Shown here: piece by piece, positions 1-64,000 of the stretch
Layout of the letters: each line of letters begins with the position of its first letter
How positions within the stretch are numbered: position 1 is the first letter of the stretch
DNA from: Escherichia phage p000v
Length of the DNA stretch: 64,000 nucleotides
Sequence record: NC_055781.1
Strand: one strand, 5' to 3'
Position numbers and translations under genes: made by a program
The notes under the pieces: model-generated
What the model was told of the DNA's origin: nothing
The model's database searches: none
Seen by the model: the letters and a program-made list of their open reading frames with translations, nothing else

Positions 1-1
1 T

Positions 2-412
2 AGTCTGTTAGACCGTAAATTCCAAGATACGTTAACTAACAAAGAGTTCAATGCCATCCTGGTTAAACTGGAAGAGAACTACGGTGAACGTGCTCGTAAG
101 GCGGAAGCCAACGAAGGTATTGACTGGAAAGCATTGAGTCATGCATGTCGTGGTGGACTTCAATTATTAGAAATTTACAAAACAGGCGACCTGGTTTACC
201 CACTTCAGGATGCTCCATTTATTCTCGATGTTAAGCTTGGTAAACATACGTTTAAAACTGTACAAGAATTCCTAGAAGATATCGTTGACCAAGTTGAACA
301 TGCGTCAGAACAAGCTGCCAAGAACGGTATGCAACAAAAAGTAGATATGAGTTTCTGGGATGACTTCCTTGAACAAGTCTATCTCGAAAATCATAATTCT
401 TACTATAAATAA
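2..412 (+). CDS. hypothetical protein, C-terminal part (5' end lies outside window)
   Basis: Frame 2 is open from window edge to stop at 410-412; ORF track only shows the part after an internal TTG. Confidence 0.45.
   Translation, partial: SLLDRKFQDTLTNKEFNAILVKLEENYGERARKAEANEGIDWKALSHACRGGLQLLEIYKTGDLVYPLQDAPFILDVKLGKHTFKTVQEFLEDIVDQVEHASEQAAKNGMQQKVDMSFWDDFLEQVYLENHNSYYK
404..411 (+). promoter_or_regulatory. candidate T4-type late promoter (TATAAATA)
   Basis: Exact TATAAATA about 30 nt upstream of the 444 ORF. Confidence 0.4.
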
Positions 413-443
413 GTAGATAAATAACCCTTAACTTGAGGTAAAT

Positions 444-710
444 ATGAAAAAATTAGTAATTGGTTTATTCGCAGTAATGATGACATTCTCTGTTGGTGCT
501 ACCACGGGTGCAGGAGCTGGTGGTGGCCAGTCTTCTGCGCCTTCTAACGGTTCGGTAAATGCATCACATTCTCAGGGTATTGAGAACATTAAATCAAGCT
601 ATATTAATAGCACGGCCGGACAAGCAACTGAAGCATGGTCAAAGGGTCGAGTAGTTACTCGCTCTGTATTCTGTGATATGCCTAATTATGTTGCTAAGTG
701 TGATAAGTAA
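444..710 (+). CDS. small secreted protein (N-terminal signal peptide, Gly/Ser-rich linker)
   Basis: ORF track; RBS GAGGT 7 nt upstream; hydrophobic N-terminus MKKLVIGLFAVMMTFSVGA. Confidence 0.5.
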   Translation: MKKLVIGLFAVMMTFSVGATTGAGAGGGQSSAPSNGSVNASHSQGIENIKSSYINSTAGQATEAWSKGRVVTRSVFCDMPNYVAKCDK

Positions 711-715
711 ATGTG

Positions 716-734
716 GGGACCTTCGGGTCCCTTT
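716..734 (+). terminator. hairpin GGGACC-UUCG-GGUCCC followed by short T run
   Basis: Perfect 6 bp stem with UUCG tetraloop directly after stop of 444-710 ORF. Confidence 0.5.
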
Positions 735-761
735 AGGGGGTTAAAATATTTTTAAAAAGTA

Positions 762-791
762 GTGTACATGCTTTTAGGATATGATACTATA
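762..791 (+). promoter_or_regulatory. candidate early promoter (GTGTAC -35 like, TACTAT -10) with conserved AGACCTATC downstream
   Basis: 17 nt spacer; downstream motif TATAGACCTATC recurs at several other promoters in window. Confidence 0.4.
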
Positions 792-807
792 GACCTATCG
801 AAACGAA

Positions 808-1809
808 ATGAGTAAATTGGAGAATAAAATGTTCAACGTTCAAATCAAAAAAGGTATCTATCGTAATAACGAAATCTCTGGTTCTTATGTTGCCACAAAG
901 ACCTGGTTCCCGGCAAAGCTTAATCCTGAATGTTCCCACTTAGGTGACGGTAAAATTTTCGTTATGATTGATGGTTCTGAACGTGGAGTATGGGTCTTCA
1001 AATCAGACATCGTAATGGAAGGAGTTGAGACATCACCAGTTGCAGTTGTTGAAAGCACTGAAGATATGAAAACTCGTATCAACAAACGCTTTAAAGTAAT
1101 GAACATGATGACGAATGGCATTATTGATGGCAAAATTCGTTCACTCATTATTTCAGGTGCAGCTGGTATTGGTAAGACGTATTCTCTGGATAAAGCACTT
1201 AATAATGCTAATGATAATGGTTTCATCAAATACAAAAGCATTAATGGTAAAATCTCCGGTATTGGCCTTTACGAACAACTTTGGCTCAACCGTGATGCAG
1301 ACAGCGTTCTCTTAATCGATGACGTTGACGTATTCTCAGATATGGACATCCTGAACCTTCTTAAAGCCGCATTAGATACCGGCGATAAACGCAAAGTTTG
1401 CTGGAGCACTGCATCATCTTATCTTGATGATAAGGGTATCGATAAAGAATTTGAGTTTGAAGGTACTATCGTTTTCATTACAAACGTTGATATTGATAAA
1501 GAGTTAGAACGCGGTTCGAAACTTGCTCCGCACCTTCAAGCTCTAGTATCTCGTTCAGTGTATCTCGACCTTGGAGTACACTCTAATGAAGAGATTATGG
1601 TTCGAGTTGAAGATGTAATATTATCTACTGACATGATGCAGAAACGTGGCTTGACTGATGCTGAAACGTACAAAGCATTGTCCTGGATGAAGGCTAACGT
1701 ATCTCGTCTTCGCAATGTATCATTACGTACGGCTCTTTATGTAGCAGATTTTATTTCAACTGATAAAGATGGTTGGGAAGAAATCTCGGAAGTTACTTTA
1801 CTGAAATAA
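808..1809 (+). CDS. P-loop NTPase of unknown function
   Basis: Walker A GAAGIGKT and Walker B-like LLIDDVD read in translation; 333 aa. Confidence 0.6.
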   Translation: MSKLENKMFNVQIKKGIYRNNEISGSYVATKTWFPAKLNPECSHLGDGKIFVMIDGSERGVWVFKSDIVMEGVETSPVAVVESTEDMKTRINKRFKVMNMMTNGIIDGKIRSLIISGAAGIGKTYSLDKALNNANDNGFIKYKSINGKISGIGLYEQLWLNRDADSVLLIDDVDVFSDMDILNLLKAALDTGDKRKVCWSTASSYLDDKGIDKEFEFEGTIVFITNVDIDKELERGSKLAPHLQALVSRSVYLDLGVHSNEEIMVRVEDVILSTDMMQKRGLTDAETYKALSWMKANVSRLRNVSLRTALYVADFISTDKDGWEEISEVTLLK

Positions 1810-1947
1810 GCTTATAGGAAGTTCTTAGGTAACAAAAGCCATAAAGATGAATAATCATATGGCTTACCTCAAAGAAGGACACCAGGAACCTACTGAGGGC
1901 ATAGAAATATTTAAAAATAATGATGTACAAATCAAAGAGGATATGTT

Positions 1948-2235
1948 ATGGATTTTATGCAAAAAATTAAAGCCGCAGTCGAACTCTATGCACATCGTAT
2001 GGTTAGTTCTACGATGCAATATAGCGAGGAAGTTCGCCAGGACTCTTCCTTGAAAGGAAAAACTAAAGCCTTAATTACCTTAGATCATTTGCAAAAGAAT
2101 GCCATAGAGATGCTCCAGTACGACAAGAGTGTATATAAGAAAGAACAGGAAGAGAAACTTAAATCTGAAAAATTACAAAAAATCCCGAAGTCTGTTTGGT
2201 TCAGTGGAAAAAATACCGAAAAAAGTTTCTTTTAG
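1948..2235 (+). CDS. hypothetical protein
   Basis: ORF track; RBS AGAGGA upstream; Lys/Glu-rich. Confidence 0.4.
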   Translation: MDFMQKIKAAVELYAHRMVSSTMQYSEEVRQDSSLKGKTKALITLDHLQKNAIEMLQYDKSVYKKEQEEKLKSEKLQKIPKSVWFSGKNTEKSFF

Positions 2236-2237
2236 TT

Positions 2238-2266
2238 GTTTACAAGGTCTATGGTTATGTTATTAT
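2238..2266 (+). promoter_or_regulatory. candidate early promoter GTTTAC-N17-TATTAT
   Basis: -35 GTTTAC at 2238-2243, -10 TATTAT at 2261-2266, followed by AGACCTATC. Confidence 0.45.
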
Positions 2267-2293
2267 AGACCTATCAACTACTGGAGGTAAAAC

Positions 2294-2821
2294 ATGAACG
2301 CTAAAGATATTTTCAACCTGGTAAATTATAACGACGGTAAATTTAAATCTGAAGCACAGAGCAAGTTCTTTAATGACGTTGCTTATGGTAACGAGATTAC
2401 CGTGGATGGAGGTCAGATTTTCAAATCTCGCTGGAATTGGATTGTTATCATCGATTCAGTTGGAATTGTGGAAGTCTACAAAAACACTAACAAAAAACGT
2501 ACATTATTCTGGTCTCGTGAAACTAACGAGCAGTACAAAAAGGATAAAGCATCTCGTTTATCCAAAGTAACCCAGGAAGATATCGAGTTCATTAAGAAAG
2601 ATATCGAGATGTATGAAAATTTAATCGCTGAAGACCAGGCAGTACTCGATAAGTTTGATGAAATTAAAGCTTCTCGTGAAATCCCTGACTTCATGAAAGA
2701 AACAGTAAACGAACGATACGCTCTCACTTCAGAACGTATTGCAAACTATACAAAACAGAAAGCAGAACGTATTAGTACTCTTCGGAAATTTGAAGAACGT
2801 TTAAAGACGGTTCACGCATAA
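2294..2821 (+). CDS. hypothetical protein
   Basis: ORF track 175 aa; RBS GGAGG upstream. Confidence 0.55.
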   Translation: MNAKDIFNLVNYNDGKFKSEAQSKFFNDVAYGNEITVDGGQIFKSRWNWIVIIDSVGIVEVYKNTNKKRTLFWSRETNEQYKKDKASRLSKVTQEDIEFIKKDIEMYENLIAEDQAVLDKFDEIKASREIPDFMKETVNERYALTSERIANYTKQKAERISTLRKFEERLKTVHA

Positions 2822-2883
2822 ACGCTTTACCCAAGGACGGGTTATAATGGTTTTGAGTTCCAATTCAATCTGAGGAAATAGTT

Positions 2884-3879
2884 ATGAGCATTACATCTGA
2901 TGCGGTAAAACATGAAATTAACGGTTTATGTGCTTCACAGATTAAAGTGTGGTTTAAAGACCATAACGATCGCAGAGCACTTAATTATGAGCAAATTGCT
3001 ATCCAAGTTCATCAATTACTGACTAGTAAATTTGATTTTCATATGCCGTCTGAAATCTATACTAATCTGCCGCGAGCACTTATTAAAGCGTGTAAAGGTT
3101 ATGGAAAATCAATGGCTGACGGAATCTTCAGCGCGCTGAATAAACTTAACGTTCTGTCGATGATTAACTCTAACAATATCCTGCGTAATCTAGGACGTAC
3201 TGATTTGTTCGGTCGTGAACAGTGTAAAATGCCTTTGAAATGGATTGTTGCTCATCTTAACGAGAACCAAACACGTTTTATGGCCGTAACAGCACGTTTA
3301 CAAATGGGCCTAGATCGTCAGATGAACTTTAAAACTCATCCACGTTATTCAGGTTCAACAGACTTTTATAAATGTGAGCTTCAAAAGGTTGGTGGTAAAA
3401 CTGTCTTAGTAGTTCGTGTAACGTTTGAAGGACGACGTCAAGGATATTTTGACATAATCGGCTCTGGTCTTAAACATTGTGGATTTATCGACGAAGTTGA
3501 TATCAAGCGAGACGGCATTGGATACCGTATTGGGTATGTTTGTACTCTTAAAGAAGAGATTTCAGGACCAGCTCCAGGACTAAAAGACGTTAGATATAAA
3601 GACGAGCTCGTTGAAGAAATAAAAGAAGTTGAATATGATATCAACCAAGAAGATGCTCTTAAAGACCTTATTGATGAACTGAACCAAGATGTTATTCCTG
3701 TTCAGAAATTTGAATCAAAACATGCTGAGCAAATCAAATACTTTGAAGCTTTGATTAACGAACTTAATGTAACTATTCAACAGACTGACGATGAAATCTC
3801 ACGATTAGCAGGCTTAAACGGTAAAAATAAAACAGAACGAGCTAATCTTATTCAAGTAGTAAAACTTCTTAAGGAATGA
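2884..3879 (+). CDS. hypothetical protein with C-terminal coiled-coil-like region
   Basis: ORF track 331 aa; RBS GAGGAAA. Confidence 0.55.
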   Translation: MSITSDAVKHEINGLCASQIKVWFKDHNDRRALNYEQIAIQVHQLLTSKFDFHMPSEIYTNLPRALIKACKGYGKSMADGIFSALNKLNVLSMINSNNILRNLGRTDLFGREQCKMPLKWIVAHLNENQTRFMAVTARLQMGLDRQMNFKTHPRYSGSTDFYKCELQKVGGKTVLVVRVTFEGRRQGYFDIIGSGLKHCGFIDEVDIKRDGIGYRIGYVCTLKEEISGPAPGLKDVRYKDELVEEIKEVEYDINQEDALKDLIDELNQDVIPVQKFESKHAEQIKYFEALINELNVTIQQTDDEISRLAGLNGKNKTERANLIQVVKLLKE

Positions 3880-3925
3880 TGTACAACCAAGGATGGTTGG
3901 AGTATAATGAATCTATCTTAACTAG
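3877..3925 (+). repeat. repeated early-promoter cassette (copy 1 of CAACCAAGGATGGTTGGAGTATAAT...CTATCTTAAC)
   Basis: Near-identical copy at 45146-45190 and a diverged copy at 45701-45730. Confidence 0.6.
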
Positions 3926-3936
3926 AGGAAAATATT

Positions 3937-4887
3937 ATGACACGTTCACATTACATTGAATACTTTGCCGGTCTTATCGCTAACGTTCATGCTCAGCGCG
4001 CTTCTGGTGCACTAGGATTTGATGTTCCACACCGAGATGTAGTAAGTGGTATTCTTCGCGATTTTGGTACATACACAGGCCAAGAAAATCATATCTGTAA
4101 AGATACTCAGAATGCATATTCTCATTCATTAGGGACACTGCTTCAATGGTTCAAACGTTCTCGTTTATTATCTTCTACTGTAGCTCGCGATAACATTAAA
4201 AACTTTATGAAACCGAGCTTTATTAAATCTGTGACATCTAAAACCGATTTGGTTGAATTCACTATTGTTAATGATGTTAAAAAGACTCATTTAGCTGATT
4301 GGTTATCTACCATTCCTGAAACTAAATTTGCTGATAAATTTGCTTGTGAATTCAATAACCAAGTGAATATGCTTTTTAAACATTCTCGTAAATTATTCAC
4401 AGGCGGCGATGATCGTACAAATAAAGTTCATGTTAAAGATTGGGTTACTGCAGTATTCAAACCAACAGGTAATGGTAACGCATCATTGTCAATTGATATT
4501 CAGGTTCCTTATTACTACTCACGTAATCTCGGCACCATGAAAGCCGAAGAAATTAATAAGCGCAACAAAACCATTCGTTCGCTGTCTTATAAACTTCGCA
4601 TGATGTTAAGAATCATGGACGTGGTAGAAATGTATGATGAAACCGAAGATAATGGTTCAATGTTATACAGTTCTCGCATTCAAATTAAGTTGAAGAACCC
4701 TAACGAGTATAAGCCTAAGCCTATTAAAGAGCCTAAAGCAGAAAAAGTTGATAACTTAAGAGAAGAACGCGAATATCTCAAATCTCGTCTGAAAGAAGTC
4801 GAAGCCCAGATTAAAGAACAGACTAAATCGTTAAAAGCTCTGAATGCGAAAGCGGATGGTTTACGAAATGCCATTGAGGTGTTATAA
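3937..4887 (+). CDS. hypothetical protein with C-terminal coiled-coil-like region
   Basis: ORF track 316 aa; RBS GAGGAAAA. Confidence 0.55.
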   Translation: MTRSHYIEYFAGLIANVHAQRASGALGFDVPHRDVVSGILRDFGTYTGQENHICKDTQNAYSHSLGTLLQWFKRSRLLSSTVARDNIKNFMKPSFIKSVTSKTDLVEFTIVNDVKKTHLADWLSTIPETKFADKFACEFNNQVNMLFKHSRKLFTGGDDRTNKVHVKDWVTAVFKPTGNGNASLSIDIQVPYYYSRNLGTMKAEEINKRNKTIRSLSYKLRMMLRIMDVVEMYDETEDNGSMLYSSRIQIKLKNPNEYKPKPIKEPKAEKVDNLREEREYLKSRLKEVEAQIKEQTKSLKALNAKADGLRNAIEVL

Positions 4888-5192
4888 TGAAACTACGTCT
4901 TTTAGAGGATATTGATATGAGCACTAATCATGGCTTGGTTAAGTTTATTGACGATAGTTCAAAGATTGAATTTGTTCAGCGAGATAAAATCCACGGTGAA
5001 GAAGAGTTCGTTCCTCCAGCATGGAACGAAATAATGAAAATGGTTGAACGACGTGAAAATGCCGCCAAATCGGCAGCAAAACATCCGTGTCCGGAATGTG
5101 GAACTATCCAAGTCCAACTGGTTAACTGGACCAGTGATAACTTGAAATTGAAATGCCGTAAATGCTTCCACAAATTTGAGAGAACATTATAA
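4887..5192 (+). CDS. small Cys4 zinc-ribbon protein
   Basis: CPECG ... CRKC pairs; start overlaps upstream stop (TAATG). Confidence 0.5.
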   Translation: MKLRLLEDIDMSTNHGLVKFIDDSSKIEFVQRDKIHGEEEFVPPAWNEIMKMVERRENAAKSAAKHPCPECGTIQVQLVNWTSDNLKLKCRKCFHKFERTL

Positions 5193-5605
5193 TGAGATAT
5201 AGCCTTCGTTGTTTTATCGCAGCTTTAGTTTTTGCCATTATTCCATTCATTTGGAACAGCCAGAATACTTACATGGAAACTAAAGTAATTCCTGTGGAGG
5301 TAGTGGAATTAATCTCAGGCCAATCTACAGGAAAATATTCTAAATTAGAATTTATTGCAGTCTATAAAGATGAGCAAGGACGAGTTTTTGACAGGCGTGT
5401 ATCACCTTCGTTTTATACGCTTCTGAATAAAGGTGATACGATAGCTATAGAAATTCGTGAGATGGATATCAAACAAACTACTAAAGATAACTTGATTTGG
5501 TTCTTTGGTACAGTGTTGTTGGTTTCTATCTGTATCACAGGTTTTATTACATGTATTGTATTTGGCATTGCATATTTAATCGATGAAAGGAAAAATAATG
5601 TTTAA
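5192..5605 (+). CDS. membrane protein (two predicted TM segments)
   Basis: Hydrophobic N- and C-terminal segments; ATGA-type start overlap. Confidence 0.5.
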   Translation: MRYSLRCFIAALVFAIIPFIWNSQNTYMETKVIPVEVVELISGQSTGKYSKLEFIAVYKDEQGRVFDRRVSPSFYTLLNKGDTIAIEIREMDIKQTTKDNLIWFFGTVLLVSICITGFITCIVFGIAYLIDERKNNV

Positions 5606-5861
5606 AGTGTACGGGTATGACTCTACTATTCATAAATGCATTTATTGTGATAATGCGAAACGATTGCTGACTGTTAAGAAACAGCCGTTCGAATTCATTA
5701 ATGTTATGCCAGAAAAAGGTGTTTTTGATGATGAGAAAATTGCTGAGCTTCTGGTTAAGCTTGGACGTGAATCACAAGTCGGATTGACTATGCCTCAAGT
5801 GTTTGCTCCTGACGGAAGTCACATTGGTGGATTTGACCAACTACGAGAATATTTTAAATGA
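5598..5861 (+). CDS. nrdC: glutaredoxin-like thioredoxin NrdC
   Basis: MFKVYGYDS..KCIYCDNAK..PQVFAPDGSHIGGFDQLREYFK matches recalled T4 NrdC almost residue for residue. Confidence 0.85.
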   Translation: MFKVYGYDSTIHKCIYCDNAKRLLTVKKQPFEFINVMPEKGVFDDEKIAELLVKLGRESQVGLTMPQVFAPDGSHIGGFDQLREYFK

Positions 5862-6154
5862 GTATTGATTTAACTTTCCCTGGCCCTTATGACCAGGGTG
5901 AATTAGAAGCTTTATTATATCAAGAAATGTGCTCTCGTGCCAAGAACGATATTCAGTATGCTATCGATAATCCATGGGGCGAATTTCGAGTAATGATGGG
6001 TAATCGAATCATCGGTGTCCAATGGCGATTCGTTGGCCTTGAGCCTGAGGACTATGAAGAAAACGAGCACGGTGACTGGATTCCTGTTGGTGAATATCAC
6101 TGGGAATACGGTGGTCCTGATTTTGAAGTCTCTTGTTCATGGGTAGAACAATAA
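5858..6154 (+). CDS. hypothetical protein
   Basis: ORF track 98 aa; coupled start. Confidence 0.5.
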   Translation: MSIDLTFPGPYDQGELEALLYQEMCSRAKNDIQYAIDNPWGEFRVMMGNRIIGVQWRFVGLEPEDYEENEHGDWIPVGEYHWEYGGPDFEVSCSWVEQ

Positions 6155-6172
6155 CCTGCGAGAAAATTTTAA

Positions 6173-6529
6173 ATGACATATTCATTAAATCTTAAAGATT
6201 TCCAGGATGTATACGAAGTTTGTGCCAACGAACTTGGTCCTGATGCTCCAACTATTATTGAAGTTTTAAATGTGCTCCCTTCATCATTAGCTTACGAAGC
6301 CAAATCATGGGGATGGAACGACACTGTCGTTCGTGATGACCTTTACGTCCTGATGAACGACATGATGGTTAAAAAGGCAGAACCGGTTGCACCAATGGTT
6401 ACCATTACCATTGAAGAATATAATCGCCTGCAAGCCATTGAAGAGCTTCTGTGGAACATTGAATGTGACCTGCCGTCAGGGCTAGAATCCTGGATTGATT
6501 ATGAAGAGCTCAATAAACTCCGGGGTTAA
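6173..6529 (+). CDS. hypothetical protein
   Basis: ORF track 118 aa. Confidence 0.5.
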   Translation: MTYSLNLKDFQDVYEVCANELGPDAPTIIEVLNVLPSSLAYEAKSWGWNDTVVRDDLYVLMNDMMVKKAEPVAPMVTITIEEYNRLQAIEELLWNIECDLPSGLESWIDYEELNKLRG

Positions 6530-6829
6530 ACCGTGGTATTCTGCTCGATGGGAGACTGTCGAGCCAGACGTCGAAACAGTTTACAACGACGAAGAAACGT
6601 GTTATGATGAACCTACAGTAAACGATATGATTGATTTGGAAATGGGAAGAGATTATTATGCAAGTTAAATTATTGTACCGTTTATTAAAAAGTGGCAAGC
6701 ATGATTGGTATTTGCTTATTAAAACCGATCCGAATTTTTTCTCTGGACAACCATTTACAGTTCGTCCTACTAAACGTCAGCTTCGCAAAGCTAAACGTTC
6801 TCATCGTAACTTTTATAGAGAATATTGAT

Positions 6830-7243
6830 ATGAATATTTCTGAAACTCGCGGTAAATGGTTCAAGATTGTTAAAGAAGACGAAGAACTACAAGTCAAGTT
6901 TCCTGAATTAAAGAAAGGAACAATCATCAAGGTAATTGGTACTACTACCGAAGATGGTTATGGCGACCATGGCATTATCGAAGTGATGTTGAACACAGGT
7001 GAGAAACTTTGCATCTATGACCGTGATACTTCTCTTTGGTGCTTCTGGGAATCCCATTCAATAGATGAACTCGAAGAAATTGACCAAGTAGTTTGTGATG
7101 GTGGACTTGGTGAATTCGAAGGTGAACGTATTTCTTATGCTTTAGCTAAATTAGCTGGTCAAGAAAATAATGACGGTTATGAAGGTAATCTGATGCAAGC
7201 CGCAGCGGAATACATTGAATATTTAGAAAGACGTTTAAGTTAA
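6830..7243 (+). CDS. hypothetical acidic protein
   Basis: Internal ATG at 6830 directly after upstream stop (TGATATG); 5' part of tracked ORF overlaps another ORF. Confidence 0.5.
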   Translation: MNISETRGKWFKIVKEDEELQVKFPELKKGTIIKVIGTTTEDGYGDHGIIEVMLNTGEKLCIYDRDTSLWCFWESHSIDELEEIDQVVCDGGLGEFEGERISYALAKLAGQENNDGYEGNLMQAAAEYIEYLERRLS

Positions 7244-7248
7244 TAAAT

Positions 7249-7273
7249 ACCCTTATCTATTTAAGGTAAGGGT
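7249..7273 (+). promoter_or_regulatory. hairpin ACCCTTA...TAAGGGT enclosing the Shine-Dalgarno of gene 49
   Basis: 7 bp inverted repeat; 3' arm contains AAGGG immediately 5' of ATG at 7279. Confidence 0.4.
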
Positions 7274-7278
7274 TTATT

Positions 7279-7752
7279 ATGTTATTATCTGGCAAATTAT
7301 ACAAAGAAGAAAAACAAAAATTTTATGATGCACAGAACGGTAAGTGTCCTATTTGCCACCGTGAATTAGACCCTGATGTTCAAGGTAACCATCTTGACCA
7401 CGACCACGAGTTAAACGGGCCAAAAGCCGGTAGAGTTCGTGGATTACTCTGTAATCTGTGCAACGCAGCAGAAGGCCAAATGAAGCATAAGTTCAACCGT
7501 TCTGGTCTTAAAGGTCAAAACGTTGATTACCTCGAATGGCTTGAAGCTCTTCTTGCTTATTTGAAACAAGATTATTCTGATAATAATATCCATCCTAATT
7601 TTGTTCCAGACAAAACTAAAGAGTTCTCAAGACTAGGTAAAGAGGAAATGATGGCTGAGATGCTTCAAAGAGGATTTGAATATAATGAATCTGATACTAA
7701 AACACAATTAATAGCTTCATTCAAAAAGCAGCTTAGAAAGAGTTTAAAATGA
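7279..7752 (+). CDS. 49: endonuclease VII (Holliday junction resolvase)
   Basis: 157 aa; near-identical to recalled T4 gp49 (MLL.GKLYKEEKQKFYDAQNGKC.IC..EL.PDVQ.NHLDHDHELNGPKAG). Confidence 0.9.
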   Translation: MLLSGKLYKEEKQKFYDAQNGKCPICHRELDPDVQGNHLDHDHELNGPKAGRVRGLLCNLCNAAEGQMKHKFNRSGLKGQNVDYLEWLEALLAYLKQDYSDNNIHPNFVPDKTKEFSRLGKEEMMAEMLQRGFEYNESDTKTQLIASFKKQLRKSLK

Positions 7753-9566
7753 AAATTGAAAAAGAAATTGAAGGATTAATTTATAAAACTAATAAAGATC
7801 TTTTGAACGAGAATGCTAATAAAGATTCTCGTGTTTTTCCAACTCAACGGGACCTTATGGCTGGTATTGTGTCTAAGCACATTGCCAAAAATATGGTCCC
7901 GTCTTTTATTATGAATGCGCATGAAAGTGGAATTATCCACATGCATGATATTGATTATTCTCCTGCTCTTCCGTTTACTAATTGTTGTTTAGTCGATTTA
8001 AAGGGGATGCTTGAGAACGGATTTAAATTAGGCAATGCTCAAATTGAAACGCCTAAATCGATTGGTGTTGCTACTGCAATTATGGCACAAATTACTGCAC
8101 AAGTTGCTTCACATCAGTATGGCGGAACTACATTTGCAAATGTCGATAAAGTTCTTTCTCCTTATGTTAAACGTACATACGCTAAACATGTTGAAGATGC
8201 AGAAAAATGGCAAATCGCTGATGCGTTGAATTATGCTCAATCTAAAACAGAAAAAGACGTATACGATGCATTCCAAGCTTATGAATATGAAGTAAATACT
8301 CTCTTTAGTTCAAACGGACAAACGCCTTTTGTAACAATTACATTTGGTACGGGAACCGATTGGACTGAACGAATGATTCAGAAGGCAATTCTGAAAAATC
8401 GGATTAAAGGTCTTGGTCGTGATGGGATAACTCCTATTTTTCCTAAACTTGTTATGTTTGTTGAAGAAGGTGTTAATCTTTATAAAGATGATCCAAACTA
8501 TGATATTAAACAACTTGCGTTAGAATGTGCAAGCAAAAGAATGTATCCTGACATTATTTCGGTTAAGAATAATAAAGCTATTACCGGTTCTTCAGTTCCT
8601 GTTTCTCCAATGGGTTGCCGTAGTTTCTTGAGCGTATGGAAAGATTCAACTGGAAATGAAATTCTTGACGGTCGTAATAATCTCGGTGTTGTAACACTGA
8701 ATCTTCCTCGCATCGCATTAGATTCTTATATTGGAACACAGTTCAATGAACAGAAATTTGTTGAATTATTCAATGAACGAATGGATTTATGTTTTGAAGC
8801 TTTGATGTGTAGAATTAGTTCCTTAAAAGGAGTTAAAGCGACTGTTGCTCCTATTCTTTACCAAGAAGGTGCATTCGGGGTTCGTCTTAAACCTGATGAC
8901 GATATAATTGAGTTATTTAAAAACGGTAGAAGTTCAGTGTCTTTAGGATACATCGGTATTCATGAATTGAATATTCTTGTTGGTCGTGATATTGGACAAG
9001 AAATTTTAACTAAAATGAATGCTCATCTTAAACAGTGGACTGAAAGAACTGGTTTTGCTTTTAGTTTGTATTCTACTCCTGCTGAAAACCTTTGTTATCG
9101 CTTCTGTAAACTCGATACAGAAAAATATGGAAGTGTAAAAGATGTTACCGATAAAGGCTGGTACACTAACAGTTTCCACGTTTCAGTAGAAGAAAATATT
9201 ACTCCGTTTGAAAAGATTTCTCGTGAAGCGCCATATCATTTCATTGCGACAGGTGGTCACATTTCTTATGTTGAACTTCCAGATATGAAAAACAATTTAA
9301 AGGGACTTGAGGCCGTCTGGGATTATGCTGCACAACATTTAGATTATTTTGGTGTTAATATGCCAGTGGATAAATGTTTTACATGTGGAAGTACCCATGA
9401 AATGACTCCTACTGAAAACGGATTTGTTTGTTCAGTTTGCGGAGAAACTGATCCTAAAAAGATGAACACCATAAGAAGAACATGCGGTTATTTGGGAAAT
9501 CCGAACGAACGCGGATTTAATCTCGGTAAAAATAAAGAAATCATGCATAGGGTTAAACACCAATGA
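7749..9566 (+). CDS. nrdD: anaerobic ribonucleoside-triphosphate reductase NrdD
   Basis: 605 aa; C-terminal glycyl-radical motif RRTCGYLG and Cys cluster; uninterrupted reading frame. Confidence 0.92.
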   Translation: MKIEKEIEGLIYKTNKDLLNENANKDSRVFPTQRDLMAGIVSKHIAKNMVPSFIMNAHESGIIHMHDIDYSPALPFTNCCLVDLKGMLENGFKLGNAQIETPKSIGVATAIMAQITAQVASHQYGGTTFANVDKVLSPYVKRTYAKHVEDAEKWQIADALNYAQSKTEKDVYDAFQAYEYEVNTLFSSNGQTPFVTITFGTGTDWTERMIQKAILKNRIKGLGRDGITPIFPKLVMFVEEGVNLYKDDPNYDIKQLALECASKRMYPDIISVKNNKAITGSSVPVSPMGCRSFLSVWKDSTGNEILDGRNNLGVVTLNLPRIALDSYIGTQFNEQKFVELFNERMDLCFEALMCRISSLKGVKATVAPILYQEGAFGVRLKPDDDIIELFKNGRSSVSLGYIGIHELNILVGRDIGQEILTKMNAHLKQWTERTGFAFSLYSTPAENLCYRFCKLDTEKYGSVKDVTDKGWYTNSFHVSVEENITPFEKISREAPYHFIATGGHISYVELPDMKNNLKGLEAVWDYAAQHLDYFGVNMPVDKCFTCGSTHEMTPTENGFVCSVCGETDPKKMNTIRRTCGYLGNPNERGFNLGKNKEIMHRVKHQ

Positions 9567-10033
9567 ATTATGATAGATTTTATCCTTGCGATTTTGTGAA
9601 TGGCCCGGGATGCAGGGTCGTTCTTTTCGTTACGGGTTGTTTGCATAAATGCGAAGGGTGTTATAATAAATCAACATGGAATGCTAGAAATGGTATTCCA
9701 TTCACTGGTGAAACACTAGAACAATTAATTGAATGTTTGAATAATGATTATATAGAAGGATTAACTATAACCGGAGGTGACCCTCTCTATCCTGATAACC
9801 GAGATGTTATTCATTGCATTGCTCAAACAGTAAAAAATCTTTATCCCAATAAAAGCATTTGGTTGTGGACAGGATATAAGTTTGAAGATATTAAACAACT
9901 AGAAATGCTTAAATATGTTGATGTTATTATTGATGGGAAGTATGAGAAAAATCTTCCGACTAAAAAGCTGTGGCGAGGATCAGATAATCAGCGACTTTGG
10001 TCAAATACCGATGGGGTGTGGAAACATGATTAA
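9563..10033 (+). CDS. nrdG: anaerobic RNR activating enzyme NrdG (radical SAM)
   Basis: 156 aa; CLHKCEGCYN radical-SAM-type Cys motif; coupled to nrdD (ATGA overlap). Confidence 0.9.
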   Translation: MNYDRFYPCDFVNGPGCRVVLFVTGCLHKCEGCYNKSTWNARNGIPFTGETLEQLIECLNNDYIEGLTITGGDPLYPDNRDVIHCIAQTVKNLYPNKSIWLWTGYKFEDIKQLEMLKYVDVIIDGKYEKNLPTKKLWRGSDNQRLWSNTDGVWKHD

Positions 10034-10143
10034 ATTGAATTACATTATGGATACTATAAATGATATGATTTTTCGTTTTGGTCCAGAATTTTATTCGCAA
10101 TATAGTTTAATGATTATCAATGCTTAGTTAATTAAGGGTAAAT

Positions 10144-10359
10144 ATGTACAAATTTCGTAAAGGTTTAGCTGATTTTCTTACAACTGTAACGTTCTTTTTG
10201 TTTATGGCAGTTGGAGCTATTTTTCTTATTCCTTTTACTGGTGTATTTTTCGTGATTAGTTTAATTTCTCCAGAAAAGGGTTTATCCTCCAGCGAATTCA
10301 ATGAACGTTTGGACAAAATTACTAATAAACTGAATTCTGTTCTTGATAAAAAGGCTTAA
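10144..10359 (+). CDS. small membrane protein
   Basis: ORF track; hydrophobic core. Confidence 0.45.
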   Translation: MYKFRKGLADFLTTVTFFLFMAVGAIFLIPFTGVFFVISLISPEKGLSSSEFNERLDKITNKLNSVLDKKA

Positions 10360-10361
10360 TT

Positions 10362-10679
10362 ATGATTAGTTTTGAGCGGTATGTAGTAGAGAGTTGGAAT
10401 GGTTTTGATATGTTCGGTAATGACTATTATTTCTATGAATGTAGTCTGAACCCAAGCTTCTGGGCTGGACGTGAACAAGACCTCGAAGAAATCAACGCTC
10501 GTGCCGATTTGTTAGGTGAACTGCCTACGGTTTATTTTACCTTTGATGAATCCGGCTTCGTTATCCAGGTTTATTTTCCTGAAGAAAACTCTGGTGAGGA
10601 TTCTGTTAATCCTCCTTATTGGGCTTACCAAGGAATTATTTCTCGTGGAACAAAACTCGAACTTAAAGAACAAGATTGA
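10362..10679 (+). CDS. hypothetical protein
   Basis: ORF track 105 aa. Confidence 0.5.
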   Translation: MISFERYVVESWNGFDMFGNDYYFYECSLNPSFWAGREQDLEEINARADLLGELPTVYFTFDESGFVIQVYFPEENSGEDSVNPPYWAYQGIISRGTKLELKEQD

Positions 10680-10968
10680 AATTTATGGCATCCCTGAAGA
10701 AGTTGGACGTTGTCCAGGATGTTATACTGTTACAAAACTTTTAAAGGAGCTCAATGCTCCTTATACATTTTATAAAGTCCTCACTAATAATGGTAAGATT
10801 GAATATGACCGTCCTTTAATCGTATCTCTTGCTAAACGTGCAGGATTCACTTCACTTAATATTCGTTATCCTGTCATATTTTTAAATGATAAGAAACAAA
10901 AGAATATTGCAGAGTTTAAAAAGTCCTTGATTTCATTAGGATATGACTCTGATATCATAGAAGATTGA
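10645..10968 (+). CDS. glutaredoxin/NrdH-like redoxin (CPGC motif); start uncertain, GTG at 10645 proposed
   Basis: IEIYGIPEEVGRCPGCY thioredoxin-fold motif; no in-frame ATG near the domain start; GTG preceded by AGGA. Confidence 0.5.
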   Translation: MEQNSNLKNKIEIYGIPEEVGRCPGCYTVTKLLKELNAPYTFYKVLTNNGKIEYDRPLIVSLAKRAGFTSLNIRYPVIFLNDKKQKNIAEFKKSLISLGYDSDIIED

Positions 10969-10992
10969 CCAGGTGCCGCCTGGTCTTCTTTA
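10967..10992 (+). terminator. hairpin GACCAGG-UGCCG-CCUGGUC followed by T-rich run
   Basis: 7 bp stem overlapping stop codon of redoxin gene. Confidence 0.4.
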
Positions 10993-11133
10993 TCCCATTT
11001 CCAATATAATCTATTGGAATCTTCACTTCACTATCTCCTTGTGCCCCTCTCAAACCAAAAATATTTTCATAAAACAGTTTACATCCTCAATAGTTGTGTT
11101 AAGATTAAACCATCTACTATAGAGGAAAATAAA

Positions 11134-11316
11134 ATGACAATTGAAGATAAAGAAATTAAGGTTGACCAGTACTATTCTGTCAACGGTAATGCAGTACAGA
11201 TAACCAGAGTTTCAAGCCTGGATGTTTGGTACCGTTCAATCAAATATCCAGAAATTGGTGAAATGCTTTGTGACCGTGGTATCTTCTGTTCAATTGCAAA
11301 GGAAATTAAGCCATGA
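11134..11316 (+). CDS. hypothetical small protein
   Basis: Internal ATG with RBS AGAGGAAAA; upstream part of tracked ORF lacks RBS. Confidence 0.4.
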   Translation: MTIEDKEIKVDQYYSVNGNAVQITRVSSLDVWYRSIKYPEIGEMLCDRGIFCSIAKEIKP

Positions 11317-11561
11317 TTAGTTTAGACTCAAAGAAAGTTGTTCTAACCCTTAAAGTTAATGACGAGCGACTGGTATTCATTACCATTTCCGATTTACATG
11401 TTGAAATTGCTAATGGCGTCCGTACTTATCAAGCAAATAAAACTCATTGGGATTATATCCCGATGTTGACGCTTACTCAGCGTTTAGAATCAATCGGTCT
11501 TAAAGACCTTTCAGTAAGTGAAGTGAATTTTATCAAACGTGTCGTATCAATCAACCTCTGA
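11313..11561 (+). CDS. hypothetical protein
   Basis: ORF track; coupled start. Confidence 0.45.
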   Translation: MISLDSKKVVLTLKVNDERLVFITISDLHVEIANGVRTYQANKTHWDYIPMLTLTQRLESIGLKDLSVSEVNFIKRVVSINL

Positions 11562-11568
11562 GGTACTT

Positions 11569-11862
11569 ATGGGTAAAACATATCGTCGTAAAGATTTGAA
11601 AGTTCGCGATTATGACTATTTTGGTAAGCGTAAAGCTCCTGACGGTGTTAGCCACAAGGACATGGTTGAAAACATTTTCCGCTCAGATAAATGGAAACGT
11701 ATGAAAGGAGTTGATTCTGAAGTCAAGAATGAAATGAATCGACAACTCCGCAAAGAAGTTCGTAAGTTGAAAAAAGATGTTTACAGTAAAGAAGAGTATG
11801 ATTATAATACTTCTCATACTGAAGCCAAACGTAAAGCTAACGAATGTTATCGTTACAGTTGA
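11569..11862 (+). CDS. hypothetical basic protein
   Basis: ATG with RBS GAGGT; Lys/Arg-rich. Confidence 0.5.
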   Translation: MGKTYRRKDLKVRDYDYFGKRKAPDGVSHKDMVENIFRSDKWKRMKGVDSEVKNEMNRQLRKEVRKLKKDVYSKEEYDYNTSHTEAKRKANECYRYS

Positions 11863-12000
11863 GGAAATTATGAATATCAAACGAATGCTTTTTAAGCAGG
11901 GATTATATACTTTAAATGTTAATCCAAAGGGTGATACAACTAAATGGTCTGTAAATGACTGGATTAAGTTCATCGATGAAAATGGGGCGTGGAACACAAA

Positions 12001-12201
12001 ATGAATCCTGAAAATATTGTGTCATGGCAACTTCGTGAAGAACGTGCCGAATTCTTTGCCAATATGAAACTCAACGGTGTTGAGGATGAAGACTTTTTAC
12101 GCTGGTTCTGGATTTACAAATACAAAGAATGCCAACATGCTGTGCTATTGACTTGCGCAATTATGTACGAAGGCTGGAAAGGCGCTAAAAAGTTCGGTTA
12201 A
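12001..12201 (+). CDS. hypothetical protein
   Basis: ATG at 12001 overlapping upstream stop. Confidence 0.45.
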   Translation: MNPENIVSWQLREERAEFFANMKLNGVEDEDFLRWFWIYKYKECQHAVLLTCAIMYEGWKGAKKFG

Positions 12202-12256
12202 TAGTTTATGATGGTAGGAAGAAGTGTTATCTTCCTACCAATTTGAGGAGAATATC

Positions 12257-12496
12257 ATGGAACAAGAATTAGACATTATTACATCGAAAAAACGTCTTGA
12301 AGTTGTAGTGAACGGCTCAACTATTAAGTTTGTATATGACACTTTAACTGATGCTATTACCGTTAGTTGTGGCGGAAAGGCTTTTAGTCTAGATTCTACT
12401 GAAAACAAATACCCGTTCTATAAAGGTATCTTTGATATGGGTGTTGATATCAGTGTTCGTCAAGCAAACTATTTACATTATCTTATCACGAAATAA
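12257..12496 (+). CDS. hypothetical protein
   Basis: ATG with RBS GAGGAGAA. Confidence 0.45.
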   Translation: MEQELDIITSKKRLEVVVNGSTIKFVYDTLTDAITVSCGGKAFSLDSTENKYPFYKGIFDMGVDISVRQANYLHYLITK

Positions 12497-12500
12497 CGCA

Positions 12501-12531
12501 CAAACTCTTGAGAGCAGAGTATAATGCTCTC
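12501..12531 (+). repeat. repeated early-promoter cassette CAAACTCTTGAGAGCAGAGTATAATGCTCTC (copy 1)
   Basis: Identical 31 bp at 57446-57476; -10 TATAAT flanked by inverted repeat GAGAGC/GCTCTC. Confidence 0.6.
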
Positions 12532-12562
12532 GTTGGATAATAAAATAACAGAGGAAAATAAT

Positions 12563-12895
12563 ATGTCTACTAAAATCAAAAACGTAGTGAACTCTTTCGC
12601 TTTCGATAAAGTTGTTAGTCTTCTAGAAAAAGGTGGTATTGTTACTCCTCAAGTTCTTGACGCGTGGGAATTCCGTCTTTATGAAATCATGCAAAAACAC
12701 GACCAGAAAATTGGACGTAATTCTATTCGTGAAATTCTAGTACAATATATTCTTTCTGAATTTGACGTTGCCGCATTTGGTGTTGAATCTAAAGCTTATC
12801 AGAAACATGAAATCTCTGAAAAAACTATCCGTCGTATGAAAAATCAACGTAAGAAAAAATTCGCTGACTTGAAAATTGTTAAGGCGGTAAAATGA
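12563..12895 (+). CDS. hypothetical protein
   Basis: ATG with RBS AGAGGAAAA. Confidence 0.5.
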   Translation: MSTKIKNVVNSFAFDKVVSLLEKGGIVTPQVLDAWEFRLYEIMQKHDQKIGRNSIREILVQYILSEFDVAAFGVESKAYQKHEISEKTIRRMKNQRKKKFADLKIVKAVK

Positions 12896-13119
12896 GCATA
12901 CTAACAGAAACTTTGATTAATGATCTGCGTCTAGCTGGTTACGAAGTTGGTACAAATAGTCTAGGTCTTCCTCAGATCGAAGGTCCTGGATTTATTCTAG
13001 AATACGAATTCAAACAATGGTGGTTATATGCTACGGTTGACGATGCGTTGAATATTGATTTCGTTGACCAATTTGATTCATTGGATGCTGCCTTATTTGC
13101 AGCAAAGGAACTAGAATGA
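12892..13119 (+). CDS. hypothetical protein
   Basis: ORF track; coupled start. Confidence 0.45.
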   Translation: MSILTETLINDLRLAGYEVGTNSLGLPQIEGPGFILEYEFKQWWLYATVDDALNIDFVDQFDSLDAALFAAKELE

Positions 13120-13385
13120 AATTAACTCGAATCAGTATAACTGAAGAAAAGCTGGGCGAATTTTACGTCGACAACTTTATGAAAGTTACGTATTTTCCAT
13201 TTGTTAAAGGTGTCGGTTTTTGGGAAACTCATGTATCTCAATTAAACGAAGGCGACTATAACGAAACACATGAGAACTTTTTAGATTTTCTTTATGGAGC
13301 TGGATTAACCGAGCTTTATATTGATATACATGAGTTCAAACGTTTAATGGAAAAAGTATTCCAGGCGTATTGTTTGCTCCGATAG
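13116..13385 (+). CDS. hypothetical protein
   Basis: ORF track; coupled start. Confidence 0.45.
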   Translation: MKLTRISITEEKLGEFYVDNFMKVTYFPFVKGVGFWETHVSQLNEGDYNETHENFLDFLYGAGLTELYIDIHEFKRLMEKVFQAYCLLR

Positions 13386-13457
13386 TATCTCGTGCTTTAA
13401 GATAGGTCTCTAAATATTATGATATAATAGACCTATGAATTGAGCCAAGAGGTACTT

Positions 13458-14015
13458 ATGACTGAACAAAAACCTAAAAATAACTATGTGAATAATAAAG
13501 AGCTTCTCGCCGCTATAATCGAGTGGAAAAAGGAGCTCTTAAATAATAAAGACCCAAACAAAATTATTCGTCAGAATGATACCATCGGTTTAGCAATTAT
13601 GCTTATCGCCGAAGGCCTGTCCAAACGTTTCAACTTTTCAGGATATACCCAGTCTTGGAAGCAGGAGATGATTGCAGATGGGATTGAAGCCTCTATTAAG
13701 GGACTTCATAATTTCGACGAAACTAAGTACAATAACCCACATGCATACATAACTCGAGCTTGTTTTAATGCTTTTGTCCAACGTATCAAAAAAGAACGTA
13801 AGGAAGTTGCAAAGAAATATAGTTACTTCGTTCATAATGTCTACGACAGTCATGACGATGATATGGTAGCGTTGGTAGATGAAACGTTTATTCAAGACAT
13901 CTACGATAAAATGACGCATTATGAAGAATCCGCTTATAAAGCTCCTGGGGCTGAAAAGAAGGAAGTTGTTAGCGATTCGCCTAGTTTGGATTTTTTATAT
14001 GAGGATGACAATTGA
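13458..14015 (+). CDS. 55: late-transcription sigma factor gp55
   Basis: [59 protein letters not shown] matches recalled T4 gp55; ATG 13458 with RBS GAGGT. Confidence 0.9.
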
Positions 14016-14215
14016 CATCTCTAACTACTTAGAAGAACCTTTTGACGAAGCAATCCCTTATTTGGTAAAACTGTTGGGTCGTGAATTTAAAATTAATTTT
14101 GACATCGACCCTTTGAACCCACATGACGTGTCATTTTCAATAAATGGGACTCCAGTTGAGTACGAGTTCTGTATTGAAGAGGATGGACGTTTTTATTTTA
14201 ATTTAATGAGATAAT

Positions 14216-14539
14216 ATGACTACCGAGATTATTGAAAATAAAGAAGCAGAAGATGCAGTAGCTAAAATGCTACAAGAAATCCAAAAGAAAAATGAAGCTG
14301 AAGCACGTAAAAAATCCGAAAAGATTCTTAAAAAGAATCGTTTTGAACTAAACCGTCTTTATGCACATGCTCAAGAAGCAGCAATTCAAAACAACTTCGA
14401 AGCTTACGAATATGCTATTAAGAAATCTCGGGATATTCTACGACAACCATATAATGACAAGTTAATTAAAATCCAGTGGATTACTACTCGTCAGGCTATT
14501 GAGGACATCATTAATGGCGCTAGTTCAAACAAAGTTTAA
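14216..14539 (+). CDS. hypothetical protein
   Basis: ORF track 107 aa. Confidence 0.45.
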   Translation: MTTEIIENKEAEDAVAKMLQEIQKKNEAEARKKSEKILKKNRFELNRLYAHAQEAAIQNNFEAYEYAIKKSRDILRQPYNDKLIKIQWITTRQAIEDIINGASSNKV

Positions 14540-14720
14540 ACGTCTGAAGCTGAACGCAGGGTTCTCTCTTAAATTGGGAGGTCCTCTTTGTGTTAAAATT
14601 TCTGAAAAGGAATATCACGACGGTTCTATTACAGAAATTTGTCCGCCTATTGTAAAGGCAGACCCAAAACAACTCGTATGGGTCGATTCATTTCAAGTTA
14701 AGAAATGGTGGAAACGATGA
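14514..14720 (+). CDS. hypothetical protein
   Basis: Internal ATG with GAGGA 9 nt upstream; overlaps previous ORF. Confidence 0.35.
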   Translation: MALVQTKFKRLKLNAGFSLKLGGPLCVKISEKEYHDGSITEICPPIVKADPKQLVWVDSFQVKKWWKR

Positions 14721-14933
14721 GAGAAATTGATTTAGGCATTTTCTGAGAGGTGCTTATGCATGACGAACATCCCGACTTCTGAAAATTTCGATAAAATCCG
14801 TAAAGGCAAAGCAGAAAGAATGAGACGTTTTAAAGAGTCTTATGATAAAGCTAAAGCCGAAGGAACTATTACGTACAAGCCCATTCGATTTAAAAGTTCA
14901 AATGAGCCTTTGTACGGTGTACTATGTGGATAG

Positions 14934-14957
14934 GAACTCTTCGGAGTTCCTTTTTTG
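14934..14957 (+). terminator. rho-independent terminator GGAACUC-UUCG-GAGUUCC + U6
   Basis: 7 bp stem, UUCG loop, TTTTTT tail. Confidence 0.6.
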
Positions 14958-15002
14958 CTTTATAAACGGATGATAGAATGAATTAACTAATGAGGAAATA
15001 AT

Positions 15003-16022
15003 ATGAAAATTTTGCACTTAGGCGACTTCCATATCGGAGTCAAACAAGACGACCCATGGGTCCAAGATATTCAACGTGATGGTATTCGTCAAGCAATTGA
15101 ATACTCTAAGAAACACGGGATTAAAACTTGGATTCAGTACGGTGATTGGTTTGACGTCCGTAAAGCAATAACACATCGTACAATGGAATTCAATCGTGAA
15201 ATCGTTGATATGATTTCTAAAGCAGGCATTCACGTTCATGTCACGATAGGAAACCATGACATGGCGTTTAAGAATACAATAACACCTAACACTGTTTCTG
15301 AATTGTTAACTCAATTTGAAAACTTTACTATTTACGAACATCCAACTACTGTAGATTTTGACGGATGTCTGATTGATATCGTTCCGTGGATGTGTGAAGA
15401 AAATACAGGTGAAATCTTAGAGCACATCAAGACTTCTTCTGCTGCGTATTGCGTTGGTCACTGGGAACTGAACGGCTTTTATTTCTATAAAGGAATGAAG
15501 TCTCATGGGCTTGAACCTGATTTCTTAAAGACCTATAAACAAGTCTGGTCTGGCCACTTCCACACAATCTCTGAAGCTGCTAACGTCAAATATATTGGGA
15601 CACCATGGACCCTTACTGCAGGTGACGAGAACGACCCACGTGGATTCTGGGTATTTGACACTGATGTTGAACGTATGGAATTTATTCCTAATGAAACAAC
15701 ATGGCATCGACGAATCACTTATCCATTTAAAGGCAAAATCAATTATTCTGATTATACTAATCTAGCCGTACGTGTTATAGTATCAGAAATTGATTCAGAG
15801 TTGACTAAATTTGAATCTGAACTTGAAAAAGTAGTTCACTCTCTTCGTATGGTTTCTAAAGTTGATAACAGTGTTGAATCTGATGACGACCAGGAAATCG
15901 AGATTAAATCACTTCAAGATATCATTAAAGAATATATTGACGCGATTCCAGATATCTCAGACGAAGACAGAGAAGCGCTGGTCAAATATTCCAACGAACT
16001 TTATATTGAGGCAACACAATGA
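15003..16022 (+). CDS. 47: recombination endonuclease subunit gp47 (Mre11/SbcD-like)
   Basis: 339 aa; phosphoesterase motifs LHLGDFHIG and GNHD. Confidence 0.9.
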   Translation: MKILHLGDFHIGVKQDDPWVQDIQRDGIRQAIEYSKKHGIKTWIQYGDWFDVRKAITHRTMEFNREIVDMISKAGIHVHVTIGNHDMAFKNTITPNTVSELLTQFENFTIYEHPTTVDFDGCLIDIVPWMCEENTGEILEHIKTSSAAYCVGHWELNGFYFYKGMKSHGLEPDFLKTYKQVWSGHFHTISEAANVKYIGTPWTLTAGDENDPRGFWVFDTDVERMEFIPNETTWHRRITYPFKGKINYSDYTNLAVRVIVSEIDSELTKFESELEKVVHSLRMVSKVDNSVESDDDQEIEIKSLQDIIKEYIDAIPDISDEDREALVKYSNELYIEATQ

Positions 16023-16276
16023 CTTTAGATGAATTTAACAATGCTGGGCTAGGGCTTGAAGTTGAAATAGACGTTAAAGATGATGATGGATTCGAGAACA
16101 CTATCAAGTATTGGATTGAGCCATTACGTGTTGAAGGCAATGAAGTTAAAGCAGTTCATGTCTACACCGACTGGGCTATTGAATTTAGCTTTAATATAAT
16201 GGACAACGATACTCCTGGCTCTATTCTTAAAATGGCTGAAGCATGTATCAAGGATGCGTATAATGACGAAGACTGA
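16019..16276 (+). CDS. hypothetical protein
   Basis: ORF track; coupled start. Confidence 0.45.
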   Translation: MTLDEFNNAGLGLEVEIDVKDDDGFENTIKYWIEPLRVEGNEVKAVHVYTDWAIEFSFNIMDNDTPGSILKMAEACIKDAYNDED

Positions 16277-16502
16277 CTATGAAATCCATCGTCACGAATT
16301 TAGTATTGGTGACGGTTATATTGGTATCGTTGAATGGACTGAGAATTACGAGGAATCAACTCCTCGTTTCTTTGGAACAATGTATGTTACCTGTGAGTAC
16401 GCACCAGGTGTTGTTATGTATGCAGAACTAGATGAATATTTTTCTGATAGGGATGACATGTTAAAATATGTAGAGGACTTCATTCGAAGAGAATACATAT
16501 GA
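16254..16502 (+). CDS. hypothetical protein
   Basis: ORF track. Confidence 0.45.
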   Translation: MRIMTKTDYEIHRHEFSIGDGYIGIVEWTENYEESTPRFFGTMYVTCEYAPGVVMYAELDEYFSDRDDMLKYVEDFIRREYI

Positions 16503-18187
16503 AATCATTTAAATTAAATCGTGTTCGTTATCAAAACATCATGTCGGTAGGTGGGAATCCTATTGATATCCAATTAGATAAAGTCCAAAAGACATTAATC
16601 ACTGGTAAAAATGGTGGTGGTAAATCTACGATGTTAGAAGCCATTACTTTCGGACTTTTCGGTAAACCATTTCGTGATGTTAAGAAAGGACAAATCATTA
16701 ATAGCACGAACAAGAAAGAGCTCTTAGTTGAGCTTTGGATGGAATTCGATGATAAAAAATACTTCATTAAACGTGGCCAAAAGCCCAATATTTTCGAAAT
16801 CTCCGTTGACGGTGTTCGTCTTGATGAATCTGCCAGCAGTCGTGACTTCCAAGAAGAATTTGAACGTAGCATCGGAATGTCATACGCGTCTTTTAAACAG
16901 ATCGTTGTGCTTGGGACGGCAGGGTATACCCCTTTCATGGCTCTTAGCACCCCTGCTCGTAGAAAACTTGTCGAAGACCTTTTAGAAGTCGGCACACTCG
17001 CTGAAATGGATAAAATCAATAAGTCTCAAGTTCGAGAACTTAATTCCCAGGGGCAAGTTCTCGATGCCAAGAAAGATGGTATTATCCAACAAATTAAGAT
17101 TTATAACGAGAATATCGAACGCCAAAAGAAATTATCTGGCGATAATGTAGCACGTCTACAGAATATGTATGACGACCTAGCCAAAGAAGCTCGTTCATTA
17201 AAAGCAGAAATTGAAGAAGCTAATGAGCGTCTACTTAATATCGTTCTTGACGAAGACCCTACTGAGGCATTCAACAAGATCGGACAAGAAGCATTCTTGA
17301 TTAAATCTAAAATCGACTCATATAACAAAGTTATTAAGATGTATCATGACGGTGGCACATGTCCTACTTGTGCATCACAGTTGCACCAGGGTGATCCTAT
17401 TGTCTCTAAGATTACCGATAAGCTTCATGAATGTAATCACTCATTCGAGCAACTTACCTGTCACAGAGATAATCTGAGTGTCCTAGTGGACGAATATAGA
17501 GCTAATGTTAAGACTAAACAGGACCTTGCATCTGATATTCGTACCAAGAAACAAGCAATGATTGCCACTATTGATAAAGCTAAGAAAGTTAAAGCTGCAA
17601 TAGAACAAGCCTCGGCGGAATTTATCGACCATGCCGATGAGATAGCTTTGCTTCAAAAAGAACTTGATAAAATCATTAAAACAAAATCGGATAACGTTCT
17701 TGAAAAATACCATCGTGGTATTATAACAGATATGTTAAAAGATTCTGGTATTAAAGGTGCTATCATTAAAAAATATGTGCCTCTGTTCAACAAGCAGATT
17801 AACCATTACCTTAAAATCATGGAAGCTGATTATGTGTTTTCTATTGACGAAGAATTCAATGAATCTATAAAATCACGTGGTCGTGAAGATTTTAGTTATG
17901 CTTCATTTAGTCAAGGTGAAAAGGCACGTATCGATATCGCATTGTTGTTTACATGGCGAGATATTGCTGAAAAAGTTTCTGGTGTTAAAATCAACACGTT
18001 GATTCTTGATGAGGTTTTTGACGGCGCTGTAGATTCTGAAGCTGTTAAGGCTATAGATACCATTCTTGGAAGTTTACAAAATACTAACGTGTTCATTATC
18101 TCTCATCGAGACCATGACCCTCAACGTTATGGACAACATCTTCAGATGAGTAAAGTTGGACGATTTACTGTAATGACTGTTTCATAA
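16499..18187 (+). CDS. 46: recombination endonuclease subunit gp46 (Rad50/SbcC-like ATPase)
   Basis: 562 aa; Walker A GKNGGGKST, long coiled-coil middle, D-loop LILDEVFDG. Confidence 0.9.
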   Translation: MKSFKLNRVRYQNIMSVGGNPIDIQLDKVQKTLITGKNGGGKSTMLEAITFGLFGKPFRDVKKGQIINSTNKKELLVELWMEFDDKKYFIKRGQKPNIFEISVDGVRLDESASSRDFQEEFERSIGMSYASFKQIVVLGTAGYTPFMALSTPARRKLVEDLLEVGTLAEMDKINKSQVRELNSQGQVLDAKKDGIIQQIKIYNENIERQKKLSGDNVARLQNMYDDLAKEARSLKAEIEEANERLLNIVLDEDPTEAFNKIGQEAFLIKSKIDSYNKVIKMYHDGGTCPTCASQLHQGDPIVSKITDKLHECNHSFEQLTCHRDNLSVLVDEYRANVKTKQDLASDIRTKKQAMIATIDKAKKVKAAIEQASAEFIDHADEIALLQKELDKIIKTKSDNVLEKYHRGIITDMLKDSGIKGAIIKKYVPLFNKQINHYLKIMEADYVFSIDEEFNESIKSRGREDFSYASFSQGEKARIDIALLFTWRDIAEKVSGVKINTLILDEVFDGAVDSEAVKAIDTILGSLQNTNVFIISHRDHDPQRYGQHLQMSKVGRFTVMTVS

Positions 18188-18213
18188 ACGCTTTAACACG
18201 ATGTGGTTATAAT
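18188..18213 (+). promoter_or_regulatory. candidate middle promoter (MotA box CGCTTTA, -10 TATAAT)
   Basis: GCTTTA then 11 nt then TATAAT. Confidence 0.4.
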
Positions 18214-18241
18214 GACCACATCAAATTAAATGGAGAACAAC

Positions 18242-18430
18242 ATGGAGTATTCAACCGGACAACATCTTCTTGTTGTCCCTGAAATTAAAAAATATGTTTT
18301 GACCAATACGTTTTCAGGTGAAGAACATATTGTTACTGAACAAATGCTCAAATCTGCTTTTAAAGATGAGTATAATAAAATAATGTCTAATCGCAATTCC
18401 GCATGGACAGTTACTGACTTCTACGAATAA
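18242..18430 (+). CDS. hypothetical protein
   Basis: ATG after GGAG. Confidence 0.4.
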   Translation: MEYSTGQHLLVVPEIKKYVLTNTFSGEEHIVTEQMLKSAFKDEYNKIMSNRNSAWTVTDFYE

Positions 18431-18442
18431 GAGAGAAATAAT

Positions 18443-18859
18443 ATGTTTACTACTGCTAAAGGTTTCACTGCTGCTGATCTGAAAGTTACTTCTATCCGTA
18501 CTGACGCTAACCCGCATAACCATAATCGTGTTCGTAAAGCATGGGTCCTGCATTGTGATGACGCAAGTGCTAAAAAGCTTCAATCTTTGCCACAAGAAAC
18601 TCGTTTTATGATTTATGGTTTTATTGATAACGATGTATCTGATATGTGGATTCATCTGATGCGTAAGCACTATAAAGATTCTATTGAAGCAGGTGGAAAA
18701 ATCGTTCTTGATAAAGATGGTTCTGAGCGCCTGGAAGATTTCTACTGTGTTGATGCTGACGAACAACTAATTGCAGCTGGCGAAATTGTTGCTTCTAAAA
18801 TTCCAGAATATATTGAATCACTGCCTGAAGCTATTAAAAAGCAGATGGTTGCTGCATAA
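18443..18859 (+). CDS. hypothetical protein at the position of T4 rpbA
   Basis: ORF track 138 aa; synteny only. Confidence 0.5.
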   Translation: MFTTAKGFTAADLKVTSIRTDANPHNHNRVRKAWVLHCDDASAKKLQSLPQETRFMIYGFIDNDVSDMWIHLMRKHYKDSIEAGGKIVLDKDGSERLEDFYCVDADEQLIAAGEIVASKIPEYIESLPEAIKKQMVAA

Positions 18860-18901
18860 TAAATTTGTTATAAACTTTGAATTGTCTTGAAAGGAAATAA
18901 A

Positions 18902-19588
18902 ATGAAACTGTCTAAAGATACTATCGCTATTCTGAAAAACTTTGCCTCTATTAACTCCGGTATTCTGCTGAGTCAAGGTAAATTTATTATGACCCGTGCA
19001 GTTAATGGCACCACTTATGCGGAAGCAAATATCTCTGATGAAATTGATTTTGACGTAGCACTTTATGATTTGAATAGCTTCTTAAGCATTTTGAGTCTAG
19101 TGTCTGATGATGCTGAAATTTCAATGCACACCGATGGCAATATTAAAATTGCAGATACACGTTCCACAGTTTATTGGCCTGCTGCCGACAAGAGCACCAT
19201 TGTTTTTCCTAATAAGCCAATTCAATTCCCGGTGGCTTCTGTGATTACTGAAATTAAAGCTGAAGACCTTCAACAATTGCTTCGAGTTTCACGTGGTCTT
19301 CAGATTGATACAATTGCTATTACAAATAAAGATGGTAAAATTGTTATCAACGGTTACAATAAAGTTGAAGATTCTGGCTTGACCCGTCCTAAGTATTCTT
19401 TGACTCTTACAGATTATGATGGTTCTAACAACTTTAACTTCGTAATCAATATGGCTAATATGAAAATCCAGCCAGGTAACTATAAAGTAATGTTGTGGGG
19501 AGCTGGTGATAAAGTTGCAGCCAAGTTTGAAAGCTCTCAAGTAAGTTATGTTATTGCAATGGAAGCCGATTCTACTCACGACTTCTAA
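18902..19588 (+). CDS. 45: sliding clamp gp45
   Basis: MKLSKDT.A.LKNFA.INSGI...FIMTRAVNGTTYAEANISD matches recalled T4 gp45; RBS AAAGGAAA. Confidence 0.93.
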   Translation: MKLSKDTIAILKNFASINSGILLSQGKFIMTRAVNGTTYAEANISDEIDFDVALYDLNSFLSILSLVSDDAEISMHTDGNIKIADTRSTVYWPAADKSTIVFPNKPIQFPVASVITEIKAEDLQQLLRVSRGLQIDTIAITNKDGKIVINGYNKVEDSGLTRPKYSLTLTDYDGSNNFNFVINMANMKIQPGNYKVMLWGAGDKVAAKFESSQVSYVIAMEADSTHDF

Positions 19589-19663
19589 GTCAAAGCTTTA
19601 CGTTTAATGTAGTACGATTATGGAGGAGAAATCCTCCAGTTTAATGATAATGAGGAAAATTAC

Positions 19664-20626
19664 ATGATTACTATCAATTCCAAAGAACACATTCTAGAAC
19701 AGAAATATCGTCCTTCTTCCATTGACGAATGTATTCTGCCTGCGTATGACCATGAAACATTCAAGTCTTTAGTATCTAAAGGAAAACTTCCTCATATTAT
19801 TTTGCACTCTCCTTCTCCTGGTACAGGTAAAACAACCGTAGCAAAAGCATTATGTAATGATATCAATGCCGAAATGATGTTCGTCAACGGTTCTGATTGT
19901 AAGATTGATTTTGTGCGTGGTCCGTTAACTGCATTCGCTCGTTCAGTCTCAATGGAAGGCAAGCCTAAAGTTATTGTTATTGATGAATTCGACCGTAGTG
20001 GCCTCGCCGAATCACAACGCCATCTTCGTACGTTTATGGAAGAATTCTCTAGTAACTGCTCTATTGTTATTACTGCTAACAACATCGATGGAATTATTGA
20101 ACCATTACGTAGCCGTTGTCGAGTTATCGAATTCGGTCGTCCAACCGAAGAAGATAAAATCTCGATGATGAAGAAAATGATTCATCGTATGGTTGAAATC
20201 TGTAAGAACGAAAATATCGAAATCGCTGATATGAAAGTTGTTGCAGCTCTTGTTAAAAAGAACTTCCCAGACTTTCGTCGTACAATTGGACAATTAGACC
20301 AGTACTCGTCTAAAGGTGTTCTTGATGCGGGTATTCTGTCTATCGTAACTAATGACCGTGGCACAGTCTCTGATGTTATCGAAGCAATGAAGAACAAAGA
20401 TATAAAACAGCTTCGTGCATTAGCTCCAAAATATGCTGCAGATTATTCATGGTTCATCGATAAATTAGTTTCAGAATGTTATGACCAAGTTGCACCTGGT
20501 AAAAGTATTATTTCGCTTTACGAAATTGCAGGCGAAAATAATAAGTTTCATGGATTAGCAAGTAATATTGAATTACATGTTATGTATATGCTTCTTCAAC
20601 TGACCTGCGAACTGACTTGGAAATAA
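19664..20626 (+). CDS. 44: clamp loader large subunit gp44
   Basis: 320 aa; Walker [11 protein letters not shown]; synteny. Confidence 0.92.
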
Positions 20627-20627
20627 T

Positions 20628-21191
20628 ATGAACTTATTCGATGATGACGTCCAGCTTAACGAGCACCAAATTGCATGGAAGTCTAATGACGCTGATGCGA
20701 TTCAAAAATGTGCTGATATGTTTAAAGAAAAACCTGAGAATGAATTCTTTAAAATCATTAATGCTATTAATGAAAAGAAATCTATGTCAATTGCTCAGGT
20801 CGACTACTCAAAATTTATGGTTGAGAACTCATTATCCCAGTTTCCAGAATGTATGCCAGCCGTTTACATGATGAACTTAGTCGGTTCTGAATTAAGTGAT
20901 GAAGCGCACTTCAACTATATGATGGCGGCAATTCCACGTGGTCGTCGATTCTCTAAATGGGCTAAACTAGTCGAAGACACTTCAGAGTTACTAGTTATCA
21001 AACTGTTGATGAAACATTACACAATCAACATGAATGATGCCACCGAGTATAAACGGCTCCTTGAAAAAAATAACAAGCTGCCAATAGTCCTTAAAGAACT
21101 GAAGGCCATGGTCACTGATGAATTTCTCAAAGAAGTTACTAAAAACGTAAAAGAACAAAAACAATTTAAAAAATTAGCATTGGAATGGTAA
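20628..21191 (+). CDS. 62: clamp loader small subunit gp62
   Basis: 187 aa; synteny between 44 and regA. Confidence 0.85.
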
Positions 21192-21193
21192 AA

Positions 21194-21562
21194 ATGATTG
21201 AAATTAAATTGAAGAACCCTGAAGATTTTCTGAAAGTCAAAGAGACTCTGACCCGTATGGGCATCGCTAATAACAAGGATAAAGTTCTTTATCAGTCCTG
21301 TCATATCCTCCAAAAGCAAGGTAAATACTACATCGTCCACTTTAAAGAAATGCTGCGTATGGACGGACGTCAGGTTGATATTGATGGTGAAGACTATCAG
21401 CGACGTGATTCGATTGCTCAGTTGCTTGAAGACTGGGGATTAATTGTTATTGAAGACTCTGCTCGTGAAGATCTATTTAGCCTGACTAATAACTTCCGAG
21501 TTATCTCTTTTAAACAGAAAGATGACTGGACTTTGAAAGCAAAATATACAATTGGTAATTAA
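21194..21562 (+). CDS. regA: translational repressor RegA
   Basis: MIEI.LK.PEDFLKVKETLTRMGIANNKDKVLYQSCHILQK matches recalled T4 RegA; 122 aa. Confidence 0.9.
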   Translation: MIEIKLKNPEDFLKVKETLTRMGIANNKDKVLYQSCHILQKQGKYYIVHFKEMLRMDGRQVDIDGEDYQRRDSIAQLLEDWGLIVIEDSAREDLFSLTNNFRVISFKQKDDWTLKAKYTIGN

Positions 21563-21567
21563 AGCAA

Positions 21568-21586
21568 TGGGACTTCGGTCCCATTT
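21568..21586 (+). promoter_or_regulatory. hairpin UGGGAC-UUCG-GUCCCA (terminator or RNA stability element)
   Basis: 6 bp stem with UUCG loop, only 3 T after. Confidence 0.4.
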
Positions 21587-21615
21587 GGAGTATAATAAGT
21601 TCATCAACAAACAAA

Positions 21616-21631
21616 AGACAATAACTCGTCT
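21616..21631 (+). promoter_or_regulatory. candidate gp43 translational operator hairpin (AGAC-AAUAACUC-GUCU)
   Basis: Short stem with 8-nt loop AAUAACUC 12 nt upstream of gene 43 ATG. Confidence 0.5.
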
Positions 21632-21643
21632 AAAGGAAATTAA

Positions 21644-24355
21644 ATGAAAGAATTTTACTTAACGGTTGAACAGATTGGTGATTCAATTTTTGAACGTTAC
21701 ATCGATTCTAATGGCCGTGAACGTACTCGTGAAGTAGAATATAAACCATCACTGTTTGCTCATTGTCCGGAAAGTCAGGCTACGAAATATTTTGATATCT
21801 ACGGTAAGCCGTGTACTCGTAAACTATTCGCTAACATGCGTGATGCGTCTCAATGGATTAAACGCATGGAAGATATCGGACTTGAAGCACTTGGCATGGA
21901 CGATTTCAAATTAGCGTATTTGTCTGACACTTATAACTATGAAATCAAATACGACCATACAAAAATTCGTGTGGCTAACTTCGACATCGAAGTAACATCT
22001 CCGGATGGGTTCCCTGAGCCGTCACAAGCAAAACATCCTATTGATGCTATCACCCATTATGACTCAATTGACGACAGGTTCTACGTATTTGATCTATTGA
22101 ATTCTCCATATGGTAATGTAGAAGAATGGTCTATTGAAATCGCTGCTAAGCTTCAAGAACAAGGTGGTGATGAAGTTCCATCTGAAATTATCGATAAAAT
22201 CATTTATATGCCGTTCGATAACGAAAAAGAATTGTTGATGGAATATCTCAACTTCTGGCAACAGAAAACTCCTGTCATTTTGACTGGATGGAACGTTGAG
22301 TCATTTGATATTCCATATGTGTATAACAGAATCAAGAATATTTTTGGCGAATCTACTGCGAAACGTTTATCACCACATCGTAAAACTCGTGTTAAAGTTA
22401 TCGAAAACATGTATGGTTCTCGTGAAATCATTACATTGTTCGGTATCTCTGTTCTTGATTACATTGACCTTTACAAAAAATTCTCTTTTACCAATCAACC
22501 GTCGTATTCTCTGGATTACATTTCAGAATTTGAATTGAACGTTGGTAAACTGAAATATGACGGCCCTATTTCTAAGCTTCGTGAAAGCAATCACCAACGA
22601 TATATTTCTTATAACATCATCGACGTGTATCGTGTATTGCAAATTGATGCTAAGCGCCAGTTCATCAACTTGAGTTTGGACATGGGTTATTATGCTAAGA
22701 TACAGATTCAATCTGTGTTCAGCCCAATTAAAACATGGGATGCTATTATTTTTAATAGCCTTAAAGAGCAGAACAAGGTGATTCCACAAGGTCGTTCTCA
22801 CCCGGTTCAACCTTATCCTGGCGCTTTTGTTAAGGAACCTATTCCAAATCGATACAAATATGTAATGAGTTTCGACCTTACATCTCTGTATCCAAGTATT
22901 ATTCGCCAAGTGAATATTAGCCCAGAAACAATAGCAGGAACGTTTAAAGTAGCTCCATTGCATGATTATATTAACGCAATCGCTGAACGTCCTTCAGATG
23001 TGTACAGCTGCTCTCCTAATGGCATGATGTATTATAAAGACCGTGATGGTGTAGTTCCAACTGAAATCACTAAGGTCTTTAATCAACGTAAAGAACATAA
23101 AGGTTACATGCTTGCAGCTCAACGTAATGGTGAAATAATTAAAGAGGCATTGCATAATCCTAATCTTTCTGTTGACGAACCATTAGATGTTGATTATCGT
23201 TTCGACTTCACTGATGAGATTAAAGAAAAGATTAAAAAGTTGTCTGCTAAATCTCTTAATGAAATGTTGTTCAGAGCTCAACGTACTGAAGTTGCAGGTA
23301 TGACTGCACAAATTAACCGTAAATTGCTTATCAACTCACTTTATGGTGCACTTGGAAACGTTTGGTTCCGTTATTACGATTTGCGTAATGCAACTGCAAT
23401 CACAACATTTGGTCAAATGGCTTTACAGTGGATTGAACGTAAAGTTAATGAATATCTGAATGAAGTTTGTGGTACAGAAGGTGAAGCTTTCGTTCTTTAT
23501 GGTGATACAGACTCTATTTACGTATCTGCAGATAAAATTATTGATAAGGTTGGTGAATCTAAATTCCGTGATACCAACCATTGGGTGGACTTTTTAGATA
23601 AGTTTGCACGTGAACGTATGGAACCGGCTATTGATAGAGGTTTCCGTGAAATGTGTGAATACATGAACAATAAACAACACTTAATGTTCATGGACCGAGA
23701 AGCTATCGCTGGTCCTCCGCTCGGTTCTAAAGGTATTGGTGGATTCTGGACTGGTAAGAAACGTTATGCATTAAACGTGTGGGATATGGAAGGTACTCGT
23801 TACGCTGAGCCTAAACTCAAAATCATGGGTCTAGAGACTCAGAAATCTTCGACCCCTAAAGCAGTACAGAAAGCTCTTAAAGAATGTATTCGTCGTATGC
23901 TTCAAGAAGGTGAAGAATCATTACAAGAATATTTTAAAGAGTTTGAAAAAGAATTCCGTCAATTGAATTATATTAGCATCGCGTCGGTATCTTCTGCGAA
24001 TAACATTGCTAAATATGACGTTGGTGGATTCCCTGGTCCTAAATGCCCGTTCCATATTCGTGGAATTCTGACATATAACAGAGCTATCAAAGGTAATATT
24101 GATGCTCCACAAGTTGTAGAAGGCGAAAAGGTATACGTTCTGCCTTTACGTGATGGAAACCCGTTCGGTGATAAATGTATCGCATGGCCTTCTGGTACTG
24201 AAATCACAGATTTAATTAAAGACGACGTACTTCATTGGATGGACTACACTGTTCTCCTTGAGAAGACATTTATTAAACCACTTGAAGGATTCACATCAGC
24301 AGCGAAACTCGATTACGAGAAGAAAGCATCTCTGTTCGATATGTTCGATTTTTGA
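21644..24355 (+). CDS. 43: DNA polymerase gp43 (family B)
   Basis: 903 aa; exo motifs FDIE, polymerase motifs DLTSLYPSII and YGDTDS; N-terminus MKEFYLTVEQIGDSIFERYIDSNGRERTRE matches my recollection of RB69 gp43. Confidence 0.97.
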   Translation: MKEFYLTVEQIGDSIFERYIDSNGRERTREVEYKPSLFAHCPESQATKYFDIYGKPCTRKLFANMRDASQWIKRMEDIGLEALGMDDFKLAYLSDTYNYEIKYDHTKIRVANFDIEVTSPDGFPEPSQAKHPIDAITHYDSIDDRFYVFDLLNSPYGNVEEWSIEIAAKLQEQGGDEVPSEIIDKIIYMPFDNEKELLMEYLNFWQQKTPVILTGWNVESFDIPYVYNRIKNIFGESTAKRLSPHRKTRVKVIENMYGSREIITLFGISVLDYIDLYKKFSFTNQPSYSLDYISEFELNVGKLKYDGPISKLRESNHQRYISYNIIDVYRVLQIDAKRQFINLSLDMGYYAKIQIQSVFSPIKTWDAIIFNSLKEQNKVIPQGRSHPVQPYPGAFVKEPIPNRYKYVMSFDLTSLYPSIIRQVNISPETIAGTFKVAPLHDYINAIAERPSDVYSCSPNGMMYYKDRDGVVPTEITKVFNQRKEHKGYMLAAQRNGEIIKEALHNPNLSVDEPLDVDYRFDFTDEIKEKIKKLSAKSLNEMLFRAQRTEVAGMTAQINRKLLINSLYGALGNVWFRYYDLRNATAITTFGQMALQWIERKVNEYLNEVCGTEGEAFVLYGDTDSIYVSADKIIDKVGESKFRDTNHWVDFLDKFARERMEPAIDRGFREMCEYMNNKQHLMFMDREAIAGPPLGSKGIGGFWTGKKRYALNVWDMEGTRYAEPKLKIMGLETQKSSTPKAVQKALKECIRRMLQEGEESLQEYFKEFEKEFRQLNYISIASVSSANNIAKYDVGGFPGPKCPFHIRGILTYNRAIKGNIDAPQVVEGEKVYVLPLRDGNPFGDKCIAWPSGTEITDLIKDDVLHWMDYTVLLEKTFIKPLEGFTSAAKLDYEKKASLFDMFDF

Positions 24356-24395
24356 TATAATGCCATGGACGGTAAACTAATTAAATGAGAGAAAT

Positions 24396-25031
24396 ATGAA
24401 AACTACACCAATCACTATCGCTATTGACGCAATCGTAAAACAAGCTTCATCTCTTGCCACTATGGCTAAAGTAATTAGTCAAAACTCTGCCCGATATAAT
24501 GCTATTCTTGAAACTCTTCGTCGCCCTGGACTGAGTAATTATGAAAGCCGAGTAATTATTACAGGTGTTGGTAAGAACGCTAATATCGCAACTAAAGCTT
24601 CCGAGACTTTTGCTTCACTAGGTATTCCTAGCATGTATTTGAACACCGGGCATTATTCTCATGGCGACGCAGGATTTATTGCACCTAATGATGTATTAGT
24701 TCACATCAGTCGTTCTGGTAAGACTGAAGAAATGATAGGTGTTGCTAAACATCTTCGTATGATTCGTCCTCAGGTTAAACAGATTCTGTTACATTGTAAC
24801 CCTGACATTCCGCAAGAATACGAAGCTCTTTTTGATTATACGTTCTGTACAGGCATCGCGGTAGAGGTTGATGAGAATTCTCTGGCTCCGACCATGTCCA
24901 CTACATTGTTGTTAGCGCTTATCGATACGTTTGCTATCAACCTTTCGTCTGAACGTGGATTTACCTCTAATGACTTCCTTAAGTTCCACCCTGGTGGTGC
25001 ACTAGGTGCCATGTTACGAGGCGAACAATGA
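24396..25031 (+). CDS. SIS-domain sugar-phosphate isomerase, KdsD/KpsF-like arabinose-5-phosphate isomerase without CBS domains
   Basis: ITGVGKNANIATKASETFASLGIPS, SHGDAGFIAPNDVLVHISRSGKTEE and HPGGALG resemble the API SIS domain. Confidence 0.8.
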   Translation: MKTTPITIAIDAIVKQASSLATMAKVISQNSARYNAILETLRRPGLSNYESRVIITGVGKNANIATKASETFASLGIPSMYLNTGHYSHGDAGFIAPNDVLVHISRSGKTEEMIGVAKHLRMIRPQVKQILLHCNPDIPQEYEALFDYTFCTGIAVEVDENSLAPTMSTTLLLALIDTFAINLSSERGFTSNDFLKFHPGGALGAMLRGEQ

Positions 25032-25171
25032 AAGCAATAACAATAGGACTTTTACTATTGATGCTTGTCATGACTATCTACTGGAGCTTAACGGCTCCAG
25101 TAATGATTCCGACTCTTATAATCGGATGGATTATGATTGGACTACAAGCAAAGTATGAATGCTTTAACTAG
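25028..25171 (+). CDS. small hydrophobic peptide (47 aa, two predicted TM helices)
   Basis: ATGA overlap with upstream stop; below ORF-track size cutoff. Confidence 0.35.
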   Translation: MKAITIGLLLLMLVMTIYWSLTAPVMIPTLIIGWIMIGLQAKYECFN

Positions 25172-25184
25172 AATAGTGTACAAT
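25158..25184 (+). promoter_or_regulatory. candidate middle promoter (MotA box TGCTTTA, -10 TACAAT)
   Basis: TGCTTTA at 25160-25166, 12 nt spacer, TACAAT at 25179-25184. Confidence 0.4.
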
Positions 25185-25212
25185 ACACCTACTTACCAAT
25201 GAGGACTTCAAC

Positions 25213-26898
25213 ATGAAAAAAGCTGTTATTCTTGGTGCTGGACTGGCAACTCGTTTGTATCCAATAACGCACCATATTCCTAAGGTGCTTGTTAACTATA
25301 AACAAGACACTATTCTGAGCAATTTGTATACAATTTATTCTGACCTTGGCGCAGATGAAATTATTGTAGTAGTTCATTCAAAATTTGCTGAAACTGTTCG
25401 AGCTTATTGCGAGCAAGAAGGGTTCAATGTGACTATTCGTACAGTTGATGAAGCGTATGGTTCTGCTTATGCTCTTGCTAAATTATACAAAGATTTAGAT
25501 GGCCATAACGTAATTGTTAACTGGTGTGATATTATTCCTGACTTTGGTTCATGGTCTTGGAATGTTAACGCAATCTATGTTAAGGGTGATGAATGTCGAT
25601 ATAATTTCGATGGTGAAAATATCACTAACGTAGGTTCAACAGGTGGTAATGTTGTAGGAATTTATCAGTTCAAAGACTGGGAATTCTACATGGGTTCTAC
25701 TGATGAGGAAATTCACGAATACTGCAAAGGTCGTGATTTCGTAGAATTCCTTTACGGCAGTGCATTCAATAAATCAGAGCTTATGAATCTAATTGATTTA
25801 GGTGATATGCCTAAACTTGAAAAGGCTCATGAAGTTCGTGAACTGAATCGTAGTTTTAATGCAGTTGAAATTGGCGAAGAAACTGTAACTAAATTCGCGT
25901 TAACCGAACAAGGTCGAGCTCTTCAAAAAGATGAGATTTCATGGTATTTGAAAGTGAAATCAGATTCAGTTCCTCAGTTAGTTTCGGTAAATGAAAATAA
26001 TTTTGAAATGGAACGTATTAAAGGTAAGCCGGCATTTGAATATATTAAATCCAAATCAAGTCTTGCTCGTCCACAAATTGTTGATGCAATTTTAGATGCA
26101 CTGAAATTCAGCACGGACACTTATTTTGTAAGTCCTGAAACTGTTCGCCGTGATTTCACTAAAGAGTTCTATACGAAAGTTATTGATCGTTGTGAAAGCA
26201 TTCAGCCATTGATTGATTCATTTGGTAAAATCACACGTGTGAACTACACTAAGATTGGACGTCTGAAGCCAATGTTGAAACAAGCTTTAGAACATCTTAT
26301 TCGTTATCATAACCGTTCTCAGGGACAGTACTCTGTTATTCATGGTGACCCGAACTTCAGTAATACTATGATTACCGATAACGGCGAAGTCAAGTTTATC
26401 GACCCTCGTGGATATTTTGGTGAAACCAAGATTTACGGGCCAAAATTGTATGATGAAGCTAAAGTGCTTTATGCTGTTTCAGGTTATGATGAATTCAATG
26501 CTAATCCGACCTGGGGTCAGTTTACTATTGATGAAACAACTTGTAATGTGACTATTAACATCAATCCATTAGTTTACAAATATGGAAAGATGAGTTCGTT
26601 TAACGAGTATCATCATTTGGCAGTAGCAATTATCTGGATTGCATTAGGTGGTTATTTCAAGAATAATCCACTTAAAGCGGTTGCCGCATATTATAAAGGT
26701 ATGGAACTTCTGACTAAGCAATTACGTAACATGGGCCGTGTACTTCAAGACGGCTCTATTAGTTATGACGTAGCAGAACCTGTAACGGCTACTCTGATTA
26801 CAAAAAATCCTGGTAAATGGGTACTAACTGATAAAGAAACTGGTGTTTCCTATCGTCCAATCGGCGGCGATATCACTCATCAATGGGAACGAATCTAA
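25213..26898 (+). CDS. bifunctional sugar-1-phosphate nucleotidyltransferase / APH-like sugar kinase
   Basis: N-terminus ILGAGLATRLYPITHHIPKVLV is an NTP-transferase signature; C-terminal HGDPNFSNTMITDNGEVKFIDPRGYFG is an APH/choline-kinase catalytic motif. Confidence 0.8.
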   Translation: MKKAVILGAGLATRLYPITHHIPKVLVNYKQDTILSNLYTIYSDLGADEIIVVVHSKFAETVRAYCEQEGFNVTIRTVDEAYGSAYALAKLYKDLDGHNVIVNWCDIIPDFGSWSWNVNAIYVKGDECRYNFDGENITNVGSTGGNVVGIYQFKDWEFYMGSTDEEIHEYCKGRDFVEFLYGSAFNKSELMNLIDLGDMPKLEKAHEVRELNRSFNAVEIGEETVTKFALTEQGRALQKDEISWYLKVKSDSVPQLVSVNENNFEMERIKGKPAFEYIKSKSSLARPQIVDAILDALKFSTDTYFVSPETVRRDFTKEFYTKVIDRCESIQPLIDSFGKITRVNYTKIGRLKPMLKQALEHLIRYHNRSQGQYSVIHGDPNFSNTMITDNGEVKFIDPRGYFGETKIYGPKLYDEAKVLYAVSGYDEFNANPTWGQFTIDETTCNVTININPLVYKYGKMSSFNEYHHLAVAIIWIALGGYFKNNPLKAVAAYYKGMELLTKQLRNMGRVLQDGSISYDVAEPVTATLITKNPGKWVLTDKETGVSYRPIGGDITHQWERI

Positions 26899-27284
26899 TG
26901 CACCGTGTAGAAAACATGCTTAATCTTTGTTTTGATGTCGATGATTGTATAACAGAGTGGAATAACAATCGTGATTACGTGAACTTCAAACCAGACGTCG
27001 AAATGGTGTCTGCCATTAATGCCCTGTATGATGCAGGGCATACCATAACGCTTTACACTGCCCGTGGTATGAAGTCGGTAGGTCCTGGTCGTATAGCAAT
27101 TGACATTCTCCCAAGTCTGATTCAGAACTTGGAAAACATTGGTTTGAAGTACCATAATTTGCTAACACATAAACCAGTATATGATTGGATTATCGACGAC
27201 AAAGCTATGCGTCCTGACGAATTCAAAGCTCTTATGAATAAAGGCGAATTCGAAACATTTAAATCATATAAACCAAATCTATAA
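26883..27284 (+). CDS. HAD-superfamily phosphatase (small, capless)
   Basis: Motif I FDVDDCIT, motif II TLYTAR, motif III/IV K..(n)..IIDDKA; alternative ATG at 26898. Confidence 0.7.
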   Translation: MGTNLMHRVENMLNLCFDVDDCITEWNNNRDYVNFKPDVEMVSAINALYDAGHTITLYTARGMKSVGPGRIAIDILPSLIQNLENIGLKYHNLLTHKPVYDWIIDDKAMRPDEFKALMNKGEFETFKSYKPNL

Positions 27285-27341
27285 TAATTTAAGTAAGACC
27301 TGCAAAAACCATCGCATCAATTAACGCGAGATGCAAAAAAA

Positions 27342-28502
27342 ATGAATACTTTTAAAATCGGAACGAATTTTGATTTAGCTCTTCTTGATAAAATCGTAGA
27401 GCTCAATAAAACCTATCCTAATAGCTTGATAAACGAAGTATATGGCTCTACAAGAGAAATGGCTTTTGTAGCAGCCAGACCTGATTTTAGGCTTCCTGAC
27501 GTTGACAAAAAGATGTTAGAAGACTACGTTAAACGTTGTAACGAATTAGGTATTTGCTTTAACTATACACTCAACACGATAAATCCTGGTTCAAAAAGAG
27601 AACTAGTTGAGTGGAAGAAGAAAGCTATTCAGGATTATGTTCAGTATCTTTGGTCAATAGGCGTATGGCGTATTACTATCGCTAACCCTGTTGTTATGGA
27701 AATTGTTCGTGAAGTCAATAAAGATATTGAGATTGAAGTTTCAACAATTCTACATGTCGATGCGGTAACTCAAATCAAATACTTACATGACCAATATAAC
27801 ATCAAAAAGGTCTGTTGCGGAATTCATAAGAACCGTTCAGTTTCTTTCCTGAAGCGTGCAGCAGAGTTTTGCAATAAGAACAATATAATATTTGAAGTTC
27901 TTGTAAATGAGTTCTGTTCTAATGCTGGTAAAGGGTATACAACACATTGTAGTTATCGTGACTCTTGCTATATTTTCCATAGTACTGATGTTACCGCTGA
28001 TGATGCTAAATCCTTAAATGGATATCCTATGCAGCACTGTATTAAAGCTCGTGATACAGACCCATTTAACTGGTTGAGAACTCGTTTTGTTCGTCCTCAA
28101 GATTTGAAACTTTATAATGATATTGGTATCACTCAATTCAAAGTTTCAGGACGTACAGGTAGCACAGACTACATTTTGAAAGTTCTTGAAGCATACGCTT
28201 CTGAAAAGTTTGAAGGTAATTTGTTAGAACTGTGGAAGCCTTTAGAGACTATTTTCACTCTTGAAAATGAGACTGAGTTTTCACATACAGTAAATATTGA
28301 AACCTCTTTGTTAGATGGCTTTTTAGAAAAAAGGTGGTTCAGACATCCAGATTTTGATTGTGCTAATGAAATCTGTGGGTCAACGTGTACATATTGTGAA
28401 AGGTATTATAAACGTCAATTATCTAAAAACGGGTTAGCAGAAAACTCCATATCTATTATTGATATAACTAACTCTGATGACGCTTTGAGGTACCCGGAAT
28501 GA
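27342..28502 (+). CDS. Cys-rich protein of unknown function (possible metal or Fe-S enzyme)
   Basis: 386 aa; Cys clusters CC, C-x10-C-x6-C and C-x4-C-x3-C-x2-C; no recognisable family by eye. Confidence 0.6.
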   Translation: MNTFKIGTNFDLALLDKIVELNKTYPNSLINEVYGSTREMAFVAARPDFRLPDVDKKMLEDYVKRCNELGICFNYTLNTINPGSKRELVEWKKKAIQDYVQYLWSIGVWRITIANPVVMEIVREVNKDIEIEVSTILHVDAVTQIKYLHDQYNIKKVCCGIHKNRSVSFLKRAAEFCNKNNIIFEVLVNEFCSNAGKGYTTHCSYRDSCYIFHSTDVTADDAKSLNGYPMQHCIKARDTDPFNWLRTRFVRPQDLKLYNDIGITQFKVSGRTGSTDYILKVLEAYASEKFEGNLLELWKPLETIFTLENETEFSHTVNIETSLLDGFLEKRWFRHPDFDCANEICGSTCTYCERYYKRQLSKNGLAENSISIIDITNSDDALRYPE

Positions 28503-28738
28503 TTTCTAGAAAAAGTTTTAATTATAAACTTAACGAAGAGATTTTGACTATGAAACTGAACACTAACGAACAAATTCTTAAAAAGGCCCTTATGGGCCTG
28601 TTTGAAACCAAAGCGGCTAAAGTGATTAAAGAACCTGTTCAATTGGAATACTACGCTGATGCATTTCTTCATAGTGTTCTTGGAAGTATCGATGCTGAAG
28701 CTTTACGTTATATCAACATTGTCAAGAAATTCAAATAA
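28499..28738 (+). CDS. hypothetical protein
   Basis: ATGA overlap with upstream stop. Confidence 0.4.
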   Translation: MISRKSFNYKLNEEILTMKLNTNEQILKKALMGLFETKAAKVIKEPVQLEYYADAFLHSVLGSIDAEALRYINIVKKFK

Positions 28739-28761
28739 GCTTTACGAATTGAGTATATAAT
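28738..28761 (+). promoter_or_regulatory. candidate middle promoter (MotA box AGCTTTAC, -10 TATAAT)
   Basis: GCTTTA, 10 nt spacer, TATAAT upstream of gene 42. Confidence 0.4.
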
Positions 28762-28780
28762 AAATTGTATTGAGGTAAAC

Positions 28781-29497
28781 ATGGGAAAACATAACACAAT
28801 GAAATATATCAAAGCCGCAGATTTTCAAACCGCATTTAAAGCAGTCAATCGTGAAATTTTAGAAAACCCGGAATTCGTAACTGATTCTCGTATTGGACGT
28901 TGTAATGAAATTGGGTCTATGACAGTAGTTGTTGACACTCCATCATCATTCAAAATGACCGACCCACGTATTAACCGCATCTCTTATGAATATGCCGAAG
29001 ACTTCTGGAAGTTTATGATTTCTGGTGGTACCAACGCAGAAGAAGCGTTTAAGGCATATCCTAATGTCGCTAAATTTATTTCTAAACCAAAATCAGATGT
29101 TTTGCCGGCGAACTTCAACACTTTCTATGGTCCTCGCATTGCGGCCCAATTACCAACTCTTCTAAAAGAACTTAAAGAGAAGCCTAACTCCCGAAGAGTT
29201 GTGTTCCAAATTCTAGAAAGTTCTGATCAGGCTTTGCTTGATTCGGACGAAACACTTGAATATCCATGTACTGACTCAGTAACTTATTATATTCGTGATG
29301 GTAAGCTTTATACCCACTGTCATATGCGTTCTCAGAACTGTGCTGTTGTTATGCAGTTGGATTTTTATCTCCAAGGAAAATTACTTCATTATATCGCTAA
29401 CGAATGCGGTGTAGAAGTTGGTGATTATACTCATACCATGGTAAGTGCCCATGTGTTTGAACGTGATTTTGATTATGTTAAAGGATTCCTTGACTAA
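28781..29497 (+). CDS. 42: thymidylate-synthase-fold pyrimidine hydroxymethylase (dCMP hydroxymethylase gp42)
   Basis: TS-like motifs NSRRVV, catalytic Cys in EYPCTDS, HMRSQN; synteny with T4 gene 42. Confidence 0.75.
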   Translation: MGKHNTMKYIKAADFQTAFKAVNREILENPEFVTDSRIGRCNEIGSMTVVVDTPSSFKMTDPRINRISYEYAEDFWKFMISGGTNAEEAFKAYPNVAKFISKPKSDVLPANFNTFYGPRIAAQLPTLLKELKEKPNSRRVVFQILESSDQALLDSDETLEYPCTDSVTYYIRDGKLYTHCHMRSQNCAVVMQLDFYLQGKLLHYIANECGVEVGDYTHTMVSAHVFERDFDYVKGFLD

Positions 29498-30396
29498 TGG
29501 CTATTTTCCGCGTACCAATCTTGAGTATGCGGTCTTATGAAACTGGACAGTATGCTATCCTTAAGGATGGCAACTTCCAACTTCATTTGCACCGTGCTAA
29601 TCCGGGTGATGTGATTACATATCCACGTAATGCATCTGATATTAAAGAATGCGAACGTCTTTTCCCAGAATTTAAGTTTGTTCCATTATGGTATAAAGAT
29701 AACGCGTATAACACTCGTAAATATTTCTGGACTGAAAATGAATTTGTGGTTGATTCATTAATTGATTATTATGATTGTGATTTTCTAATCACAGATATCA
29801 CTGGTTATGGTGGCGCTTTTGATGTGGAATTCAATTTCAATATCACTGCAGACCCTAATAAACCACGTTTTTATATTGATGAATTCTTAAAAACCGACAT
29901 GTTGTCTGTTAATCGTTCACTTCAAACTACTGTGTTGAATGAACGTCAAAAAGAAGTGCTGGTTAACGCAGGTGCAGATGGTAATAAGATTATCGTAACG
30001 CAGAAAGTTATACGTCCTTCCATCATGCAGCGTCTTGTAGGTGATTTGGCTCCTATTCATCTAGATGGTATTTTTCATCCATTTCGAATTAGTGACCCAT
30101 GTTATCGTTTTGAACAAGTGGTTGAATGTGCAATTCAATTAGGTCAACCGCTTTATATAACCGATCCAAATAATAGCTTCGACAGAAATAAGTATCCTGA
30201 AGAAGCGCTGATTCGAATTTTTAAACCAACTAAAACTGAGTACTATCAAATTCTTAAAGGACGTCCGAAAATTCAATATTTCGAAAATCCTGAAGAAGTA
30301 TTCCATCCAGGTCTTGGTGAGTTCATCTACTTTAATGCTTTAATTTCTTCGCCGTATAATATACCTAAATACGAAGATGTCGTAATCGAGGAATAA
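29497..30396 (+). CDS. hypothetical protein occupying the T4 b-gt position
   Basis: 299 aa; coupled start TAATG; no recognisable motif. Confidence 0.55.
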   Translation: MAIFRVPILSMRSYETGQYAILKDGNFQLHLHRANPGDVITYPRNASDIKECERLFPEFKFVPLWYKDNAYNTRKYFWTENEFVVDSLIDYYDCDFLITDITGYGGAFDVEFNFNITADPNKPRFYIDEFLKTDMLSVNRSLQTTVLNERQKEVLVNAGADGNKIIVTQKVIRPSIMQRLVGDLAPIHLDGIFHPFRISDPCYRFEQVVECAIQLGQPLYITDPNNSFDRNKYPEEALIRIFKPTKTEYYQILKGRPKIQYFENPEEVFHPGLGEFIYFNALISSPYNIPKYEDVVIEE

Positions 30397-30397
30397 A

Positions 30398-30946
30398 ATG
30401 GCTAAAATTATTTTAGTAGATGGCCCGGATAATGCCGGTAAAACAACTTTCATTAATGACATAATGGAAATTAGTGAAAGATATGTAAAGATTGATTTCC
30501 CTAAACGAACAGTTGATGGACGTTTCGATGTTAAGTCTCGAAATGAAGTTGGCTGTTTCGAAACGATGTTGAATTATTTAGACCCTACTAAGATTTATCT
30601 GTTAGACCGTGGATATATTAGTAACTGGGTTTATGGACGTATTCGACAAGATGCGGACTCGATTCTTGACGTTTATGAACAGGACTATGTTCGTCTTTGC
30701 CAAAACCATGATGTGTTCACAATTATTTTAACACGTAACGAAATGACTGAAAGTTTTGAAGACGACCTTATTACTTTGTCTTCATTCGGTTTTAATACAG
30801 TCATTTCACATTTTGAAGAGTTTGCAATTCATAACAAAATCCAAACATATCAATTACTTAATCATGATGGTGCTAACAAAGTTATAGGATTTAATGCAAG
30901 CGAACGTAATGGTTTGATTACAGAAATCATCAAATGGGCTCGTTAA
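30398..30946 (+). CDS. P-loop kinase-like protein
   Basis: Walker A GPDNAGKTT and LLDRGY motif reminiscent of nucleoside/nucleotide kinases. Confidence 0.55.
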   Translation: MAKIILVDGPDNAGKTTFINDIMEISERYVKIDFPKRTVDGRFDVKSRNEVGCFETMLNYLDPTKIYLLDRGYISNWVYGRIRQDADSILDVYEQDYVRLCQNHDVFTIILTRNEMTESFEDDLITLSSFGFNTVISHFEEFAIHNKIQTYQLLNHDGANKVIGFNASERNGLITEIIKWAR

Positions 30947-31045
30947 GAGCCTGTTTAAAGTTTTAAATGCTGTATAACCCTTAGTATATAATCGTTTTAT
31001 CTTTTAAACATGAGTAAAATATAATGATGCCTATGGAAAAATACA

Positions 31046-32218
31046 ATGTCTGATTTAAAATCTCGTCTGATTAAAGCTTCTACTTCTAAAATGACTGCAG
31101 ACTTGACTAAGTCTAAGCTGTTTAATAATCGTGATGAAGTCCCTACTCGTATTCCGATGTTGAATATTGCACTAGGTGGTGCTCTGAATGCAGGATTGCA
31201 ATCAGGCTTGACTATTTTTGCTGCACCTTCTAAACACTTTAAAACGCTGTTTGGACTAACTATGGTTGCAGCGTATATGAAGAAATATAAAGATGCAATC
31301 TGTTTGTTCTATGACTCAGAATTTGGTGCTTCAGAATCTTATTTTCGTTCAATGGGTGTTGATTTAGACCGTGTAGTTCATACACCAATTCAGTCCGTCG
31401 AACAACTTAAAGTTGATATGACTAATCAGCTTGACGCGATTGAACGCGGTGATAAAGTTATTATCTTTATCGATTCAATCGGTAATACTGCATCTAAGAA
31501 AGAAACCGAAGATGCATTGAATGAGAAAGTCGTAGGTGATATGTCTCGTGCTAAGGCACTTAAATCTCTGTTCCGTATTGTGACCCCGTATCTGACTATT
31601 AAAGATATTCCGTGTGTTGCAATCAACCATACAGCAATGGAAATCGGCGGACTATATCCTAAAGAGATTATGGGTGGTGGTACAGGTATTCTTTATTCTG
31701 CCAACACGGTATTTTTTATCTCTAAACGTCAGGTTAAAGAAGGTACAGAATTGACCGGTTATGACTTCACGTTGAAAGCAGAAAAATCTCGTACAGTTAA
31801 AGAGAAATCTACTTTCCCGATCACGGTTAATTTCGATGGTGGTATCGACCCATTCAGTGGCTTGCTAGAAATGGCAACTGAAATCGGTTTTGTGGTTAAG
31901 CCTAAAGCTGGTTGGTATGCTCGTGAATTCCTTGACGAAGAAACAGGTGAAATGATTCGTGAAGAAAAATCATGGCGTGCTAAAGCTACTGATTGTGTAG
32001 AATTCTGGGGACCTTTGTTTAAACACAAACCTTTCCGTGATGCGATTGAAATGAAATATAAGCTAGGCGCTATCTCGTCTATTAAAGAAGTTGATGACGC
32101 TGTTAACGACCTTATTAATTGCAAAGCAACAACTAAAGTTCCGGTTAAAGCTTCTGATGCTCCGTCTGCAGCAGATATAGAAAACGACCTTGACGAAATG
32201 GAAGATTTCGATGAATAA
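31046..32218 (+). CDS. uvsX: RecA-like recombinase UvsX
   Basis: MSDLKSRLIKASTSK...GPSKHFKT...KSWRAKATDCVEFWGPLFKH matches recalled T4 UvsX. Confidence 0.95.
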   Translation: MSDLKSRLIKASTSKMTADLTKSKLFNNRDEVPTRIPMLNIALGGALNAGLQSGLTIFAAPSKHFKTLFGLTMVAAYMKKYKDAICLFYDSEFGASESYFRSMGVDLDRVVHTPIQSVEQLKVDMTNQLDAIERGDKVIIFIDSIGNTASKKETEDALNEKVVGDMSRAKALKSLFRIVTPYLTIKDIPCVAINHTAMEIGGLYPKEIMGGGTGILYSANTVFFISKRQVKEGTELTGYDFTLKAEKSRTVKEKSTFPITVNFDGGIDPFSGLLEMATEIGFVVKPKAGWYAREFLDEETGEMIREEKSWRAKATDCVEFWGPLFKHKPFRDAIEMKYKLGAISSIKEVDDAVNDLINCKATTKVPVKASDAPSAADIENDLDEMEDFDE

Positions 32219-32552
32219 TCTCGATGATTTAAATCTAGAAATCGTTGATGAATCCCCTTCTTCGGAAGGGGAAGACATTCGCAAAGAACGAGTGTTTAAT
32301 GAATCTCTTAAAATTATCCGTTCAGCAATGGAAAATGTCATTCAAGAGATTCTGATTACACTTGAAGATGGTTCTCATCATATAGTCTATATTACAAAAC
32401 TAGACTGGGTTGATGGTAAAATCGTAATGGACTTTGCAGTTCTTGACCAGGACAGAAAAGCAGAACTTGCACCACATGTTGAAAAATGTGTTACAATGCA
32501 AGTACAACAAGCTTTTAATGAACGAACCAAGAAAAAATTTAAATTCTTTTAA
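32211..32552 (+). CDS. 40: gp40-like protein (position of T4 gene 40)
   Basis: Synteny between uvsX and 41; ATG overlaps uvsX 3' end. Confidence 0.6.
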   Translation: MNNLDDLNLEIVDESPSSEGEDIRKERVFNESLKIIRSAMENVIQEILITLEDGSHHIVYITKLDWVDGKIVMDFAVLDQDRKAELAPHVEKCVTMQVQQAFNERTKKKFKFF

Positions 32553-32561
32553 GGAGTTATC

Positions 32562-34004
32562 GTGGTAGAAATTATTTTGTCTCATCTAGTATACGACCAG
32601 GCTTATTTTTCTAAGGTCTGGCCTTATATGGATTCTGATTACTTTGAGCGTGGACCGGCAAAAAACGTCTTTAAAATTATAAAGAGCCACGTTAACGAAT
32701 ATAATGCAATGCCATCTATCAATGCATTAAAGGTGGCTTTAGATAACAGTTCTTTAACTGAAGCTGAATATAAAGGAACTTCAGACCTAATTGAAAAATT
32801 GGCTGATACTCCTGAAGACCATGAATGGCTGGTTAAAGAAACTGAGAAATATGTCCAGCAAAAAGCGATGTATAATGCTACATCCAAAATCATTGAGATT
32901 CAGTCTAATGCTGAACTACCTCCAGAACAACGTAACAAGAAAATGCCTGACGTAGGAGCTATTCCTGATATTATGCGTCAAGCGCTTTCAATTTCGTTCG
33001 ATAGTTATGTTGGACATGACTGGATGGAAGACTACGAAGCACGCTGGCTTTCTTATCTAAATAAAGCACGTAAGGTCCCGTTCAAATTAAACATTTTGAA
33101 TAAAATCACCAAAGGTGGTGCCGAAACCGGTACACTAAACGTTTTAATGGCGGGTGTTAACGTTGGTAAATCTTTAGGCCTTTGTTCACTTGCTGCAGAT
33201 TATCTTCAAACAGGTCATAATGTTCTTTATATTTCCATGGAAATGGCTGAAGAAGTTTGTGCTAAGCGTATAGATGCAAACATGCTTGACGTATCACTTG
33301 ATGATATCGATGATGGTAACGTATCTTATGCTGAATATAAAGCCAAGATGGAAAAATGGCGTTCAAAAACAACATTAGGACGTTTAGTAGTTAAACAGTA
33401 TCCTACCGGTGGAGCTAATGCTAATACATTCCGTGCATTGCTTAATGAGTTAAAACTCAAGAAGAACTTTGTGCCGTCTGTAATCATGGTTGATTACTTA
33501 GGTATTTGTGGGTCTTGTCGTATCAGAGTTTACACTGAAAATAGCTACACATTAGTTAAAGCTATCGCAGAAGAACTTCGTGCATTAGCAGTAGAATCTG
33601 AAACAGTTCTATGGACTGCTGCTCAGGTAGGACGTGCAGCATGGGATGCTTCAGACATGAACATGAGTGATATCGCAGAATCAGCAGGTTTACCAGCAAC
33701 GGCAGATTTCATGTTGGCTGTAATTGAAACCGAAGAACTTGCACAAGCTGAACAACAACTTATCAAACAAATCAAATCACGATATGGTGATAAGAATAAG
33801 TGGAATAAATTCCTGATGGGTGTACGTAAAGGCAATCAGAAATGGGTTGAGATTGAGCAAGAAGGCATGAACACACCTAACACAGTAAATGAAAACGCAG
33901 GTGCTCAGATGCGTCAAGCAGAGGTGAATCGTACGGAACGCGTAGGTAAAGCCAAAGCAACACGTGCTGACCTAGATAGCTTAGCCAACGAGTTAAAATT
34001 TTAA
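32562..34004 (+). CDS. 41: replicative helicase gp41 (DnaB family), GTG start
   Basis: MVEIILSHL...Walker A GVNVGKS; matches recalled T4 gp41; RBS AAGGAG 5 nt upstream of GTG. Confidence 0.93.
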   Translation: MVEIILSHLVYDQAYFSKVWPYMDSDYFERGPAKNVFKIIKSHVNEYNAMPSINALKVALDNSSLTEAEYKGTSDLIEKLADTPEDHEWLVKETEKYVQQKAMYNATSKIIEIQSNAELPPEQRNKKMPDVGAIPDIMRQALSISFDSYVGHDWMEDYEARWLSYLNKARKVPFKLNILNKITKGGAETGTLNVLMAGVNVGKSLGLCSLAADYLQTGHNVLYISMEMAEEVCAKRIDANMLDVSLDDIDDGNVSYAEYKAKMEKWRSKTTLGRLVVKQYPTGGANANTFRALLNELKLKKNFVPSVIMVDYLGICGSCRIRVYTENSYTLVKAIAEELRALAVESETVLWTAAQVGRAAWDASDMNMSDIAESAGLPATADFMLAVIETEELAQAEQQLIKQIKSRYGDKNKWNKFLMGVRKGNQKWVEIEQEGMNTPNTVNENAGAQMRQAEVNRTERVGKAKATRADLDSLANELKF

Positions 34005-34010
34005 TAAAAA

Positions 34011-34029
34011 GGAGACTTCGGTCTCCTTT
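34011..34029 (+). terminator. hairpin GGAGAC-UUCG-GUCUCC + UUU
   Basis: 6 bp stem with UUCG loop right after gene 41. Confidence 0.55.
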
Positions 34030-34033
34030 CGGG

Positions 34034-34063
34034 GTTTACATCTTCCTCTAGGCATGATATGAT
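34034..34063 (+). promoter_or_regulatory. candidate early promoter GTTTAC ... TATGAT
   Basis: GTTTAC at 34034-34039, -10-like TATGAT 18 nt downstream. Confidence 0.4.
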
Positions 34064-34092
34064 GTACTTACACTAACCAAGAGGAAAACATT

Positions 34093-34467
34093 ATGAATAT
34101 GTCTCAAGCAATTTTTACTGCAATCACCGAAAACACAACTGTTGAAGTAGTTTCTCCGCTGGCAACCTACGTTATTCTTGCTCCTAAATCTATTGTATCT
34201 CGTATGGAAAACATGGGCAAACGTATCGTACAAATCGTTGGAGCCGGAAATCAAAAACTTGATTATCTGCGAACCATCAAAGCTTATGAACATTTCCAAC
34301 TCGAAAAAGGTTCTCCCATCCAGGTAGAACTCGTAAATGGTGATATCGTTCGAGCAATGTTCCATCATTTCTATGCATTGAATGACCCATCTAAAGCGGT
34401 TCGTTTAATTGCATACGACGCAAACCAAAACGAAATCAACGCAGATATATCTAAATTACGTTTTTAA
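34093..34467 (+). CDS. hypothetical protein
   Basis: ORF track 124 aa; RBS GAGGAAAA. Confidence 0.5.
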   Translation: MNMSQAIFTAITENTTVEVVSPLATYVILAPKSIVSRMENMGKRIVQIVGAGNQKLDYLRTIKAYEHFQLEKGSPIQVELVNGDIVRAMFHHFYALNDPSKAVRLIAYDANQNEINADISKLRF

Positions 34468-34515
34468 GTTTACTTCTCCAGTAGTTATGTTATTATAGAT
34501 CTATCAACTACTGGA
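34456..34515 (+). promoter_or_regulatory. early promoter embedded in palindrome (TCTCCAGTAGTT ... AACTACTGGAGA)
   Basis: GTTTAC then ATGTTATTATAGATCTATC flanked by a 12 bp inverted repeat; related copy at 2255-2287. Confidence 0.45.
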
Positions 34516-34522
34516 GAACAAA

Positions 34523-34840
34523 ATGAAAACCATCGATTGTAAAGCAGAATTTAAGATTTTTTATCACGGTTCAAGTAGTTCAGCTAACATCGAAAACATG
34601 CTTTGTCCTCCTGAAGAAACAGGAGTTCTGTCTGAAACCGGACGTAAGAAAAACTTGAATCGTGTATTCTTTACTGAAGATATCGGTTTAGCAAAGATTT
34701 ACGCAGGACGAGCAGCACGCTCTTATGGAGGTGAACCACGTCTCTATCGAGTAATTTCTCCGGTAGATGTAGTTCAAATGAATGATACTAAAGGTGCTAC
34801 AGTTTATCATGCTGAATGGGCATTTTGCGAGGAAATATGA
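34523..34840 (+). CDS. hypothetical protein
   Basis: ORF track 105 aa. Confidence 0.5.
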   Translation: MKTIDCKAEFKIFYHGSSSSANIENMLCPPEETGVLSETGRKKNLNRVFFTEDIGLAKIYAGRAARSYGGEPRLYRVISPVDVVQMNDTKGATVYHAEWAFCEEI

Positions 34841-35025
34841 GCAAATTAACTAAAATTACTTTTATTGGCTGGTTTAAAAGCGGTGAGATGTTCACTAAAG
34901 ATATCATGTTATCAGGTGATCGTGAAGAAATCGAGTGGGTTGCGGTGCAACTCGCCGAAGTGAACAATGCATTAGTTAAAGCATTTATTAATGACGAGAA
35001 AGTTTTTGAAGCTGATTTTCGATAA
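34837..35025 (+). CDS. hypothetical protein
   Basis: ATGA overlap with upstream stop. Confidence 0.4.
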   Translation: MSKLTKITFIGWFKSGEMFTKDIMLSGDREEIEWVAVQLAEVNNALVKAFINDEKVFEADFR

Positions 35026-35096
35026 TTTTAAAATAACTGTTTACAAGCACCACATACTGTGTTACTATCTTTTTATCAACTACAGAGGAAATTGAA

Positions 35097-35465
35097 ATGA
35101 AAAAATTAATCGCTTTAGCAATGGTATTTGGATTAACAGGATGTGGTGCTCATGGCTTTATCCCTAATAACGTTGGCCAATTGATTTATAACCCGAATGT
35201 TAAACAGTACAACCAACCTAAAGTTGAAGTGGAAGACCCGGTTACTGTAGGTAATCGAATGATTCAAGCTGATGCCCATGCTCAACGTTATCGTGATTCT
35301 GATACTGTAGCATTGTCAAAAGAACAACGCGTTAAAGAACATTGCTTACAGGCTACTGAAATCGCATTCATTCGCTATGTTGAAACAACTGGCAAAGAGC
35401 CTTCCCAGAAACAAATCGCGAATAACTACGTCCAGTGTATTGAACGTTTAAACAAATTTAATTAA
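35097..35465 (+). CDS. putative lipoprotein
   Basis: Signal peptide with lipobox LTGC. Confidence 0.55.
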   Translation: MKKLIALAMVFGLTGCGAHGFIPNNVGQLIYNPNVKQYNQPKVEVEDPVTVGNRMIQADAHAQRYRDSDTVALSKEQRVKEHCLQATEIAFIRYVETTGKEPSQKQIANNYVQCIERLNKFN

Positions 35466-35526
35466 TTGGTTTACACCAAAGTTAAACCAAGATACTATAA
35501 ACATAACAAATCAAGAGGAAATTAAC

Positions 35527-35775
35527 ATGGAATTATTCGTGGCTAGTTCAGTAGCAGTTTTAATCGCAGGTATTGGTTCAATCATCATTTACATGTTGCC
35601 TTGGGTAATCGCACTTATTCGTGGCACAAAAAGCACAACAGCAATCTTCTTTGTATCTTTACTCTTTAACTGGACGATGATTGGTTGGATTGGAACTTTA
35701 ATTTGGTCTATCGTTGCCGAAAAGAAATCTGCTCAGCAGACTCAACAAGTAATTATTATTCGCGAAAAAGAATAA
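35527..35775 (+). CDS. membrane protein (two TM segments)
   Basis: Hydrophobic throughout. Confidence 0.5.
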   Translation: MELFVASSVAVLIAGIGSIIIYMLPWVIALIRGTKSTTAIFFVSLLFNWTMIGWIGTLIWSIVAEKKSAQQTQQVIIIREKE

Positions 35776-35838
35776 ACTTGTTTACATTATAGATGGACTA
35801 TAGTATAGTAGTCCTATCAAATCAACTAAGGAGTTAAA

Positions 35839-36132
35839 ATGAAAAAGTTATCATTGGCAGCAATCCTACTTGCAGTATCATGTGCACCGGCTCCAGTTAC
35901 GGCAGGTTATGATAAAGACCTCTGTGAGTGGTCAATGACTGCAAATCAAGAAGATGTTGAACAACAAATCTTCTCTGATATCATGAACATCACTAAACGA
36001 GACCGTCCTAATATGGTTAATAAAGTTGTTGAACAACTTAAGTCTGGCGGTATCATGCAGTACAACTATGTTTTGTATTGTGACCCTAATTTCGATAACA
36101 AAGATATCGTAACCGAAATCACAGGTGAATAA
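35839..36132 (+). CDS. secreted/periplasmic small protein
   Basis: Signal peptide MKKLSLAAILLAVSCAPAPVTAG. Confidence 0.5.
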   Translation: MKKLSLAAILLAVSCAPAPVTAGYDKDLCEWSMTANQEDVEQQIFSDIMNITKRDRPNMVNKVVEQLKSGGIMQYNYVLYCDPNFDNKDIVTEITGE

Positions 36133-36133
36133 T

Positions 36134-36784
36134 ATGATTTATTATATGCACAAAAACGCGCCATTTAAATATGGTAAATTTCCTAATGCACAATGTTATA
36201 ATATAACGCCGAATGAAAATAATAACGGATACCATATTGGTGTAATTTTTGTAATTGTTAAAGATAACGAAATCGTTGCCTGGGCAGATTTTAAAGGTAC
36301 AACATATGATGTTAATCCTGTGCCTTTCACATATTACAATATAATGGATTTGGCATATGATTATAATTGGTTTACTCATGACACGTTGGCTCATATTGAA
36401 GGTGTAGGATTTGACATCTCTTATTCTAGCTATTCGTTACGTCCTATGAGCCGAGCTCACGGTAAAGATGTATCATATCTTTCAATTCGGAAACGTGTAA
36501 ACTTCAAACGTAGTACAGAGTATGTTGGTGGACTCTTTGTTAAAGATAATAAAATAACCCGTATTAGTTATCCTTTAAGTGTAGATCAAAAAGATGTTGA
36601 TGTTGATTTAGTCTTAACTGAAAGTAACATTAATCGTATTGCTTCTGTATATTTTGATATCAATGAAAAAATTGTAGTGTGTGGATACGAATTACCACTT
36701 GAAGAAAAGGCTGAAGCAATTGAAGTCGAATTAGAAATTTCTGTTGATGACCAAATATTTAATGCATTTATGAATCGAGGTTAA
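36134..36784 (+). CDS. hypothetical protein
   Basis: ATG at 36134 just after upstream stop. Confidence 0.5.
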   Translation: MIYYMHKNAPFKYGKFPNAQCYNITPNENNNGYHIGVIFVIVKDNEIVAWADFKGTTYDVNPVPFTYYNIMDLAYDYNWFTHDTLAHIEGVGFDISYSSYSLRPMSRAHGKDVSYLSIRKRVNFKRSTEYVGGLFVKDNKITRISYPLSVDQKDVDVDLVLTESNINRIASVYFDINEKIVVCGYELPLEEKAEAIEVELEISVDDQIFNAFMNRG

Positions 36785-36785
36785 A

Positions 36786-36983
36786 ATGACTACTGCAATT
36801 TGCACTGGTTCTAAAATTAGTGTTTTTACAAGTTTTGAAGATTATGAAGTTGTTTCAAAACACCAATACAATATTAACGTAAAAGCTAATGATGGTGTAA
36901 TTTGGAATATTCCACACTATGAAGACACTACATATGAAGTCACAGATGCGAACGGTGATAAAGCGATCTTTGTGATTGATTAA
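36786..36983 (+). CDS. hypothetical protein
   Basis: ORF track. Confidence 0.4.
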   Translation: MTTAICTGSKISVFTSFEDYEVVSKHQYNINVKANDGVIWNIPHYEDTTYEVTDANGDKAIFVID

Positions 36984-37002
36984 ATATACTCAGGAGGTAC
37001 CT

Positions 37003-37470
37003 ATGGGTATTATTAACACTGCAATAGATTCTGTTTACGCATATAAGTTTATTCGACTAATGCAAAAACCTTTTACCGAATGGAAAGCGTACGAAGCCAA
37101 AATAATCGACGAACGTGGAAGTGTTCTTAAACGTCCTTCTACTCCCGAAGAGAAAGCGGCTTATACACCTTTTCATGCTTCAGTTCGTTCAATGAAGCGA
37201 ATGATGAGTACTGTTCCAGGTCTTAATGGAATGGCCTCAATGATGTCTGCCTGGAGTGCTGTAGCTTCACGCTATAACATTACTGAAGAACAACAGAAAG
37301 AAATATTTAAAGAACTCCCTTTATTTGAGGATATGGTTGCTGGTGATTCAGGTGGCAGTCCTCAAGCTATTGCATCAGGAACAACTACAGGTGCAGTCGT
37401 AAATAAAGGTCCAGAACAAATTCCTTCCAAGAAAAGAAAGCGAATTAAAGTAAATATTAATAAGTTGTGA
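37003..37470 (+). CDS. hypothetical protein
   Basis: ATG with RBS AGGAGG. Confidence 0.5.
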   Translation: MGIINTAIDSVYAYKFIRLMQKPFTEWKAYEAKIIDERGSVLKRPSTPEEKAAYTPFHASVRSMKRMMSTVPGLNGMASMMSAWSAVASRYNITEEQQKEIFKELPLFEDMVAGDSGGSPQAIASGTTTGAVVNKGPEQIPSKKRKRIKVNINKL

Positions 37471-37509
37471 TAAGATGGCCTTATTAATTTAAGGCCTCTG
37501 GAGAATACT

Positions 37510-38532
37510 ATGGCTGAATGGATAGATAATGAATTTGCTTATCGTGCGTTTTCTCACCTACCTCGTTTTAGACAAATCAATAATTCAAGCACATTTAAAT
37601 TAACATTTCGATGCCCAGTTTGTGGCGACTCTCAGACAGATGCAATGAAAGCCCGCGGATGGTATTATGGCGGTACTCCAGGTAATGTGCATTGCTATAA
37701 CTGCCAATATCATAATACAATTTCTGGATACTTAAAAGAGTACGATGAAGAGCTTTATCGCGAGTATCTAATGGAAGTTCGTAAAGAAAAAGCTAGAATG
37801 GAACCAAAGATTGAAAAGGTTCCTGAACATAAACCGGAACCGGAGAAAAAGACTATAAATTCTTTGCCGTCTTGTTCTCGTCTGGACAAGTTGCCTGAAG
37901 AGCATCCTATTGTGAAATATGTTAAGTCTCGGTGTATTCCTAAAGAATCATGGAACAGATTATGGTTCACATTAGAATGGCCCAAATTGGTCAACAAGAT
38001 TCAACCTGGTACGTATAAGAAAGAGATTCCCGAGCCACGTTTAGTGATTCCTATTTTTAATAAAGACGGGAAGGCCGAGTCATTCCAAGGACGTGCACTT
38101 CGTAAAGATGCTCCTCAAAAATATATCACTATTAAAGCTTTTGAATCCGCAACAAAAATTTATGGTGTTGAACGTGTTAAGGAAGGGGACGTCTGGGTAA
38201 TGGAAGGCCCTATTGATAGTTTATTCATACCCAATGCAATAGCTATTACAGGCGGCTCAATAGATTTAGATGTGGTGCCATTTAAAGAACGTCGGGTATG
38301 GGTAATGGATAATGAACCTAGGCATCCGGATACTATAGCTCGTATGAAGCGATTAGTTGATGCAGGCGAACGTGTCATGTTCTGGGACCGAGCTCCATGG
38401 AGATCAAAGGATGTGAATGATATGGTAATGAAAGAAAATGCAACACCACAAGAAATTTTAGAATATATGAAACAGAATATTTCAAGTGGGTTGCATGCTA
38501 AAATGAGATTATCTCGTTATTCGAAGATTTAA
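37510..38532 (+). CDS. 61: DNA primase gp61
   Basis: Zinc ribbon CPVCGDS..CYNC, TOPRIM-like MEGPIDSLF and VMDNE; 340 aa. Confidence 0.9.
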   Translation: MAEWIDNEFAYRAFSHLPRFRQINNSSTFKLTFRCPVCGDSQTDAMKARGWYYGGTPGNVHCYNCQYHNTISGYLKEYDEELYREYLMEVRKEKARMEPKIEKVPEHKPEPEKKTINSLPSCSRLDKLPEEHPIVKYVKSRCIPKESWNRLWFTLEWPKLVNKIQPGTYKKEIPEPRLVIPIFNKDGKAESFQGRALRKDAPQKYITIKAFESATKIYGVERVKEGDVWVMEGPIDSLFIPNAIAITGGSIDLDVVPFKERRVWVMDNEPRHPDTIARMKRLVDAGERVMFWDRAPWRSKDVNDMVMKENATPQEILEYMKQNISSGLHAKMRLSRYSKI

Positions 38533-38726
38533 ACAAGCCCTATAATAGCAAAGGCCAAATCAACTACAGTATCCAATGGAACAGAAGGAACTATAATACC
38601 ATGGGCAACTAACAATGGTGCAATCCCGAAGTTCCATGAAATAATGCCACCTACAACTATTGCAGCGATAGCAGTTTTCTTTTTATTGCCTTTAATAGCG
38701 TTGATTAACGATGGAAGTTTAAACAT
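38529..38726 (-). CDS. small membrane protein encoded on the opposite strand
   Basis: Strong RBS AAGGAG on minus strand 5 nt before ATG; hydrophobic 65 aa. Confidence 0.5.
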   Translation of the reverse strand: MFKLPSLINAIKGNKKKTAIAAIVVGGIISWNFGIAPLLVAHGIIVPSVPLDTVVDLAFAIIGLV

Positions 38727-38814
38727 AATATCTCCTTAGTTACCTATTATTTATTACGCTTTATAAAATTAATGTTAGAATTAACTCTCTTATACTGAAT
38801 TGAAAGGAAAAATA

Positions 38815-39336
38815 ATGGCACACTTTAACGAATGTTCACAACTTATTTCTGGTGTTGATAAAGCAGAAGAAGCTTATTTTAATGCTCTGATTCACGAAGA
38901 TAAAGACCCACTGCAGGTAATGCTTGATATGCAGAAATCTTTACAGGTTCGTCTGGCAAATGACAAGCCTGAACATAACAAACATCCTGATGAATTGGCC
39001 ACTGCTGGTGATGTTGTTGATTGGCTGCGTAATCAGAAAGATTATATTGATGATGAATTTCGTGAACTGCTGACTTCACTTGGTGGTATGAGCAACGGTG
39101 AAAAAGCCGCCAGCAGTGTATGGAAGCCGTGGAAGGCACAACACGCTGAATATCGAAATCGTCGTATCGATGAACTGTCTCCTGAAGACCAGCTCGAAAT
39201 TAAATTCGAAATGATTGATATTCTGCACTTCGTTCTGAACATGTTCCAAGGTCTGGGTCTTTCCGCTGAAGAAATCTTTAAACTTTACTACTTGAAAAAC
39301 CAACACAACTTTGAACGTCAGGATAATGGTTACTGA
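38815..39336 (+). CDS. 56: dCTPase/dUTPase gp56 (MazG-like)
   Basis: MAHFNEC...DPLQVMLDMQ...ETAGDVV.W...EDQLEIKFE..D..HFVLNMF matches recalled T4 gp56. Confidence 0.9.
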   Translation: MAHFNECSQLISGVDKAEEAYFNALIHEDKDPLQVMLDMQKSLQVRLANDKPEHNKHPDELATAGDVVDWLRNQKDYIDDEFRELLTSLGGMSNGEKAASSVWKPWKAQHAEYRNRRIDELSPEDQLEIKFEMIDILHFVLNMFQGLGLSAEEIFKLYYLKNQHNFERQDNGY

Positions 39337-39342
39337 TTAAGT

Positions 39343-39350
39343 TATAAATA
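39343..39350 (+). promoter_or_regulatory. late promoter TATAAATA upstream of soc
   Basis: Exact TATAAATA about 30 nt before soc ATG. Confidence 0.5.
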
Positions 39351-39381
39351 CACCTGTAATTAAACAACAAAGGAGTTAATT

Positions 39382-39618
39382 ATGGGTGGTTACGTTAATA
39401 TCAAAACCTTTACTCATCCAGCGGGTGAAGGCAAAGAAGTTAAAGGTATGGAAGTTTCTGTTCCGTTTGAAATCTATTCTAACGAGCATCGTATTGCAGA
39501 TTCTCATTACCAAATCTTTCCATCAGAAAAGGCAGCTTATTCTACTGTAGTTTCTGATGCAGCTGACTGGAAAACTAAGAACGCTGCAATGTTTACCCCT
39601 ACACCAGTAAGTGGTTAA
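39382..39618 (+). CDS. soc: small outer capsid protein Soc
   Basis: GYVNIKTF ... AHYQ.FPSEKAAYSTV matches recalled T4 Soc. Confidence 0.85.
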   Translation: MGGYVNIKTFTHPAGEGKEVKGMEVSVPFEIYSNEHRIADSHYQIFPSEKAAYSTVVSDAADWKTKNAAMFTPTPVSG

Positions 39619-39627
39619 ATAATTTAA

Positions 39628-39651
39628 GGAATCCTTCGGGATTCCTTTTTT
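39628..39651 (+). terminator. rho-independent terminator GGAAUCC-UUCG-GGAUUCC + U6
   Basis: 7 bp stem, UUCG loop, TTTTTT. Confidence 0.65.
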
Positions 39652-39719
39652 CGTTTCTAGAGTTTACATCTACTAAAAACTGTGTTAAGATATTCTTACT
39701 TACTCAAGAGGAGAACAAT

Positions 39720-39947
39720 ATGTTAAATCGTTGGATTAAACCTAATAACACATTAGGTGCTTTGATTGCTCAAGAAGTTTCGTTGAAATACGGTCTTGGA
39801 TATTACGATGATGTAGTCGTACACTCATTCATGATGGATGGTGAAGACGTCAAATTTAATGCCGAAATCCGTTGGGATGATGGTGGTGTTCGTTTTGTTC
39901 GAGGAACAATTAATGCTTACGATACTGAAGAAGTTATTTGCTGTTAA
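39720..39947 (+). CDS. hypothetical protein
   Basis: ORF track; RBS GAGGAGAA. Confidence 0.45.
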   Translation: MLNRWIKPNNTLGALIAQEVSLKYGLGYYDDVVVHSFMMDGEDVKFNAEIRWDDGGVRFVRGTINAYDTEEVICC

Positions 39948-39960
39948 ACCAGGCGAAGGT

Positions 39961-40149
39961 ATGATGCCTATTCCTGATACACACGAAAAAAGTTGGGAAT
40001 ACATTGGTGACGGCATGATGGAAGAAGTTATTCGTCCTAAGTCTGCTTCAAACTCTTCAAGTTATAATCATTCATACGTATCGTCTTGGCCTGGTGATTC
40101 CGGGTCAAGTTATTCTGATTGTGGTTCAAGCTCAGGGAGCTGCGAATGA
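39961..40149 (+). CDS. hypothetical Ser-rich small protein
   Basis: Internal ATG after upstream stop. Confidence 0.4.
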   Translation: MMPIPDTHEKSWEYIGDGMMEEVIRPKSASNSSSYNHSYVSSWPGDSGSSYSDCGSSSGSCE

Positions 40150-40325
40150 ACAAGATAGTTAAATGGTTTAAAAGCTGGGACGATGGTGTCGGTCCAGAAG
40201 ATTGGCTGGATGTTCTTGAAGAGAATATGGCTAAAGAATTCCAGAAACATGAAGAAAAGCTCGTCGAAGATGAAGGCGAACGTATTGTAAAACTTTATAT
40301 GGGTGAACCATCGAGGAAATTATAA
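40146..40325 (+). CDS. hypothetical protein
   Basis: ATGA overlap. Confidence 0.4.
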   Translation: MNKIVKWFKSWDDGVGPEDWLDVLEENMAKEFQKHEEKLVEDEGERIVKLYMGEPSRKL

Positions 40326-40789
40326 TGGATGCTATGTTATTTAAAATGTACTTGCTTGAAGCCAAGTCGTTTAAACATATACCAGTAGAAGATAAGACTC
40401 CACTAGAAATAGCTATTCTCATTAACAAAAGTCTAAATAATCCGCAATATATCGTAGAAGAATTCTGCAAATTGCAGATTCCTAAAGGTTACAAAATTCG
40501 TGTAGAGCGAGTTGGAGCTATTACTCGTTCTAAAAATTCTCCGTTTAGTCTTGAAGAAGGCATAAAGGACTTAGGTTATGAATCTACGGAAAATGCCGTT
40601 TATGTGAATCCTGAAAAGCGTTTAGACTTGTTTGAAAAGCGAGACCATAAGTATTTTGCCAAAAAATACTTTATTACATCATTAGCAGATTTAATCCATT
40701 TGCAACGAGCTATTTGGAAATTTTTTAAGACAAAAGGTGTAGCGCTAGAAACATTCTCCGAGCAGCCTAGTTTTTATTTAGGTGAATAA
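40325..40789 (+). CDS. hypothetical protein
   Basis: ORF track 154 aa. Confidence 0.5.
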   Translation: MDAMLFKMYLLEAKSFKHIPVEDKTPLEIAILINKSLNNPQYIVEEFCKLQIPKGYKIRVERVGAITRSKNSPFSLEEGIKDLGYESTENAVYVNPEKRLDLFEKRDHKYFAKKYFITSLADLIHLQRAIWKFFKTKGVALETFSEQPSFYLGE

Positions 40790-40790
40790 T

Positions 40791-40970
40791 ATGGACCTTA
40801 TGAGTATGTTTGACGAGCCTGAAGTTGAGGCTCCTAAAGTGCATCGTAGTGAACTTGTTGATGAACTAGATAGTATTATACAACGACACGGCTTTAGTTT
40901 ACCTGTTGAAGCCCTGAAAGACCTTGCCTCTTATTATGACGACCCTCCACCATGGAGTCCTTGGAAATGA
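40791..40970 (+). CDS. hypothetical acidic protein
   Basis: ATG right after upstream stop. Confidence 0.4.
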   Translation: MDLMSMFDEPEVEAPKVHRSELVDELDSIIQRHGFSLPVEALKDLASYYDDPPPWSPWK

Positions 40971-41317
40971 AAGAGAAATTTAAAGAGAAATTCTTACTAG
41001 AAATCAAGGAAAAAGACTTTGAGACATGGTATCGAATGGTGAAAGGGTTGACATTGCTTTTTAAAGCATCCTTATTCATGTTAGAACAACCTGGTCCTGA
41101 TGGACCTTTAGTAGGAAAGCTTAAAAAGTAGTTTACATTCCCTCCTCTCGTGTTATGATAGGCTTATCTTTAAATGGAGGTCTATCATGACATGTCAATC
41201 TGAACTTCAAGAACGCGAATACCTAACAAAATCATTCATTTGAAAATGTTGAATTTTTAGTGTACAAACTCTACTGACGATGATACTATACTTTTATCAA
41301 CCACAGGAGAAACCTAA

Positions 41318-41926
41318 ATGTTTATGCCGTATAATGAATGTGAAATTGAAGAAATGGTTCGTCGTGCTCAAAACCCCGAATATCAAGATGTATTGCAGTA
41401 CGAAATTGATAGTCAATTCAGCGACATTGAACAAAGTGTACTGTGGCAGTGTATGGAAAACAAGCCTGATAGCATCCAACAGGAGTTAAGTTCAATCGTT
41501 CGTAGAAATTGGACGTCTTCTGTTCCTGAGACAATGTATCGTGGAATCTCTAAGAAAACTATGGCCACACTCGATGATAAAGGCGTTGGTAGTATTATTA
41601 AATTTGACAGAGTAATGAGCTTTAGCCCGGTGTTTGGTGTAGCACGTAACTTTGCTTCGTATAATTTTTACGGAACATTTAATATGTTCTGCATCAAAGA
41701 TGCACCATTTGCTTTCAACTTCCGTGAACATATGCTTAACATGATTCTGGCTGCGCCATCTTGTGAGTTCAATGGAGCTTTCCCTGAAGCGACAAGACGG
41801 TCTAATGCTAGACTTATATCTGACGAATGTGAATTTATGCTCCCTATAGGGACTACACTGCGTGTAGATTCTATTATTCAAGATGGAAGTTATACAATCT
41901 GGAATCTGTCTATTGTCGGTTACTGA
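41318..41926 (+). CDS. ADP-ribosyltransferase (ModA/ModB family)
   Basis: ART triad-like elements: R in MYRG, SFSPV, DECEF; 202 aa; synteny near srd/dda. Confidence 0.75.
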   Translation: MFMPYNECEIEEMVRRAQNPEYQDVLQYEIDSQFSDIEQSVLWQCMENKPDSIQQELSSIVRRNWTSSVPETMYRGISKKTMATLDDKGVGSIIKFDRVMSFSPVFGVARNFASYNFYGTFNMFCIKDAPFAFNFREHMLNMILAAPSCEFNGAFPEATRRSNARLISDECEFMLPIGTTLRVDSIIQDGSYTIWNLSIVGY

Positions 41927-42079
41927 CTGGATTGGAATAACCGGATGGAACTCAGAACCATTATAACACATAAAAAATTAAAGCATTTTATGAAAAAAGA
42001 GTGTACACTACCTGAGGGCATGATATTATAGACCTATCAGCTAAATGACCTTAACGTCCGTAAGACAGAGGAAAATATT

Positions 42080-42826
42080 ATGTTATCAAATAATAAAATT
42101 AACAAAATCAATCGTCGTCTTGACCACACCAGAGCTTCTGCGAAGAGACGCTCTAAGGATTTTAACTTAGACTTTAATTACCTTAAAAACATTCTTGATC
42201 AAAAGGTCTGCGCTTACTCAGGTGAATCTTTCAATAACGCTGTTGAAGGTGAGAAATTATCCTTAGAACGTTTTAATAACGATATCGGCTACATTAAAGG
42301 TAATGTTATCCCAGTTAAGAAAAAATATAACACGGCTCGTTCTGATTTAACATTAGAAGAACTTATTGAGAAACGTGATGCCATTGCAAGACGTATCGCT
42401 AATCCTTCTGTCCGTAAAGTAGAGAAACTTAATCTCGACGAGAAGAAATGGGCCCAAATCAAAAAGGTTTATGATACCATTTTAAAAATCCGAGCAAAAC
42501 GTGAAAATCGTGTTAAGCATATGGCGAACATGATGAAAAATCAACCTTTATCTAACGAATCTAAACTTAGAATTGTTGCTTTGAAAGCACGCATTAACGG
42601 CTCACATCAAGCGGAAGGACATGAACTTACTAAACTCAACGTTCTTCTTAAAGGCTCTGACTGGAAAACTAAAACTAAATTAACTGACGCTGAATCGCTT
42701 TTCGATACATATGATAAAGTTATCCAAGGTCTGCAACGTTTTGAAAAGATTGGTTTCATTGGTAAATTAAAATTGAAACGTGGCCTACCACTTAGCGCAT
42801 CATTATTCCAACTGATTAAAGGTTAA
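42080..42826 (+). CDS. hypothetical basic protein at the position of T4 srd
   Basis: Synteny and size only. Confidence 0.5.
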   Translation: MLSNNKINKINRRLDHTRASAKRRSKDFNLDFNYLKNILDQKVCAYSGESFNNAVEGEKLSLERFNNDIGYIKGNVIPVKKKYNTARSDLTLEELIEKRDAIARRIANPSVRKVEKLNLDEKKWAQIKKVYDTILKIRAKRENRVKHMANMMKNQPLSNESKLRIVALKARINGSHQAEGHELTKLNVLLKGSDWKTKTKLTDAESLFDTYDKVIQGLQRFEKIGFIGKLKLKRGLPLSASLFQLIKG

Positions 42827-42828
42827 TT

Positions 42829-43140
42829 ATGGTTTATGTATATGCAATAGTTTATCGAGATATGGAAGGATTTACTGTCCCGGTTCCACTTGATGAGCAT
42901 CGTCCTGCAGTATTTTTTAGAAAGGATATTGCAGATAAAGTTTTCGATACTTTGAAAACACAGTATAAAACAGATTTAAAAATGGGAGTTCTAAGAATGG
43001 TCGAAACTCCGCGTAAGTTCTGGTTTAATAAGCTTGAAATGAAACACATTAAACTAGATGCGGAGACGCAAAGATTGTATCAACGAATTCTAGATACTGG
43101 CCGTATTGTTAGTATTCCAATTGCAGGGACTTTACGATGA
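42829..43140 (+). CDS. hypothetical protein
   Basis: ORF track 103 aa. Confidence 0.45.
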   Translation: MVYVYAIVYRDMEGFTVPVPLDEHRPAVFFRKDIADKVFDTLKTQYKTDLKMGVLRMVETPRKFWFNKLEMKHIKLDAETQRLYQRILDTGRIVSIPIAGTLR

Positions 43141-44450
43141 CATTTGATGATTTGACTGAAGGCCAGAAAAACGCCTTCAACGTTGTTATGAAAGCTATTA
43201 AAGAAAAGAAACATCACGTAACTATTAATGGGCCTGCTGGTACAGGTAAAACAACCCTTACTAGATTCATCGTTGAAGCCCTTATTTCTTCTGGAGAATC
43301 AGGTATTATTTTAGCAGCCCCTACACATGCTGCTAAAAAGGTTCTAAGCAAACTTGCAGGTCAAGAAGCATCGACTATTCATAGCATTCTTAAAATCAAC
43401 CCAACTACATACGAAGAAAACGTATTGTTTGAACAGAAAAAGGTTCCCGACTTAGCCTTGTGTCGTGTACTGTTATTTGATGAAGCATCAATGTGCGACC
43501 GTTCTCTGTTTAAAATAATGTTAGCTAGTATCCCTAAATGGTGTACAGTAATTGGAATCGGCGACAGATGCCAGATTCGTCCAGTGGACCCCGGCGAATC
43601 AACTGCGTATCTAAGTCCTTTCTTCACTCACAAAGACTTCGTGCAATGCAACCTTACAGAAGTTAAACGTAGCAATGCACCAATTATTGATGTTGCGACT
43701 GATATTCGTAATGGCAAATGGATTTACGATAAAGTAGTTGATGGACACGGTGTTCATGGATATACAGACCTTAAATCGTATATGATGAACTATTTTAATG
43801 TCGTTAAAACTCCTGAAGACCTTTTCGAAAATCGAATGATGGCATTCACAAATAAGTCGGTTGACAAGTTGAATTCAATTATTCGCCGAAAACTTCTTGA
43901 AACAGAAAAGCCATTTATTAAAGACGAAGTCATTGTTCTACAAGAGCCGTTTACCAAGACGTATAAGCTAGATGGCAAAAATATGACTGAAATGCTTTTC
44001 AATAACGGGCAATTCGTTCGTATTCGAGATGCCGTAGAAACGTCTACATTCGTTAAAGCACGCGGTGTTTCAGGCGAATATATGATACGATACTGGAATC
44101 TTACAGTAGAAACATATGGGGATGATGAAGAATACGTCCGCGAGGATATAAAGGTTATTTCTTCCGAAGAAGAGCTTTATAAATTCAATTTGTTTTTGGC
44201 TAAGACCGCAGAAACATACAAATTCTGGAATAAAGGTGGTAAAGCTCCATGGAGTGAATTCTGGGATGCTAAACGTATGTTCACTAAGGTGAAGGCACTA
44301 CCAGTATCAACCTTCCATAAGGCCCAGGGTATGTCTGTTGACACGGCCTTTGTTTATACACCGTGTATCCATTATGCTGATTCAGAATTAGCTAAACAGT
44401 TATTGTATGTCGGCACAACTCGTGGTCGTTTTGACGTCCATTTTATTTGA
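43137..44450 (+). CDS. dda: DNA helicase Dda (SF1B)
   Basis: MTFDDLTEGQKNAFN.VMKAIKEKKHHVTINGPAGTGKTT matches recalled T4 Dda. Confidence 0.95.
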   Translation: MTFDDLTEGQKNAFNVVMKAIKEKKHHVTINGPAGTGKTTLTRFIVEALISSGESGIILAAPTHAAKKVLSKLAGQEASTIHSILKINPTTYEENVLFEQKKVPDLALCRVLLFDEASMCDRSLFKIMLASIPKWCTVIGIGDRCQIRPVDPGESTAYLSPFFTHKDFVQCNLTEVKRSNAPIIDVATDIRNGKWIYDKVVDGHGVHGYTDLKSYMMNYFNVVKTPEDLFENRMMAFTNKSVDKLNSIIRRKLLETEKPFIKDEVIVLQEPFTKTYKLDGKNMTEMLFNNGQFVRIRDAVETSTFVKARGVSGEYMIRYWNLTVETYGDDEEYVREDIKVISSEEELYKFNLFLAKTAETYKFWNKGGKAPWSEFWDAKRMFTKVKALPVSTFHKAQGMSVDTAFVYTPCIHYADSELAKQLLYVGTTRGRFDVHFI

Positions 44451-44459
44451 GAGAAAATT

Positions 44460-45137
44460 ATGAGCACTGATGTTATTATAGATTTTGAAACATTCGGCAA
44501 TACGTCAAAAGCTGCTGTTATTGACCTTGCGGTTATTGCATATAATTCAGACCCTGAAGTTGTTGAAACATTTGAAGAACTTGTTCAACGAGGTAAGCGA
44601 ATTAAATTTAATTTAGCTTCTCAAAAAGGGAAGCGAGTTTTCGCTAAATCCACTATGAAATGGTGGAAAGAACAATCGGCTGAAGCACGTAAAAACCTGG
44701 CTCCGTCTGAAGACGATGTCACTACGCTTGAAGGCATTAAAATCTTTTTAGATTATTGTCGAGCTAATAAAGTTGACCAATGGAAATCACAGATGTGGTG
44801 CCGTGGTATGAGCTTTGACTTCCCGATCTTGGTCGATTTGATTCGTGACCTCTATCGTGATGAAGGTGTTCTTGAACCAGATATTGATACCGATAAATTA
44901 GAACCTGTTAAATTCTGGGCTCAACGCGATATTCGTACGGCAATCGAAGCTTACTCGTTGACACGAGGATTAAGTATGTGTCCATTACCGATGGGTACGC
45001 TAAAAGGATTCGTTGCCCATGATAGTATTCATGATTGTGCTAAAGATATTTTGATGTTAAAATATGCTCAGCGTTATGCGCTTGGCCTTGAAGATGTCCC
45101 TGAGAATCCTGACCCGTTAAGTGTAAAACAGCGATAA
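44460..45137 (+). CDS. dexA: exonuclease A (DexA)
   Basis: 225 aa; synteny downstream of dda. Confidence 0.8.
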   Translation: MSTDVIIDFETFGNTSKAAVIDLAVIAYNSDPEVVETFEELVQRGKRIKFNLASQKGKRVFAKSTMKWWKEQSAEARKNLAPSEDDVTTLEGIKIFLDYCRANKVDQWKSQMWCRGMSFDFPILVDLIRDLYRDEGVLEPDIDTDKLEPVKFWAQRDIRTAIEAYSLTRGLSMCPLPMGTLKGFVAHDSIHDCAKDILMLKYAQRYALGLEDVPENPDPLSVKQR

Positions 45138-45145
45138 AACCAGTT

Positions 45146-45190
45146 TACAACCAAGGATGGTTGGAGTATAATCTTTCTATCTTAACCAAA
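45146..45190 (+). repeat. repeated early-promoter cassette (copy 2 of the 3877-3925 element)
   Basis: TACAACCAAGGATGGTTGGAGTATAAT...CTATCTTAACC shared with 3877-3925. Confidence 0.6.
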
Positions 45191-45203
45191 CAGGAAAAAC
45201 ATT

Positions 45204-45698
45204 ATGAATATCAATACTATGGCTACTTACATCCTGAAAGACGAAAAACAAATCAACTGGTACGGTGCTTCAGTGCGAGCTTATGAAAAGTTTTGTGAAA
45301 TTTTAGGTGCCACTCAAGGTAATAGTTTCACTATTGTTAACTTCATCAAACAAGTTGAAGGCCCTTGGTTATTCTTAGAAATTAAAAATTCATATGGTAC
45401 AATTTCTACTACCGCCCTTCCAAGCACCGACTTTGAACTGTTGATTGAAGAAGCACCTGTTAAAGATGGTCTCCACTTTGATATGGATATCGCTTGTATG
45501 TACGGTACTCTGATTAAGCCTATTGAGCCTACTGATTTGTTGTGTAAATATGTTTCAATTCGACGCCCATTCGTTGGTCCAGTAAATGGATGGGTAACTG
45601 ACCAATGGATTGAAGACGGTGTTGAACTTCTGAACGTTGTTCATGCAGGTGATTTTAGTGTAGTTCCACGTAGTGCTGTGGTTAATATCCTTAATTAA
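45204..45698 (+). CDS. hypothetical protein, paralog family member 1
   Basis: C-terminal motif GWVTDQWIEDGVELLNVVHAGDFSVVP shared with next two genes. Confidence 0.55.
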   Translation: MNINTMATYILKDEKQINWYGASVRAYEKFCEILGATQGNSFTIVNFIKQVEGPWLFLEIKNSYGTISTTALPSTDFELLIEEAPVKDGLHFDMDIACMYGTLIKPIEPTDLLCKYVSIRRPFVGPVNGWVTDQWIEDGVELLNVVHAGDFSVVPRSAVVNILN

Positions 45699-45760
45699 TG
45701 TTGTACATCCAAGGATGGATGGAGTATAGCGAATTCAATTTAAACAAAGAGAGAGAAATT

Positions 45761-46216
45761 ATGATTACTATTGGTGAAATTAAGCGTGTATCGTCTGCAT
45801 CTCGTTCTAAAGCTGCAGGTCGTCTAGTTGAAGTTGTCGGACTTCGTACTAATGGTACTGGTCGTGTTAAAGAAGTTAAAGTTCGAATCATTCCTAGTTC
45901 TGGAAAAAGTGAAACTCAGTACGCTTACGTAAGTCCTAAATTCTTGGAAACTCATGTGAGCGCTCATTTTGCTTCTACTGAACCTAATGTACAGTTCAAA
46001 TGGGCCCTTTGCAAAGGCGTTGAATTCCAGACTGATAAAGAATTTGATTTCATCGACGAATATGGTTATCCAAGCAAAACTGATATCATGTGTGGCTTCA
46101 TTAGTGACCAATGGGTTGAAGATGGTGAAAAGTTATACAATATCGTATTCTTAGGTGACTTCCGAGTTGTTAAAGAATCTGAAATCACTCGCTATGTATC
46201 TCCTCGTAAAGCTTAA
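45761..46216 (+). CDS. hypothetical protein, paralog family member 2
   Basis: GFISDQWVEDGEKLYNIVFLGDFRVV; RBS AGAGAGAGA. Confidence 0.55.
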   Translation: MITIGEIKRVSSASRSKAAGRLVEVVGLRTNGTGRVKEVKVRIIPSSGKSETQYAYVSPKFLETHVSAHFASTEPNVQFKWALCKGVEFQTDKEFDFIDEYGYPSKTDIMCGFISDQWVEDGEKLYNIVFLGDFRVVKESEITRYVSPRKA

Positions 46217-46225
46217 GGAATTATT

Positions 46226-46645
46226 ATGAATATTGCAAATCTCTCTATTGGTGATTATGTACACGTATCAGATGCTTCTCGCTCTAAAGTTGCTGGGAAG
46301 TTGGTTGAAGTTCTTTATGTAAGTGATCCGGTTTTTGGACGTAACGAAGTTAAAGTTCGTGACGCCGATGGCAACATTGGTTACGTTAAAAGCCAATTCA
46401 TTGAACCAGAAGAAAAAGCGTTCAAATGGGGACTATGCAGATCAGTTTCTGTTGAAAAAGACCATGAATTCACTATTGCTGCGGCAACTGATGGGACACC
46501 GTGGAAAACTAAGCAAATCGCTGGATTTATTAGCGACCGTTGGGTAGAAGATGGTGTTAAGCTTTATAACATCGTTTTCGCTGGACAGTTCATGGTAGTT
46601 CCTGAATTCCAAATTAAAAAATATAGCCCAGCTGCTTTCGCATAA
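46226..46645 (+). CDS. hypothetical protein, paralog family member 3
   Basis: GFISDRWVEDGVKLYNIVFAGQFMVVP. Confidence 0.55.
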   Translation: MNIANLSIGDYVHVSDASRSKVAGKLVEVLYVSDPVFGRNEVKVRDADGNIGYVKSQFIEPEEKAFKWGLCRSVSVEKDHEFTIAAATDGTPWKTKQIAGFISDRWVEDGVKLYNIVFAGQFMVVPEFQIKKYSPAAFA

Positions 46646-46704
46646 AGTTGTTTACTTCTCCTCTGGTTTTGATATTATAACCATATCAACCAGAGGAGAA
46701 TAAT

Positions 46705-47229
46705 ATGTTAGTTTACCGCGTAGAACGTAGTTTTTGTACTCAACGTGAATCATTACCAGGAGTTGCTATCGAAGACGGTAAAGCCGTCAGAATTTGGGAA
46801 ACCTCCTGGAATAAAGAACCTCGTTCGCCATACGGTTGGTCGGGCACCGACAACTCTGAAGAAACATGGGAGTTCCTTGATAAGCATGGAATACTCTCAG
46901 GTAACTTCTACCATCACGGCGACAACTATAATGTACCTAATCGTCCTACAGTAAATGAAGACAAACTCCTTGAACAAAATATCTTAAGATACTATAGAAT
47001 TGAGCACACATTTGAATTGAACGAAGATTGGGCTCAAGGGTTCTATTTTGGATTTGAAAGCGTTGACGCGGTTTATGCATGGTTTGATGACCAGGTGGAT
47101 GTTGAACTCTTGAAAGCTAAAGGATACTACATCGCGGTCTATGAAGCACCTGATTTCATCCTCGGAAGTTGTCAATTAATGTTTAGACGTTCATTGGCAG
47201 AACAAGTTGATTTTATTTTGCTAAAATGA
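46705..47229 (+). CDS. hypothetical protein
   Basis: ORF track 174 aa; RBS GAGGAGAA. Confidence 0.5.
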   Translation: MLVYRVERSFCTQRESLPGVAIEDGKAVRIWETSWNKEPRSPYGWSGTDNSEETWEFLDKHGILSGNFYHHGDNYNVPNRPTVNEDKLLEQNILRYYRIEHTFELNEDWAQGFYFGFESVDAVYAWFDDQVDVELLKAKGYYIAVYEAPDFILGSCQLMFRRSLAEQVDFILLK

Positions 47230-47286
47230 TGTACAACAACTATGGTCTATGATACTATAGACCTATCAAAACAAGAGGAGAATATT

Positions 47287-47514
47287 ATGAAACGACAAAT
47301 CATTAAAAACGTAACTACTGATTCAAACATCGATGAGTTTGAAGATGTTCTGTTTAATCCTGATTTAGTTGTTGTACAGAAAAACTGGACCGGATTTTTA
47401 TGCTACACCGAAGTGGTTTACGTTTACGAAAAACTCGGTGATGAAATGCCTATCTACGGTATCTTCCGTGAAATCACTGAAAACGGTACAACTTATTGGA
47501 AGGAAACTTACTAA
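47287..47514 (+). CDS. hypothetical protein
   Basis: ATG with RBS AAGAGGAG. Confidence 0.45.
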
Positions 47515-47924
47515 TGGCTAATAAATTCCGCGTTAACTCATGGTACCAATTTAAAGATAAACGTGCCCAAGAAGAGTTTATTAAAGACCATACTGATAAC
47601 GGGATTTATGCACGACGTCTTGGCATGGAACCATTTAAAGTATTAGATGTTGACCATCTTGGTCGTCCTACTAAAATTGTGACATCTACTGGCATGGTTG
47701 GATACGCGACAGGTGGTGATATCCTTGATGAAAACTTTATCTGGCTCTCCACGAATGAAGCAGAGTTCTTTGACGAAGTTGGAAATCCATATCAAGCGTC
47801 TGAAGAGCAAGACTCTGGAGAACTTGATGAATTGTCTGAATTTCCGGTGATGACGATTACTATCAAAAATAACGACCAGGCATGGTCTTTGTATCAAATG
47901 TTGAAAGCACATTTTAAGGAATAA
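47514..47924 (+). CDS. hypothetical protein
   Basis: TAATG overlap. Confidence 0.5.
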
Positions 47925-47926
47925 TA

Positions 47927-48106
47927 ATGCCGTTATACGACTATAAATGCCAATCTGAAGATTGTGGTCATGAATATGAAAAAATTAAAAGGATTTCTGA
48001 ACGAGAAAACGATGTTTGCCCTGAATGTCATCGTCTGTCTACTCGTCGGGTTTCTGCTCCTAAACATGTGAACGGTGGTTTTTACGACTTACTTAAAAAG
48101 GGTTAA
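47927..48106 (+). CDS. small zinc-ribbon protein (CxxC...CPxC)
   Basis: MPLYDYKCQSEDCGHEY...CPECHR; 59 aa, below ORF-track cutoff. Confidence 0.45.
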   Translation: MPLYDYKCQSEDCGHEYEKIKRISERENDVCPECHRLSTRRVSAPKHVNGGFYDLLKKG

Positions 48107-48108
48107 TT

Positions 48109-48531
48109 ATGGCTTTTAAAGGTTTTGAAGTTGGTAAGAAATATCGTATTATCAAAGGTCAAGAAGATAATTTCTTGAGAATTCTTAATACGACTGGTAA
48201 ACGTCTTAACACTACTCTGCATACAGTTTTATTATCAAGAGATTTTATTGTAGAAGAGATGATTGGCTACGGTGTTTCAATGATTGCCGCTGAAACCGAT
48301 GGACCTGGACGTACAATCATTAGTATGCAAGGTGATATTCTAATTTACGGTGCAGAATTTAAATTCTTTGAAGAAGTTCAGGAACCAGATACAGCTGTCG
48401 ATTTCAAAAAAGGCTCTATAGAATTTGTTGATGGTTCGGTGATCGTATCAGGCGATGTGGTCATTACAGTTAAAAGTGAACAAGGGCGTTTGGCTGCAAT
48501 TGATGCACTTCAGAAAATTAAATTTAAATAA
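48109..48531 (+). CDS. hypothetical protein
   Basis: ORF track 140 aa. Confidence 0.5.
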   Translation: MAFKGFEVGKKYRIIKGQEDNFLRILNTTGKRLNTTLHTVLLSRDFIVEEMIGYGVSMIAAETDGPGRTIISMQGDILIYGAEFKFFEEVQEPDTAVDFKKGSIEFVDGSVIVSGDVVITVKSEQGRLAAIDALQKIKFK

Positions 48532-48548
48532 GGGCTTCGGCCCTTTTT
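48531..48548 (+). terminator. hairpin AGGGC-UUCG-GCCCU + U5
   Basis: 5 bp stem, UUCG loop, TTTTT. Confidence 0.55.
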
Positions 48549-48594
48549 GCTTTAGATTTCGGATGATAGAATACCTTCATAACGAGGAGACAAC

Positions 48595-50415
48595 ATGATT
48601 AAAAATGAAATTAAGGTATTGTCGGATGTAGAACATATTAAGAAACGTAGTGGCATGTATATTGGTTCTTCTGCTAAAGAAGCCCACGAGCGTTTTTTGT
48701 TTGGTAAATATCAACAAGTTGAATATGTTCCTGGTCTGGTTAAATTAATCGATGAGATTATTGACAACTCGGTTGATGAAGCTATTCGTACATCATTTAA
48801 GTTTGCAAATAAAATTGATGTGCAAATTAAAAATAATCAAGTTTCGGTGGAAGATAACGGACGTGGTATTCCTCAAGGTTTAGTTACCGACCAAACAGGT
48901 GAACAAATTCCTGGGCCTGTAGCAGCCTGGACTATTCCAAAGGCCGGTGGTAACTTTGGTGATGACTCTGAACGTAAGACTGGTGGTATGAACGGCGTCG
49001 GGAGTAGTTTAACTAATATCTTCTCTACGTTGTTTACAGGCATCACGTCAGATGGCGAAAATGAAATCACTGTTAACTGTTCAAACGGAATGGAAAACAA
49101 ATCATGGTCTTCTAAGAAATCTAAAGGTAAAGGCACTAAAGTAATCTTCACTCCTGATTTCACTTCATTTGAAGAGCATAATTTATCTCAAATTTATTTA
49201 GATATTACTTTAGACCGACTTCAAACATTGGCAGTCGTTTATCCTGATATCAAGTTCACATTTAATGGTAAAAAGGTCGATGGTAATTTTAAACGATTTG
49301 CTAAACAATTTGGTGAAGATAACATCATTCAAGAAAATGATAAAGTCTCTATAGCATTCACAACATCACCAGATGGCTTCCGTCATTTAACTTATGTGAA
49401 TAACATCCATACTAAAAATGGTGGACATCATGTTGAATGTGTAATGGACGATATCTGCGAACATCTTTTGCCGGGTATTAAAAAGAAATATAAGGGTATT
49501 GAAGTCACTAAAGCTCGTGTTAAAGAATGTCTCACAATGTTGATGTTTATTAGAGACATGAGCAACATGCGTTTTGATTCTCAGACTAAAGAACGTTTAA
49601 CGTCAACGTACGGTGATATTCGTAATCATATCCAATTAGATGCTAAGAAAATTGCTCAGGCACTTCTTAAAAATGAAGCCTTGATTATGCCTATTGTTGA
49701 AGCAGCATTAGCTCGTAAATTGGCGGCAGAAAAGGCTGCAGAAACTAAAGCAGCTAAAAAGGCAACTAAAGCTAAGGTTCATAAGCATATTAAAGCTAAC
49801 CAATGTGGTAAAGATGCAGATACGACATTGTTTTTAACAGAAGGTGATTCGGCAATTGGATATCTCATTGATGTTCGTGACCGTGAACTACATGGTGGAT
49901 TCCCATTACGTGGTAAGGTGATGAATAGCTGGGGTATGTCATATGCTGATATGATGAAGAACAAAGAGCTCTTTGATATCTGTGCTATCACGGGTCTTAT
50001 TCTTGGTGAAAAAGCAGAGAATACGAACTATCGTAATATTGCAATTATGACCGATGCCGATCATGACGGCCTTGGAAGTATTTATCCTGCTTTGCTTGCT
50101 TTCTTTAGTAATTGGCCTGAATTGTTTGAACAAGGACGTATTCGCTTTGTTAAAACACCTGTAATTATTGCACAAATTGGCAAAACTCAAAAATGGTTTT
50201 ATACTGTAGCTGAGTATGAAGAAGTTAAAGATACACTGCCTAAGCATAGTATTCGATACATCAAGGGATTGGGCTCACTTCAGCGGGATGAATATAAAGA
50301 AATGATTCAAAACCCTGTGTACGACGTAGTTAAACTTCCTGAAAATTGGAAAGAACTATTTGAAATGCTCATGGGTAACGACCCTGAACTCCGTAAAGAT
50401 TGGATGCTAGGATAA
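48595..50415 (+). CDS. 39: topoisomerase II large subunit (GyrB-like ATPase plus TOPRIM), single uninterrupted ORF
   Basis: GHKL motifs IDEIIDNSVDEA and DNGRGIP; TOPRIM LFLTEGDSA and DADHDG; 606 aa. Confidence 0.92.
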   Translation: MIKNEIKVLSDVEHIKKRSGMYIGSSAKEAHERFLFGKYQQVEYVPGLVKLIDEIIDNSVDEAIRTSFKFANKIDVQIKNNQVSVEDNGRGIPQGLVTDQTGEQIPGPVAAWTIPKAGGNFGDDSERKTGGMNGVGSSLTNIFSTLFTGITSDGENEITVNCSNGMENKSWSSKKSKGKGTKVIFTPDFTSFEEHNLSQIYLDITLDRLQTLAVVYPDIKFTFNGKKVDGNFKRFAKQFGEDNIIQENDKVSIAFTTSPDGFRHLTYVNNIHTKNGGHHVECVMDDICEHLLPGIKKKYKGIEVTKARVKECLTMLMFIRDMSNMRFDSQTKERLTSTYGDIRNHIQLDAKKIAQALLKNEALIMPIVEAALARKLAAEKAAETKAAKKATKAKVHKHIKANQCGKDADTTLFLTEGDSAIGYLIDVRDRELHGGFPLRGKVMNSWGMSYADMMKNKELFDICAITGLILGEKAENTNYRNIAIMTDADHDGLGSIYPALLAFFSNWPELFEQGRIRFVKTPVIIAQIGKTQKWFYTVAEYEEVKDTLPKHSIRYIKGLGSLQRDEYKEMIQNPVYDVVKLPENWKELFEMLMGNDPELRKDWMLG

Positions 50416-51212
50416 TGAATTATCGTAAAATTTATGATAAACTTATCGCTGCGGCTAAAAACCGCAGCACTATTCCTAATTATACTGAAACTCACCATAT
50501 TTTGCCTAAATCTATGGGTGGGAGTAATGCTAAATCAAATCTAGTTAAAATGACCCCTAGAGAGCATTTTATCGCCCATTTATTGCTTTATAAAATTCAT
50601 AAGAACCGTTCTATGCTTATGGCTATTAGAGCTTTTTACATGGGAGCTAGAAATTCTAGAGATTATGATTGGCTTAAACAAGAATTCTCTAAAGAGCACT
50701 CTAGATTTATGAAAGAATGGATTGCTAAAAATGGCAACCCATTTAAAGGTAAAAAACATACTAAAGCAACAAGAGAATTAATGTCACATATTGCTTCACA
50801 ACGTATAGGCGAATTAAATCCGTTTTATGGTAAAACTCATACGCAAGAAGCAATAGATAAAATAATACAGGCCAACAAGTTATCTTGGGAGAATGGGCGA
50901 AAAGCACCTGTAAAAACAAAAGAACACCAGGATAAAATAACTAAATCAAGAATGGAAACATTTAAAACAAAAGGATTTAAACCATACACTCCTAGGTCGG
51001 AAGAAACTAAAGCTAAGACTAGAGAGTTGTATAAATCTAAATATGAAAGAAGGCCTATAAGAATCACAAGTGTAAAAACAGGTGAAACTATTGATTTTAA
51101 CTATCTTTATGAATTAAGGGAGTATTTAGGTATAGGGTCTTCTAATATATTGAAAGCATTAAATAATCCTAACAGAACCTGCAAAGGTTATAAAATGTGT
51201 TGGATGTCCTAA
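50415..51212 (+). CDS. HNH homing endonuclease with NUMOD3-like repeats
   Basis: ETHHILPKSMGG...N...REH HNH motif; repeated NPF(K/Y)GK.HT motifs; start overlaps gene 39 stop (TAATG). Confidence 0.8.
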   Translation: MNYRKIYDKLIAAAKNRSTIPNYTETHHILPKSMGGSNAKSNLVKMTPREHFIAHLLLYKIHKNRSMLMAIRAFYMGARNSRDYDWLKQEFSKEHSRFMKEWIAKNGNPFKGKKHTKATRELMSHIASQRIGELNPFYGKTHTQEAIDKIIQANKLSWENGRKAPVKTKEHQDKITKSRMETFKTKGFKPYTPRSEETKAKTRELYKSKYERRPIRITSVKTGETIDFNYLYELREYLGIGSSNILKALNNPNRTCKGYKMCWMS

Positions 51213-51235
51213 GCTCCTTCGGGAGCTTCATTTTA
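51211..51235 (+). terminator. hairpin AAGCUCC-UUCG-GGAGCUU followed by T-rich run
   Basis: 7 bp stem with UUCG loop. Confidence 0.5.
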
Positions 51236-51254
51236 ATTTTAATAAGGCTTAATT

Positions 51255-52355
51255 ATGAAAGTTATGTTTATCCCATCTCGCGCAGTCCCATTTAACCCAG
51301 AACGTGTACAAGGTGGTCTTGAAGCAGTACATTTAAATGTATTGAAATATCTTGTGTCCATCGGTGCTGATATTGATTATATCGGCTTTGATAATGACAC
51401 GTTTGGTGACTGGAAGGTTAATCATCATCCTGTTGGTCATCTGACTAAATTCAGTCTAGGTATGAGTTATACTATGGCTCGTAAGATTGTTGAACTAGCC
51501 GGCATCCATGAATACGATTTTGTTGTTACTATGGAACCGACTAAACTAACCGTTCAGGCAATTAAAGACGCAGGTCTCTCTAAAGTTCATAAGAATTTTA
51601 TGGCAACACCATTTGAACCGGTATCTCGTGGCATTGTTCAAATTTGGGACCAGACTATTCAAATTCATAAGAATGGTGGTAAGAGTTATGCTCCTACTAA
51701 AGCCTTCCGTGAATTTGAACGCAAATATTGTTATATGACTTCAGGTCTGACTGACAAAATTGATTATGATTATTGGCGAGCAAATCCGTTGTTTGAAGCC
51801 GAAGATTATCCGGTTATTTGTTTGACTGAAAAGCCAGAAGTTCTTCCGGCGACGGATCTGATTATTAGTGCACAACGTTATGACACTAAAATGCGTCGTA
51901 CTGATGTTGCTCTTGAAGCGATTAAAGCACTAGGCGAAAATGGTGCAGGATACTGTCCTAGTAAATGGGCACCACCAGCTAAATATCCTGTTATTATTGA
52001 TGCTCCACACAGCGAAATCATGGAACGTCTTAAAACAGCTAAAGCACTTATCAATACGTGTCCTGACACGGGTACGGTAGAGAATAGTTCTATTGAAGCC
52101 ATCTCTAAAGGTGTCCCTGTGATTCAGTTAGTTTTTAAGGATTATCCGCACGCGACATTCGAATATGACCCAGATACTGTGCGTGTAGAAATTGATTCCT
52201 CTACTCCTAAGAAAGAAGTAGTTGCGCTTTACACAAAAGCTGTATTAGAATTCACTGACACATACGAAGCTCGAGTTAAACGTGCTGAAGCAGTATGGAA
52301 GAAGTATAACCGAGATGCAGTTGTTGCGATGTGGGATAAAATCTTCACAGCGTAA
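51255..52355 (+). CDS. GT-B fold glycosyltransferase (candidate DNA hmC pentosyl/arabinosyl transferase)
   Basis: N-terminus MKVMFIPSRAV...GGLE and C-terminal ...GTVENSSIEAISKGVPVIQ resemble GT4-type GT-B motifs; 366 aa; lies between gene 39 and rIIA. Confidence 0.75.
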   Translation: MKVMFIPSRAVPFNPERVQGGLEAVHLNVLKYLVSIGADIDYIGFDNDTFGDWKVNHHPVGHLTKFSLGMSYTMARKIVELAGIHEYDFVVTMEPTKLTVQAIKDAGLSKVHKNFMATPFEPVSRGIVQIWDQTIQIHKNGGKSYAPTKAFREFERKYCYMTSGLTDKIDYDYWRANPLFEAEDYPVICLTEKPEVLPATDLIISAQRYDTKMRRTDVALEAIKALGENGAGYCPSKWAPPAKYPVIIDAPHSEIMERLKTAKALINTCPDTGTVENSSIEAISKGVPVIQLVFKDYPHATFEYDPDTVRVEIDSSTPKKEVVALYTKAVLEFTDTYEARVKRAEAVWKKYNRDAVVAMWDKIFTA

Positions 52356-52447
52356 ATCCTGAATCGCCTGAGGCACTATTACACATAAGATGATAGATTA
52401 TATGGTCTTTAGTAATAGTGCCCTAGGAATCTACTGAAGAGAATATT

Positions 52448-52648
52448 ATGAGAACATATAACGTGGACTTGGAACTTTTTGATAAAGCAGTGCTCCGGGA
52501 ATTCCGGCTTATCCAAAGATTTTTTGATATCGAATCAGCAGAGTCCTTTAAAGAACGCTTTAAAGAAATTCGATATAAAATACAAACCGATACAGCTACT
52601 AAAGAAGAACTTCTTGAAGTAGCAGAAATTTTTAAACGTAACTTGTGA
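52448..52648 (+). CDS. small protein upstream of rIIA (rIIA.1 position)
   Basis: Synteny. Confidence 0.5.
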   Translation: MRTYNVDLELFDKAVLREFRLIQRFFDIESAESFKERFKEIRYKIQTDTATKEELLEVAEIFKRNL

Positions 52649-52660
52649 TGAGAGAAAAAT

Positions 52661-54874
52661 ATGATTATTGAAACGGCTAAAGAAACGATTATTGGTTCAG
52701 GCGGTAAGAGCACAGCATTCACTATTCAAGGCAATAGCAAAGTTTATAAGATTTTGTCTAATGACCTTTATACAAACAAAGAATTGGCTTGTGTACGTGA
52801 ATTAATTACAAACTGTATCGATGGACAAATTCTTAACGGTTGCACTGATAAGTTTATTGTTCAGGCTCCAGGTCGTTTAGACCCACGCTTTGTAGTTCGA
52901 GACTTTGGTCCTGGTATGAGCGATTTCACCATTAGAGGTAATGACGAAGAGCCAGGAATCTATAACTCATATTTTGCTTCAACTAAAACATCGAGTAACG
53001 ATTTCATCGGTGGATTCGGACTCGGTTCTAAAGCTCCGCTAGCATATACCGATACGTTTAACCTTACGTCTTATCACAACGGTGAAGTTCGTGGTTACGT
53101 AATCTACCAAGATGACACAGGTCCACAAATTAAGCCGACCTTCGTAGATAAGATGGGTCCTGATGACCGTACGGGTGTAGAAGTAGTTGTACCGGTTAAC
53201 CCGGAAGATTTTGAAAAGTTCGCATCCGAAATTGCATATGTTATGCGTCCTCTAGGTGATATTGCAGAAGTTCGTGGTGTTAAAGATATTAAATACTTCC
53301 CGGAATTTGACGATGTATATTTGGCCAAGGAAGCTCCATGGGGTGAACGTGGTAATATCATGGCTGTTTATGGCGGTATTGTATATCCAATCGGAAGCGT
53401 TATTAAAGAACAAACATGGATGATGACACGATGCACTACAGCTTATATTAAATTCCCTATGGGTGAACTAGATGTAGCTCCGTCTCGTGAAGCATTGTCA
53501 TTTGATAAACGTACGGTAGCAAATATCCATAAACGCGTTGCAGAAATCGATGCTAAATTGTTCGCTGAAGATTCTAAGAAATGGATTGATTGTAAATACC
53601 CACGTCATGTGTTCCGTGAAATTGATTCTCTTGGCTATACCGCTCGTAAATACATGGAAAAGGCTGGGTCTAATATTGAATCACTGAAATACTCTAAAGA
53701 ACAACTAACTTATTCTGAGTTGTACAAACGTTTTAAAATGGGGCCTGAGTGGTGTAATCTTGGTGTCGTATACGATATCGTTGAATCCCCTCGTCTTCGT
53801 CGTATTCGTGAAAGTGGTAGCTCAACGGCAACCATTTCAATTAACAGTCTGATTGGCATTAACATTAAAAACGTTGAAATTGTTATTGACGACGTTAAGG
53901 GACGCGTTCCATTAATGCGAGCTCTTAATTCAATTGAAATGTCTAAAGACGAGGTTAAATTAACTGGTAAAGTTCCACGCGGTTTTGGTAAAAGCGTACT
54001 ATTCGTTGACCCTACAGACGAAGATGCAATGAAACTTCTGGAACGCCTTAAAGTTATCTTTGATGGCGACAACATTAACATGTACAAGACTTCAGAGCTT
54101 TTACAAATCGTTAAGCCATGGATTGAAGTCAGGAAACGGACTAATGAGCCTCGTCCTAAATCGCCAAGTGCTCATCGATTCTTTAAGAATGAAAACGATG
54201 TTTGGGTATCAGAAGACCTCTTTATTCCGGCAAGTGAAGCAGATGAAATCCAAGGTTATGCTATAGTTCGTAATCGTTCTAATGCTGAATGTCTTGACGC
54301 AGATAAAGGTTGGTTGAACTATGACTCCAATTTCTTGACCCGTATTGCTGATTTGTCAGGTATTAAAGAGTTCACTGTAGTTCGTCCACAGATTGCTAAG
54401 AAAGTTCGTAAACTTGGTGAAGTAGAATGTTTGTTCGAAAAATCAATTAATGACTATATTACGCTAATCGATAAAGTGGATTATGATGAGTATGTATCAC
54501 CAAGTCGTAGAGCACAGCCTTATTTGAATCATATTACTCGTAATGAAGAGCTTAACTTCCTTAGTAAGTATTTTAGCTCTAAGAACAAAGAAATCAGTAA
54601 AGACTTTGCAAAACTCTCAACAGTAAATAATCGTTGGGGATGGAATCGATTCGCAGGTGCTACTAATACAGACATGAATAAGAAGTTAGAACTGTGTGCT
54701 AAAATTTTCGATAAGCTTAAAGATAATGCTTACGATAATGATGATAAAATGGTTATTGAATTCGAAACCAATTATCATATTGTGTCAGAATACATGGGAC
54801 GACGTGGTACTCTTTCCAAAGAACAGGTCGCTCAAATCGTTAAATTCATGAAGGCCGTGGAAGCGGCCAAATAA
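52661..54874 (+). CDS. rIIA: rIIA protein
   Basis: 737 aa; N-terminal GHKL-like motif RELITNCIDG; synteny with rIIB. Confidence 0.85.
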   Translation: MIIETAKETIIGSGGKSTAFTIQGNSKVYKILSNDLYTNKELACVRELITNCIDGQILNGCTDKFIVQAPGRLDPRFVVRDFGPGMSDFTIRGNDEEPGIYNSYFASTKTSSNDFIGGFGLGSKAPLAYTDTFNLTSYHNGEVRGYVIYQDDTGPQIKPTFVDKMGPDDRTGVEVVVPVNPEDFEKFASEIAYVMRPLGDIAEVRGVKDIKYFPEFDDVYLAKEAPWGERGNIMAVYGGIVYPIGSVIKEQTWMMTRCTTAYIKFPMGELDVAPSREALSFDKRTVANIHKRVAEIDAKLFAEDSKKWIDCKYPRHVFREIDSLGYTARKYMEKAGSNIESLKYSKEQLTYSELYKRFKMGPEWCNLGVVYDIVESPRLRRIRESGSSTATISINSLIGINIKNVEIVIDDVKGRVPLMRALNSIEMSKDEVKLTGKVPRGFGKSVLFVDPTDEDAMKLLERLKVIFDGDNINMYKTSELLQIVKPWIEVRKRTNEPRPKSPSAHRFFKNENDVWVSEDLFIPASEADEIQGYAIVRNRSNAECLDADKGWLNYDSNFLTRIADLSGIKEFTVVRPQIAKKVRKLGEVECLFEKSINDYITLIDKVDYDEYVSPSRRAQPYLNHITRNEELNFLSKYFSSKNKEISKDFAKLSTVNNRWGWNRFAGATNTDMNKKLELCAKIFDKLKDNAYDNDDKMVIEFETNYHIVSEYMGRRGTLSKEQVAQIVKFMKAVEAAK

Positions 54875-54883
54875 GGAAACATT

Positions 54884-55831
54884 ATGTACAATATCAAATG
54901 CTTGTCCCAAGAAGAACAGTTAGAAGCTTACGGCCTGGTTGAATCAGGCAAATGGACTCGTAAAGAAATTGCCGATTACTTCGACATTTCAACAGATACT
55001 CTTCGTAAGATTGTTAAGAATTTTAAAGCAGAAGGCGTTGTCCCTGAAGCAAACGATGCCTCTTATGTAATCGAAGAAGTTCCAGAAAATGATGAACCTA
55101 TTATCGGCGGACATCGTCCTGAAATCGTATGGAACGCGTCATCTAAATTTATTTCAATTATTGAAGGACGCGTAGCATACAATGCGACCCCATCAAGTCA
55201 TGCAAATTTTGAAGAAATTAAAGCTAATCTGGTCGCAGGAAACCTTAGTAAAGCTGTCGAACTTATTAACATCAAGAAAGCTATTAGTAAGTTTGTTGAC
55301 GGTAATGTTGTTATTGAAGGTGGTAGTTTATTTTATCAAGGTATAGAGATTCGTTCTGGCCTGGTTAATCGTATTATTGATTCCATGGAAAAAGGCGAAG
55401 ACTTTAAATTCTATCTGCCGTTCCTTGAAAACCTGTTAGAAAACCCAAGCGAAAAAGCTGTACAACGTTTATTCGACTTCTTGGTTGCAAACGATATTGA
55501 AATCACTGAAGATGGGTATTTCTATGCGTGGAAAGTAGTTCGTAAGGACTATTTAGACTGCTATAGTGGTACATTTGATAACTCCCCAGGTAAAGTTGTT
55601 TCAATGCCTCGTACTCGAGTTAACGACGATGATACTCAAACCTGTTCTCGCGGTCTCCACGTTTGTGCTAAATCTTATATTCGCCACTTTGGTTCAAGCT
55701 CAGATAAAGTTGTGAAAGTTAAAGTTCATCCACGTGATGTTGTATCCATCCCGGTTGACTACGGTGATGCTAAGATGCGTACTTGTCGTTATGAAGTAAT
55801 TTCAGACGTTACTGAATTATTTGCAGAATAA
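54884..55831 (+). CDS. rIIB: rIIB protein
   Basis: MYNIKCL ... IEGGSLFYQ.IE.RSGLV.RI.DSMEKGE.F.FY.PFLENLLENPS.KAV.RLFDFLVANDIEITEDGYFYAWKVV matches recalled T4 rIIB. Confidence 0.9.
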   Translation: MYNIKCLSQEEQLEAYGLVESGKWTRKEIADYFDISTDTLRKIVKNFKAEGVVPEANDASYVIEEVPENDEPIIGGHRPEIVWNASSKFISIIEGRVAYNATPSSHANFEEIKANLVAGNLSKAVELINIKKAISKFVDGNVVIEGGSLFYQGIEIRSGLVNRIIDSMEKGEDFKFYLPFLENLLENPSEKAVQRLFDFLVANDIEITEDGYFYAWKVVRKDYLDCYSGTFDNSPGKVVSMPRTRVNDDDTQTCSRGLHVCAKSYIRHFGSSSDKVVKVKVHPRDVVSIPVDYGDAKMRTCRYEVISDVTELFAE

Positions 55832-55836
55832 TAATT

Positions 55837-55859
55837 GGGGACTTCGGTCCCCTTTTTTT
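55837..55859 (+). terminator. rho-independent terminator GGGGAC-UUCG-GUCCCC + U7
   Basis: 6 bp GC-rich stem, UUCG loop, TTTTTTT. Confidence 0.65.
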
Positions 55860-55873
55860 CTTTAGGGGTAATT

Positions 55874-56161
55874 ATGATTCATCCATTTGACGTATCAGAA
55901 TCCAAAATTGCTAATCTTCGTGGTCATCATAAGTGTAAATCAGTTTATTGTGCTAAATTGGTAAAACATCCTGGTGATGCACACTACGGCTGGTTAGAAT
56001 GCGACGAAGTTGTTATTGAAATCCCGCCTGTAGATGCAGAATATCTTGAAGAAGGAGACCGCATTTATTTTGGCGAACTACACATCAGAGGTATCTATGG
56101 TAAAGACGAACTTGGGACTGTTGAGGCTGAAGAATCTTCCGACATTTATCCTGTCGAATGA
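55874..56161 (+). CDS. hypothetical protein
   Basis: Internal ATG downstream of terminator hairpin. Confidence 0.45.
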   Translation: MIHPFDVSESKIANLRGHHKCKSVYCAKLVKHPGDAHYGWLECDEVVIEIPPVDAEYLEEGDRIYFGELHIRGIYGKDELGTVEAEESSDIYPVE

Positions 56162-56177
56162 GTTTTTGACTAGCGAA

Positions 56178-56654
56178 ATGAAGGTTAAGATCGCTGATAC
56201 TGCTCGGTACTCGTTGAAACAAGATCCAGGTCAAATAAAAGAAGACGTTGTTCGACGTTGTAAGGTTGCAGTCTTTGCAGAGTATGTAGTAGCAAATTGG
56301 CTAGACGGATATGTTAATAAAGGTAATGAAGACGTAGAAGACCCGTACACGTATGCATGGGACGTTTTAGCTCATCCTAAGTACTGTGGTCTACGCATAG
56401 AAGTAAAGACCCATCAGATGGATTCGAAATGGATTTCGGTTACCACAGGATACAGTGGTGATTATCCGGGTGGTAACGGAATCAACATAGGGCCCTTCTT
56501 GAACCATCGAGTCGCTGACTGTATTATTATATTGAATGTCAAAGAAACCTCACCTGACGTCTTCTCTTATTCTATAAAGTTCGTGGGAGACCATGAAGAC
56601 CTAAAGAAAATCGTCCGCAAGAGCAACTACAACGGATGGTATCTTCATCTTTAA
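56178..56654 (+). CDS. hypothetical protein
   Basis: First ATG after upstream stop; tracked ORF extends 5' into previous gene. Confidence 0.45.
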   Translation: MKVKIADTARYSLKQDPGQIKEDVVRRCKVAVFAEYVVANWLDGYVNKGNEDVEDPYTYAWDVLAHPKYCGLRIEVKTHQMDSKWISVTTGYSGDYPGGNGINIGPFLNHRVADCIIILNVKETSPDVFSYSIKFVGDHEDLKKIVRKSNYNGWYLHL

Positions 56655-56722
56655 TTTCATAAAAGTGTTTACAACTAAGTAGGACTATGATATAGTAGTC
56701 CTATCTAAAAGAGGATAACATC

Positions 56723-56986
56723 ATGAAATTTAAATTTTTCTACGCAAAACATAAAGTAACAGGCGAATTTGTTTCAATGTACAACACTGCAGATGACGAA
56801 GGGATGATTTATACCCATTTGGGTCTATCTCATTGGGACTCGGACGTGCCTTATATGTCATCTGAAGCCGAAATAACTCGTTTAGTTAACGGACATATGA
56901 ACGACCATTTTGGTGTTATTCTTTCTAAAGACCTTAAAGAGGTTATCAACAAAGGATATATGGAACTCGCGGAAGTTGAGATATGA
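56723..56986 (+). CDS. hypothetical protein
   Basis: ORF track; RBS AGAGGATAA. Confidence 0.45.
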   Translation: MKFKFFYAKHKVTGEFVSMYNTADDEGMIYTHLGLSHWDSDVPYMSSEAEITRLVNGHMNDHFGVILSKDLKEVINKGYMELAEVEI

Positions 56987-57237
56987 GCTCTAAAATGTGG
57001 ATCGGAATATGGTTGCTTAGTATCCCAATGATTTGTATAATATTTTCAATTGTGTTGAGGTACTTATGAAAAATGCACTTCTTATTGTACTAAGAACAAT
57101 TTGTGATACGGGTTTTTACATTGCATGTTCGTTCACTGGAACATGGTTGGCTTTAACATATTTTAATGTAATTTAATTGTTTACAACACAGTAGGATTAT
57201 GGTATAGTAGTCCTACTGAAACATGAGGAATACAAAA

Positions 57238-57438
57238 ATGGCTAAGCTTTTTAAAGATGTTGAAATTGGTGAAAAATTCGTCCTGAATAATGGACAGCAG
57301 CTTATTCGTGTAGCTTCTATAGCCGGACAAACTCATAACTGTATCGCCCCAACGTGTTGGACTCGATTCTTTATTGAAGATGACACTGAATGTTTAACTG
57401 TTGAAGAGCTTTTTGAACGTTCTGATATAGCCGAATAA
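57238..57438 (+). CDS. hypothetical protein
   Basis: ATG with RBS GAGGAA. Confidence 0.45.
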   Translation: MAKLFKDVEIGEKFVLNNGQQLIRVASIAGQTHNCIAPTCWTRFFIEDDTECLTVEELFERSDIAE

Positions 57439-57445
57439 AATTGTA

Positions 57446-57476
57446 CAAACTCTTGAGAGCAGAGTATAATGCTCTC
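57446..57476 (+). repeat. repeated early-promoter cassette (copy 2 of the 12501-12531 element)
   Basis: 31 bp identical to 12501-12531. Confidence 0.6.
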
Positions 57477-57514
57477 ATGGATTACAAAAACATTAATCAA
57501 TTGAGGAAATTAGC

Positions 57515-57961
57515 ATGTCCAAATATTTAACTCGTAAAGACCTTCTGGCAGTTGGTGGTGAAGTTGTTGCAGTAGTTCGTAATGGCGAATACGGTTCTGA
57601 AGTTTCTAAAGAGTTTCGTTCTCGTGAAGGTTTTTACTTCTTCGTTAAAGGTTCATCTGACTGGCGACAAGTAGCAGCACGATTCTTTGTAGGACGTCAA
57701 CGTTCTAAACAAGGGTTAGATGCAATTCTTTCTCACATTCGTCAAGGCCGTTCACAACTCGCCCGTACTATGGGCACTAACAATATTGAATATGATGTAA
57801 TCTTTGTTTCAGCTAAGAACATGAAACCTCTGACTACTGGTTACGGTAAAGGACAATTGGCTCTAGCGTTCACTCGCAACCATACATCAGAATATCAAAC
57901 ACTCACTGAAATGAACCGTCTTCTGGCCGATAATTTCAAATTCATTCTGCAGAGTTACTAA
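57515..57961 (+). CDS. hypothetical protein (approximate position and size of T4 ndd; unverified)
   Basis: ORF track 148 aa; RBS GAGGAAA. Confidence 0.5.
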
Positions 57962-58013
57962 TTTATACAGGCCTATTAAGTTAGGCCTTTAATTTATTTT
58001 TGAGGTAATTAAA

Positions 58014-58160
58014 ATGGTAGCATGGATTATTGCATTGCTGTGTTGGTCGTTTTTATTCGTTAACACTTTAGTTACAGGCGAAACAACAGTACTTCAACAG
58101 GCCGTATCACAAGGTACCTTAGCGGTCTTAGCTCTTCTTAACGTATTAAAAGGCGAGTAA
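58014..58160 (+). CDS. small membrane peptide
   Basis: 48 aa hydrophobic; RBS GAGGT; below ORF-track cutoff. Confidence 0.4.
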   Translation: MVAWIIALLCWSFLFVNTLVTGETTVLQQAVSQGTLAVLALLNVLKGE

Positions 58161-58300
58161 TGATTAAGAAAATCTTAGCAGGAGCCTTAGGGCTCTTGTT
58201 GTTGCTTACGGTTCTGTACTACGGTGTGATGTTTGGACTAATCCAAGTAGTGCTTTTCATTTCAGATGTTATAATGGATATTCGTTCATTAATATGGTGA
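58160..58300 (+). CDS. small membrane peptide
   Basis: 46 aa hydrophobic; TAATG overlap. Confidence 0.4.
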   Translation: MIKKILAGALGLLLLLTVLYYGVMFGLIQVVLFISDVIMDIRSLIW

Positions 58301-58304
58301 AAAT

Positions 58305-59630
58305 ATGCAATTGAATTCTCGTAATCTAAAAAGTATTATTGATAACGAAGCCTTAGCATATGCGATGTACACCGTTGAAAACCGTGCAATCCCAAACATG
58401 ATTGATGGATTTAAGCCGGTTCAACGTTTTGTGGTTCATCGTGCATTAGATTTGGCTCGTGGTAATAAAGAAAAATTTCATAAACTTGCGTCAATTGCAG
58501 GCGGTGTCGCAGATTTAGGTTATCACCATGGTGAATCTTCTGCACAAGATGCAGGTGCATTAATGGCTAACACATGGAACAACAACTATCCACTGTTAGA
58601 TGGTCAAGGCAACTTTGGTTCTCGAACAGTCCAAAAAGCTGCAGCATCTCGTTATATTTTTGCTCGTGTAAGTAAAAATTTCTATAACGTATATAAAGAT
58701 ACTGAATATGCTCCAGCTCATGAAGATAAAGAACACGTTCCACCAAAATTCTATCTTCCTATTATTCCGACAGTTCTTTTGAATGGCGTCTCTGGTATTG
58801 CAACCGGTTACGCAACAAATATTCTGCCTCATAGTTTTAAATCGGTAAAAAAGGCTGTATTACAAGCTCTTCAAGGTAAAAATGTCACTAAGCCAAAAGT
58901 TGAATTCCCGGAATTCCGTGGTGAAGTGCATGAAGTTGATGGGCGTTATGAGATTCACGGAACATATAAGTTCACATCTCGTACTCAAATGCAGATAACT
59001 GAAATCCCATATAAATTCGACCGTGAAACGTATGTGAGTAAGGTTCTCGACCCGTTGGAAGACAAAGGTCTAATCTCATGGGAAGATGATTGTGGTGAAC
59101 ACGGCTTTGGGTTTAAGGTGAAGTTCCGTAAAGAGTACTCGCTTCCTGATGATGAAGAGCTACGTCATGAAAAAATCATGAAAGATTTTAGTCTCATCGA
59201 ACGTCGTTCACAAAACATCACAGTGATTAATGAAAAGGGTAAATTAGCTGTCTATGATAACGTAGTGGACTTAATCAAAGATTTTGTTGAAGTCCGTAAG
59301 ACTTACGTTCAGAAACGTATTGACAACAAAATCCTTGAATCTGAAAAAGCATTTAAACTGGCTTTTGCTAAGGCACACTTCATCAAAAAAGTTATCAACG
59401 GTGAAATTGTGATTCAGGGCAAGACTCGTAAAGCTTTGACTGAAGAGCTAGCACAAATCGAAATGTATAAAGAACATGTCGATAAACTGGTAGGTCTTAA
59501 CATCTTCCATATCACTTCCGATGAAGCACGTAAACTAGCAGAAGAAGCTAAAGCTAAGAAAGAAGAAAATGAGTATTGGAAGTCTACTGATGTTGTGACA
59601 GAGTACACTAAAGACTTGGAGGCACTTTGA
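58305..59630 (+). CDS. 52: topoisomerase II medium subunit gp52 (GyrA-like)
   Basis: 441 aa; winged-helix active-site region AASRYIFARV with catalytic Tyr. Confidence 0.92.
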   Translation: MQLNSRNLKSIIDNEALAYAMYTVENRAIPNMIDGFKPVQRFVVHRALDLARGNKEKFHKLASIAGGVADLGYHHGESSAQDAGALMANTWNNNYPLLDGQGNFGSRTVQKAAASRYIFARVSKNFYNVYKDTEYAPAHEDKEHVPPKFYLPIIPTVLLNGVSGIATGYATNILPHSFKSVKKAVLQALQGKNVTKPKVEFPEFRGEVHEVDGRYEIHGTYKFTSRTQMQITEIPYKFDRETYVSKVLDPLEDKGLISWEDDCGEHGFGFKVKFRKEYSLPDDEELRHEKIMKDFSLIERRSQNITVINEKGKLAVYDNVVDLIKDFVEVRKTYVQKRIDNKILESEKAFKLAFAKAHFIKKVINGEIVIQGKTRKALTEELAQIEMYKEHVDKLVGLNIFHITSDEARKLAEEAKAKKEENEYWKSTDVVTEYTKDLEAL

Positions 59631-59707
59631 GTGCCCTAGCCTTAGGATTTCTCGGTGCAATAGCTGCACTAGTGATTTGGCTGTATTGGTTGGACAAACA
59701 TGATTAG

Positions 59708-59726
59708 GGAGCTTCGGCTCCTTTTT
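59708..59726 (+). terminator. hairpin GGAGC-UUCG-GCUCC + U5
   Basis: 5 bp stem, UUCG loop, TTTTT. Confidence 0.55.
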
Positions 59727-59741
59727 GTGCATTTTTCTCAC

Positions 59742-59775
59742 AAAACAGTTTACACGTGCTTCAAACATGATATTA
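59742..59775 (+). promoter_or_regulatory. candidate early promoter GTTTAC-N17-TATTAT
   Basis: AGTTTACA ... GATATTATAAACCTATC upstream of motA. Confidence 0.45.
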
Positions 59776-59820
59776 TAAACCTATCAAAACAAAACAAAAC
59801 AACCGAATTGGAGAAATAAA

Positions 59821-60453
59821 ATGTCTAAAGTTACTTACATCATCAAAGCTTCTGAAAACGCTCTGAATGAAAAAACTGCTGCAATAATGGTTTATATCAT
59901 TAAGAACAACTTCACCACTGCTGCCAATGTCCGTGAAGCTCTGGAAGCAGAATACAATGCATCAGTTGTTAACTCTAACATCGGTGTATTGATTAAGAAA
60001 GGTTTAGTCGAAAAATCAGGTGATGGACTTGTAGCAACAGGCGAAGCAATGGATATTATCCAAAAAGCCGCAGATCTATTTGCTCAAGAAAATGCTCCAG
60101 AACTTCTTCAGAAACGTAACACTAGAAAAGCACGTGGAGTTACTCCTGAAATGCATGAATTAGCAAACTTTGTTTTTGAAAATATTAAAGATAAAGTTGA
60201 AGTTAAAGAAATTGGTGAAAACCGTAGTAACTTAGAAGTTCGATTTGCAAAACGAGTTCTAGGTATTCGTCAGATCGAAATTCGTCGAGATGGCGCTCTT
60301 AGAATCTTTGCATACAACATGTCAGAAACTGAATCAAAGCTGTTTACTTCTCTTGAAAATGATGTTAAGATTAAGATCGGTGGTAAATATACTTACATTG
60401 ACTTCCCTAATGTGTCCAAAGAAATCATTACCCTTGTAACTAACGTACTGTGA
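59821..60453 (+). CDS. motA: middle-transcription activator MotA
   Basis: MSKVTYIIKAS...VVNSNIGVLIKKGLVEKSGDGL..TGEA.DII..AA.L.AQENAPELL.KR.TRKAR matches recalled T4 MotA. Confidence 0.9.
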   Translation: MSKVTYIIKASENALNEKTAAIMVYIIKNNFTTAANVREALEAEYNASVVNSNIGVLIKKGLVEKSGDGLVATGEAMDIIQKAADLFAQENAPELLQKRNTRKARGVTPEMHELANFVFENIKDKVEVKEIGENRSNLEVRFAKRVLGIRQIEIRRDGALRIFAYNMSETESKLFTSLENDVKIKIGGKYTYIDFPNVSKEIITLVTNVL

Positions 60454-60463
60454 GGAATACATA

Positions 60464-60793
60464 ATGAATAAGCTGAATATTATTAACGAACTTCGTAAAT
60501 GTGCAGAACCTACTCAGGAAGGATGGGATATTTGGTACCACGGGGCTTATTTAGGGACAATTGTAAAGATTAAAGCAGGTCAATATACGGTTATTCGTGA
60601 AAATAATGACGCGCCATTTGGCCTTCGTAAAAACTACATGGCAGCGATCAGTTCATTTGTTGATGCAGCTTACGAAATCTATAAAGAAGATTATAAAGAA
60701 TATCAGCAGTCACAACCGGTTATTCGTTCGATTGGTGTAAATAAACAATCACAAAAATCTATTTGGCAACGTATTAAAGGATGGTTTAAATGA
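60464..60793 (+). CDS. hypothetical protein
   Basis: ORF track 109 aa. Confidence 0.5.
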
Positions 60794-61251
60794 AAACTTT
60801 TAAAGAACGTTTAGCTCTGTTAGATAAAGCTTTGTCGCGTGAGACTCCGGAAAGTCTGGCTGCTAAATTAGCTTCTTACGGTGGTGAATATACAGAACAA
60901 AATGTTTTAGACGAAGTTCCTGAAATCTGTTGGCAGACTCTGTATTGGGATGAAAACCAAAAGTATCAACGACGAATTGTCTGCGCAGCCAACCGTTTTA
61001 AATTAAAAGATGGACGAACTCTTATTATTCCAGGTGCTCGTCATTATTCTAAAGATATGGCAGAAGTTTTAGATGTAGTTAAACCTCAATTAGTTACTCA
61101 ACAAGTTTGTGATGATGACCAAGGGTTTATTGACCAATATAGTAATTATTGGACACGTGAAGAAGCAATGATTATTGCAACTTACGCTGGACAAGTACGT
61201 ATTGAACGTGGTGGTAATGAAAAAGAACTTTACTCTGAGGACCTTTACTAA
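60790..61251 (+). CDS. hypothetical protein
   Basis: ORF track 153 aa; coupled start. Confidence 0.5.
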
Positions 61252-61532
61252 TGAATCTTAAACAACTCCAGATTGATGCTATTGAAGCCCACATTAATCA
61301 TATCAAACGCCTGAATGCTATGATGGAAGAAAATTATGGTATGTATGCTAATCAGCCTGGTTGGGATGCTTTAGATCATCCTTATTTGGTTAATTTATGT
61401 AAAGGTGATACGTTAGCAATTATTCGTGATGGGTTAAAACCTTTCTTGCGCGACATGTATATTAAAATGAACGAAGAAATTATTAGCTCGTTGCAATATC
61501 AATTAAGGAAATTAGATGATGAGAATAATTGA
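61251..61532 (+). CDS. hypothetical protein
   Basis: ORF track 93 aa. Confidence 0.45.
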   Translation: MNLKQLQIDAIEAHINHIKRLNAMMEENYGMYANQPGWDALDHPYLVNLCKGDTLAIIRDGLKPFLRDMYIKMNEEIISSLQYQLRKLDDENN

Positions 61533-61743
61533 TTCTAAAGCAGATTATTTTAATTCTGTTAATGATAAGAATAAAGCTTTAATTCGCCACTTTATTACTG
61601 AGATGGGTTATACTGACTCTAAAGATTTGAAAGAGCACATTATCGAATGTTCTGTGGCTAAAAAGTTTTCTTTCACAGACAAATGTTTAAATGAGGTTAT
61701 AAATCATTATGAACAATCTTGTAGCAAAACACGATTTCAATAA
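61516..61743 (+). CDS. hypothetical protein
   Basis: ORF track 75 aa. Confidence 0.4.
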   Translation: MMRIIDSKADYFNSVNDKNKALIRHFITEMGYTDSKDLKEHIIECSVAKKFSFTDKCLNEVINHYEQSCSKTRFQ

Positions 61744-61817
61744 GGCTTCCGTCCATAAGGACAAGAAGAAATCAGAACTTCAATCTAAACGCAAACAAAA
61801 ACATAAGGGTAAAGACT

Positions 61818-62105
61818 ATGCTTACTAAAATCAAAGAAAATCCTGCCACTGAACTTGTTATTCGTTGTGAAGAACTTGCAGAGCTTTATCAGGTTAACCG
61901 AGAAGTGTGTCGTAGTGTTATCGTAGATATGGCAGACGAAGTATGTTCTCGTATTCCTTTTAGTGTCGATTTCAACCATATGAAGCCTGGTGAAATCACT
62001 ATCGTCTTTGGTTCTGACTATACTGAAGAACGGGCTCTTAATGTCCTAGAATATGAAATGTCATTCTTTGACATACAGGATTACATTGATAGTTATAAGG
62101 AATGA
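61818..62105 (+). CDS. hypothetical protein
   Basis: ORF track 95 aa. Confidence 0.45.
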   Translation: MLTKIKENPATELVIRCEELAELYQVNREVCRSVIVDMADEVCSRIPFSVDFNHMKPGEITIVFGSDYTEERALNVLEYEMSFFDIQDYIDSYKE

Positions 62106-62106
62106 T

Positions 62107-62268
62107 ATGAGTCATAATCTTCAGAACGTAGTAGAGGCCGAACGTGAGCGTGAGGCTTTAATCTATAATGAACTATTAGTTCCATTCTTGGCCTTACACT
62201 CGTATGAACAGGAAGACTACATTGATTACGTTAAAAGCGTAGAAAAAGCCGTTTACAATCAACACTGA
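62107..62268 (+). CDS. hypothetical small protein
   Basis: ATG right after upstream stop. Confidence 0.35.
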   Translation: MSHNLQNVVEAEREREALIYNELLVPFLALHSYEQEDYIDYVKSVEKAVYNQH

Positions 62269-62314
62269 TAATGGTACTATATCCATATCAACTAAGTGGA
62301 ATGAATAAAACGTT

Positions 62315-62587
62315 ATGAATAAAGACATTGAAATCGTACGCGAAATTATTACTATTGCTTCTATTTTGATTAAATTCTCTAGGGAAGATATTGTTGAAGA
62401 CCGAGCAAGTTTCATCGGATTCTTGAATGAGATTGGAATTAAAAAAGATGGTCGGCAGCTAAATCAGAATTCGTTCAGAAAACTAATTACAAATTTAACT
62501 GCCGAAGAAAAGAAAACACTGATTAGTGAATTCAATGAAGGTTTTGAAAATATTTATCGTCATTTAGCGATGTATTCTAACAACTAA
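62315..62587 (+). CDS. asiA: anti-sigma-70 factor AsiA
   Basis: MNK.I..VREIIT.ASILIKFSREDIVE.RA.FI.FLNEIG....GR.LNQNSFRK matches recalled T4 AsiA; 90 aa. Confidence 0.9.
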   Translation: MNKDIEIVREIITIASILIKFSREDIVEDRASFIGFLNEIGIKKDGRQLNQNSFRKLITNLTAEEKKTLISEFNEGFENIYRHLAMYSNN

Positions 62588-63247
62588 TTATTTAGCCCTT
62601 CCTAGTATTCGGACCGCTTGGTTGCATATAGCTGCTAAGCGATCTTCCTCAAGTATATTACTCCCCTTATACCAATACATCGTCACAGTTCCAGCGTAGA
62701 TGTTATCCAAATTAAAGTATGGACAACTATACATATAAGAAAGTTCGGCAGTCTTAGATTTTGTAGGCAAAAATGCAAATTCTGATTTAGACGAGAAATG
62801 ACGGCCACTTAAATGAATTATATATTCATTGGCCGTTTTATCCACCGGGAATCCCCCAAGGGACTTTTCAGAAATTGTGCTAGGTAGTTTGCCTTCATAA
62901 GCTATAAGGTCGACGAAATAATTTAAGTTTTTAGGTCTGAAAGAATACACAGCACTAAAATCTGCACCAGATGAGATATGAACTATTTGCAGTTGTTCTA
63001 GAGCCGCAGATTCAAAACGTAAAGCTCGTTCTTTTTGGATTATTTCAGTATAAGTATCATACTTAGATCTTACATAATAATCCAGCAAAATACTTCCTTT
63101 GTACCATATTAGTGCCATTAGGAACAAAAGAATAATTACCGCTACTCGGGACATTAAAACCTTTCCAGTAGCGTTATCTTTGAAAATACGATCTAGCAAC
63201 CCAAATAGAATATCACTAGGCGAAAATGACACTTTTGGTGTTGCCAT
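62588..63247 (-). CDS. t: holin T
   Basis: Minus strand; MA.P..SFSPSDILFG.LDR.FKDNATGKVL.SRVAV.ILLF ... matches recalled T4 holin t; 219 aa. Confidence 0.9.
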   Translation of the reverse strand: MATPKVSFSPSDILFGLLDRIFKDNATGKVLMSRVAVIILLFLMALIWYKGSILLDYYVRSKYDTYTEIIQKERALRFESAALEQLQIVHISSGADFSAVYSFRPKNLNYFVDLIAYEGKLPSTISEKSLGGFPVDKTANEYIIHLSGRHFSSKSEFAFLPTKSKTAELSYMYSCPYFNLDNIYAGTVTMYWYKGSNILEEDRLAAICNQAVRILGRAK

Positions 63248-63256
63248 AATACCTCC

Positions 63257-63808
63257 TTACTTAAAGATATTTATAATCGCTTTGATAATAGATTTGTTTT
63301 CAAGGTCAGGGAATTTAGGGAATTCGCCGCCAAGATGTTCATGTTTTTCTAAAAGGGCAAAGAATTTTTTGAGCTCTTTAAATTTTCGTTTTTCTTCTCT
63401 ATTAGCAACCTCTGCGTCAATAAGAGAACTTAAAACACTGAATAATTTATAGAGTTCATGAATTTTCTTATCACGTTGAACTACACGTTTATATGCTTCA
63501 TCTTCCTTCCACCCGTCGTCGGTCCAAAGGTCAAATTCACCAGGTTCTTCTGTAGTAACATTTTGAAGAGCACCTGGAGTGTCAATAACAATTTTTTGCT
63601 TATCATATGTCCATACTGTTTTTCCTCGATGGTCTTCAACATATACCCATTCTTGCTCGCGTTCGTCAAATATAACAGCATAGCCTTCTTTAGGGTCTAA
63701 AGGTTTTTTTGGTGTCGAATGAGCCGGAAATCCTACGCCTTTTAATGGTTTATAATTTTCTTCTTTGTAAAATTCTTTAGTGTCAAAATAATAGTGATAG
63801 AGTTTCAT
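63257..63808 (-). CDS. 38: long tail fiber assembly/adhesin protein gp38
   Basis: Minus strand; MK.YHYYFDTKEFYKEENYKP.KG.G.PAHST.KKPL.PKEGYAV.FDER matches recalled T4 gp38; 183 aa. Confidence 0.85.
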   Translation of the reverse strand: MKLYHYYFDTKEFYKEENYKPLKGVGFPAHSTPKKPLDPKEGYAVIFDEREQEWVYVEDHRGKTVWTYDKQKIVIDTPGALQNVTTEEPGEFDLWTDDGWKEDEAYKRVVQRDKKIHELYKLFSVLSSLIDAEVANREEKRKFKELKKFFALLEKHEHLGGEFPKFPDLENKSIIKAIINIFK

Positions 63809-63839
63809 ATTATAAAAAGGGACCGAAGTCCCTTCTCCT
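63809..63839 (-). promoter_or_regulatory. split ribosome-binding site of gene 38: GGAG, hairpin GGGAC-UUCG-GUCCC, then AUG
   Basis: On minus strand GGAG lies about 25 nt 5' of ATG; the intervening 14 nt form a perfect tetraloop hairpin. Confidence 0.5.
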
Positions 63840-64000
63840 TATGCTAAACGAACGATATAGTTAAAAGCAACGTTTTTAACTGTGTTTTCTGTATTTCCTG
63901 TGGCATTTACAGTTATTGTATGTCCATGGGAACCAATTGCAACAGTATGAGAATGAGCACCAATACCTACCGAATGGGTATGAGCACCAATACCCACAGT
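63840..64000 (-). CDS. 37: long tail fiber distal subunit gp37, C-terminal end (5' part outside window)
   Basis: Minus-strand translation ...[49 protein letters not shown] with His-x-His repeats typical of T4 gp37 C-terminus. Confidence 0.8.

Follow-up and report, generated by a model that had tools for sequence, protein, structure and literature searches.

A putative T4-type early promoter of Escherichia phage p000v overlapping an inverted repeat that may mask the Shine-Dalgarno sequence of its own gene

The early promoters of T4-type phages share a consensus that comprises GTTTAC at positions -36 to -31, a TGn extended -10 element, a TAnnnT hexamer and A/T-rich upstream sequence, with an A-rich, UP-like stretch at -40 to -60 of the T4 early promoters (PMC1524935, PMC2988021). 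T4-like phages also have cassettes that unite promoter and stem-loop, termed PeSL (promoter-early stem-loop) and described by Arbiol 2010 (PMC2839356) and Comeau 2014 (PMC4122927), in which a strong sigma-70-type early promoter, a stem-loop, a Shine-Dalgarno (SD) sequence and a start codon occupy one short intergenic motif. The stem-loop often lies between the -35 and -10 elements or over the -10, the T4/PST consensus reads TTTACW-N17-TAYWAT, and the cassettes adjoin variable ORFs, with recombination joints falling in the motif (PMC2839356, PMC4122927). The published role of the PeSL stem-loop is that of a terminator or attenuator and not that of a translational mask, and the RB69-type phages lie outside the PeSL catalogue.

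Two further sets of structures from T4 bear on the present work. Stem-loops at the T4 denV and ipII genes were annotated as inverted repeats B/B', C/C' and D/D' as early as 1986 (GenBank X04567). In the e, soc, 49 and I-TevI genes, long upstream transcripts sequester the SD and/or the AUG, while transcripts from a promoter inside the structure, which lack the 5' strand, are translated (PMC3014915).

We report the analysis of one such locus in a 64,000-nucleotide stretch of Escherichia phage p000v (NC_055781.1; hereafter the window), which is about 97.5% identical to RB69-like T4-type phages. A promoter-plus-stem-loop cassette is of a kind already described in T4-like phages, and what is added here is the general complementarity of the promoter spacer to downstream sequence, the covariation of the paired arms across phages and the energetics of opening the SD at this site. 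Taken jointly, the identity of the promoter and SD masking as the role of its hairpin form a reading that we regard as reasonably probable. The window contains some 25 early promoters, of which the site is one.

Anatomy of the promoter and its inverted repeat

All elements of the site lie on the plus strand. An A/T-rich tract, TATATCTAAATTACGTTTTTAA (34444-34467), which is UP-like in composition only and whose 3' end is the TAA stop codon (34465-34467) of a 124-aa ORF, is followed by GTTTAC (34468-34473), identical to the T4-type -35 consensus (PMC1524935) and overlapped by the sigma-70 hexamer TTTACT (34469-34474). The 16-nt spacer that separates the -35 from the -10 contains the 5' arm of the repeat, TTCTCCAGTAGTT (34474-34486), which includes the anti-SD sequence CTCC. 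The extended -10 consists of TGt (34488-34490) and the hexamer TATTAT (34491-34496), and lies inside the hairpin loop together with the discriminator and start region AGATCTATC (34497-34505), as defined by the alignment of seven motif copies. In this alignment the predicted start is A34503, the seventh nucleotide past the -10, which would place it between the two arms. The 3' arm, AACTACTGGAGAA (34506-34518), includes the SD GGAG (34513-34516), and 4 nt separate its end from the ATG (34523) of a 105-aa ORF; SD and ATG fall 17-27 nt 3' of the -10 hexamer in the same orientation.

The preliminary description of the site noted an early promoter embedded in a 12 bp perfect inverted repeat and left the repeat itself uninterpreted. 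The repeat is real, though it is 13 bp long (34474-34486 / 34506-34518) with 19 nt between the arms, and with two mismatches allowed it grows to 18 nt (34469-34486 / 34506-34523; 89% complementary). The arms had also been said to flank a GTTTAC-like element along with the other promoter elements; this holds for TGn, the -10 and the start region, which are all that the loop contains, whereas GTTTAC immediately precedes the stem. The 64 kb hold a single further perfect inverted repeat of at least 12 bp with a loop of at most 40 nt (46656-46668 / 46688-46700), placed in the same register at another early promoter, and first-order Markov simulations yield 0.37 +/- 0.6 such repeats.

T4-type early promoters are characterised by a GTTTAC-like -35 at 16-17 nt from the -10, TGn with TAnnnT, an A/T-rich upstream tract and an ORF on the 3' side in the same orientation, and the site shows each of these, with GTTTAC, a 16-nt spacer and TGt TATTAT. 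The RB69 ortholog of the site, moreover, is 98% identical and is listed as the predicted early promoter Pe:20537 in additional file 3 of Nolan 2006, Virol J 3:30 (PMC1524935), a source that gives coordinates only and makes no mention of the repeat. A further 11 window promoters found by our scan coincide with entries in the published RB69 early-promoter list. This consensus and comparative evidence supports the early promoter first proposed, and the site is very probably a 'T4 early' promoter for host RNA polymerase with sigma-70. Pe:20537 occupies the orthologous position between RB69ORF041c and ORF040c, and its -35, -10 and SD are identical to those of the site. It differs in having AGACC for AGATC, a spacer region 1 nt shorter and ACCTAC for AACTAC, as a result of which the RB69 stem amounts to a 10-bp core followed by a mismatch.

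The start region belongs to a recurring 15-mer, TAYWATAGACCTATC, which at one mismatch or fewer is matched seven times in the window, always on the plus strand (from 785, 2261, 13423, 34491, 42024, 47253 and 59771). Shuffled sequences are expected to hold 0.02 copies and in 0 of 100 shuffles were seven reached; each copy lies 26-50 nt 5' of an SD and start codon on the same strand. Such recurrence had been noted before, and is confirmed here with two coordinates moved by 6-9 nt (42024-42038 in place of 42030-42045, and 47253-47267 in place of 47262-47276) and with the overlooked copy at 59771 added. The copy at 2261 lies in a paralogous early promoter (2239-2296, plus strand), where the 30-mer ATGTTATTATAGACCTATCAACTACTGGAG (2255-2284) agrees with the site at 29 of 30 positions, bearing out the report that the downstream arm and core are also found at 2255-2287.

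The 15-mer consists of the -10 hexamer, the discriminator and the predicted start (CTATC, +1 = A), and is found verbatim at the T4 denV promoter. The suggestion of a conserved initiation-region signature is right for this reason, yet the signature is a sub-type of the consensus described previously. A promoter for a phage polymerase or a new sigma factor, a reading prompted by the conserved 15-nt block, was rejected because the phage is T4-like and the block, found together with TGn and GTTTAC, is the -10 and start of a sigma-70 promoter.

The remaining copies, all on the plus strand, fall in an early promoter at 763-799 (15-mer at 785-799), at 13423-13437 on the 5' side of the ORF in the gene 55 position, where GTTTAC is lacking at -35 and a ATAGGTCT / AGACCTAT repeat flanks the -10, and in early promoters at 42002-42038 (5' of the ORF in the srd position; RB69 Pe:12088), 47230-47267 (with GGTCTAT / ATAGACC flanking the -10; RB69 Pe:6863) and 59749-59785 (one mismatch).

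Set beside the known systems, the site is like the PeSL cassettes in uniting an early promoter and a stable, 13-bp stem-loop in one intergenic motif that ends in an SD and a start codon. The five described subclasses have the stem-loop upstream of, within or just downstream of the promoter; a 5' arm in the spacer with the -10 looped out recalls the commonest of them, but a 3' arm that reaches beyond the start site to take in the SD is a geometry absent from all five. The stem is, moreover, not of the polyG/polyC kind and has no U-tract. The T4 denV promoter, GTTTACA-TCTCCTGTAG-gtatga-TACTATAGACCTATCAA-CTACAGGAGA, has the same 15-mer and register, likewise with its -10 in the loop and its ribosome binding site in the 3' arm; however, it serves another downstream gene, its stem is of 10 bp with a compensatory T:A to A:T swap, and it is labelled a potential terminator.

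Predicted folding of read-through and promoter-started RNA

The first gene served by the promoter would be the 105-aa ORF (34523-34840, plus strand; RB69ORF040c homolog, phrog_2110), the stop of which overlaps, as ATGA, the start of dmd (34837-35025, plus strand; antitoxin / discriminator of mRNA degradation, Pfam PF17587, 70.6 bits). Pfam and PHROGs searches with the upstream and downstream ORFs returned, dmd excepted, only families of unknown function. The promoter is proposed to drive both genes, so that a predicted promoter serving dmd is now identified. The product of dmd is needed at once against the host toxins RnlA and LsoA.

The hairpin has a minimum free energy (MFE) of -18.4 kcal/mol (z = -3.84; 0 of 200 shuffles fold equally well) and its 3' arm buries GGAG. 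In silico, opening the SD-AUG segment costs 15.0 kcal/mol in a read-through RNA against 3.0 in an RNA that begins at +1, the SD and AUG being paired in the computed fold of the former and free in that of the latter. The spacer may be dual-coded: 13 nt of it are the exact complement of the same gene's 5' UTR and SD. An RNA from the site's own promoter would lack the 5' arm because its start falls between the arms; its GGAG would be free and the RNA translatable, and, in T4-type phages, the GGAG with its A-rich tail would be open to cleavage by RegB. An RNA from upstream would carry both arms, the upstream ORF stopping 7 nt before the stem with no intervening terminator, and would form a hairpin of 13-16 bp in which the SD is hidden as far as the AUG. 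Neither the 105-aa ORF nor dmd would then be translated from read-through RNA, and the pair would be expressed only from its own immediate-early promoter. We favour, by a modest degree of belief, the interpretation of the hairpin as an SD mask that silences translation of upstream transcripts. In the literature we found nothing usable on mapped T4 or RB69 transcript starts or ends at such sites, and a scan of the whole window against Rfam 15 gave 0 matches at the gathering score.

In its working the site would, on this model, resemble the masked T4 e, soc, 49 and I-TevI genes, while lying outside that described set. The internal promoter of the T4 genes is a late one (gp55, TATAAATA) and delays expression, whereas that of the site is of the sigma-70 early type, and the predicted effect is therefore to confine expression to the immediate-early burst. 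Masking in the T4 genes has been demonstrated by experiment; at the site it is computed from sequence.

The window has three more promoters for which a switch of more than 11 kcal/mol is computed (11078, 41132 and 46651), and together with the site (34469) these should constitute a discrete class whose read-through RNA is predicted to be untranslatable. At the last of them, the early promoter at 46650-46707 (plus strand, 5' of the 174-aa ORF in the RB69 motB.2 position, 46705-47229), a 13-bp perfect repeat, TTCTCCTCTGGTT / AACCAGAGGAGAA, stands in the same register. While the value for annotation is small, the site being one member of a described class of promoter, the four SD-masked promoters offer a simple, testable refinement of the terminator reading of PeSL, and are relevant to the reuse of compact promoter cassettes in phage engineering.

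That terminator reading is the main rival. It is the role put forward for the stem-loops of PeSL, and the T4 annotation of 1986 already carries it, the homologous repeats of denV and ipII bearing the label 'pot. transcription terminator' in X04567. Here the stem-loop would terminate or attenuate polymerase arriving from the upstream gene, thereby shielding the promoter from occlusion and limiting the pile-up of early transcription. Placed in a transcriptional lacZ fusion, a PeSL stem-loop of RB49 lowered expression to an extent similar to that of rrnB T1 (PMC2839356), though the RB49 stems tested were polyG/polyC, unlike the stem at the site. The reading covers both of the stem classes described below, and promoter-spanning stems average -6.9 kcal/mol where a canonical terminator precedes the promoter (n=5) and -11.1 where none does (n=17), the weaker stems of the former group being a trend only. 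The anatomy argues otherwise: the 3' arm runs out in GGAGAA followed by CAAAAUGAAAAC, with no U-tract, the loop is of 19 nt, the G+C content of the stem is moderate, our terminator scan made no call, and the TransTerm list of Nolan holds no RB69 terminator at the site. A canonical terminator was rejected outright on these grounds, with no T-run 3' of the stem and a tail of CAAAATGA after so long a loop, and we think a terminating role for the hairpin unlikely.

Canonical UUCG-loop terminators are present elsewhere in the phage. One follows gene 41 (AAAGGAGAC-ttcg-GTCTCCTTT, 34008-34029, plus strand) and is itself followed by the promoter P34035 (region 34008-34063), whose spacer, CTTCCTCT, pairs with its own SD, AGAGGAA; the RB69 counterparts are Pe:20971 and the TransTerm terminator 20965-20980. 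Since P34035 carries both a terminator and an SD-pairing spacer, termination and SD pairing are not simple alternatives.

Spacer pairing at other early promoters

These early promoters generally have a spacer complementary to the sequence downstream. Across 22 window promoters, the duplex energy of spacer with own downstream sequence is -10.1 kcal/mol against -7.2 for swapped partners (0 of 20000 permutations), and the corresponding values for 44 representative promoters from other T4-like loci are -11.2 and -8.0 kcal/mol (0 of 20000). Around the common core, the arm pairs TCTCCAGTAG/CTACTGGAG, TCTCCTGTAG/CTACAGGAGA (T4 denV), TCTCCATTAG/CTAATGGAGA, TCTCCTCATG/CATGAGGAGA and TTCTCCTCTGGTT/AACCAGAGGAGAA are found, and double changes occur in six of 12 pairs. 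The covariation score, computed on a class I alignment selected by eye, is 0.325 against 0.135 in shuffles (0 of 500) and collapses once the partners are slid. Orthologous promoters of other genera retain the match of spacer to SD as TCTCC/GGAGA, or as TCCTC/GAGGA in PEi26. The covariation shows that selection acts, across T4-like genera, on the pairing of the spacer with sequence downstream of it.

These results also bear on the idea that a dimeric repressor, of phage or host, uses the repeat as its operator to shut the promoter off or, in a variant, that the palindrome ATAGATCTAT in the loop is a protein site. Symmetry about the -10 would suit such a role, and the early shut-off of T4 is not fully explained (PMC2988021). 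The arms, however, differ among promoters and covary, as expected of base pairing but not of binding by a single protein, and the palindrome is perfect in the site copy only, where it arises by a single C-to-T change from the AGACC of the close relatives JK45 and RB69. With the palindrome traced to one SNP unique to this copy, a function for it and a protein operator in general were rejected as barely credible.

SD masking is not the general reason for the repeats, because roughly every second promoter-spanning stem, among them those at 2239, 35781, 56668 and 57180 and that of the T4 dmd promoter, ends at the -10/start region and leaves the SD free (ddG 0.1-4.6 kcal/mol). At 2239 the spacer AGGTCTAT pairs with ATAGACCT beside the -10. 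For the ORF at 2294 the stem is of the -10 type in the window but of the SD type in another phage; the hairpin is conserved and its register is not. The 3' arm is SD-type in 12 cases, -10-type in 12 and otherwise placed in none, a bimodality to which we attach no weight because UTRs of about 35 nt allow few intermediate positions.

Conservation of a hairpin without conservation of its register, and the existence of both registers, would be accounted for by a generic intercistronic hairpin, a barrier to 3' exonucleases or a processing determinant that stabilises the upstream cistron after a RegB/RNase E cut in the next 5' UTR, overlapping the promoter only because intergenic spacers are 50-90 nt long. 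RegB does cut at GGAG between early genes, and is prevented from doing so by RNA structure (PMC3014915). Yet at the site GGAG lies within the stem, so that RegB could not make a 3' end just 3' of it, and the repeated, exact pairing of spacer with SD is left unexplained; we hold this explanation to be improbable.

Returning to antisense pairing by the spacer, a wider and more tentative proposal is that the -35/-10 spacers of T4-like early promoters are systematically dual-coded as antisense, in an SD-pairing or a -10/start-pairing class, with each cassette carrying its own cis 'insulator' against read-through RNA from its neighbour. If true, a cassette would stay autonomous and strictly immediate-early wherever recombination places it, and the PeSL stem-loops, those of the SD-pairing class at least, would be translational masks instead of terminators.

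Exchange of cassettes around the module

The 124-aa ORF upstream of the site (34093-34467, plus strand; RB69ORF041c homolog, phrog_10668) is a variable cassette that is missing from phages LF82-16 and EP02SG. The promoter of EP02SG is a hybrid and the spacer of LF82-16 has been swapped, with crossover joints inside the promoter/SD module; the -35 and the extended -10 are where homology breaks off. As in PeSL, then, variable ORFs and indels adjoin the motif and exchange points lie within it, and the conserved promoter/5' UTR module may act as a homology patch for the gain and loss of ORF cassettes, in the manner described by Arbiol 2010 and Comeau 2014.

Joints within these modules, together with the PeSL mini-circles detected experimentally in RB49 and phi1 (PMC2839356), might instead suggest that the inverted repeat works at the DNA level, forming a cruciform or a single-strand hairpin for recombination or at cassette ends, with any effects in RNA incidental. 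Sense and antisense folds are equal in stability (MFE -9.8 and -9.9 kcal/mol, p = 0.76), a comparison that does not separate action in RNA from action in DNA. Homologous exchange, however, requires direct identity between modules and not an inverted repeat within one, and arms of 13 bp with a 19-nt loop make a poor cruciform. It is the loop, containing the promoter core, that is conserved between modules while the arms vary, and several stems contain U:G pairs that become A:C mismatches on the opposite strand, all of which makes a role in DNA very improbable. In LF82-16 the same ORF is driven with CTCC/GGAG complementarity only, so a strong stem is not essential.

The predicted early promoter and its inverted repeat

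The site, promoter 34469 by the start coordinate that we use to name early promoters, occupies the short interval between two open reading frames (ORFs) on the + strand. In the sequence from 34300 to 34700, the TAA stop of a 124-aa ORF (34465-34467) is followed directly by the -35 hexamer GTTTAC (34468-34473), the 5' arm of an inverted repeat, TTCTCCAGTAGTT (34474-34486), the tetranucleotide aTGt (34487-34490), the -10 hexamer TATTAT (34491-34496), the intervening AGATCTATC (34497-34505) and the 3' arm, AACTACTGGAGAA (34506-34518), which includes GGAG at 34513-34516; CAAA then leads to the ATG of a 105-aa ORF at 34523. The preliminary description was right to place a perfect inverted repeat here but gave its length as 12 bp, where we find 13 bp with a loop of 19 nt. 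Where two mismatches are allowed, the arms lengthen to 18 nt with 89% complementarity, and the repeat then reaches the -35 hexamer at one end and the A of the ATG at the other. Only one other perfect repeat of at least 12 bp, with a loop of up to 40 nt, occurs in the 64 kb (46656-46700; 13 bp, 19-nt loop), in the same register and likewise at an early promoter, and simulated sequences give an expectation of 0.37 +/- 0.6 such repeats.

The 15-mer TAYWATAGACCTATC is present, with at most one mismatch, in seven copies against 0.02 expected. All seven lie on the + strand, 26-50 nt upstream of a Shine-Dalgarno (SD) sequence and start codon, in keeping with the initiation-region signature first suggested for this motif; its recurrence is likewise borne out, though two of the coordinates first assigned to it were 6-9 nt off and the copy at 59771 had been missed. 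A second copy reported near 2255-2287 is confirmed as a 30-mer (2255-2284) that agrees with the site at 29 of 30 positions. Aligned, the seven copies read GT(T/G)TACA, a 16-17 nt spacer ending in ATGA or ATGT, TA(T/C)(T/A)AT and then AGACCTATCAA. Published descriptions of T4-type early promoters (PMC1524935, PMC2988021) give GTTTAC as the -35 and TGn as the extension of the -10, with A/T-rich sequence upstream and further conservation around the start; these consensus elements are present, and the early promoter that had been proposed is thus predicted to be one of the T4 type. A simple promoter scan of the window gave approximately 25 promoters of this kind on the + strand, almost every one of them immediately followed by an SD and ATG. 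Downstream of the -10 they have nnnYYTATC in common; the 15-mer is therefore the form of a general start-region consensus that has AGACC, and the A of CTATC is the predicted +1.

The promoter reading is further supported by comparison with RB69, for which Nolan et al. predicted 58 early promoters (PMC1524935). The ortholog of the site is Pe:20537 in that list (20489-20537, minus strand), published as a prediction, and 11 further promoters from our scan map onto the same list. The T4 denV promoter carries the identical 15-mer, verbatim. Given the listing of the RB69 ortholog and the annotation of the same architecture in T4 in 1986, there is little new in the promoter itself: it belongs to a described class, that of the T4-type early promoters with stem-loops (promoter-early stem-loop cassettes, PeSLs). 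Our addition is quantitative: permutation tests, covariation and opening energies give evidence that pairing between the spacer and the downstream segment is selected.

Spacer-downstream pairing across early promoters

The inverted repeat is no peculiarity of the site. For the 22 clearest promoters in the window, the mean duplex energy of the spacer with its own -10-to-ATG segment was -10.1 kcal/mol, compared to -7.2 kcal/mol with the segments of other promoters; 0 of 20000 permutations reached the value for own pairs. The same holds for 44 representative promoters from other T4-like loci in IMG/VR and GenBank, chosen without close relatives of the window (own -11.2, other -8.0 kcal/mol; 0 of 20000 permutations).

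Two stem registers are found. In the SD-type register, the SD lies within the 3' arm (promoters 11078, 34035, 34469, 41132 and 46651). Promoter 46651 (46650-46707, + strand), upstream of a 174-aa ORF at the RB69 motB.2 position, has a 13-bp perfect repeat, TTCTCCTCTGGTT/AACCAGAGGAGAA, and a 19-nt loop in exactly the register of the site; the spacers at 11078-11110 (TCCTCAATAGT) and 41132-41162 (CCCTCC) each pair with their own SD. In the -10-type register, the 3' arm is the -10/discriminator itself (2239, 35781, 47230, 56668, 57180 and 57442). The T4 dmd early promoter (MT984581, 2040-2100, minus strand) is also of this type, its 12-bp repeat CTGACAAGACTA/TAGTCTTGTCGG enclosing TATAGT with one U:G pair, and thus differs in both sequence and register from the promoter of the dmd operon in the window.

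Related arrangements were seen at two further places. At 13391-13460, upstream of the ORF at the gene 55 position, a copy of the motif lacks the GTTTAC -35, has a MotA-box-like TGCTTTA whose distance from the -10, 23 nt, exceeds that in a standard middle promoter, and carries the repeat ATAGGTCT/AGACCTAT on either side of the -10. At 12202-12260, an 11-bp perfect repeat (TGGTAGGAAGA-agtgtta-TCTTCCTACCA) between GTTTAT and GAGGAGAATATCATG resembles a degenerate module of promoter and stem-loop, its -10 (TATCTT) being weak.

Scanning viral contigs for the core TATAGACCTATCAAC gave 33 distinct T4-like promoter sequences, and a second, looser scan gave 30. Around the core the arms change together: TCTCCAGTAG/CTACTGGAG, TCTCCTGTAG/CTACAGGAGA, TCTCCATTAG/CTAATGGAGA and TCTCCTCATG/CATGAGGAGA, with the 46651 pair belonging to the same set. 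In an alignment of 13 sequences, 83% of cells are paired and both partners have changed in 6 of 12 pairs. The covariation score, 0.325, compares with 0.135 in shuffles (0 of 500) and collapses when partners are slid by 1-3 columns; as this set was picked by eye for the SD-pairing class, the covariation is descriptive and the permutation tests form the unbiased evidence. In other genera, the start of the spacer in orthologous promoters of the 105-aa ORF still matches the SD (TCTCC/GGAGA in Dhakavirus IME540, ATCTCC/GGAGAT in phiR1-RT and TCCTC/GAGGA in PEi26, whose SD is GGAGGA). Since the arms vary from promoter to promoter, a single sequence-specific protein reading them is ruled out, and their conserved property, judging from these alignments, is base pairing.

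Proposed roles of the hairpin: termination or Shine-Dalgarno masking

A published proposal holds that the hairpin terminates or attenuates transcription from upstream. In a lacZ transcriptional fusion, an RB49 stem-loop had the effect of a strong terminator (PMC2839356), and the 1986 T4 entry X04567 marks potential terminators at the homologous repeats of ipII, denV and ORF 61.9; all of these have the -10 in the loop, and those of denV and ORF 61.9 also have the RBS in the 3' arm. However, the stem at the site has no U-tract, its loop is 19 nt long and the terminator scan made no call there, whereas the phage uses textbook UUCG-loop terminators elsewhere. These terminators, bordered by A/T tracts and exemplified by AAAGGAGAC-ttcg-GTCTCCTTT, lie immediately upstream of early promoters, at 34008-34029, 39626-39647 and before 59749; at P34035 a canonical terminator and an SD-pairing spacer occur together. 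In phage VR20, the orthologous promoter has a -35-like TTACA in the loop of such a UUCG terminator. Spanning stems average -11.1 kcal/mol without a preceding canonical terminator and -6.9 kcal/mol with one (n = 17 and 5), a weak trend that fits any model in which the hairpin handles read-through RNA, that is, RNA arriving from upstream.

Masking of the SD on such RNA is a testable alternative to termination. RNA 34462-34530 has a minimum free energy of -18.4 kcal/mol (z = -3.84; 0 of 200 shuffles). By partition function, opening the SD-AUG segment costs 15.0 kcal/mol in RNA starting 40 nt upstream of the -35 and 3.0 kcal/mol from the predicted +1. The difference exceeds 11 kcal/mol at 11078, 41132 and 46651 too, being about 11 at each of the first two and arising at 46651 from costs of 18.6 (read-through) and 5.1 kcal/mol (proximal); it is smaller at P34035 and 56668 (approximately 4.5 kcal/mol) and at the remaining promoters (0-2.6). 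Read-through RNA must exist, as the 124-aa ORF stops 7 nt before the stem with no terminator between them, and a ribosome terminating there would extend no further than the outermost base pairs of the stem.

SD masking is the reading that we favour for the site. Under it, RNA from the site's own promoter would be translatable and would present GGAG followed by an A-rich tract, the kind of site cut by RegB, whose cleavage is blocked by structure (PMC3014915). On RNA from upstream, the 105-aa ORF would be translationally silent, and dmd probably also, since its start overlaps the stop of that ORF; expression of the 105-aa ORF would thereby be bound to its own immediate-early promoter. The same logic is established for T4 e, soc, 49 and I-TevI, except that there a late promoter lies inside the structure and here an early one.

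A discrete subset of promoters, including the site, should thus mask the SD on read-through RNA according to the folding model, but for the site this reading is open to doubt. In half of the stems that span a promoter, the SD is left out of the pairing; for the ORF at 2294 the stem is of the -10 type in the window but of the SD type in another phage; the stem of the T4 dmd promoter is of the -10 type; and the promoter of the same 105-aa ORF in LF82-16 has CTCC/GGAG complementarity only. The hairpin across the -10 is thus conserved and its register is not, which favours a function common to both stem classes. Sense and antisense strands fold with equal stability; the few U:G pairs in the stems hint at sense RNA.

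Genome setting and modular exchange

Megablast assigns the window to T4-like phages (approximately 97.5% identity to, among others, Shigella phage JK45 and FP43), and the site shares 98% identity with RB69. The gene order is uvsX, 40, 41, terminator, 124-aa ORF (RB69ORF041c), site, 105-aa ORF (RB69ORF040c), dmd (Pfam PF17587, 70.6 bits), imm.1, imm, sp ... 61, and domain and family searches found no function for the two ORFs flanking the site. The + strand is the early-gene strand and carries almost all genes; the few minus-strand ORFs are at 38529-38726 (an RB69ORF029w homolog between genes 61 and 56) and, at the right end, at 62588-63247 and 63257-63808. A perfect 9-bp hairpin, TACTGGAGC-ttaacg-GCTCCAGTA, occupies intergenic sequence at 25079-25102, after a 211-aa ORF (24396-25031).

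It is precisely at these promoter modules that close relatives diverge. Among near-identical phages the 124-aa ORF (34093-34467) is a presence/absence cassette, and neither EP02SG nor LF82-16 has it. EP02SG carries a hybrid promoter instead: P34035, the next promoter upstream, is fused to the SD and ATG of the 105-aa ORF through a crossover in the SD region (AGAGGA|GAACAAAATG). LF82-16 has another spacer, which gives way to the window sequence at the extended -10. Among phages further removed, homology to the window sets in at one of two points, the extended -10 or just ahead of the -35. These differences amount to the modular shuffling described for PeSLs. Furthermore, the 17-nt spacer ACCAAGGATGGTTGGAG is the same in the early promoters at 3880-3908 and 45144-45172, which lie 41 kb from each other and both have TATAAT as the -10; this suggests duplication or exchange of promoter modules.

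Follow-up and report, generated by a model that had tools for sequence, protein, structure and literature searches.

The imm.1, imm and sp genes of Escherichia phage p000v lie side by side between the helicase and primase genes, and very probably constitute the annotated trio of an RB69-like T-even coliphage, forming an early, envelope-targeted set that would protect the infected cell from secondary T-even phages. The locus was investigated in a stretch of 64,000 nucleotides of the phage genome (sequence record NC_055781.1), hereafter the window. It is already known and annotated, and the residual novelty is confined to the role of Imm.1. A sequence-only reading of this DNA had pointed to three consecutive genes, which was confirmed: all are located on the + strand between gp41 and gp61, with the exact coordinates collected in Table 1. 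The export features that it had described, namely an LTGC lipobox, a double hydrophobic protein and a signal peptide, were likewise recovered by hydropathy and motif calculation, export itself being a prediction.

Table 1. Genes and promoter-like sites of the imm.1-imm-sp locus and its boundaries (positions in the window).
Feature	Position	Strand	Remarks
gp41 helicase	32562-34004		upstream boundary of the locus
dmd	34837..35025	+	upstream neighbour; Pfam Dmd 2e-19; 53% identity to T4 Dmd
T4-type early promoter-like site before imm.1	35039..35068	+	GTTTACA-N17-TACTAT
imm.1 (ORF1)	35097..35465	+	122 aa, starts MKKLIALAMVFGLTGC; DUF5481; predicted lipoprotein
T4-type early promoter-like site before imm	35469..35498	+	motif match
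imm (ORF2)	35527..35775	+	82 aa; predicted inner-membrane superinfection immunity protein
T4-type early promoter-like site before sp	35780..35809	+	GTTTACA-N17-TATAGT
sp (spackle, ORF3; T4 gene 61.3)	35839..36132	+	97-aa precursor, predicted to yield a 75-aa periplasmic product
61.2 / adfA (anti-DarT factor A)	36134..36784	+	downstream neighbour; Pfam PF23813 1.1e-114; 63% identity to T4 gp61.2
gp61 primase	37510-38532		downstream boundary of the locus

Over the 3.6 kb surrounding the locus, p000v displays 98.6% nucleotide identity to Escherichia phage CCU7 and is 97–98% identical to many Mosigvirus (RB69-like) genomes, in which the annotations read spackle, immunity and Dmd. In the RB69 RefSeq entry the genes follow one another in the order dmd, 61.4, imm.1, imm, sp, 61.2. 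All three proteins of p000v exceed the Pfam gathering score of a curated family: ORF1 matches DUF5481 (PF17578) with an E-value of 3.7e-9 and 37.4 bits (cutoff 27), ORF2 matches Imm_superinfect (PF14373) with 1.4e-15 and 57.3 bits (cutoff 27.9), and ORF3 matches T4_Spackle (PF25676) with 1.1e-42 and 145 bits (cutoff 27). Their identities to the T4 proteins Imm.1, Imm and Sp amount to 32% (E 1e-19), 64% over the full length and 66%, respectively. These values overturn the earlier description of the three products as unrecognisable by sequence. The accompanying suggestion that they may be alternative host-envelope effectors fares no better, as the three are the standard effectors, which appear under the names imm.1, imm and sp in the reference genome of RB69. 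It is thus exceedingly improbable that the locus encodes three novel envelope effectors devoid of recognisable relatives which replace the T4 functions of this region. The export signals would fit such effectors and NCBIfam holds no model for Imm.1, Imm or Sp; however, the curated Pfam matches, the identities to named T4 proteins and the RB69 RefSeq names refute this interpretation. Nothing that contradicts the imm.1-imm-sp identification came up.

The three open reading frames are real genes and not chance ORFs, as indicated by their ribosome-binding sites, promoter motifs, Pfam matches and conservation and, for imm.1 and sp, by an excess of synonymous differences. Each gene is kept in hundreds of phage genomes. 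Against two relatives, the ratio of synonymous to non-synonymous differences is 8:1 and 14:3 for imm.1 and 4:0 and 2:0 for sp; for imm the two classes are tied at 2:2, which is uninformative. The substitution pattern indicates that imm.1 is under purifying selection. Downstream, the 61.2/adfA gene starts 2 nt past the stop codon of sp. Upstream, a 105-aa ORF spans positions 34523-34840; its single-sequence AF2 model has a pLDDT of 40.8 and is unusable.

Each of the three genes is preceded by a ribosome-binding site, GAGGA or AAGGAG, placed 6–9 nt before the ATG, and by a motif of the T4 early-promoter type, GTTTAC-N17-19-TANNNT, situated 29–31 nt 5' of the ATG. The window contains 22 such promoter motifs, 20 of them on the + strand, whereas 2.7 are expected from shuffles and none of 100 shuffles reaches 22. 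In phage SA35RD the site matching the one upstream of imm.1 carries an early-promoter annotation. No terminator-like sites were detected within 35000-36200, and no Rfam RNA family was found in 34000-37600. The pattern suggests that imm.1, imm and sp are expressed early, each from its own putative promoter.

ORF3 is assigned to Spackle by its sequence. The Pfam match covers residues 1-96 of 96, and further matches are to phrog_1586, described in PHROG as 'spackle periplasmic', and to the PDB entries 6x6o, 6xc0 and 6xc1 (1.4e-39); the alignment with 7cn6, the mature chain that was crystallised, begins at residue 23 of ORF3. Hydropathy and motif calculation disclose an N-terminus composed of an MKK n-region, a hydrophobic core and the sequence VTA/GYD. 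The structural study of the T4 Spackle–gp5 lysozyme complex describes a mature protein of 75 residues with a Cys29-Cys81 disulfide, in which the Ser32-Met33-Thr34-Ala35 backbone and two side chains, those of Gln37 and Asn76, make contact with gp5 (PMC7677548). ORF3 retains A22/G23, C29, C81, S32, M33, T34, A35, Q37 and N76 at identical positions. In view of the overall identity to T4 Sp and the preservation of every listed contact residue, inhibition of gp5, demonstrated for the T4 protein, is predicted for that of p000v. Spackle would be exported, cleaved after Ala22 and oxidised to form the Cys29-Cys81 bond; it would then bind the lysozyme domain of the gp5 tail spike of the incoming phage, thereby stopping peptidoglycan digestion.

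ORF2 is likewise identified as Imm from sequence comparison: the Pfam match extends over profile positions 1-42 of 42, and phrog_1039, 'immunity to superinfection', is matched with an E-value of 2e-30. The protein has two hydrophobic blocks, at approximately residues 1-34 and 40-59, and its Kyte-Doolittle hydropathy peaks at 2.51. According to a 2026 preprint, the partner of T4 Imm is the helical-bundle domain of gp29, the tape-measure protein; by binding it, Imm prevents formation of the DNA conduit, and the substitutions R33A and W50A weaken exclusion (10.64898/2026.03.06.709160). The corresponding residues are R32 and W49 in ORF2. Blocking of gp29 is likewise predicted for the p000v protein on account of its identity to T4 Imm and the retention of the Arg and Trp required for activity: Imm in the inner membrane would bind incoming gp29, so that the DNA conduit at this membrane would not be formed. 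As the functional residues are conserved in both proteins, the T4 mechanisms of Spackle and Imm can be transferred to p000v with good confidence. The p000v genes for the two presumed targets, gp5 and gp29, are located outside the window. The superinfection-exclusion function proposed by the sequence-only reading is therefore right for two of the three genes, ORF2 and ORF3 being orthologues of T4 Imm and Spackle. Its mention of lysis inhibition in this region holds in part: the lysis-inhibition genes proper, rI and rIII, lie elsewhere, but sp and imm both influence how well cells withstand lysis from without and how stable lysis inhibition is, and their mutants are partly lysis-inhibition defective (PMC6832632).

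ORF1 is recognised as Imm.1 from its sequence, with a match to phrog_1754 (3.6e-29) adding to the Pfam and T4 similarities. Its N-terminus consists of MKK, a hydrophobic core and the lipobox LTG/C16 (residues 13-16), with Gly at position +2; T4 Imm.1 likewise begins with a lipobox signal peptide, MKIAILVIALGLAGC. Under the sorting rule of the E. coli Lol system, a lipoprotein with a +2 residue other than Asp is anchored in the outer membrane. The +2 residue of Imm.1 is Gly in p000v and Val, Ala or Ser elsewhere, never Asp, so anchoring in the outer membrane is predicted. The lipobox Cys is found in the Imm.1 proteins of T4, p000v, P0008 and P0009, whereas those of P0002 and P0005 carry a plain signal peptide ending in AHA. 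Judged by these signals, export of Imm.1 is conserved and lipidation is not universal, with four lineages featuring a lipobox and two a plain signal peptide.

An AF2 model of Imm.1 built from a five-sequence alignment has a mean pLDDT of 61.5. In this model residues 1-44 are disordered and comprise the signal peptide and a tether with the conserved motif YNPNVK.Y. A lower-confidence helix occupies residues 48-68 and is followed by a confident helical hairpin formed by residues 75-98 and 104-120, the pLDDT being approximately 90 at residues 81-120. The hairpin contains Cys83 and Cys114, which are invariant among the aligned full-length members of the family and would be compatible with a periplasmic disulfide. 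When the model was compared by Foldseek with the PDB, nothing emerged at E <= 0.001; in BFVD only two matches reached this threshold, both to Imm.1-type proteins.

The Imm.1 family is, by these sequence searches, very small and restricted to T-even phages. Word-indexed homologue searches retrieved three clusters from the single sequence and six from a profile, and six family members were recovered when a profile was run exhaustively against 1.84 billion protein representatives. As the family is tiny, a deep alignment cannot be built. Of the 655 phage records that encode Imm.1, 153 belong to the Mosigvirus type and 502 to the Tequatrovirus type; records whose Imm shares 60% identity or more with ORF2 likewise number 655 (152 + 1 + 502). 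A further 406 records with a more distant Imm contain no Imm.1 detectable by tblastn. The gene is located directly 5' of imm between 43 and 42 in T4, RB14 and a metagenomic tequatrovirus, directly 5' of imm between dmd/61.4 and sp in Mosigvirus, and, as a third setting, following an frd.3-like gene on a metagenomic contig (the metagenomic imm.1-imm loci examined being L007-L009). Adjacency in three genomic contexts argues that the pair moves as a cassette.

The literature on DUF5481 and imm.1 yielded no functional study. One relevant paper merely lists Imm.1 among the genes distinguishing the T4 group from the RB69 group; by sequence this difference is divergence, at the level of identity given above, and not absence. 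Imm excludes T4 when it is the sole protein expressed from a plasmid, and Lu and Henning reportedly observed in 1989 that Imm suffices by itself, which makes Imm.1 dispensable for Imm activity. Imm.1 may contribute to the envelope protection afforded by Imm and Sp as a dispensable accessory factor, a view that is put forward with low confidence. The mature protein would consist of a predicted outer-membrane anchor, a flexible tether of ~30 residues and, on the periplasmic side, a helical hairpin able to form a disulfide, and would act on a conserved tail-tip or envelope component instead of a specific receptor. With similar reserve it is conceivable, albeit on balance doubtful, that lipoproteins of the Imm.1 type form a third component of T-even superinfection exclusion or envelope protection, travelling with imm as a two-gene cassette and complementing Sp at the peptidoglycan and Imm at the inner membrane.

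Phage lipoproteins aimed at the envelope are also known from receptor masking, and Imm.1 might be imagined to bind the phage's receptor in the outer membrane, block secondary adsorption and prevent the loss of progeny on debris, in the manner of T5 Llp and T1 Cor. It resembles these proteins in being a lipoprotein with an early-promoter motif and a non-Asp +2 residue, hence with predicted outer-membrane sorting, and Llp and Cor provide a precedent in virulent coliphages (PMC11990801). Several features do not fit: imm.1 is linked to imm among replication genes and not to tail-fibre or adhesin genes, Imm.1 shows no similarity in sequence (Pfam, PHROG) or fold outside its own family, and two of its lineages are devoid of the Cys for the lipid anchor. 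T4 uses OmpC/LPS and T6 uses Tsx. Across all 502 Tequatrovirus records Imm.1 nonetheless keeps an identity of 95% or more (T4 versus T6, 98.4%; Yersinia phage fPS-2, 100%), and does not co-vary with receptor specificity. T4-infected cells, moreover, still adsorb secondary phage (PMC6832632). Masking of the Llp type is therefore very unlikely and was rejected, Imm.1 being invariant across phages that use different receptors. In comparison with T5 Llp and T1/phi80 Cor, which block FhuA, the likeness, that of a small, early, envelope-aimed phage lipoprotein, is one of kind only; sequence and fold similarity, linkage to receptor-binding genes and co-variation with receptor specificity are all missing from Imm.1.

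The main rival to a part in exclusion is an envelope role unrelated to it, such as lysis-inhibition timing or stability, envelope-stress buffering or the countering of a host envelope-based defence, which is given the same low probability as the accessory role. Under this alternative imm.1 would stay beside imm purely by virtue of a shared early-promoter operon. The spacer between imm.1 and imm measures 7 bp in T4, where one early-type promoter motif, 5' of imm.1, precedes the pair, an arrangement in which a common transcription unit alone could preserve the linkage. In addition, Imm functions without Imm.1, and imm and sp mutants themselves display lysis-inhibition phenotypes (PMC6832632). 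In p000v, however, 61 bp separate imm.1 from imm, each gene has its own promoter motif, and the two are still adjacent after relocation. In other genera, too, a lipobox protein is encoded next to imm, downstream of it in Dhakavirus and upstream in Gelderlandvirus, although homology of these proteins to Imm.1 is not demonstrable. The adjacency of the pair and the lipobox neighbours of imm elsewhere hint at a functional, and not merely transcriptional, coupling.

These neighbours were compared with Imm.1. In Gelderlandvirus S16 the lipobox protein gp27 is encoded directly upstream of imm, and in Dhakavirus MX01 and phage 212 a lipobox protein is encoded just downstream. All of them share the motif QG[DE]VV.A.E[VI]GK after the lipobox with the Imm.1 proteins of T4, P0008 and P0009. 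An hhalign comparison of DUF5481 with the imm-flanking lipoproteins aligned the first 30 columns only, corresponding to the signal peptide and the (E/D)(V/I)GK motif, and a hidden Markov model of the mature part of DUF5481 scored the MX01, phage 212 and S16 lipoproteins no better than shuffles. The single pair of P0009 and phage 212 ranks first, with an E-value of 0.005 in a test set of 903 sequences. A wider pairing of imm with a lipoprotein is an unproven hint, and homology of the MX01, 212 and S16 proteins to Imm.1 is not claimed. If Imm.1 is indeed a third component of exclusion, its analogues in Dhakavirus and Gelderlandvirus would be the lipobox proteins encoded beside imm.

In RB69-type phages the two classical exclusion genes, imm and sp, are neighbours of each other and of imm.1, each behind its own putative early promoter, and the locus thus offers a compact unit in which superinfection exclusion could be engineered or deleted. 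Imm.1 is tightly linked to imm, restricted to T-even phages, strongly conserved and predicted to be exported. The mechanism of Imm has just been worked out, and the role of Imm.1 could round off the account of how the successive layers of the envelope are sealed by T-even phages.

Comparison with T4 highlights a different disposition of the genes. The sequence-only reading had taken the corresponding region of T4 to encode such envelope factors; this is correct for sp, which lies between 41 and 61, and incorrect for imm.1-imm, which in T4 reside between 43 and 42. In p000v the pair is instead found beside sp, between dmd and 61.2, and the 43-42 slot of the window is occupied by genes of the SIS-domain, nucleotidyltransferase and U32-like types. 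In T4, gene 61.4 lies between dmd and sp, whereas in the RB69-type arrangement imm.1-imm are located between 61.4 and sp. A 61.4 homologue is absent from the dmd-imm.1 site in the window but present in RB69 and, as a 70-aa protein with 57% identity to T4 gp61.4, in relatives such as CAU_ECP01; its absence from p000v accounts for a 206-bp indel in alignments to relatives. As a result of these differences, the upstream neighbour of sp is imm in p000v and 61.4 in T4. In both phages imm.1 directly precedes imm, and sp lies directly upstream of 61.2/adfA.

At the protein level, T4 Imm.1, annotated as a 'hypothetical predicted membrane protein', has the lipobox LAGC where p000v has LTGC. The two share YNPNVK.Y, D..AQ.YR.SD and the Cys pair of the C-terminal helices, whereas the QGPVV..SDVGK segment that follows the lipobox of T4 Imm.1 and an extra Cys pair (C33, C44) are not present in ORF1. 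Imm has the same two hydrophobic blocks as its T4 counterpart, the core LPW..AL.RG.KST...F..SLLFNW..IGW and the C-terminal VIIIREKE. Spackle matches T4 gp61.3 (6X6O, 6XC0, 6XC1, 7CN6, 7CN7) in its length of 97 aa, cleavage context and Cys pair, and the residues that contact gp5 are identical; the approximately one-third of residues that differ may tune its specificity for the gp5 lysozyme of RB69-type phages.

Mosigvirus phages differ in whether gene 61.4 lies between dmd and imm.1, a presence/absence polymorphism of 206 bp. The gene is missing from this interval in p000v (35026-35096); in RB69, and in relatives including CAU_ECP01 and PECP20, the same position harbours a 70-aa homologue, which shares 57% identity with T4 gp61.4. 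Distant from the 61.4 site, a tblastn search against the window alone returned a short match (6754-6807; 18-19 aa, 63-67% identity, E ~0.001) to the FAVRPTKRQIRQ-like motif at the C-terminus of gp61.4. The similarity could be due to chance or to a paralogous motif.

Across the whole window, motifs of the early-promoter type (GTTTAC-N17-19-TANNNT) are found 22 times against an expectation of 2.7, and 20 of them lie on the + strand. Downstream of gp41, every gene in an uninterrupted run of five small ones is provided with a motif of its own. Lying a few genes ahead of adfA, which encodes anti-DarT factor A, a 105-aa ORF shows a weak, sub-threshold similarity to the Pfam Arr-ms rifampin ADP-ribosyltransferase family (E 0.083; 13.5 bits, cutoff 25). 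A sequence search of the PDB yielded no match for this ORF, and its single-sequence AF2 model was unusable (pLDDT 40.8).

Features of the window and of compared loci
Feature	Location	Coordinates	Basis
gp43	window	21644-24355	
gp42-like gene	window	28781-29497	
Early-promoter-type motifs (examples)	window	34034, 34468, 35039, 35469, 35780	
105-aa ORF, RB69ORF040c-like	window	34523-34840	phrog_2110
164-aa ORF, 61.1-related	window	36976-37470	partial match to T4 gp61.1
61.4 homologue in relative	L001	2531-2743	
Lipobox protein adjoining imm, S16	L010	1526-1972	
Lipobox protein adjoining imm, MX01	L011	2352-2852	
Lipobox protein adjoining imm, phage 212	L012	2394-2897	
Metagenomic Imm.1 homologue P0002	L009	718-1086	
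Metagenomic Imm.1 homologue P0005	L007	6001-6372	

Two metagenomic homologues of Imm.1, P0002 and P0005, are 45-46% identical to the p000v protein; their lipobox cysteine is replaced by phenylalanine or serine and an ordinary signal-peptidase I site (cleavage after AHA) is present. As predicted from these sequences, Imm.1 of the two lineages would be soluble in the periplasm. A further hit, the predicted 198-aa ENA metagenome protein P0003, is matched by 23% of the Imm.1 query at 96% identity and contains a DNA_pol_A Pfam domain; a chimeric or mis-assembled metagenomic gene call is the likeliest explanation. Lipobox proteins also adjoin imm in other genera: upstream in Gelderlandvirus S16 (gp27) and downstream in Dhakavirus MX01 and phage 212. 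Their comparison with Imm.1 gave no demonstrable homology, the only feature common to them and some Imm.1 proteins being a post-lipobox motif.

T4 gp61.1 (54 aa) is matched only by the C-terminal ~50 residues of a 164-aa ORF, with 69% identity. Whereas p000v has this single ORF, RB69 is annotated with two separate genes, RB69ORF032c and 61.1, and the 164-aa ORF may therefore be a fusion or reflect a different start-codon call. In T4, imm.1 and imm occupy the slot between genes 43 and 42; in p000v, by contrast, that slot (24396-28738) accommodates a SIS-domain gene, a 561-aa nucleotidyltransferase gene, a 133-aa ORF, a U32-peptidase-like gene and a 79-aa ORF, which probably constitute the RB69-type sugar (arabinose) hydroxymethylcytosine DNA-modification cluster.

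Follow-up and report, generated by a model that had tools for sequence, protein, structure and literature searches.

A repeated, predicted T-even early-promoter cassette in an RB69-like phage, with probable recombination between its copies and a conserved spacer hairpin

The element of about 45 bp that is repeated in Escherichia phage p000v is most probably a T-even early-promoter cassette whose copies exchange sequence by recombination or gene conversion, with one of them (copy A) representing the scar of a gene deletion. We assign this reading a probability of about 0.8. The window analysed here is a stretch of 64,000 nucleotides (NC_055781.1) of Mosigvirus (RB69-like) DNA that shares 96–97% identity with RB69-like genomes, and its + strand is the early-gene direction. 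Read in order, the cassette comprises T(T/G)TACA, a 17-nt spacer (nearly all of it a hairpin of 6 bp with the loop AGGA), GGAG, TATAAT, the initiation region CTATC, and a Shine-Dalgarno sequence with ATG. Host sigma-70 RNA polymerase would use the cassette immediately after infection, and the copies would drive the gene directly downstream (nrdC.3, motB.1, and motB). The promoter and its role in recombination belong to a type already described; what is new, and uncertain, is the spacer hairpin with its CsrA-like loop.

Three copies of the cassette and their promoter elements

The original prediction described a cassette of about 45 bp occurring at least twice together with a diverged third copy, and the repeat was borne out by our analysis. 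The 27-mer TACAACCAAGGATGGTTGGAGTATAAT occurs exactly at positions 3882–3908 and 45146–45172, twice in a window in which no such match is expected by chance. None of 100 dinucleotide-preserving shuffles contained a match, which rules out a chance origin, and no third match was identified in the window when up to three mismatches were allowed. Both occurrences are followed by CTATCTTAAC (3913–3922 and 45177–45186). The looser pattern CCAAGGATGGWTGGAGTATA, for which 0.03 matches are expected, was found at 3887, 45151, and 45709. The last of these corresponds to the third copy, which is therefore real but starts at 45702 and not, as predicted, at 45701. A repeat search of the window recovered the three copies as one family (D4) with 73–76% identity over 66 nt.

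All three copies lie on the + strand. Copy A (3880–3922) is located between an nrdC.6-like ORF (2884–3879, + strand, 331 aa, phrog_2257), whose stop codon adjoins the copy, and the nrdC.3 orthologue (3937–4887, + strand, 316 aa, phrog_1435), which shows 56% identity to T4 NrdC.3. It is composed of the −35 hexamer TGTACA (3880–3885), the hairpin CAACCA-AGGA-TGGTTG (3884–3899), GGAG (3899–3902), and the −10 hexamer TATAAT (3903–3908), with the transcription start predicted at A3915. Copy B (45144–45186) is positioned between the dexA exonuclease gene (44460–45137, + strand) and motB.1 (45204–45698, + strand, 164 aa), the C-terminal region of which matches the MotB family. Its −35 hexamer TTTACA (45144–45149) is followed by the hairpin (45148–45163, loop AGGA at 45154–45157), GGAG (45163–45166), TATAAT (45167–45172), and a predicted start at A45179. 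Copy C (45702–45740, with the cassette proper at 45702–45730) lies between motB.1 and motB (45761–46216, + strand, 151 aa, PF17613), so that motB.1 is flanked by copies B and C. It contains TGTACA (45702–45707), the hairpin CATCCA-AGGA-TGGATG (45706–45721), GGAG (45721–45724), and TATAGC (45725–45730), a −10 hexamer that is degenerate in this phage. Compared with the stems of copies A and B, that of copy C is changed on both sides of one base pair. The palindrome CCAACC/GGTTGG that had been attributed to the cassette could not be retained: CCAACC is absent, and the arms that enclose the AGGA loop are CAACCA and TGGTTG. Each copy is intergenic, on the early-gene strand, and placed between a stop codon and a Shine-Dalgarno sequence with ATG, in agreement with the predicted position just upstream of an ORF. 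The genes following copies B and C are MotB-family paralogues; paralogy was also considered for the genes downstream of copies A and B, and none was found.

The motB.1 gene is a single intact 164-aa ORF in the window and is annotated as separate 132-aa and 29-aa ORFs in the RB69 reference (L001, 4204–4700), which suggests a frameshift or a sequencing difference in RB69. Within motB.1, a weak Rfam match to Y_RNA (45353–45443; 26.6 bits against a gathering score of 38, E = 0.005) is probably due to chance. Across the whole window no Rfam family reached its gathering score, and the matches around copies B and C were weak and at chance level.

The arrangements TGTACA-17-TATAAT in copy A and TTTACA-17-TATAAT in copy B are those of T4-type early sigma-70 promoters, in which a −35 resembling GTTTAC(A) stands 16–18 bp from a −10 of the form TAnnnT; copy B matches the sigma-70 consensus at 11 of 12 positions. 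Copy C (TGTACA-17-TATAGC) conforms weakly. Because its −10 hexamer lacks the conserved final T, copy C may be a weak or dead promoter in this phage; the corresponding hexamer in relatives is TATAAT, TATAGT, or TATAAA. The predicted early promoter thus fits in its hexamers, spacing, position, and agreement with predictions published in 2006, and the predicted TATAAT is found in copies A and B, but in copy C the −10 is crippled. We infer promoter activity in vivo from the consensus match and from these earlier HMM predictions.

Alignment of the 21 intergenic early promoters of the window showed T-A-T-C at +6 to +9 after the −10 in 17–21 of 21, with A at +7 in all 21. Since this motif is family-wide, CTATC, which had been taken as specific to the cassette, is better described as the general initiation region, and the spacer is the special part of the cassette. 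With respect to the extended consensus, the cassette has GAG in place of the TGn found in 16 of the 21 other promoters, and its upstream A-richness is modest.

The RB69 orthologues have already been predicted as early promoters (Nolan et al. 2006, PMC1524935 supplement, additional file 3). These are Pe:8947 (score 27.2) and Pe:8387 (score 6.2), the orthologues of copies B and C, and Pe:51019 and Pe:52042, which correspond to two cassette copies flanking nrdC.5. That study (PMC1524935) gives coordinates only and mentions neither the repeat, the hairpin, nor recombination; its text contains neither “stem-loop” nor “inverted repeat”. A search of the literature and datasets turned up no mapped transcript starts, either in RB69-like phages or at these sites in T4, and the nrdC region of the T4 reference annotation has no promoter features. 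The T4 counterpart upstream of nrdC.3 has TTTAAA and TATAAA, so the hairpin may outlive promoter function. A terminator scan predicted no intrinsic terminator at the cassettes.

Other promoter repeats are present in the window. A second repeated cassette at 12500–12545 and 57445–57490, ACAAACTCTTG-GAGAGC-AGAGTATAAT-GCTCTC, shows 87% identity over 46 nt, and its GAGAGC/GCTCTC inverted repeat brackets the −10; the T4 counterpart of this cassette, which precedes motB, differs in both arms (GGGACC/GGTCCC). In the early promoters at 34469–34516, 46651–46698, 11078–11125, and 41132–41175, the spacer base-pairs with the region around the next gene’s Shine-Dalgarno sequence (as in CTCCAGTAGTT...AACTACTGGAG and CTCCTCTGGTT...AACCAGAGGAG), and such pairing would hide the ribosome site in read-through RNA and leave it exposed in promoter-started RNA. 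Members of the promoter family D2 (35781–35816, 56668–56703, and 57180–57215) carry inverted repeats that surround the −10 (TAGGACTA...TAGTCCTA), and a further hairpin whose loop contains GGA, TTATAG-ATGGA-CTATAG, is formed by the spacer at 35781.

Recombination between copies and comparison with PeSL cassettes

Comparison of flanking genes across related phages showed that genes lying between cassette copies are missing from some relatives, with the junctions located within the cassette. The suggestion that these cassettes act as recombination sites is supported by one junction at nrdC.5 and two losses of motB.1, giving three junctions in total, each resolved to within the cassette. In RB69 and two IMG/VR contigs (L006 and L007), as in most relatives, two tandem cassettes that have a stretch of 27 bp in common flank nrdC.5 (319 aa). 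The window and phage F2 lack nrdC.5 and possess a single cassette, which combines the left flank of copy 1 (...GGAATGATGTACA) with the right flank of copy 2. Because nrdC.5 is present in 133 of 155 Mosigvirus records and absent in only ~20, copy A is most simply interpreted as the scar of an nrdC.5 deletion, the direction of the event being judged from this majority distribution.

The second set of junctions involves copies B and C, which are 558 bp apart with motB.1 between them. In phage RPN187, which lacks motB.1, the junction joins the left flank of B to the stem and right flank of C, placing the crossover at TTTACA. The metagenome contig L377 also lacks motB.1, but here the stem of B is kept and joined to the right flank of C, so the crossover lies downstream of the hairpin. 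By comparison of these junctions, the two losses are independent events with different crossover points in the cassette. Phage ST2 probably carries a deletion of motB.1 as well, as its coverage pattern is the same as that of RPN187.

The distribution of sequence variants is likewise consistent with exchange between copies. For each of the two variants after the −10 (GAAT and CTTT), different phages provide examples at both of the distant loci, and the CAACCA stem is common to three Mosigvirus copies, whereas the orthologous copies in Dhakavirus and T4 differ. Upstream of motB, T4 has a promoter of another class followed by a remnant of cassette C, TGGAGTATAAAATCTT, and the breakpoints in promoter and gene order between T4 and the window both fall at the −35 hexamer GTTTAC. 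Tequatrovirus contigs contain their own 30-bp version of the cassette, twice, so that each genus seems, as a rule, to have its own set of dispersed copies. The likeness of the copies would partly reflect old duplications of a promoter together with its gene, and the copies would also keep exchanging sequence via homologous recombination and gene conversion. Because 27–30 bp are identical, the phage recombination system can cross over between copies; a crossover between tandem copies would delete the intervening gene, or could insert one.

Several further arrangements were observed around these loci. The motB.2 gene (46705–47229), with its own promoter, follows the motB genes in the window and is placed between dexA and motB.1 in T4 (L005). 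In Tequatrovirus L143 and L180 (one 167,948-bp contig), L177, and L194, the sequence GTTTACTTT(G/A)CCACAAGGATGTGGTATAAT has two occurrences, one preceding nrdC.4 and one preceding a 67-aa ORF (phrog_1683) located after the topoisomerase gene. In the metagenome Mosigvirus contig L376 (3663–4148), the motB gene after cassette C encodes a T4-like N-terminal half and shows 77.6% overall identity to MotB of the window, which points to a mosaic boundary near the cassette.

This behaviour is comparable to that of the promoter-early stem-loop (PeSL) cassettes of T4-like phages (Arbiol et al. 2010, PMC2839356; Comeau et al. 2014, PMC4122927), which were described in a set of phages that excludes the RB69-like group. 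Like PeSL, the cassette is a short intergenic unit that combines an early promoter of the sigma-70 type with a stem-loop and a Shine-Dalgarno sequence; it recurs in variable genome regions and fits the PST/T4 PeSL promoter consensus TTTACW-N17-TAYWAT. Recombination between neighbouring PeSL copies deletes or inserts the intervening gene, and the cassette behaves likewise; in PeSL, such recombination also gives rise to mini-circles. Two features used to define PeSL are accordingly present, namely an early promoter with a 3′ Shine-Dalgarno sequence and start codon, and several copies adjoining indels among close relatives (the nrdC.5 and motB.1 losses). The upstream terminator stem-loop is not. 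In PeSL the stem-loop is a terminator just upstream of the promoter, with G-rich stems in RB49 and the AGNA-loop-TCNT form in PST/T4, whereas the sole conserved hairpin of the cassette lies between the −35 and −10 hexamers, has 6 bp and an invariant AGGA loop, and lacks a U tract. The cassette is thus a T4-type early promoter that is PeSL-like in genome shuffling and fails one defining PeSL feature. Neither the PeSL papers nor the RB69 promoter paper mentions a hairpin in the spacer (PMC2839356, PMC4122927, PMC1524935).

Variation and covariation of the spacer hairpin

Hairpins related to those of copies A–C were identified at several other sites. Dhakavirus carries CATCCA-AGGA-TGGATG upstream of nrdC.4 and TATACCA-AGGA-TGGTATA upstream of nrdC.6, and T4 has AGCCA-AGGA-TGGCT upstream of nrdC.3 and GCCACA-AGGA-TGTGGT upstream of nrdC.4; in the IMG/VR contig L096, CTTCCA-AGGA-TGGAGG precedes an nrdC.4-like gene. 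The window itself contains a related hairpin, CCC-AAGGAC-GGG (2830–2841, + strand), within a promoter-like site (2823–2848, + strand) upstream of the nrdC.6-like ORF. This site has the MotA-box-like CGCTTTA 13 nt before TATAAT (2843–2848), is identical in RB69 and F2, and is absent from the RB69 early and middle promoter lists (Nolan et al. 2006). The equivalent place in Dhakavirus is occupied by the TATACCA hairpin given above.

We aligned 13 distinct variants, the T-even copies among them being related by descent. Stem pairing was present in 87.9% of cells against 61.9% in shuffles, and the covariation score was 0.63 against 0.15, a value reached by none of 500 shuffles; sliding the 3′ partner by 1–3 columns reduced the score to 0.04–0.14. 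All four Watson–Crick pair types were seen at one stem position, and at least nine different stem sequences still pair. The columns C7, A8, G10, G11, A12, and G14 were invariant, defining a CAnGGAnG register, although several variants came from pattern scans with the loop fixed and the invariance is therefore partly built in. Changes in the natural loop variants AAGGAC, ATGGAT, and CACGGATG were confined to the two n positions. The loop is invariant across genera in which the neighbouring proteins are just 23–56% identical, and the distance from the hairpin to the −10 varies from 0 to 7 nt.

An IMG/VR scan requiring GTTTAC, AAGGATG, and TATAAT returned six distinct T-even promoter matches with stems of 6–7 bp, whereas the non-T-even matches mostly had stems of one or two pairs and none longer than four. 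The same scan with the loop reversed yielded no stem of more than two pairs and no T-even promoter hairpin. When CCAAGGATGG was sought beside TATAAT, promoter context was found for 17 of 91 distinct matches as opposed to 1 of 69 for the reverse complement, and four lineages of the forward matches are uncultured phages that are not recognisably T4-like and have TTGACA-17-TATAAT. A protein-based search for nrdC.3 in IMG/VR recovered five loci, and a single metagenome scan three. In uncultured phages, hairpins with AGGA or CGGA loops and differing stems lie inside perfect TTGACA-17-TATAAT promoters in L063 (1125–1160 and 6954–6985), L125 (2047), L081 (2204), and L032; BLAST of L063 and L081 against known phages gave no match.

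Predicted folding energies were unremarkable, with z from 0.0 to −2.3 for 55-nt folds of eight cassette variants, and energy alone does not favour the hairpin; the fold of copy B prefers AAGGAUG paired with CUAUCUU. G-T and A-C stem mismatches, counted to separate the sense from the antisense strand, provided few cases. Because the arms vary while the asymmetric loop and the orientation stay fixed, the comparison points to a hairpin that would be read single-stranded, as RNA, and not by a protein dimer on duplex DNA. As the spacer precedes the cassette’s own start site, such RNA would come from read-through, and we infer that the hairpin would act in transcripts extending from the upstream genes. 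No terminator is predicted between the upstream gene and the cassette hairpin, and dexA would supply transcripts reading through copy B.

Candidate functions of the hairpin and meaning of the cassette

The hairpin might be functionless, shared by descent, with its symmetry kept by gene conversion and by palindrome-templated mutation, a process known in T4. Homology among all T-even copies is plausible, sequence exchange between the cassettes is clear, and the folding energies noted above give the structure no special stability. We nevertheless regard this as unlikely, given the preservation of pairing across the many stem sequences with all four pair types at one position, the constancy of the loop next to diverged proteins, and the recurrence of the same loop and stem logic in unrelated phages. 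The inverted repeat would alternatively be a duplex DNA operator at which a dimeric phage or host protein, for example MotB, shuts the promoter off after the early period. The repeat does occupy the stretch separating −35 from −10, so that a protein bound to it would block polymerase, and two of the three copies precede MotB-family genes, but the remaining evidence makes such an operator very improbable. Freely varying arms around an invariant, asymmetric AGGA centre are the opposite of what a dimer-bound palindrome would show; the element is also orientation-specific and its distance to the −10 is variable. Furthermore, T4 MotB is reported to bind DNA without clear sequence specificity (PMC6070864).

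Among RNA-level functions, the spacer hairpin would possibly, but far from certainly, bind host CsrA in read-through RNA in addition to its promoter function. The invariant columns C-A-n-G-G-A-n-G, presented in a hairpin loop, equal the CsrA/Rsm motif, and CsrA sites selected by SELEX have the consensus RUACARGGAUGU with GGA in a hairpin loop (PMC4347634, PMC2896534); the Rsm/CsrA motif has also been given as A/U-CANGGANG-U/A (PMC6849547). The T4 nrdC.4 variant ACAAGGAUGU fits 10 of 12 positions of the published motif, and the 30-nt cassette hairpin RNA is CAACCAAGGAUGGUUGGAGUAUAAU. The covarying stem, the loop changes limited to the n positions, the orientation bias, and the recurrence of the hairpin in unrelated uncultured phages with TTGACA-17-TATAAT promoters all favour CsrA, whose binding could repress the read-through message or make it more stable, or which abundant early RNA could titrate. 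By sequence and structure, the hairpin resembles CsrA/RsmA hairpins such as the CsrB/CsrC repeats, the glgC leader, and ColE7 T1. A second GGA that the CsrA dimer can reach is usually found at the Shine-Dalgarno sequence. In ColE7 an intercistronic hairpin and the downstream Shine-Dalgarno sequence form a pair of CsrA sites; a second GGA is similarly found in the Shine-Dalgarno sequence 36–39 nt downstream in copies A and B, but its absence from copy C (AGAGAGAGA) counts against CsrA, as do the presence of only 4–5 such hairpins in the 64 kb of the window, the loop invariance partly imposed by loop-fixed scans, and the Shine-Dalgarno-like character of AGGA. Unlike known CsrA hairpins, that of the cassette coincides in part with a promoter, and only read-through RNA would contain it. 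A genome-wide CsrA sponge was considered and rejected, with ANGGAN hairpins just mildly enriched (13 against 6.1 ± 2.7), and our literature search found no link between CsrA and T4 promoters. It is doubtful, though conceivable, that the hairpin together with GGAGUAUAAU constitutes a RegB processing site in the same read-through RNA. The phage endoribonuclease RegB, acting together with ribosomal protein S1, would cleave GG^AG immediately ahead of the −10 sequence; the hairpin would then mark the new 3′ end, and the downstream gene would no longer be coupled to upstream transcription. RegB/S1 recognises GGAGRAYARAA when the RNA is single-stranded (PMC1702504, PMC3014915), and the GGAG plus −10 of the cassette, GGAGUAUAAU, is close to it; positions 1–9 of GGAGUAUAAU(G/C) fit if U is allowed at position 5, but U followed by G or C at positions 10–11 does not agree with the A-rich consensus. 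In T4, RegB efficiently cleaves the site GGAGUAUAAAA of the motB leader in vivo and in vitro (PMC1702504); this site aligns with copy C GGAGTATAA, and T4 has GGAGUAUAAAU upstream of nrdC.3. The sequence GGAGUAUAA(A/U) is shared by homology between this leader and the cassette, at the same genomic position as copy C. In T4, however, it lies downstream of another promoter and is transcribed, whereas in the cassette it precedes the predicted start and takes in the −10 hexamer. Moreover, pairing in the stem involves the first G of GGAG, the T4 nrdC.4 and Dhakavirus nrdC.6 hairpin variants lack GGAG, and GGAC loop variants, the worst RegB substrates, are tolerated. We propose only tentatively that the spacer hairpin may be a strand-specific RNA signal independent of promoter strength, acting as a CsrA site and possibly also read by RegB.

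As an early-promoter cassette, the element adds to the T-even phages clear natural cases, from the RB69 group, of short promoter cassettes serving as crossover points that remove whole T4-type genes. By crossovers between such cassettes, accessory genes are gained and lost in the variable regions of these phages, some of which have been isolated or studied for phage therapy. If the hairpin is a CsrA or RegB signal, one 45-bp stretch would serve both as a DNA promoter and as an RNA regulatory site. A CsrA site would be the first connection found between the Csr system of the host and early gene expression in T-even phages. If true, T-even and some unrelated phages would overlay a post-transcriptional insulator or a decoy for a host regulator on their early promoters.

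Follow-up and report, generated by a model that had tools for sequence, protein, structure and literature searches.

Three consecutive open reading frames in the window, that is, the whole 64,000-nt stretch of Escherichia phage p000v (NC_055781.1) analysed here, very probably correspond to motB.1, motB and a diverged extra copy of motB in a Mosigvirus of the RB69 type. ORF1 (45204-45698, 164 aa), ORF2 (45761-46216, 151 aa) and ORF3 (46226-46645, 139 aa) all lie on the plus strand, exactly where the preliminary description had placed them. Comparison of the three proteins suggested that the triplet arose by domain shuffling together with one whole-gene duplication. The motB.1-motB-motB' triplet is real but ordinary, and it has already been described. 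Patterson-West 2021 (PMC7827196) reported that groups of MotB homologs have a common C-terminal domain and different N-terminal domains, that one such group is T4 MotB.1, whose gene directly precedes motB, that one of the two genes may be a duplicate of the other, and that RB69 carries two motB genes and one motB.1. The paralogy was therefore known from prior accounts (PMC7827196, PMC12152347); the shared C-terminal domain of MotB and MotB.1, their different N-terminal partners and the extra RB69-type motB copy are already published. The present study adds the selection on the three genes, the distribution of the domain over 28 clusters, the tandem-barrel AF2 models and the frameshift in T4 motB.1. 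As a discovery, the triplet matters little, and three modest points remain useful.

A 2.9-kb region around the triplet exhibited 96-97% DNA identity to many Mosigvirus genomes, including mobillu, ATK47 and RB69, and the same genes are annotated in RB69 as motB.1, motB, RB69ORF010c ('similar to motB') and motB.2. Because of this identity and these annotations, the window is, as judged from its sequence, that of an RB69-like Mosigvirus, a T4-type phage. In RB69, the motB cluster is flanked by dda/dexA on one side and by cef/goF/39.2/gene 60+39 on the other. The gene order in the window was identical to that of RB69: dda, dexA, motB.1, motB, motB', motB.2, cef, goF, 39.2 and gene 39/60. This places the triplet, as expected for the MotB family, in the early dda/dexA-cef-goF part of a Tevenvirinae genome, and the motB genes occupied the same place between dexA and cef as in T4. 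The T4 order is dexA, motB.2, motB.1, motB and cef, with one motB copy against the two found here. In the Tequatrovirus RB68, the order is dexA, motB.2, motB.1, motB and motB'. Since RB68 has the same motB.1-motB-motB' order, the triplet is not specific to Mosigvirus, and only the position of motB.2 differs. The motB.2 gene (46705-47229; phrog_1106, and in relatives Pfam Phage_T4_Y00F) follows the motB genes in the window and in RB69, whereas T4 and RB68 have it between dexA and motB.1, a local rearrangement of gene order. The T4 genes dexA.1 and dexA.2 were absent between dda and dexA in the window.

Near the C-terminus of all three proteins, we found the common motif G-[FW]-[IV]-[ST]-D-[QR]-W-[VI]-E-D-G-x-x-L-[YL]-N-[IV]-V-x-x-G-[DQ]-F, in which the G, D, W, E-D-G, L, N, V, G, F and V-V columns were invariant in the three-ORF alignment. 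On the plus strand, the motif was encoded as GWVTDQWIEDGVELLNVVHAGDF in ORF1 (45588-45656, residues 129-151), GFISDQWVEDGEKLYNIVFLGDF in ORF2 (46094-46162, residues 112-134) and GFISDRWVEDGVKLYNIVFAGQF in ORF3 (46523-46591, residues 100-122). Its coding cores formed a three-copy direct DNA repeat, D1, at 45599-45621, 46105-46127 and 46534-46556. Pairwise BLASTP yielded E values of 3e-10 for ORF1 and ORF2, 8e-11 for ORF1 and ORF3, and 9e-33 for ORF2 and ORF3, and the similarity among the three ORFs is well beyond chance. Because the motif contains 14-16 different residues in 26 positions, with an entropy of 3.6-3.8 bits, it is not low-complexity sequence; these values and the BLASTP E values ruled out a low-complexity or chance origin. 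The motif had been described as 25 residues long. The motif itself was confirmed in all three ORFs, but the shared region proved to be the whole C-terminal domain of approximately 56-74 aa, beginning at a conserved L-C-x-x-V strand. The Pfam family PF17613 ('motB, modifier of transcription') gave 35.7 bits for ORF1, 133.3 bits for ORF2 and 81.4 bits for ORF3 against a gathering threshold of 25 bits for the whole-protein score. Together with the BLASTP results (3e-10 to 9e-33), these scores supported the proposed paralogy of the three genes, which is based on the C-terminal domain that they share.

We then considered how widely this domain occurs. A search of 1.84 billion cluster representatives with a profile built from the C-terminal domains of the three ORFs matched only 28 clusters, in which the domain was always C-terminal. 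The N-terminal parts in these clusters were either KOW-like (M-K-I-x-D-x-V-x-V-S...S-K-V-A-G) or consisted of one or two MotB.1-type domains. The results indicated that the PF17613 C-terminal-domain family is narrow and modular. The three proteins had also been said to have divergent N-terminal halves; this was true of ORF1, which has a different N-terminal domain, but not of ORF2 and ORF3, which share 44% identity over their full length. The origin proposed for the triplet, local duplication followed by N-terminal diversification, therefore had to be replaced. ORF2 and ORF3 are the products of a whole-gene duplication, and their KOW-like N-terminal domains are homologous; in ORF1 the same C-terminal domain is joined to an unrelated N-terminal domain, which is domain shuffling rather than divergence.

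ORF1 (motB.1) matched phrog_2333 with an E value of 3e-80 over residues 1-164. It consists of an N-terminal domain (residues 1-82), a low-confidence linker (approximately 83-115) and a MotB-type C-terminal domain (residues 109-164, 45528-45695, plus strand), which by alignment is a short form whose first hairpin lacks 14 residues. PF17613 was matched by residues 88-159 only (model positions 82-153), so ORF1 does not have the full two-domain architecture of MotB. Its features placed it in the MotB.1 subfamily (phrog_2333, 'Category 2' of Patterson-West 2021), which has the C-terminal signature PTDLLC...GWVTDQWIEDGVELLNVVHAG. Like T4 MotB.1 (P39415), it matched phrog_2333 over its full length and is encoded directly upstream of motB. 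The identity was 50% to motB.1 of phage AR1, 44% to T4 MotB.1 and 44-51% across Tequatrovirus MotB.1 proteins. Unlike the T4-type MotB.1 proteins of 143-145 aa, ORF1 carries an extra 20-residue linker insert with the DMDIACMYGTLIKP motif. In the low-confidence (low pLDDT) linker, residues 92-106 (45477-45521, plus strand) formed the short linear motif D-M-D-I-A-C-M-Y-G-T-L-I-K-P-I (DMDIACMYGTLIKPI). The pattern D-x-D-[IV]-A-[SC]-M-Y-G-T-L-[IV]-K-P recurred in the linkers or N-termini of seven other MotB.1-type proteins (P0030, P0035, P0049, P0171, P0174, P0178 and P0182), but the T4-type MotB.1 proteins of 143-145 aa lack it. MotB.1 was acidic throughout, with a pI of 4.65.

Kim 2025 reported that the MotB.1 N-terminal domain has an LSm-like fold, common to GoF and Frd.2 and marked by a bent antiparallel beta-sheet of five strands, and that burst size and latent period are normal in T4 delta-motB.1 (PMC12152347). 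As an in-window test of the LSm-like relationship, the MotB.1 alignment was compared by hhalign with the GoF-like ORF at 48109-48528, and the match was not significant (probability of 1.3%). A Foldseek search of BFVD with the ORF1 model returned MotB/MotB.1 members and weak KOW-like matches only, with no GoF and no Frd.2. The hhalign comparison of alignments A4 and A6 yielded an E value of 4e-32, but it was left unused, because five sequences (P0060, P0073, P0074, P0076 and P0098) were common to both and the N-terminal alignment was thus not independent evidence.

ORF2 (motB) matched PF17613 with an E value of 9e-39 over model positions 2-157 of 162, the full two-domain architecture, and phrog_1671 ('MotB-like transcriptional regulator', which contains both ORF2 and ORF3) with an E value of 2e-64. 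Its C-terminal domain was preceded by a basic KOW-like N-terminal domain with a pI of 10.7 and a net charge of +8, like that of T4 MotB. A longer ORF2 starting from the ATG at 45698, as used in the mobillu annotation, was considered and dropped in favour of 45761. The latter is the better start because it is equivalent to the start annotated for RB69 motB, because T4 and RB69 MotB align from the Met at 45761, and because a promoter-like repeat falls inside the extension; a purine-rich stretch also precedes 45761. The start originally given for ORF2 was thus retained.

The promoter-like repeat belongs to a pair. Upstream of motB.1, we found a candidate T4-type early (sigma-70-like) promoter on the plus strand at 45144-45172, TTTACA-17-TATAAT, which agreed with the consensus at 11 of 12 positions and was the best match within 44400-48700; it is a candidate by consensus alone. 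A second copy of the promoter core, 92% identical to 45146-45170, lay upstream of motB on the plus strand at 45704-45728 (direct repeat D3), and its -35 and -10 hexamers were weaker (TATAGC). Within the early-promoter-like site, the 25-nt direct repeat covers the spacer and the -10 region. At the corresponding position, T4 has GTTTAC...TATAAT.

ORF3, the second motB copy of the RB69ORF010c type, matched PF17613 with an E value of 9e-23 and phrog_1671 over positions 2-166, and it has the same two-domain architecture as ORF2. Its KOW-like N-terminal domain has shorter loops and no net positive charge (pI of 5.7, net charge of -1). ORF2 and ORF3 both matched the Pfam model nearly over its full length with the layout of T4 MotB (NP_049626), and they shared with it the N-terminal VS-x-x-SRSK-x-AG-x-LVEV and C-terminal FKW...DQWVEDGVKLYN signatures. 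The identity to T4 MotB was only approximately 40-45% (approximately 44% for ORF3, with ORF2 aligning similarly over its full length). In contrast to T4 MotB, ORF3 lacks the IIPxxGKSxxQ loop and approximately 20 linker residues, and its N-terminal domain is not basic. ORF3 differed from RB69ORF010c by one residue and was identical to the SHSML-52-1 gene. Genes of the ORF3 type with at least 80% identity were present in 206 phage records, including RB68, and none were found at 60-80%, so the type is a distinct, conserved paralog clade. Because of this occurrence, the arrangement is old and widespread.

To compare the selection acting on the three genes, we calculated dN/dS against RB68, RB69 and mobillu. 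The values were 0.34-0.37 for motB.1, 0.14-0.22 for motB and 0.03-0.14 for motB', with dS reaching 0.66 in the motB' comparisons. These results indicated that all three genes are maintained under purifying selection overall. They bear directly on the view that ORF3 is a decaying, functionless duplicate, ORF1 an accidental fusion and the triplet debris in a dispensable region. Such decay would fit the non-essential character of the region in T4, the reduced length and missing basic charge of ORF3 relative to MotB, and the frameshifts of motB.1 in the RB69 and T4 reference records. It is nevertheless highly improbable, given the dN/dS values of ORF3 and ORF1, the intact ORFs in hundreds of genomes, the confident AF2 model of ORF3 and the fact that three other T4 genomes lack the T4 frameshift; it is already largely refuted by selection and conservation. 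ORF3 was accordingly rejected as a pseudogene on its dN/dS and its conservation in 206 phage records. A second MotB copy that lost its basic charge and is yet strongly conserved is a natural test case for the division of labour between the two domains.

Hybrid single genes were also observed on metagenome contigs, with a MotB-type N-terminal half and a C-terminal half of the second-copy type (P0149, with P0147 and P0151 similar). They occupied the place of the two genes of the window (L009, 1373-1894; L010, 3001-3492; L011, 2199-2690; L012, 37-528); the contigs were independent, and P0149 was present on five of them. The hybrids suggest recombination between the tandem motB paralogs.

Next, the folds of the proteins were modelled with AF2. 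The ORF3 model had a pLDDT of 89 and a pTM of 0.79, and the ORF1 model had a pLDDT of 80 with low confidence in the linker. Both ORF3 domains and the ORF1 C-terminal domain were predicted as strand-strand-strand-strand-3(10) turn-strand; in the ORF1 C-terminal domain, the strands covered residues 116-119, 127-137, 140-147, 150-155 and 159-163. In the ORF3 model, the motif ran from the end of strand 2 through the DG turn, strand 3 and the AG turn to strand 4, which together make up the barrel core. The models suggested that ORF3 may form two tandem SH3/Tudor/KOW-like barrels. In the literature, HHpred assigned the MotB C-terminal domain to the OB fold (cold-shock DNA-binding domain-like), which is a five-stranded barrel with the OB strand order and typically a helix between strands 3 and 4; in the AF2 models, the domain appeared SH3/Tudor-like rather than OB-like. 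The modelled fold resembled the 53BP1 tandem Tudor, Spt5 KOW6-KOW7, NusG KOW and the KIN17 SH3-like tandem at only 10-20% sequence identity; the resemblance is one of fold and not of family membership. A search of PDB chains with the ORF2 sequence gave no meaningful match (best E value of 0.87).

The preliminary description had regarded such genes as candidates for host interaction or anti-defence, and the first of these agreed with the literature on T4 MotB. T4 MotB is an early protein whose binding to DNA, both unmodified and glucosyl-hmC, is tight and without sequence specificity; it co-purifies with H-NS/StpA, is toxic and increases the burst size two-fold (PMC6070864). It also alters the H-NS DNase I footprint, and its overexpression up-regulates H-NS-repressed host genes; the motB gene region is non-essential in T4 (PMC7827196). 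A narrower anti-defence role, in which the paralogs inhibit specific immune systems and an arms race drives the N-terminal variation, is quite unlikely. The early, accessory and variable region in which the genes lie, the recombination of the C-terminal domain with several N-terminal domains and the existence of hybrid genes would be compatible with it, and H-NS is regarded as a xenogeneic silencer, which would make MotB a counter-silencer in a broad sense (PMC7827196). However, selection on all three genes was purifying and not diversifying overall, our literature search found no link of motB or motB.1 to a defence system, and expression of the CRISPR locus was unchanged on MotB overexpression (PMC7827196).

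By analogy with T4 MotB, we infer that ORF2 performs the same task in this phage. The three ORFs, very probably early genes, lie in the non-essential dda-dexA-...-cef-goF-gene 39 early region and encode the same small all-beta C-terminal domain, joined to a KOW/SH3-like N-terminal barrel in ORF2 and ORF3 and to a domain described in the literature as LSm-like in ORF1. Shortly after infection, ORF2 would be expressed from an early promoter, and it would bind DNA tightly without sequence specificity. It would coat and compact the host DNA and shift the seating of H-NS/StpA on it, leading to derepression of H-NS-silenced genes and a modest rise in burst size. ORF3 would be a paralog that has been kept, with the two-barrel fold of ORF2 but with the N-terminal positive charge lost, and its preference for nucleic acids or partners is probably modified. 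Because its N-terminal domain lacks a basic character (net -1, where ORF2 has +8), DNA binding of the T4 type may not hold for ORF3. In MotB.1, the shared C-terminal domain would act as a common interaction or assembly module on a different, possibly RNA-directed, head.

One tentative and somewhat doubtful alternative is that the C-terminal domain serves assembly or oligomerisation instead of DNA binding, so that MotB, the second copy and MotB.1 co-assemble into mixed complexes and the N-terminal heads give specificity. On this view, DNA would be bound mainly by the basic KOW-like head, and the shared C-terminal barrel would mediate interactions. The C-terminal domains were acidic or near neutral (net -2 in ORF1 and -4 in ORF2, against +8 in the ORF2 N-terminal domain), and D, E and W are frequent in the conserved motif, which sits in the barrel core and two tight turns. 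The domain was always C-terminal, and in the 28 clusters its N-terminal partners were of two or more kinds. MotB also reportedly compacts DNA and forms multi-protein centres in the compacted DNA (Son et al., NAR, 2021), which would favour assembly. T4 MotB.1 runs partly as a dimer, whereas AlphaFold3 gave no confident T4 MotB.1 homomultimer, the construct being the truncated 119-aa form (PMC12152347); the C-terminal domain of T4 MotB is, moreover, mildly basic, with a pI of 8.6. It is rather unlikely that MotB with a basic, DNA-directed head, the second copy with a neutral one and MotB.1 with an LSm-like and possibly RNA-directed one co-assemble into a single nucleoid-remodelling complex. If they did, the second copy would be a neofunctionalised regulator of MotB-driven DNA compaction and not a redundant DNA binder, and the 119-aa T4 MotB.1 construct behind the published negative results would lack half of the module, should T4D carry the 143-aa gene.

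The length of MotB.1 in reference records was compared with that of ORF1. In the T4 reference NC_000866, motB.1 has an extra G in the DQWIEDG motif, with ATTGGAAG instead of ATTGAAG (L003, 2200-2340, minus strand; compare window 45588-45698). The insertion cuts MotB.1 to 119 aa, and the next frame encodes the missing EDGVELLNVVHAGEYSVVPRSAVVAILN; in ORF1, the C-terminal domain is complete. Alignment of four T4 records revealed that T4T, T4 GT7 and T4 'wild' lack the extra G and encode a 143-aa MotB.1. T4T annotates this 143-aa protein, which was also encoded on 256 contigs (P0011). When IMG/VR was scanned with exact patterns of the frameshift site in T4 motB.1, the version with the extra G and the version without it gave 0 matches each. 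In RB69 (L001, AY303349, 3304-3800), two 1-nt insertions break up motB.1 in comparison with the window and mobillu, both of which have the intact 164-aa ORF. The RB69 'motB.1' and the 29-aa 'RB69ORF012c' are thus two pieces of one gene, and the split accounts for the 'Category 3' peptide of Patterson-West 2021, which is the 29-aa ORF012c. In view of the intact 164-aa MotB.1 and the re-sequenced T4 genomes, the shorter forms, namely the RB69 'motB.1' plus 29-aa peptide and the 119-aa T4 MotB.1, are frameshift artefacts or variants of a longer protein. The frameshifts bear on the reading of the published MotB.1 experiments. Kim 2025 used a 13.8-kDa protein and NC_000866.4 sequences (PMC12152347), and the form tested may lack half of the shared C-terminal domain.

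Downstream of the triplet, a second local paralog pair was observed, consisting of goF (47496-47924) and the equivalent of RB69ORF005c (48109-48531), which matched phrog_622 with E values of 9e-39 and 2e-19, respectively. The RB69ORF005c equivalent also had a weak N-terminal match to the MotB.1 family phrog_2333 (E value of 0.002). A hairpin resembling a bidirectional terminator, AAGGGCTTCGGCCCTT with a T run after it, was found at 48530-48545, where this GoF-like ORF is separated from the topoisomerase gene.
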